Assembly: GCA_038046625.1 (NCBI GenBank)
Contig: JBBSVV010000007.1
Span: 1 to 10,973 of the forward strand
Direction of reading: 5' to 3'
Length of the DNA: 10,973 nucleotides
Source of the DNA: an archaeon
GTDB taxonomy: Archaea > Iainarchaeota > Iainarchaeia > Iainarchaeales > Iainarchaeaceae
Shown in pieces: positions 1-10,973 of this stretch (position 1 is the stretch's first letter; the number at the start of each line of letters is the position of its first letter). The notes under the pieces were generated by a model. That model was not told the DNA's origin. It saw only the letters and a list, made by a program, of their open reading frames with translations, and did not search any database. The position numbers were made by a program, and so were the translations under genes.

Positions 1-294
1 CTCGAATTTGTGCTTCTCAAGAACATAGCCCGGCTCGTTCAATGTGGAGGCCGTGCCATCCGGAAAAATCACTTTAACGCCTTTCACGTGCTCCGAAATA
101 ACGCTCTCGGGCAATTTTATTCCCGTGTTTTGTGTAGCATACTCGCTTAGGCACTCGCCACAATGCACAGGCTCGCCAATTATTTCGTGGTCCTCAATAA
201 CAAGTGTTTTGAGGCCTTTTCTCGCGCAATGAAGCGCGCCCGAGCCGCCCGAGGGTCCCGCGCCGACAACTATCACATCATAGGTTTCTTCCAT
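1..294 (-). CDS. Geranylgeranyl reductase family FAD-dependent oxidoreductase (5' part; runs off the window start)
   Basis: Not in the ORF track. Manual translation from ATG at 294: MEETYDVIVVGAGPSGGSGALHCARKGLKTLVIEDHEIIGEPVHCGECLS...GYVLEKHKFE. It has a Rossmann GxGxxG motif followed by the PxxCG(E) motif typical of GGR/DGGR enzymes. TTTAAA at 318-323 fits a leaderless start. Confidence 0.88.
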   Translation of the reverse strand, partial: MEETYDVIVVGAGPSGGSGALHCARKGLKTLVIEDHEIIGEPVHCGECLSEYATQNTGIKLPESVISEHVKGVKVIFPDGTASTLNEPGYVLEKHKFE

Positions 295-317
295 GGCTAT
301 ACACTATGAAATACCCG

Positions 318-364
318 TTTAAATTTTAACGCCCGTTAATTTGCCGAAAAGTCTGTATTTAAAG
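318..364. promoter_or_regulatory. Divergent archaeal TATA boxes for the GGR (-) and HAD (+) genes
   Basis: TTTAAA at 318-323 lies ~25-30 nt before the ATG at 294 (- strand). TTTAAAG at 358-364 lies ~22-28 nt before the ATG at 386 (+ strand). Confidence 0.55.
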
Positions 365-385
365 AAGTGAACCTTTAACCTTATT

Positions 386-1282
386 ATGCAGATTCCGCGC
401 GTTCCACGCGTAAGGGACATTAAAACCAAGCTTTCATCGGCAAAGCTTCTCGGCATTGTCCTCAAGAATTCGCTGCAGTTCAAACTAAGGCGCAGCGCCT
501 TGCCGCATTACAAGGCCACCGAATTCAACACCGTAATTGTCGACATGGACGGAACCCTTTACAAGAGCGACGCCAACCTTGAAGGGCTGATGCTCGCGTT
601 TCCGGATATCGGGGAATCCGGCAAAAGCGGGGGCGAGGAAATTTACGATTCGCTCATAAAAAAAATCGCTTCGGGCGAGTACAGCGTTGAACAGGCCATA
701 ACCGAGGGGAACAAATTCTTCATCGCGAAAAAGCTCACGCGCCGCGACTTTTATCCCGTGCTCGACAAGATAAAGTCCGGCATAAGGCTCCCGCTCGTGG
801 TGGCGCTCAAGGACATAAAGAAAAGCGGCAAAACAATCGTCCTTGCAACTCTTTCCTCCAGGGATTTCGGGGAAATGCTGAACGCCCACTTCAAGCTCAA
901 ATTCGGTTTTGAATTCGATTTGGTGCTTGGAACAGAGCTTGAGTTCGATGCGGATGAAAGGATTGTGGGCGTGAAGAGCATTGTCGGCACCAAGGATTCG
1001 GAGTACGAGGGCATCCCCATAAAATCGAAGCTCACCGCGGTGAAGGAAGGCCTCGCCGCAAAGGGCATTGAATTCGACGCGAAAAAAGCGGTTCTGATAA
1101 CGGATTCCTACGGCGACATCGACCTCGCAAAGATGCTGGTGACGATACTCCTCAAGCCGAAGCACCCCACTACCGCGCAGAAGGTTTCGCACCGCCTCAG
1201 GCTCGCGGACTATATTTTGCCCGACAACCGCGATTTGAAGCAGAACCTCGAATCCATAATTCTCGGGCCTGAAGAAAAGTAA
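386..1282 (+). CDS. HAD-superfamily hydrolase (HAD-IB / phosphoserine phosphatase-like) with a basic N-terminal extension
   Basis: Motif I VIVDMDGTL, motif II region IVLATLSS, a SerB-like 'FDLVLGTELEFD' segment and motif IV-like TDSYGD. Confidence 0.8.
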   Translation: MQIPRVPRVRDIKTKLSSAKLLGIVLKNSLQFKLRRSALPHYKATEFNTVIVDMDGTLYKSDANLEGLMLAFPDIGESGKSGGEEIYDSLIKKIASGEYSVEQAITEGNKFFIAKKLTRRDFYPVLDKIKSGIRLPLVVALKDIKKSGKTIVLATLSSRDFGEMLNAHFKLKFGFEFDLVLGTELEFDADERIVGVKSIVGTKDSEYEGIPIKSKLTAVKEGLAAKGIEFDAKKAVLITDSYGDIDLAKMLVTILLKPKHPTTAQKVSHRLRLADYILPDNRDLKQNLESIILGPEEK

Positions 1283-1291
1283 TTTTTTTTT
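1283..1291 (+). terminator. Oligo-T archaeal terminator after the HAD gene
   Basis: T9 run immediately after the TAA stop, between convergent genes. Confidence 0.55.
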
Positions 1292-1301
1292 GGAAACGCA
1301 T

Positions 1302-2303
1302 TCAGAACTGCATCTTTACCGTTTCAACGCCCGCTTCCTTCAGCATTCCCAATGCGTTCTCCGCAAGAGGGTAATTCGCGTTGTAAACGACTTTTTTTAT
1401 CCCCGCATTGATAATCATTTTGCTGCAGGTGAGGCAGGGGCTGTAGGTGGCGTAAATCGTCCCGTTGGCTGTTGAAATCCCGTGGAACGAAGCCTGCACA
1501 ATGCAGTTCTCCTCCGCATGCGAGCACAGGCATTCGTCGAGCTTCGTGCCTTTCTCCGCAAAGGAATTGCACCTCGCGCAACCGCCTTCATTGCAGTTCT
1601 TCACCCCGCGCGGCGTGCCGTTGTAACCTGTGGAAACAATCCTTTTTTCGCGCACAATGACCGCGCCGACCTTGCGCTTCACGCAGTTGCTCCTCGAAGC
1701 GACTTCCTTTGCAATGTTCATGAAGTACTCGTCCCACGAGGGCCTCTTGAACTCCAAAGGAATCTGCAGCAGAAGCGAATCCGTTTTCGCGAAAAGATCC
1801 GCAAGCGTTGAGTTGTTTTCTATGCGCGCCTCAGCCATCTCCGCGCACTTGTCCAGCTGCTGCGCATTCTGGTCCCGAGACGAAGACTCGAGCTTCTCCA
1901 GTTTCCTGAACTCCCCGAAAGTCTTTGGGTCGCCTTCGCGCTTCCTCTTGACAATCCTTTCAAAGCGCGTTTTTTCGTCCGCGTGTATGCCCCACAAATG
2001 GAAATCCTGGAATTTTTTGAACTCGTTTATTTCATCCGGGTTGCGCAAAGAATCAATCACATAATTCCTGTCCTTCGGAATCCTCTCGATTATGCTTTTC
2101 GCGAGCACGCCGTTCCCGTGCTTTTTCCTCAGTTCATTGCCCTTGGTTATGAGCCTTTCGCGCGTGGCCTTCTCTCCCTCGCTTTCAAGGAGGCGCCTTA
2201 ATTCATCCGAAAGCGATTCGTACTGGAAGCTCTTGCTCTTCAGGTAATCGCAGACCGTTGTTTTTCCGGCGCAATACTTTCCCGTGATGCCTATTAAAAT
2301 CAA
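1302..2303 (-). CDS. P-loop NMP/dephospho-CoA-kinase-like domain fused to a dCMP/dCTP deaminase (ComEB-like) domain
   Basis: N-terminal Walker A IGITGKYCAGKTT and 'VIDSLRNPDE'. C-terminal RPSWDEYFMNIA...VGAVIV...STGYNGTP...HAEENC...SPCLTC carries the Zn-deaminase HAE and PCxxC motifs. Start re-assigned to the TTG at 2303 because the track's extension to 2450 runs through tRNA-Asp. Confidence 0.88.
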   Translation of the reverse strand: MILIGITGKYCAGKTTVCDYLKSKSFQYESLSDELRRLLESEGEKATRERLITKGNELRKKHGNGVLAKSIIERIPKDRNYVIDSLRNPDEINEFKKFQDFHLWGIHADEKTRFERIVKRKREGDPKTFGEFRKLEKLESSSRDQNAQQLDKCAEMAEARIENNSTLADLFAKTDSLLLQIPLEFKRPSWDEYFMNIAKEVASRSNCVKRKVGAVIVREKRIVSTGYNGTPRGVKNCNEGGCARCNSFAEKGTKLDECLCSHAEENCIVQASFHGISTANGTIYATYSPCLTCSKMIINAGIKKVVYNANYPLAENALGMLKEAGVETVKMQF

Positions 2304-2384
2304 TCCAAAAAACCCTTGTAGAATTAGGCGTGAACCCCTTAAAATTTGTTCCGCAGATGTCAACCCCCCGGGCTGGCTTTCCAT

Positions 2385-2456
2385 CGCCGCCACCGGGAAT
2401 CGAACCCGGATCTCGACCGTGACAGGGTCGCATCTTAACCACTGGACCATGGCGGC
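2385..2456 (-). tRNA. tRNA-Asp (GUC)
   Basis: Minus strand GCCGCCA-TG-GTCCAGTGGTTAAGAT-G-CGACC-CTGTCAC-GGTCG-AGAT-CCGGG-TTCGATT-CCCGG-TGGCGGC-G forms a full cloverleaf, with discriminator G and no encoded CCA. Confidence 0.97.
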
Positions 2457-2500
2457 AAAAAACAGCTGAAGTAATGTATTTCAGAAAGCTTTAAATTGCT

Positions 2501-2818
2501 TTATAGGTCGACGAACCTTCCGCGTTCCCTTTCATATGCCCTTATGCGTTTGTCGAGGTTTTCAAGCATTAGAAGCAGGTTCGCGGCGCTTGCGGGCTCG
2601 AGATGCGAGGATTTCATCTGCTTCTGGAGCTTCTTCAGTTCAGCCCCGAACGTTTGCCTTATTTGCCCGTCAGCTCCAATTTTTCCTGCAGCCCTTTTCC
2701 ATATTGCATGAATCACGCCGTTTATCCTTGTGCGCGTTTTTGCCGGGTCACCGTTCGGTTTTGGTGCGCGCCCGGTTTCCAGAAGTTTTTTCTCCATCGC
2801 TCTTCTGTTATATGGCAT
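2501..2818 (-). CDS. Hypothetical basic helical protein
   Basis: 105-aa ORF filling the gap between neighbouring features on the same strand, K/R-rich, with no recognised motif. Confidence 0.65.
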   Translation of the reverse strand: MPYNRRAMEKKLLETGRAPKPNGDPAKTRTRINGVIHAIWKRAAGKIGADGQIRQTFGAELKKLQKQMKSSHLEPASAANLLLMLENLDKRIRAYERERGRFVDL

Positions 2819-2889
2819 GTGGATTACTTATCAGTTTTTGAGGTTAAAAAACAATTCGTTTCAGAGGGCTAGTTATTAGGGGCAAAGCA

Positions 2890-3159
2890 CTATTGGCGAG
2901 TTTTAATTTTACGCTTTGGCCAGAGGTTTTGTCTTTGCCGGGTTCCAAGTTGTCTTGCTATTTCTCTAAGTGCTTTAATATTTCCCAAGTAAGAAGTGTC
3001 TTCAGTTATGCCCTGTAGTTTAAGCATTTTGCTAACCCTTGCAGCCCTTGCATTAGCTTTTCGAATTTGCCTCAAAGTATTTTTGCGCGCAGCGGATGCC
3101 CTAAGCTTGAGGATTCTCTTTTTTCTAACCAATCTTAAAGGGTGGAATTTGCCAGGCAT
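2890..3159 (-). CDS. Hypothetical very basic protein
   Basis: 89-aa K/R-rich ORF in a visibly AT-richer patch. TTTTTATAG on the - strand ~25-30 nt upstream (3182-3190) fits a leaderless start. Confidence 0.65.
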   Translation of the reverse strand: MPGKFHPLRLVRKKRILKLRASAARKNTLRQIRKANARAARVSKMLKLQGITEDTSYLGNIKALREIARQLGTRQRQNLWPKRKIKTRQ

Positions 3160-3198
3160 GATTAATTATTACTTTCTTGACCTATAAAAACAATTCTT

Positions 3199-4125
3199 TT
3201 ATGTGGCAGTTTTCCTTATTTTTGCATAAAAGAACGCCTGCGAATCATTGTCCTGCGGGTAAATGCGCACCGCTTTCCCCATTGCTGAATCAAACTTTTT
3301 TCCATTGTACCGCAACAGCCCCGGGCGCGTTTCAAAGCCCCTGACTTTCGCCTCAACAAGCTCCGCCTCTCCTTCATCAATAAGGCTCTGCACTACTTCC
3401 TCATTCTCTTCAGGGCTTAACGAGCAAGTGCTGTAAACCATTTCACCGTTCTGCTTCAGAGTTTCAAGGCACTTCAATGCCAGTTTTTTCTGCAGCTCCG
3501 ATTTCCACAGAACCAGTTCATTGCTCCAGTCCTTCAGCGCATCAAAATCCTTTCTCACGAGGCCTTCGGAGCTGCACGGAGCATCCAAAAGTATTTTGTC
3601 AAAAATACCTTTCCTGTGCGCATCAAGGAGGTCCATGCGCTTCTCAATCACATTTTTCAGGCCGAATTTCCTCATGTTGAAGCGAAGGCTCCTGAACCTT
3701 TCAACGTTCTTTTCCACGGCAACCACCCTGCCTGCTCCGTTCATGAGCGTCGCCAATTGAAGCGTCTTGTTTCCGGGAGCAGCCGTCGCATCAAGCACAA
3801 CATCCTTTCTCTGTGGGGCGAGGCAAATTGCGGGAAGCATTGAAGCCTTTTCCTGCAGGTTGAACAAACCATTTTTGAATTCTTCACTCGAGCCCGGCTT
3901 TTCCACATCAACGAGCTCAAAAGCGTTTTCGTGAAACAGTTCCTTTAGTTCCCAGCCTTTTTTCCGCAAATCCTTCGCAAGAATAGCGGGGCGAATTTGC
4001 AGCGAGTTCACCCAAATTCCTTTCGGCATCTTCCGCGTGCAGAAATCGAAAAAAGTTTCCGCTTCGGCGCCCATGAGCTCCGAGTATTTTTTCCTGAATT
4101 CCTGCGGAATGAAAGTCTGCGGCAT
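3199..4125 (-). CDS. RsmB/NOL1/NOP2/sun family RNA m5C methyltransferase
   Basis: SAM-binding VLDATAAPGNKT, motif IV DKILLDAPCSSEG, motif VI MVYSTCSLSPEENE and C-terminal 'AFFYAKIRK'. Start placed at ATG 4125 (MPQTF) from TATAAAA at 4149-4155; ATG 4140 is the alternative. Confidence 0.93.
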   Translation of the reverse strand: MPQTFIPQEFRKKYSELMGAEAETFFDFCTRKMPKGIWVNSLQIRPAILAKDLRKKGWELKELFHENAFELVDVEKPGSSEEFKNGLFNLQEKASMLPAICLAPQRKDVVLDATAAPGNKTLQLATLMNGAGRVVAVEKNVERFRSLRFNMRKFGLKNVIEKRMDLLDAHRKGIFDKILLDAPCSSEGLVRKDFDALKDWSNELVLWKSELQKKLALKCLETLKQNGEMVYSTCSLSPEENEEVVQSLIDEGEAELVEAKVRGFETRPGLLRYNGKKFDSAMGKAVRIYPQDNDSQAFFYAKIRKTAT

Positions 4126-4210
4126 GAATCTAACTTGCATTGAAACTATTTTATAGCAAACCGCGCAGCAAATGAATAGCTAGTTGCCCTAGAATGAGCC
4201 TTGATGCCAT

Positions 4211-5047
4211 TTACGCTTCGTCGTAAATGTAGATTGCAATCACTTTCTGTATTGCCAGGCCTTCCTTCGATGTTCCGGCAGTGAACTCCGCCCTCTTTAT
4301 CCTCAAAGGGTAAGGGTTATTCAGGTCAAGGTAAACCGTGCCATCTATGTCGGAGTTGAATACTTTGCCGTCATTTGAAGTTAGCGTGTACCATCTCACC
4401 ATGCCTGGAATAACTCCGGGGCCGAAGAACGGGTCACTCCCGCCGCTGTAAACCAGGCCTATCATTGCCTTGTCAATTTGGGCAGGTATCTTGTACTCTA
4501 TTTCCCTGTAAACGTTATCCGCGGAAGTGTAGAAGTTTCCCGGGCCGTAGTGCCACACCAAGGTTGCGGGAACCGCATTCTGCGCCGCTGTCAGGCTTGC
4601 CTGGCACGCCGCCTTGTCCGCATTGCAGGAATTCAATGAGTCATTGCATGCTGATTTGCCAGAAACGCACTGGGTTAAGCTGGTGTTGCAGGTGGTGAGC
4701 GAATCGTTTGCCTTTTCCTTGTCCGCACTGCATTTGTCAAGCTTTGCCTGGAGAGCGTTCTCATTACACTCCTGCACCGGGCATTCTGTCACTTCGCATG
4801 CGGGGCATGTTTTGTTTTCACACTCGGCTTTTCCTTTCTCGCACTGCGAAATGCTTTCGCGCGCAGAAACAAGCGCGGCGCTCGCCGCATTGTAGTCCGA
4901 CTGCGCCTGGCGCAGTTCCACCTGTGCTATAGAGGCATCCGCCTTGGCATCAATCTCTCCGATGCCCTGGTCGTTTCCGGTCTGAATGGTGACGCACCCA
5001 AAAAGGTAAACCGAAATAATCAGTACAAATAGCAATCCTGCCCTCAT
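4211..5047 (-). CDS. Secreted/lipoprotein with a Cys-heptad coiled-coil stalk and a C-terminal beta-rich domain
   Basis: MRAGLLFVLIISVYLFG-C has a hydrophobic signal with a lipobox-like LFGC. The middle region has Cys every 7 residues. The C-terminal region is aromatic/Gly-rich and globular-looking. Confidence 0.8.
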   Translation of the reverse strand: MRAGLLFVLIISVYLFGCVTIQTGNDQGIGEIDAKADASIAQVELRQAQSDYNAASAALVSARESISQCEKGKAECENKTCPACEVTECPVQECNENALQAKLDKCSADKEKANDSLTTCNTSLTQCVSGKSACNDSLNSCNADKAACQASLTAAQNAVPATLVWHYGPGNFYTSADNVYREIEYKIPAQIDKAMIGLVYSGGSDPFFGPGVIPGMVRWYTLTSNDGKVFNSDIDGTVYLDLNNPYPLRIKRAEFTAGTSKEGLAIQKVIAIYIYDEA

Positions 5048-5168
5048 TTTTTCACTCAAGCCATTTTAATATCGTTAAAATAATACGAATATTAGAGTTC
5101 TCCGATATAAAAACTTTCCGATTTGCTGTTTTCCTGGTGCGCATTTTTTCTGGGCAAGGCTGTGGCTT

Positions 5169-5495
5169 TCACTTGTCCACCAGCTCGAGCACAACTATCG
5201 AGGACAACCCCAGCATTATTCCCGCTATCTGCATCCCTGAAAGCTGCTCTTTGAAATAAATCCAGCTCACAATGGAAAGCGTAACCACATTGAAAATTAC
5301 GAAAATCACGGATGCAACGGCAATGTTCTTAGATTTGAAGCTCTGTGCGAGAAAATTCAATCCAATGAGATAAATCCCGAGGCCGAGAACGTAGAGCCAC
5401 ACTTTGTCGGTCTGCACCCATTGCTTCATCACAATATCCCCAACCGTCAGTATTATTCCGCCTATTGCGAGAAGGATAATGGCCATGTCATTCAT
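5169..5495 (-). CDS. Small 4-TM DMT/SMR-like membrane transporter
   Basis: 108 aa from MNDMAIILL with four hydrophobic segments, 'NIAVA' and 'YFKEQLSGMQIAGIMLGL' (SMR/EamA C-terminal signature). The track's N-terminal extension overlaps the ferredoxin gene and is discarded. Confidence 0.85.
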   Translation of the reverse strand: MNDMAIILLAIGGIILTVGDIVMKQWVQTDKVWLYVLGLGIYLIGLNFLAQSFKSKNIAVASVIFVIFNVVTLSIVSWIYFKEQLSGMQIAGIMLGLSSIVVLELVDK

Positions 5496-5555
5496 GCTGA
5501 AATTGTGCGCCGAACAAGTTTTTAGGAGTGTTGCTGCAGAAATGTTTTGGTTCGA

Positions 5556-5879
5556 ATGTTTTCTTTCAAAAAGCACGTCCTCGTATGCACTTCGGAAAAG
5601 CTCGGGCATTGCGCGGAAAAAGGCGGTCCTGAATTGCTCACTGCTTTCCGCGAGGAGATTGCGAAGCGCGGCCTGCAGAACGAAATTTACGTCACCAAAA
5701 CCGGCTGCACCTCGCAGCATCACTGCGGGCCCACGGTAATAATTTACCCTGACGGCGTGTGGTACAAGTTGGTTACAAAAGAGGACATTCCTGAAATAAT
5801 CGAGTCGCACCTGCTCGGCGGAAAAATTGTTGAAAGGATCCTGAACAGGGAAATAGGCCTGTTCAGGAAACAGGCATAA
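5556..5879 (+). CDS. Thioredoxin-like [2Fe-2S] ferredoxin
   Basis: KHVLVC-x7-C(AEKG)...TGCTSQHHCGPTVIIYPDGVWY...EIIESHLLGGKIVERI matches the Trx-like 2Fe-2S pattern. Start at ATG 5556. Confidence 0.9.
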   Translation: MFSFKKHVLVCTSEKLGHCAEKGGPELLTAFREEIAKRGLQNEIYVTKTGCTSQHHCGPTVIIYPDGVWYKLVTKEDIPEIIESHLLGGKIVERILNREIGLFRKQA

Positions 5880-6018
5880 AACGGGTTTATTCTGCTCTAA
5901 TTCGGCTTTTCTGAATCCGCGGCCCGAATGTTAGGCTTGCCATATAATTATATTCTCTTTGAAGGTGTTATGAAATATGCTGCCATTCAGGCGGCTGTAC
6001 TTTAAGGGAGGTGGATGT

Positions 6019-6162
6019 ATGGATATGAAAAGTTCTGACATGGTTTACGCGGTTTGCAACGACTGTCACACGTTTAAAATGGGCCACAAGTCATTCAAGA
6101 GCAAGAAAGGTTTCATGATTTGTGACGGTTGCGGGGAAAGTCTGCACGAACTTAAGTGGTAA
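6019..6162 (+). CDS. Zn-finger microprotein (CxxC-x18-CxxC), 47 aa
   Basis: MDMKSSDMVYAVCNDCHTFKMGHKSFKSKKGFMICDGCGESLHELKW. Strong SD GGAGGTGG at 6007-6014 and a T-rich tract after the stop. Confidence 0.72.
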   Translation: MDMKSSDMVYAVCNDCHTFKMGHKSFKSKKGFMICDGCGESLHELKW

Positions 6163-6164
6163 AT

Positions 6165-6452
6165 TCAATCTGCTTTTTTCCTTTTTTTCTTCTTTTTTTG
6201 TCTTATTTGCCTGCCGGAAGCCAGCTCAATTTTCTTTTTCCGCGGAAACGACTTTATCTCGAGCTCACGCCTCATTGCAGAACCGATGCCCCGTTTCCTT
6301 TCAAAATAAACCAATTTCACTGGCCTGTGCGAGCGCGTATAACGTGCGCCTGTTCCTTTATTGTGCGCTTCCACGCGCGCTTCGAGATTTTTTGTGTAGC
6401 CGCAGTAAAAGCTTTTGTCGCGGCATCTGAGAAGATAGACAAAGTGCGGCAT
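6165..6452 (-). CDS. GIY-YIG nuclease family protein (UPF0213/YazA-like)
   Basis: FVYLLRCRDKSFYCGYTKNLEARVEAHNKGTGARYTRSHRPVKLVYFE...AMRRELEIK is the standalone GIY-YIG pattern. Confidence 0.92.
   Translation of the reverse strand: MPHFVYLLRCRDKSFYCGYTKNLEARVEAHNKGTGARYTRSHRPVKLVYFERKRGIGSAMRRELEIKSFPRKKKIELASGRQIRQKKKKKRKKAD
6173..6199 (+). terminator. T-rich terminator tract after the Zn-finger gene (read as a poly-Lys tail by the opposite GIY-YIG ORF)
   Basis: CTTTTTTCCTTTTTTTCTTCTTTTTTT just downstream of the stop at 6162. Confidence 0.5.
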
Positions 6453-6458
6453 GCCGTT

Positions 6459-6740
6459 TCATTTCCTGTAAATGCTGTCGTGGTGGTCGAAGTCCTCGAA
6501 GAACACGAATTTCCTATTTTTGTAGTATCTGAATGTCAGCACAAAACTCTTGTCGATGTGCACGCGTTTCAGGTCGCTCTGGCCATGCCTCAGATTTTTG
6601 AAATGCTCGATTCCGTATTCATCCGAATCGGCTATCTGCAGTATTTTCTTCCAGATAATGTCGGCCCTATGCGGGTCACATTTCACGAGTTTCCTGATGG
6701 TTGCTTTCAGCTGCTCGGAAAGGTCGTACTCAAGCGGCAC
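6459..6740 (-). CDS. RelE/ParE-superfamily toxin (putative mRNA interferase)
   Basis: 93 aa, GTG start. 'KKILQI...HFKNLR...LKRVHIDKSFVLTF...DFDHHDSIY' is RelE-fold-like, and the gene lies 4 nt downstream of an antitoxin-like gene. Confidence 0.82.
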   Translation of the reverse strand: MPLEYDLSEQLKATIRKLVKCDPHRADIIWKKILQIADSDEYGIEHFKNLRHGQSDLKRVHIDKSFVLTFRYYKNRKFVFFEDFDHHDSIYRK

Positions 6741-6744
6741 AAAT

Positions 6745-7005
6745 TCACTTCCCGAATAACGCGTCGAGTTCCTTATCGGTCATTCTCCTGTTTGGATACT
6801 TCCTGAAATGTTCCTCCTCTATTTTCAGGAGCTTCTGTATGTACTCTTCCCTGACTTCCCTGTCAACATACTCGTCTCCGTGCAGCTCCGCGAACTTGTC
6901 CAGCGCCTGTGCCTTGTCCCTGAGACCGTACTTCTCCTTTATCACGCCAAGCACGCGGCTCGTGTAATTCTTCACCTTCACGTTCATGGTTACGCTTTCA
7001 GCCAT
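6745..7005 (-). CDS. Putative antitoxin, DUF2683-like
   Basis: 'RVLGVIKEKYGLRDKAQALDKFAE...EVREEYIQKLLKIE' resembles the archaeal DUF2683 family. It precedes the RelE-like gene and has a GGTGA SD-like sequence upstream. Confidence 0.78.
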   Translation of the reverse strand: MAESVTMNVKVKNYTSRVLGVIKEKYGLRDKAQALDKFAELHGDEYVDREVREEYIQKLLKIEEEHFRKYPNRRMTDKELDALFGK

Positions 7006-7026
7006 ATAATCTCACCTAATATAGAA

Positions 7027-7049
7027 TTAGTTGAACTAACTTATAAATA
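7027..7049 (-). promoter_or_regulatory. Promoter of the antitoxin-RelE operon: TATA box plus palindromic operator
   Basis: TTATAAATA at 7041-7049 (TATA-like on both strands) abuts the inverted repeat TTAGTT-G-AACTAA at 7027-7039. Confidence 0.6.
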
Positions 7050-7069
7050 TTTGGTTGGTCCTGGCAGAT

Positions 7070-7530
7070 TAAAATAATGCCGCCTTCAGGTTTTTTCAGA
7101 GCGCTTCGGTCTGGGAGAATAATTGTGCACAATGGCGTGAAGTGCGCCGACGACCCTTTAATAGGGGGGTTGTGGCACAATAATTGTGTAACTGCGACAA
7201 CCGATACACAAACGGAATTTTCCGTTAATCAAAAGTATGCACCTATTGTATACTGCCAGTGTTTTGCTGGAGTTAAAACGGATTAACTACGTTATCACGG
7301 GGTGGTAATTTATGCAGGGAATCAGGCAAATGAACAAAGAGCATGCTTCAGGCGTGAGAGCGCATTCCTCCTACGCACAAAGGCGCAGGCAATTGAAGTA
7401 AAATTGCGGGTGTTGGACTTAGGGCAAAAAAGAGAATGCCAATGGACTAATCCCCCCCTCCAAACAGCAGCGAGCGAGTGCAAGTCCCTTCCGTTCTGTA
7501 AAGCTTACCTTGTGCAGGTTAATTTCTTTT
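7070..7530 (+). ncRNA. Candidate large structured non-coding RNA, family not recognised
   Basis: More than 10 closely spaced stem-loops with many G-U pairs on the + strand, cUUCGg (7104-7109) and GAGA (7356-7359) tetraloops, a TATA-like sequence upstream and a T-rich end at 7519-7530. No protein-like ORF. Boundaries are approximate. Confidence 0.5.
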
Positions 7531-7561
7531 AAAAAAATACTCTTAAGGAATAGTCACTACT

Positions 7562-7981
7562 ATGGCGCAAAAATTTTATCTTGATACCGCAATCTGGCGA
7601 GACTACTTTGAGGACAGGAAGGACAACCTCAGGCCGCTTGGCGAGTTCGCATTTCGATTTCTGAAAGACTGTGAAAAGAAGGGCTGCACTATTTTGTATT
7701 CCTCTTTGGTGGTCGAGGAATTGGAATCGCATTATTCCAAAGAAAGGGTTGCCGAGGTTTTTTCCTCATTCAGGCACATGCTTGCTGAAGTCCCTATTTC
7801 GGGTGTGCAGATTTCAGAAGCGCGTAAAATCGTGTCATCCACAGAAGGAACACATCTCAAGGATGCCGTGCACGCAGTTCTCGCAAAAGACAACGGAGCA
7901 ACAATGATAGCAAGAGACAAGCACTTTGAGGCCTTAACCGAGATTGTAGAAGTTGCAAAGCCTGAAGACATTCACTTTTGA
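7562..7981 (+). CDS. PIN-domain (VapC-like) ribonuclease toxin
   Basis: FYLDTAIW (first catalytic Asp), 'SSLVVEEL', 'KDAVHAVLA' and 'MIARDKHF' supply the four PIN acidic positions. TTTTAAAA at 7527-7534 fits a leaderless start. Confidence 0.9.
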   Translation: MAQKFYLDTAIWRDYFEDRKDNLRPLGEFAFRFLKDCEKKGCTILYSSLVVEELESHYSKERVAEVFSSFRHMLAEVPISGVQISEARKIVSSTEGTHLKDAVHAVLAKDNGATMIARDKHFEALTEIVEVAKPEDIHF

Positions 7982-8265
7982 GCAAATTTCTTCTCAAGCA
8001 TTCCTATGAACTCTTCTCCGGCCTTTTCTGTCAATGCCCTGAATTCCTCATCAGTCTTTGCCTTCCCTTTGCCCTTGAATATTCCCCTTGCCGCAAAGAG
8101 TGATGCCCATGCCTTCTTTTTACGCCTTTCCTCTTCATTGGCTTTGAGTTTGTCCCTGATGGACTCCCGGATGAACTCGGTCTTTGTGCTGTAATTGAAC
8201 TCCTTAATGTCCTTGTCAATCTGCCTTGCAATGGGCGTCTCTAATTTGATGCTCACATGCTCCAT
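7972..8265 (-). CDS. Ribbon-helix-helix (CopG/VapB-like) DNA-binding protein, putative antitoxin
   Basis: MEHVSIKLETPIARQIDKDIKEFNYSTKTEFIRESIRDKL shows the RHH pattern (alternating beta strand, helix, 'YSTKTEFIRESIR'). Confidence 0.85.
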   Translation of the reverse strand: MEHVSIKLETPIARQIDKDIKEFNYSTKTEFIRESIRDKLKANEEERRKKKAWASLFAARGIFKGKGKAKTDEEFRALTEKAGEEFIGMLEKKFAQK

Positions 8266-8267
8266 AT

Positions 8268-8295
8268 CACTAAGTATTACTTGGTGCTTTATAAA
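8268..8295 (-). promoter_or_regulatory. RHH gene promoter: TATA box plus 19-bp imperfect palindromic operator
   Basis: TTTATAAA at 8288-8295. CACTAAGTA-T-TACTTGGTG at 8268-8286 (8/9 arm match) lies between the TATA box and the ATG. Confidence 0.6.
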
Positions 8296-8315
8296 AACTT
8301 TCCGTTTCAGGCCAT

Positions 8316-8546
8316 TTACTTCTGTTTCCTGGCTTCAGCCATTTCTTCCGCCAGCTTCTCCGTTTTCAATTCCTTCCTTTTTTCTCTAAGCTCATTAGGC
8401 TCATTATGCATCTCGAAAAACCTTTCCTCATTTTCAAAACGCAGTTTGATTCTTTCGTGCTTCTCCTTGAACTCAAAAATAACTTTCAAGTATGCTTTCT
8501 CCTTCTCAATGCACATCAGATAATCCGATTGGAAACTGTGTTCCAT
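8316..8546 (-). CDS. Hypothetical small charged (E/K-rich) coiled-coil protein
   Basis: 76-aa ORF just downstream of tRNA-Tyr, with protein-like E/K-rich composition and no recognised motif. Confidence 0.6.
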   Translation of the reverse strand: MEHSFQSDYLMCIEKEKAYLKVIFEFKEKHERIKLRFENEERFFEMHNEPNELREKRKELKTEKLAEEMAEARKQK

Positions 8547-8581
8547 GAATTCACTAAGCTCCTTTTGCTCTAAAAGTTAAA

Positions 8582-8823
8582 TCCCCCCTCCCGGATTTGC
8601 ACCGGGGATCTTCCGGTCGCTGCACTCCGCAACGGCTTTGTTTCCAACAACGGAAATTGACGCCAACGAAACCAAGCTTTTACACTTTTCTTTTTCGTTG
8701 ACGCTTTTCTTTCTCCAGAAAAGCTCGCCCTCTTTCTTTTTGGTTGAGCTTTTTCCTTTCTCCGCAGGAGGAAGAAAAAGGTCATTCTACAGCCGGACGC
8801 TTTAGCTACTAAGCTAAGGGGGG
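8582..8823 (-). tRNA. tRNA-Tyr (GUA) with a 169-nt intron at canonical position 37/38
   Basis: Exon 1 (8823-8787): CCCCCCT-TA-GCTT-AGTAGCTA-AAGC-G-TCCGG-CT-GTA-G. Exon 2 (8617-8582): A-CCGGA-AGATC-CCCGG-TGCAAAT-CCGGG-AGGGGGG-A. C1:G72 and A73 are archaeal Tyr identity elements. Mature length 73 nt. Confidence 0.92.
8618..8786 (-). other. tRNA-Tyr intron with a bulge-helix-bulge splice motif, filled with palindromic repeats
   Basis: Central helix C32-U33-G34-U35 pairs with intron GCAG. The 3-nt bulges are AG/A and CG/A, with cuts after the second bulge nucleotide, and a short flanking AU/GU helix follows. Confidence 0.85.
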
Positions 8824-8875
8824 TCCATTTGCAAAGAAATGTATGTAAACATTGGATTTTGACGTGTTTTTAAAT

Positions 8876-9745
8876 TTAATGAGCCGTGGCCGGACCGCGT
8901 TTTATTGCGATTCTCCCGTAAAGGGCAGGGTATGCAAAGGTTATCCAGGCGCCCGCGAGGAAATAGGCTTCGGCCGAAACCGCGCTGAACTGCGTCAGCA
9001 CCACAATCCCGCCAAGCCCGGCGAAGCCGATTATTTCCTTTACCCAGAGTTTTTTTCCAGAGAGCTTCTGCGAATCCATGTTCATTAATTTGAACGCGAA
9101 CACCCCGCCGAAGTAACCCAAAAATCCGCTCGCAATCGCCAGGTCGCGCAATGCGAGCGAAACCACTATCCCCAAAAGTATTGCGCTAACCAAGCCGATT
9201 TCCTCGAGCACGCGCTTCTGGTTGAATTTTATTTTCGCGAACTGCTGCTCGACATAGTGCACAATCCTTCCAATGAGGAAACCGAACAAAGCCCCTACAA
9301 TAATGTCGCCGATAAAATGTGCACCAAAGTAAACCCTCGAGAAAAGCACCAAAATCAAAATCGCCAAGCCGAACAGCTTCGCGTTCTTCGCGAACATCTC
9401 CCAGTAATAACCGAAGATCCCGCTTATCGTGGTCGCGTGCCCCGAAGGCAATCCATAAGGAGAGTCGGTTTCAAAAACCAGCACGCGGAACTCTTCAGGA
9501 GAAGGCCGGAGCCGCGCGGTCAAGGGCTTCAATAGGCCTACGAGTGCAGCAGCAAAAAGGAGTGTCACCGTGAGGAAAAACGATTTCTTTTCCTCGCCCT
9601 TCCAGTACAAAAATGCGGACAATGCAATCCAGAGCATCGGGTTCCCGAGCTGCGTGAGCACGAGGAAAAAATAGTCGGCGGAGGAATTTGAAAATGACTG
9701 CACGAAATGGCTGAACCAGATTTCCGCGCTCAAGGGCTCGAACAT
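8876..9745 (-). CDS. PAP2-family membrane phosphatase
   Basis: K-x6-RP (KPLTARLRP), PSGH and SRVYFGAH...D motifs, with multiple TM segments. Confidence 0.93.
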   Translation of the reverse strand: MFEPLSAEIWFSHFVQSFSNSSADYFFLVLTQLGNPMLWIALSAFLYWKGEEKKSFFLTVTLLFAAALVGLLKPLTARLRPSPEEFRVLVFETDSPYGLPSGHATTISGIFGYYWEMFAKNAKLFGLAILILVLFSRVYFGAHFIGDIIVGALFGFLIGRIVHYVEQQFAKIKFNQKRVLEEIGLVSAILLGIVVSLALRDLAIASGFLGYFGGVFAFKLMNMDSQKLSGKKLWVKEIIGFAGLGGIVVLTQFSAVSAEAYFLAGAWITFAYPALYGRIAIKRGPATAH

Positions 9746-9749
9746 CCAT

Positions 9750-10196
9750 TCACTCTTTATCTTTCTTCTTCATTAATCTTTTCATTCCGGGAATTTTCAC
9801 GTTGGTGTAATCGACTTCCAATGCGCACTGCTTCAGGGCTTTCTTCATCGCATACACCTTGCAGAACTGCGCGAGCTCCTTCTTCTCTCCTTTCTGGAAC
9901 TGCGGCAACTCCGTGACTTCATTGATTACCGAATTCACTTTCCTGGAGCCAACCTCTTCCAAAGCCCTTCCAGTGTCCTTTTTTCCAAGCCCAAGCTCAT
10001 CAATTGCCTTGTCGACTTTTGCTAGGTCAACAATTTTGCGCAAATTTGCCTCAATCTTTGCATCCACACTGGTGGTAAGGCTTGCGAGGAACTCCATCAC
10101 GGTTCTCGGGTCTGTAACCGACTCAATCTTGAGTTTCTTGATTGAAACCCAGTCATCATAATTCGCAACGAACTGAATGTACTTTTCGTCAGCCAT
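9750..10196 (-). CDS. DUF2666-like archaeal conserved protein
   Basis: From MADEKYIQFVANYDDWVSIKKLKIESVTDPRTVMEFLAS; the 'IQF.A...W...KKL.I' N-terminus resembles DUF2666. It ends 4 nt before the PAP2 start, suggesting an operon. The track's upstream extension overlaps the next gene and is discarded. Confidence 0.75.
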   Translation of the reverse strand: MADEKYIQFVANYDDWVSIKKLKIESVTDPRTVMEFLASLTTSVDAKIEANLRKIVDLAKVDKAIDELGLGKKDTGRALEEVGSRKVNSVINEVTELPQFQKGEKKELAQFCKVYAMKKALKQCALEVDYTNVKIPGMKRLMKKKDKE

Positions 10197-10251
10197 AAAA
10201 TCTCTCAAATCCAATAACACAACGCAAACGACAATAAAAATGTTTTTGGTG

Positions 10252-10806
10252 TCAGCGTCTTGCCATTTTTTCCAGCTGTTCCGCAAGGTTATTCAGTTCC
10301 TGCATTTCAAGCGGATTCAGTTCCAGAGTTGTGATTCTTGTGCTGTTCTCGTGAATTTCTGCCGCGTCCGGGTCCTTCACTCTTCCTGAAATCAGCTTTT
10401 GCCTTGTTGCTGACCTCAGTTCAGCTGCAACCGCCCTGAGCCCGGGCTTCACCTGATCTCTCCATATTTCGACTTTTTTCATGCTGGTTTTTCCCTCTGC
10501 AATCATTCCCTTTACCATATCCGTTGCTCTCGCCTGCATTTCCTTTTTCCCGGCCTGGTGAAGTGCCCTGTAAATCAACCTCGTCAAATTCCCATGGTAT
10601 CCCCTGAATCGGCCGTCGCTTGCCGCCACTGCCTTTTCCACAATTCCTTCTCGCACCCATGGCTCGATTACAATCCCCCTTTTGGCCTCTATTCTTAGCT
10701 CCTCCCTTCTTCGCACGACTTCATTCAATTCATGCTTCGGAACAACGTTTTTGTGTGCCGAATCCCTTTCCCCTACGCGCGTTTCACGCCTTCGTCTCAA
10801 AACCAT
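10252..10806 (-). CDS. Hypothetical basic helical protein
   Basis: 184-aa ORF with an Arg-rich N-terminus (MVLRRRRETR) and no recognised motif. Confidence 0.72.
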   Translation of the reverse strand: MVLRRRRETRVGERDSAHKNVVPKHELNEVVRRREELRIEAKRGIVIEPWVREGIVEKAVAASDGRFRGYHGNLTRLIYRALHQAGKKEMQARATDMVKGMIAEGKTSMKKVEIWRDQVKPGLRAVAAELRSATRQKLISGRVKDPDAAEIHENSTRITTLELNPLEMQELNNLAEQLEKMARR

Positions 10807-10973
10807 AAAAAGATAACCGCTGTGAACAATAAAAAATCTTCTTTTGCCCCAAATATATTTCCGCTGCAGTTTCTCGGTTCAAACCTCCGGAATTTGGGTG
10901 CGACGATACCCCCCATTTGCAATGGGGCAAGCCCTCGGCGAGATCCAGAAACACCTTTTTCTTTCTTTTTCAA

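What the first reader, a model, noticed from the sequence alone, without database searches (positions are those of the whole stretch)
8618..8786. Unusually long (169 nt) tRNA-Tyr intron built from chained palindromic repeats
Seen: a valid BHB motif flanks an intron of stacked inverted repeats (+ coordinates): TTTCCA 8641-8646/CGGAAA 8651-8656; CGCCAACGAAA 8661-8671/TTTCGTTGACG 8693-8703; GCTTTTCT 8703-8710/AGAAAAGC 8717-8724; AAAAGCTC 8719-8726/GAGCTTTT 8746-8753; and 8749-8763/8767-8780. A unit GCTTTT(T)C(C)TTTCTCC recurs at 8703 and 8748. Established: archaeal tRNA introns are usually tens of nt, and the best-known long ones (tRNA-Trp) carry a box C/D guide. No clear RUGAUGA/CUGA pair is present here. 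Inference: REP/MITE-like repeats have expanded within the intron as a spliced-out safe haven, or the excised intron is a structured circular RNA.
Basis: partly seen in the sequence, partly recalled or inferred. Interest (0 to 1): 0.7.

Follow-up and report, generated by a model that had tools for sequence, protein, structure and literature searches.

The report
Repeat-stuffed long tRNA-Tyr intron
The only tyrosine tRNA gene of this small groundwater archaeon is interrupted by a real, unusually long 169-base intron, about 60% of which is two copies of a short hairpin repeat that elsewhere in the genome sits against the ends of tRNA and protein genes.

Summary
Observation confirmed. Window 8582-8823 (minus strand) is a tRNA-Tyr(GTA) gene with a 169-nt intron at the canonical 37/38 site (8618-8786), flanked by a hand-checked bulge-helix-bulge motif. 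Three assemblies from two studies hold the stretch intact, and no second tRNA-Tyr gene was found in the 85%-complete genome.

The intron is modular. It has two tandem copies of a ~40-55-nt unit: a pyrimidine arm, loop, purine arm, spacer, and a mirror-image purine tail, the signature of a class II intrastrand-triplex repeat. A 3' module follows (long-range stem, small hairpin, BHB strand) whose pairings are kept in 7 of 7 relatives, some with compensatory changes.

The unit occurs at 39 loci in this 1-Mb genome. 19 of them abut or lie inside tRNA genes (0.25 expected). Others directly follow RNase P RNA and ORF stop codons.

Long tRNA-Tyr introns (45-218 nt) occur across the order, and 17 of 23 carry the unit. 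Unit A is orthologous across three genera and about as conserved as the exons, yet missing from the same-genus relative.

The repeat-filled reading is therefore right, but "recent invasion" is not. Splicing and circularisation are untested because no RNA data exist. This scan had already noted the element on other DNA (e1-360502, e1-1066087). Literature searches found no description of it.

The parts
8582..8823 (-). tRNA-Tyr(GTA) gene, exons plus intron, 242 nt
   Evidence: ARAGORN intron mode. The exons are single-copy in the genome.
8787..8823 (-). Exon 1 (tRNA positions 1-37), ending CUGUAG
8582..8617 (-). Exon 2 (tRNA positions 38-73)
8618..8786 (-). 169-nt intron at canonical position 37/38
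   Evidence: Fold z = -3.03.
8784..8792 (-). 5' strand of the BHB: tRNA nt 32-35 (central helix), bulge A36 G37|A(i1), intron nt 2-3 (inner helix)
   Evidence: Hand pairing and constrained fold. These pairs are kept in 7 of 7 aligned relatives.
8618..8625 (-). 3' strand of the BHB: intron nt 162-163 (inner helix), 164-167 (central helix), 168-169 (bulge, together with A38)
8729..8782 (-). Unit A (intron nt 5-58): pyrimidine arm 8767-8781, purine arm 8749-8763, spacer, mirror purine tail 8729-8741
   Evidence: Coordinates. Multi-copy in the genome. Orthologs at 55 of 58 in G021 and G022.
8685..8724 (-). Unit B (intron nt 63-102), with a truncated pyrimidine arm: arm 8717-8724, purine arm 8703-8710, tail 8685-8695
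   Evidence: I5, D1. It is the only unit in G001, G012, G002, G019 and G009.
8660..8704 (-). Stem 2: intron nt 83-94 paired with nt 116-127, enclosing the unit B tail
   Evidence: the repeat finder I2. 92.9% of cells paired; 4 of 12 pairs changed on both sides across 7 genomes.
8641..8656 (-). Hairpin 3 (intron nt 131-146)
   Evidence: 86.5% of cells paired; 2 of 6 pairs changed on both sides.

Best explanation
This is a working, cis-spliced archaeal tRNA-Tyr gene. The pre-tRNA is transcribed through the intron. Anticodon-loop nt 32-35 pair with the last nucleotides of the intron to form a bulge-helix-bulge motif. The splicing endonuclease cuts in the two 3-nt bulges, and an RtcB-type ligase joins the exons and probably circularises the intron.

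The intron is long because it carries two tandem copies of a lineage-wide ~40-55-nt repeat: a pyrimidine/purine hairpin plus a mirror-image purine tail, which is a class II intrastrand-triplex-type motif. Elsewhere the same repeat sits with the same end against gene borders: tRNA 3' ends, tRNA 5' ends, the RNase P RNA 3' end, ORF stop codons, and the first nucleotides of other tRNA introns.

In the intron the units fold as self-contained hairpins between the two BHB strands, so they are tolerated because they are spliced out. The conserved 3' module (stem 2, hairpin 3, tail) presents the 3' splice site. Differences in intron length between relatives come from gain and loss of whole units, probably by recombination between the similar pyrimidine arms.

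Shown: gene, intron position, BHB pairing potential, repeat composition, copy number, border association, unit polymorphism, conserved pairing. Inferred: actual splicing, circularisation, passenger status of the units, and the mechanism of unit gain and loss.
For: Gene and intron:
- ARAGORN call and cloverleaf.
- BHB pairs, kept in 7 of 7 relatives from 4 genera.
- The exons have no second copy in the genome, and only one tRNA-Tyr is among the 34 tRNA calls.
- An endonuclease gene is present: PF01974, 90.3 bits, a 207-aa ORF.
- RtcB is in 22 of 22 other family genomes.
- tRNA-Tyr with an intron at 37/38 was called in 22 of 31 loci fetched from relatives, with introns of 45-218 nt.

Repeat content:
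- 39 loci.
- 19 of 39 lie within 10 nt of a tRNA end or inside a tRNA intron. Random placement gave a mean of 0.25 and a maximum of 3 in 1000 trials.
- Of 31 oriented units: 6 follow a stable-RNA 3' end (5 tRNAs and RNase P RNA), 6 abut a tRNA 5' end reversed, 6 follow an ORF stop within 0-6 nt, 3 are in introns, and 10 are elsewhere.
- The tail mirrors its own purine arm. Own score is 0.84 against 0.69 for other copies, and 0 of 10000 permutations reach it, for 34 hairpins not selected on the tail.

Unit dynamics:
- G001 lacks unit A through a clean ~49-52-nt indel, depending on the alignment, flanked by CTTTTTCT and GCTTTTCT.
- 17 of 23 tRNA-Tyr introns carry at least one unit.

Assembly: the stretch is confirmed in three runs from two studies.
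Against: - There is no RNA evidence at all, so splicing is inferred.
- The BHB fold is 5.2 kcal/mol above the MFE, and its inner helix has only 2 bp.
- RtcB was not found in this genome, which is 84.6% complete.
- Unit A carries a T5 run 8 nt into the intron. Oligo-T runs directly follow many tRNA genes here, and they are archaeal termination signals (recalled knowledge), so read-through is assumed rather than shown.
- Unit A is as conserved between genera as exon 1: 58 of 62 against 34 of 37. The unit also sits at the intron's 5' end in most relatives. Both observations fit a functional role better than a pure passenger.
- The permutation test does not remove shared descent of the copies.
Confidence: 0.7

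Rival explanations
1. The units are functional gene-end modules (oligo-T terminators or insulators). On this reading exon 1 is followed by a terminator, so tRNA-Tyr output is attenuated. Alternatively, the two halves are made as separate transcripts and joined in trans, like split tRNAs.
For: - In forward orientation the unit starts 0-6 nt after tRNA 3' ends, the RNase P RNA 3' end and ORF stops, where a terminator would sit.
- Its pyrimidine arm begins with a T4-T6 run.
- In five tRNA introns the unit starts right after the anticodon loop, by my reading.
- The intron at C7:20707-20914 is a forward unit followed by a reversed unit, like a 3' flank fused to a 5' flank.
Against: - No TTTAAA-type box like those about 30-36 nt upstream of other tRNA genes is present in the 3' part of the tRNA-Tyr intron (my reading).
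- The BHB strands pair in cis in 7 of 7 relatives.
- Intron copies have shorter T runs than gene-end copies: mean 4.3 (n=6) against 5.4 (n=15), one-sided Mann-Whitney p = 0.013, small hand-listed sets. This suggests termination is selected against in introns.
- No termination data exist for this lineage.
Confidence: 0.1
2. The excised 169-nt intron is itself a functional stable, probably circular, structured RNA. The units and the 3' module are kept for that role, not just for splicing.
For: - Fold z = -3.03.
- Compensatory changes in stem 2 and hairpin 3.
- Unit A is as conserved as the exons.
- Long tRNA-Tyr introns occur throughout the order, including families without the unit: 139, 106 and 218 nt.
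- Archaeal excised introns are known to circularise (Danan 2012, PMC3326292, abstract in the search listing only).
Against: - No known RNA family matches. The best Rfam match is 21.7 bits against a cut-off of 39.
- There are no C/D boxes.
- The unique 3' part has no significant match elsewhere in the genome.
- G011 manages with a 45-nt intron lacking units and stem 2.
- The conserved pairs may only serve to present the BHB.
Confidence: 0.12
3. The locus is a pseudogene or an assembly artefact.
For: Standard tools miss the gene.
Against: - The cloverleaf is intact with C1-G72/A73.
- It is the only tRNA-Tyr found.
- Exons and intron position are conserved in 22 relatives.
- Three assemblies agree.
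Confidence: 0.02

Closest known systems
Canonical archaeal BHB introns at tRNA position 37/38
   Same: Position 37/38, two 3-nt bulges around a 4-bp helix, an endonuclease gene in the genome, and exons that restore a normal cloverleaf.
   Different: Length and content. Yoshihisa 2014 (PMC4090602, passage read) gives 11-129 nt for archaeal tRNA introns, with medians mostly 12-25 nt. This one is 169 nt, relatives reach 218 nt, and about 60% of it is genome-wide repeat.
tRNA-Trp intron carrying a box C/D guide RNA
   Same: A long, structured intron at the canonical site (PMC4090602 passage).
   Different: No C box in 0 of 23 tRNA-Tyr introns, no CUGA in this one, and no snoRNA-type Rfam match above threshold.
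Class II intrastrand triplex motifs of bacteria (PIT / BoxC / TMECO; Holder et al. 2015, PMC4666352, passages read; Hoyne et al. 2000, recalled from that text and from note e1-360502)
   Same: The order is pyrimidine domain, purine domain, then a reverse-Hoogsteen purine domain that mirrors the purine arm. The complementary strand has the pyrimidine-type order. The motif is a dispersed intergenic repeat.
   Different: This element is A/T-rich and archaeal, is tied to gene borders and tRNA introns, and shares no sequence with TMECO. The words tRNA and intron do not occur in that paper's main text. Triplex formation was not tested here.
MITE- or REP/BIME-like small repeats
   Same: Short, hairpin-forming, many copies, present or absent between close relatives.
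   Different: No Y1/RAYT transposase was found in the 84.6%-complete genome. There are no clear terminal inverted repeats. A target duplication is not evident around the tRNA-Tyr units, although direct repeats flank copies at tRNA-Pro(CGG) and tRNA-Thr(TGT).
tRNA intron transposition in Thermoproteales, and the mobile-element model of tRNA gene disruption (Fujishima et al. 2010, recalled; Sugahara et al. 2012, PMC3293823, abstract in the search listing only)
   Same: Related sequences appear in introns of different tRNA genes, linking intron content to mobile DNA.
   Different: Here the shared module is mostly outside introns, at gene ends, and the tRNA-Tyr intron itself predates the units' turnover.

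Membership tests
Archaeal endonuclease-spliced (BHB) tRNA intron | The exons, once joined, give a normal tRNA cloverleaf | tested here: met
   73-nt tRNA-Tyr(GTA) with C1-G72 and A73. The joined exons fold as a cloverleaf at -35.1 kcal/mol.
Archaeal endonuclease-spliced (BHB) tRNA intron | Splice sites lie in two 3-nt bulges separated by a 4-bp helix | tested here: met
   Hand pairing and constrained fold give -85.4 kcal/mol, against an MFE of -90.6 that lacks the motif. The central and inner pairs are kept in 7 of 7 relatives. The inner helix has only 2 bp.
Archaeal endonuclease-spliced (BHB) tRNA intron | Splicing endonuclease and RNA ligase are encoded | tested here: inconclusive
   EndA domain PF01974 at 90.3 bits, a 207-aa ORF. 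RtcB has 0 matches in this 84.6%-complete genome but is in 22 of 22 other family genomes.
Archaeal endonuclease-spliced (BHB) tRNA intron | The intron is removed from the RNA | not testable with these tools
   No RNA run holds the locus.
Box C/D guide-bearing tRNA intron | C box RUGAUGA and D box CUGA near the intron ends | tested here: not met
   Neither motif is in this intron. The C box is in 0 of 23 tRNA-Tyr introns. No Rfam match reaches threshold.
Class II intrastrand triplex motif (PIT/ITM type) | 5' pyrimidine domain, then purine domain, then a 3' purine domain that mirrors the second | tested here: met
   31 units have a mirror tail. Own-versus-other score is 0.84 against 0.69, with 0 of 10000 permutations reaching it, on 34 unselected hairpins. 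The definition is taken from PMC4666352.
Class II intrastrand triplex motif (PIT/ITM type) | The strand actually folds into a triple helix | not testable with these tools
   This needs melting, CD or chemical probing of the DNA strand. It was not done.
REP/BIME with RAYT, or IS200/IS605-derived palindromic elements | A Y1 (RAYT/TnpA) transposase in the genome | tested here: not met
   PF01797 has 0 matches in G000, which is 84.6% complete. Relatives were not searched.
MITE | Short target-site duplication flanking each copy, and a related autonomous element | tested here: inconclusive
   The unit A indel is flanked by an imperfect 8-nt repeat that is itself part of the units. A 9-nt direct repeat flanks the unit in tRNA-Pro(CGG), and a ~48-nt repeat flanks the unit near tRNA-Thr(TGT). 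No autonomous partner was looked for beyond PF01797.

The most novel reading that the evidence does not exclude
In this DPANN lineage a single gene-border-seeking repeat, with the sequence signature of an intrastrand triple helix, marks several kinds of site: tRNA 3' ends, tRNA 5' ends, the RNase P RNA end, ORF stops, and the first nucleotides of at least five tRNA introns. On this reading the end of exon 1 is treated like a gene end. tRNA introns here would be seeded and enlarged by insertion of this element into anticodon loops, which is a concrete and observable route of archaeal tRNA intron gain and growth, and potentially of gene splitting. The 9-nt duplication of the anticodon loop around the unit in tRNA-Pro(CGG), and the forward-plus-reversed unit pair in the class II tRNA at C7:20707-20914, would then be fresh examples of the same process.
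Probability: 0.3. Interest if true: 0.8.

Novelty: new variant of a known kind. Interest (0 to 1): 0.6.

Why it matters
How archaeal tRNA introns arise and grow is an open question. A 2026 preprint on Asgard tRNA introns (abstract read) concludes that how they arrive remains open. Here intron length differences between close relatives can be traced to whole copies of an identifiable repeat that also lives at gene borders, so gain and loss can be counted on a tree and tested at the bench.

There is also a practical point. Default tRNA finders and the Rfam tRNA model miss this gene, so such genomes would be scored as lacking tRNA-Tyr. The 169-218-nt introns also exceed the 11-129-nt range quoted in the 2014 review.

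Tried and rejected
- RNA evidence: the look-up of sequencing runs listed 9 holders, and no RNA holder was listed. Expression, splicing and circular junctions therefore could not be examined.
- Read laying used contigs only. Two joints across the intron (8617 to 8786/8787), in low-depth contigs of X4 and X6, carry other or unknown sequence between the exons. I read them as relatives' tRNA-Tyr genes, not as intron-less alleles.
- Rfam at E up to 10 on window 8500-8900 gave only sub-threshold matches. The best was CRISPR-DR57 at 21.7 bits against a cut-off of 39, rejected as a chance match to the hairpin.
- Box C/D and H/ACA guide ideas: there are no boxes. An ACA follows hairpin 3 in this genome only, not in relatives (my reading).
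- The 71-aa ORF 8570-8785 on the minus strand starts at an ATG formed by intron nt 2-4. It was rejected because relatives read AACGAC or AACAAC there.
- A duplicate of the exon 1 end at the intron's 3' end was considered as a target duplication. It was rejected because the resemblance follows from the near-palindromic CUGUAG/GCAG pairing and is absent in relatives, which end GUGCGGUU.
- The first permutation test used units selected on their own tail score, so it was repeated on unselected hairpins.
It was not repeated, so the order-level picture rests on the 41 genomes.
- ARAGORN gave no tRNA-Tyr call for 9 of the 31 loci fetched from relatives. L012 is not a tRNA-Tyr locus. L013, L019, L023 and L031 were called as other isotypes. 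L021, L025, L030 and L032 gave no call. All nine were left out of the intron counts.
- The ARAGORN parse of L014 looks wrong but was kept.
- Taxon names (DPANN, Iainarchaeia) come from earlier notes of this scan and were not verified here.

Full report
**1. The observation**

Read on the minus strand, window 8582-8823 encodes a tRNA-Tyr(GTA). The joined exons give a 73-nt cloverleaf with C1-G72 and A73. I recall that pair as the archaeal tyrosine identity pair. Default ARAGORN, Rfam at gathering score, and the Rfam tRNA model run over the whole genome all miss the gene.

- C32-G167, U33-A166, G34-C165 and U35.G164 form the 4-bp helix.
- A36 G37|A(i1) and C168 G169|A38 are the two 3-nt bulges.
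- A2-U163 and U3.G162 start a short inner helix.

This is not the minimum-energy fold. The constrained fold has -85.4 kcal/mol against -90.6, because a small competing hairpin can take up the 3' strand.

The intron folds better than shuffles: z = -3.03, with 2 of 200 shuffles as good.

**2. Is it real DNA and a real gene?**

Contigs from three runs in two studies each cover window 8300-9100 in one piece, with a single difference outside the gene. One sample may be the window's own source.

The genome (986 kb, 57 contigs, 84.6% complete) has 34 tRNA calls and only one tRNA-Tyr. The exons have no second match.

In loci fetched from relatives, ARAGORN called tRNA-Tyr with an intron at 37/38 in 22 of 31. 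Intron lengths were 45-218 nt. The nine other loci were:
- one non-Tyr locus (L012);
- four called as other isotypes;
- four with no call.

A splicing-endonuclease gene is present. RtcB was not found in this incomplete genome but is in 22 of 22 other genomes of the family.

**3. Anatomy of the intron**

Numbering is in RNA sense, intron nt 1-169.
- nt 1-4 belong to the BHB.
- nt 5-58 are unit A: a pyrimidine arm (nt 6-20), a 3-nt loop, a purine arm (nt 24-38), a 7-nt spacer, and a purine tail (nt 46-58).
- nt 63-102 are unit B, the same design with a truncated pyrimidine arm.
- The spacer of unit B (nt 83-94) pairs with nt 116-127 to form stem 2.
- nt 131-146 form hairpin 3.
- nt 162-169 are the 3' strand of the BHB.

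About 94 of the 169 nt therefore belong to the two units.

**4. The unit is a genome-wide repeat with a mirror tail**

BLAST of the intron against its own genome finds many partial matches to nt 5-58 and nt 72-110. The best is 89% over 55 nt, next to tRNA-Trp. An iterated nhmmer profile gives 76 hits on both strands, which merge into 39 loci.

In each complete copy the tail is the purine arm read backwards. It is a mirror repeat, not a Watson-Crick complement of the pyrimidine arm. Across 34 long pyrimidine/purine hairpins chosen without regard to the tail, a copy's tail matches its own reversed arm better than other copies' arms: 0.84 against 0.69, and 0 of 10000 permutations reach the observed value. 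Twenty of the 34 score 0.85 or more. Shared descent of copies inflates this test, but 25 different arm sequences each carry a matching tail.

The order pyrimidine-purine-mirror purine is the definition of a class II intrastrand triplex motif. The complementary strand has the pyrimidine-type order (Holder et al. 2015, PMC4666352, passages read). Whether a triple helix forms was not tested. I recall that purine-type triplexes are reported not to tolerate RNA strands, which would make the tRNA-sense intron RNA a set of plain hairpins.

**5. Where the unit lives**

19 of the 39 loci lie within 10 nt of a tRNA end or inside a tRNA intron. Random placement gave a mean of 0.25 and a maximum of 3 in 1000 trials. 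16 of the 34 tRNA genes are touched.

Of the 31 units whose orientation could be set by the tail:
- 6 start 0-6 nt after the 3' end of a stable RNA on the same strand (five tRNAs and the RNase P RNA at C15:1626-1999);
- 6 abut a tRNA 5' end in the reversed orientation;
- 6 start 0-6 nt after the stop codon of an ORF of 80 aa or more;
- 3 are in introns;
- 10 are elsewhere.

The hairpin end (CAACC or ACACC followed by a T run) always faces the gene. In the tRNA-Tyr intron the same end faces exon 1, 4 nt from the splice site. By my reading, the introns of tRNA-Pro(CGG), tRNA-Ser(TGA), tRNA-Arg(CCG) and the gene at C7:20707-20914 begin the same way. That makes five of the ten intron-bearing tRNA genes.

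**6. History of the tRNA-Tyr intron**

17 of the 23 tRNA-Tyr introns examined (this genome plus 22 relatives) carry at least one detectable unit near the 5' end. These include members of two other families of the order. Six show none by the script. Among them are a 45-nt intron in G011 that keeps only the 5' AACGAC, a small hairpin and the 3' tail, and 106-218-nt introns with other content.

Unit A matches the tRNA-Tyr introns of G021 and G022 at 55 of 58, and G007 at 52 of 56, including the junction after the tail. That is better than any paralog in its own genome, where the best is 49 of 55.

Identity between G000 and G021 by segment:
- exon 1: 34 of 37;
- unit A segment: 58 of 62;
- unit B: 32 of 41;
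- 3' part: 35 of 65, plus 11 gapped columns.

The same-genus genome G001 has an almost identical 3' part but lacks unit A through a clean ~49-52-nt indel, depending on the alignment, bounded by CTTTTTCT and GCTTTTCT. Each of the genera g2 and g4 holds genomes with an A-type unit only and genomes with a B-type unit only; g4 also has both together.

The simplest reading is an old A+B arrangement with repeated loss of one unit by recombination between the similar arms. Repeated exchange cannot be excluded without a species tree.

**7. Conserved RNA structure**

On an alignment of seven pre-tRNAs from four genera:
- the anticodon stem, the 4-bp BHB helix and the 2-bp inner helix pair in all seven;
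- stem 2 pairs in 92.9% of cells, and 4 of its 12 pairs change on both sides;
- hairpin 3 pairs in 86.5% of cells, and 2 of its 6 pairs change on both sides;
- sliding the 3' partners by 1-3 columns drops pairing to 32-51%.

Several stem 2 variants rely on G.U pairs, which points to selection on the sense RNA. The caveats are that the structure was drawn from one of the seven sequences, the sample is small, and the genomes are related.

**8. What it is not**

- There is no C box in any of the 23 introns and no CUGA in this one.
- No Rfam family comes near threshold.
- No Y1/RAYT transposase is in the genome.
- The 71-aa ORF starting in the intron depends on an ATG absent from relatives.

**9. 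Mechanism and rivals**

I favour an ordinary cis-spliced intron whose bulk is two tolerated copies of a border-seeking repeat, with a conserved 3' module that presents the splice site (confidence 0.7).

The main tension is the T5 run at the start of unit A. Oligo-T runs directly follow many tRNA genes here. Forward units sit exactly where terminators would. The unit could therefore attenuate or even split transcription of the gene. Three points count against that:
- No promoter-like TTTAAA box lies in the 3' part of the intron.
- The BHB pairs in cis.
- Intron copies have shorter T runs than gene-end copies: mean 4.3 (n=6) against 5.4 (n=15), p = 0.013, from small hand-listed sets.

A trans-acting role for the excised, probably circular, intron remains possible and untested.

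**10. Known or new?**

The intron type is known. Its length exceeds the 11-129-nt range in Yoshihisa 2014 (passage read). Triplex-type repeats are known in bacteria, but that paper does not mention tRNA or introns.

Searches for Iainarchaeota or DPANN with tRNA intron, for archaeal tRNA introns with repeats, transposition, MITEs or intron gain, and for intrastrand triplex elements found no description of such a repeat in archaeal tRNA introns or at tRNA borders. Subscription-only papers are not covered by these searches.

Within this scan the element was noted before on other DNA: e1-1066087 in this genome and e1-360502 in another genome. Taxon names come from those notes and were not verified here.

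What this report adds:
- the dissection of the tRNA-Tyr intron;
- the orthology and exon-level conservation of unit A;
- the conserved 3' module;
- the gene-end orientation rule, which includes RNase P RNA and ORF stops.

Noticed in passing
G000 C7:20707-20914 (outside the window): ARAGORN calls this tRNA-Ala(GGC) with a 121-nt intron. The 5' part is nearly identical to tRNA-Ser(TGA), the loop reads CU-GGA-AU, and there is a long variable arm, so it looks like tRNA-Ser(GGA). Its intron is one forward unit followed by one reversed unit, like a tRNA 3' flank fused to a 5' flank.
   Followed up: partly
G000 C23:1786-1929: In tRNA-Pro(CGG) the unit inside the 69-nt intron is flanked by a 9-nt direct repeat, CGTTCGGGT, that covers the anticodon loop. 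This looks like a target duplication made when the unit inserted.
   Followed up: partly
G000 C7:11080-11205 and C50:150-215: Just beyond the window, a unit near tRNA-Thr(TGT) is flanked by a ~48-nt direct repeat that includes the 3' end of the tRNA. On C50 a reversed unit is followed by a fragment resembling the 3' end of tRNA-Cys. In both, the T-loop letters are replaced by TTCTGG. A run of N lies next to the first site.
   Followed up: partly
G000 C15:1626-2046: The RNase P RNA gene (Rfam RF00373, 93.9 bits) is followed at its very end by a forward unit. The repeat is therefore not tRNA-specific but marks ends of stable RNA genes.
   Followed up: partly
Upstream flanks of tRNA-Gly(GCC), Val, Arg(CCG), Arg(GCG), Ser(TGA) and Cys in G000: Reversed units abut the first tRNA nucleotide. 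In tRNA-Gly(GCC), the one flank counted, this puts a T6 run at -34 to -29, about where the unit-free tRNA genes checked have a TTTAAA/TTAAAA box (about -37 to -28). The strand order is U-rich, U-rich, A-rich, then tRNA, which is the same topology as the MALAT1 triple helix followed by its tRNA-like RNase P site (recalled). This is my reading only.
   Followed up: no
G000 C41:17355-17556: tRNA-Met(CAT) has a 127-nt intron with no repeat unit. It contains CTGA motifs, one close to its 3' end, so it may be a different kind of long intron, possibly carrying a guide RNA.
   Followed up: no
L022 (G038), L027 (G033), L029 (G035): tRNA-Tyr introns of 139, 106 and 218 nt occur in other families of the order, with no unit detected by the script (L029 shows a short unit by eye) but several other hairpins. 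A long tRNA-Tyr intron therefore seems to be an order-wide trait that does not depend on the repeat.
   Followed up: partly
L016 (G015), and G000 C15:493-600, C18:3900-3986, C36:250-334: A second repeated module (CCTTGTACCCAAAGGGTACGAGG followed by another hairpin) follows truncated units downstream of two tRNA genes and at a third site. A similar hairpin pair has displaced the unit in the G015 tRNA-Tyr intron.
   Followed up: no
window 7562-8265: A PIN-domain ORF (7562-7981, plus strand) and a ribbon-helix-helix ORF (7972-8265, minus strand) lie just downstream of the tRNA-Tyr gene. These are toxin-antitoxin-like parts, but on opposite strands.
   Followed up: no
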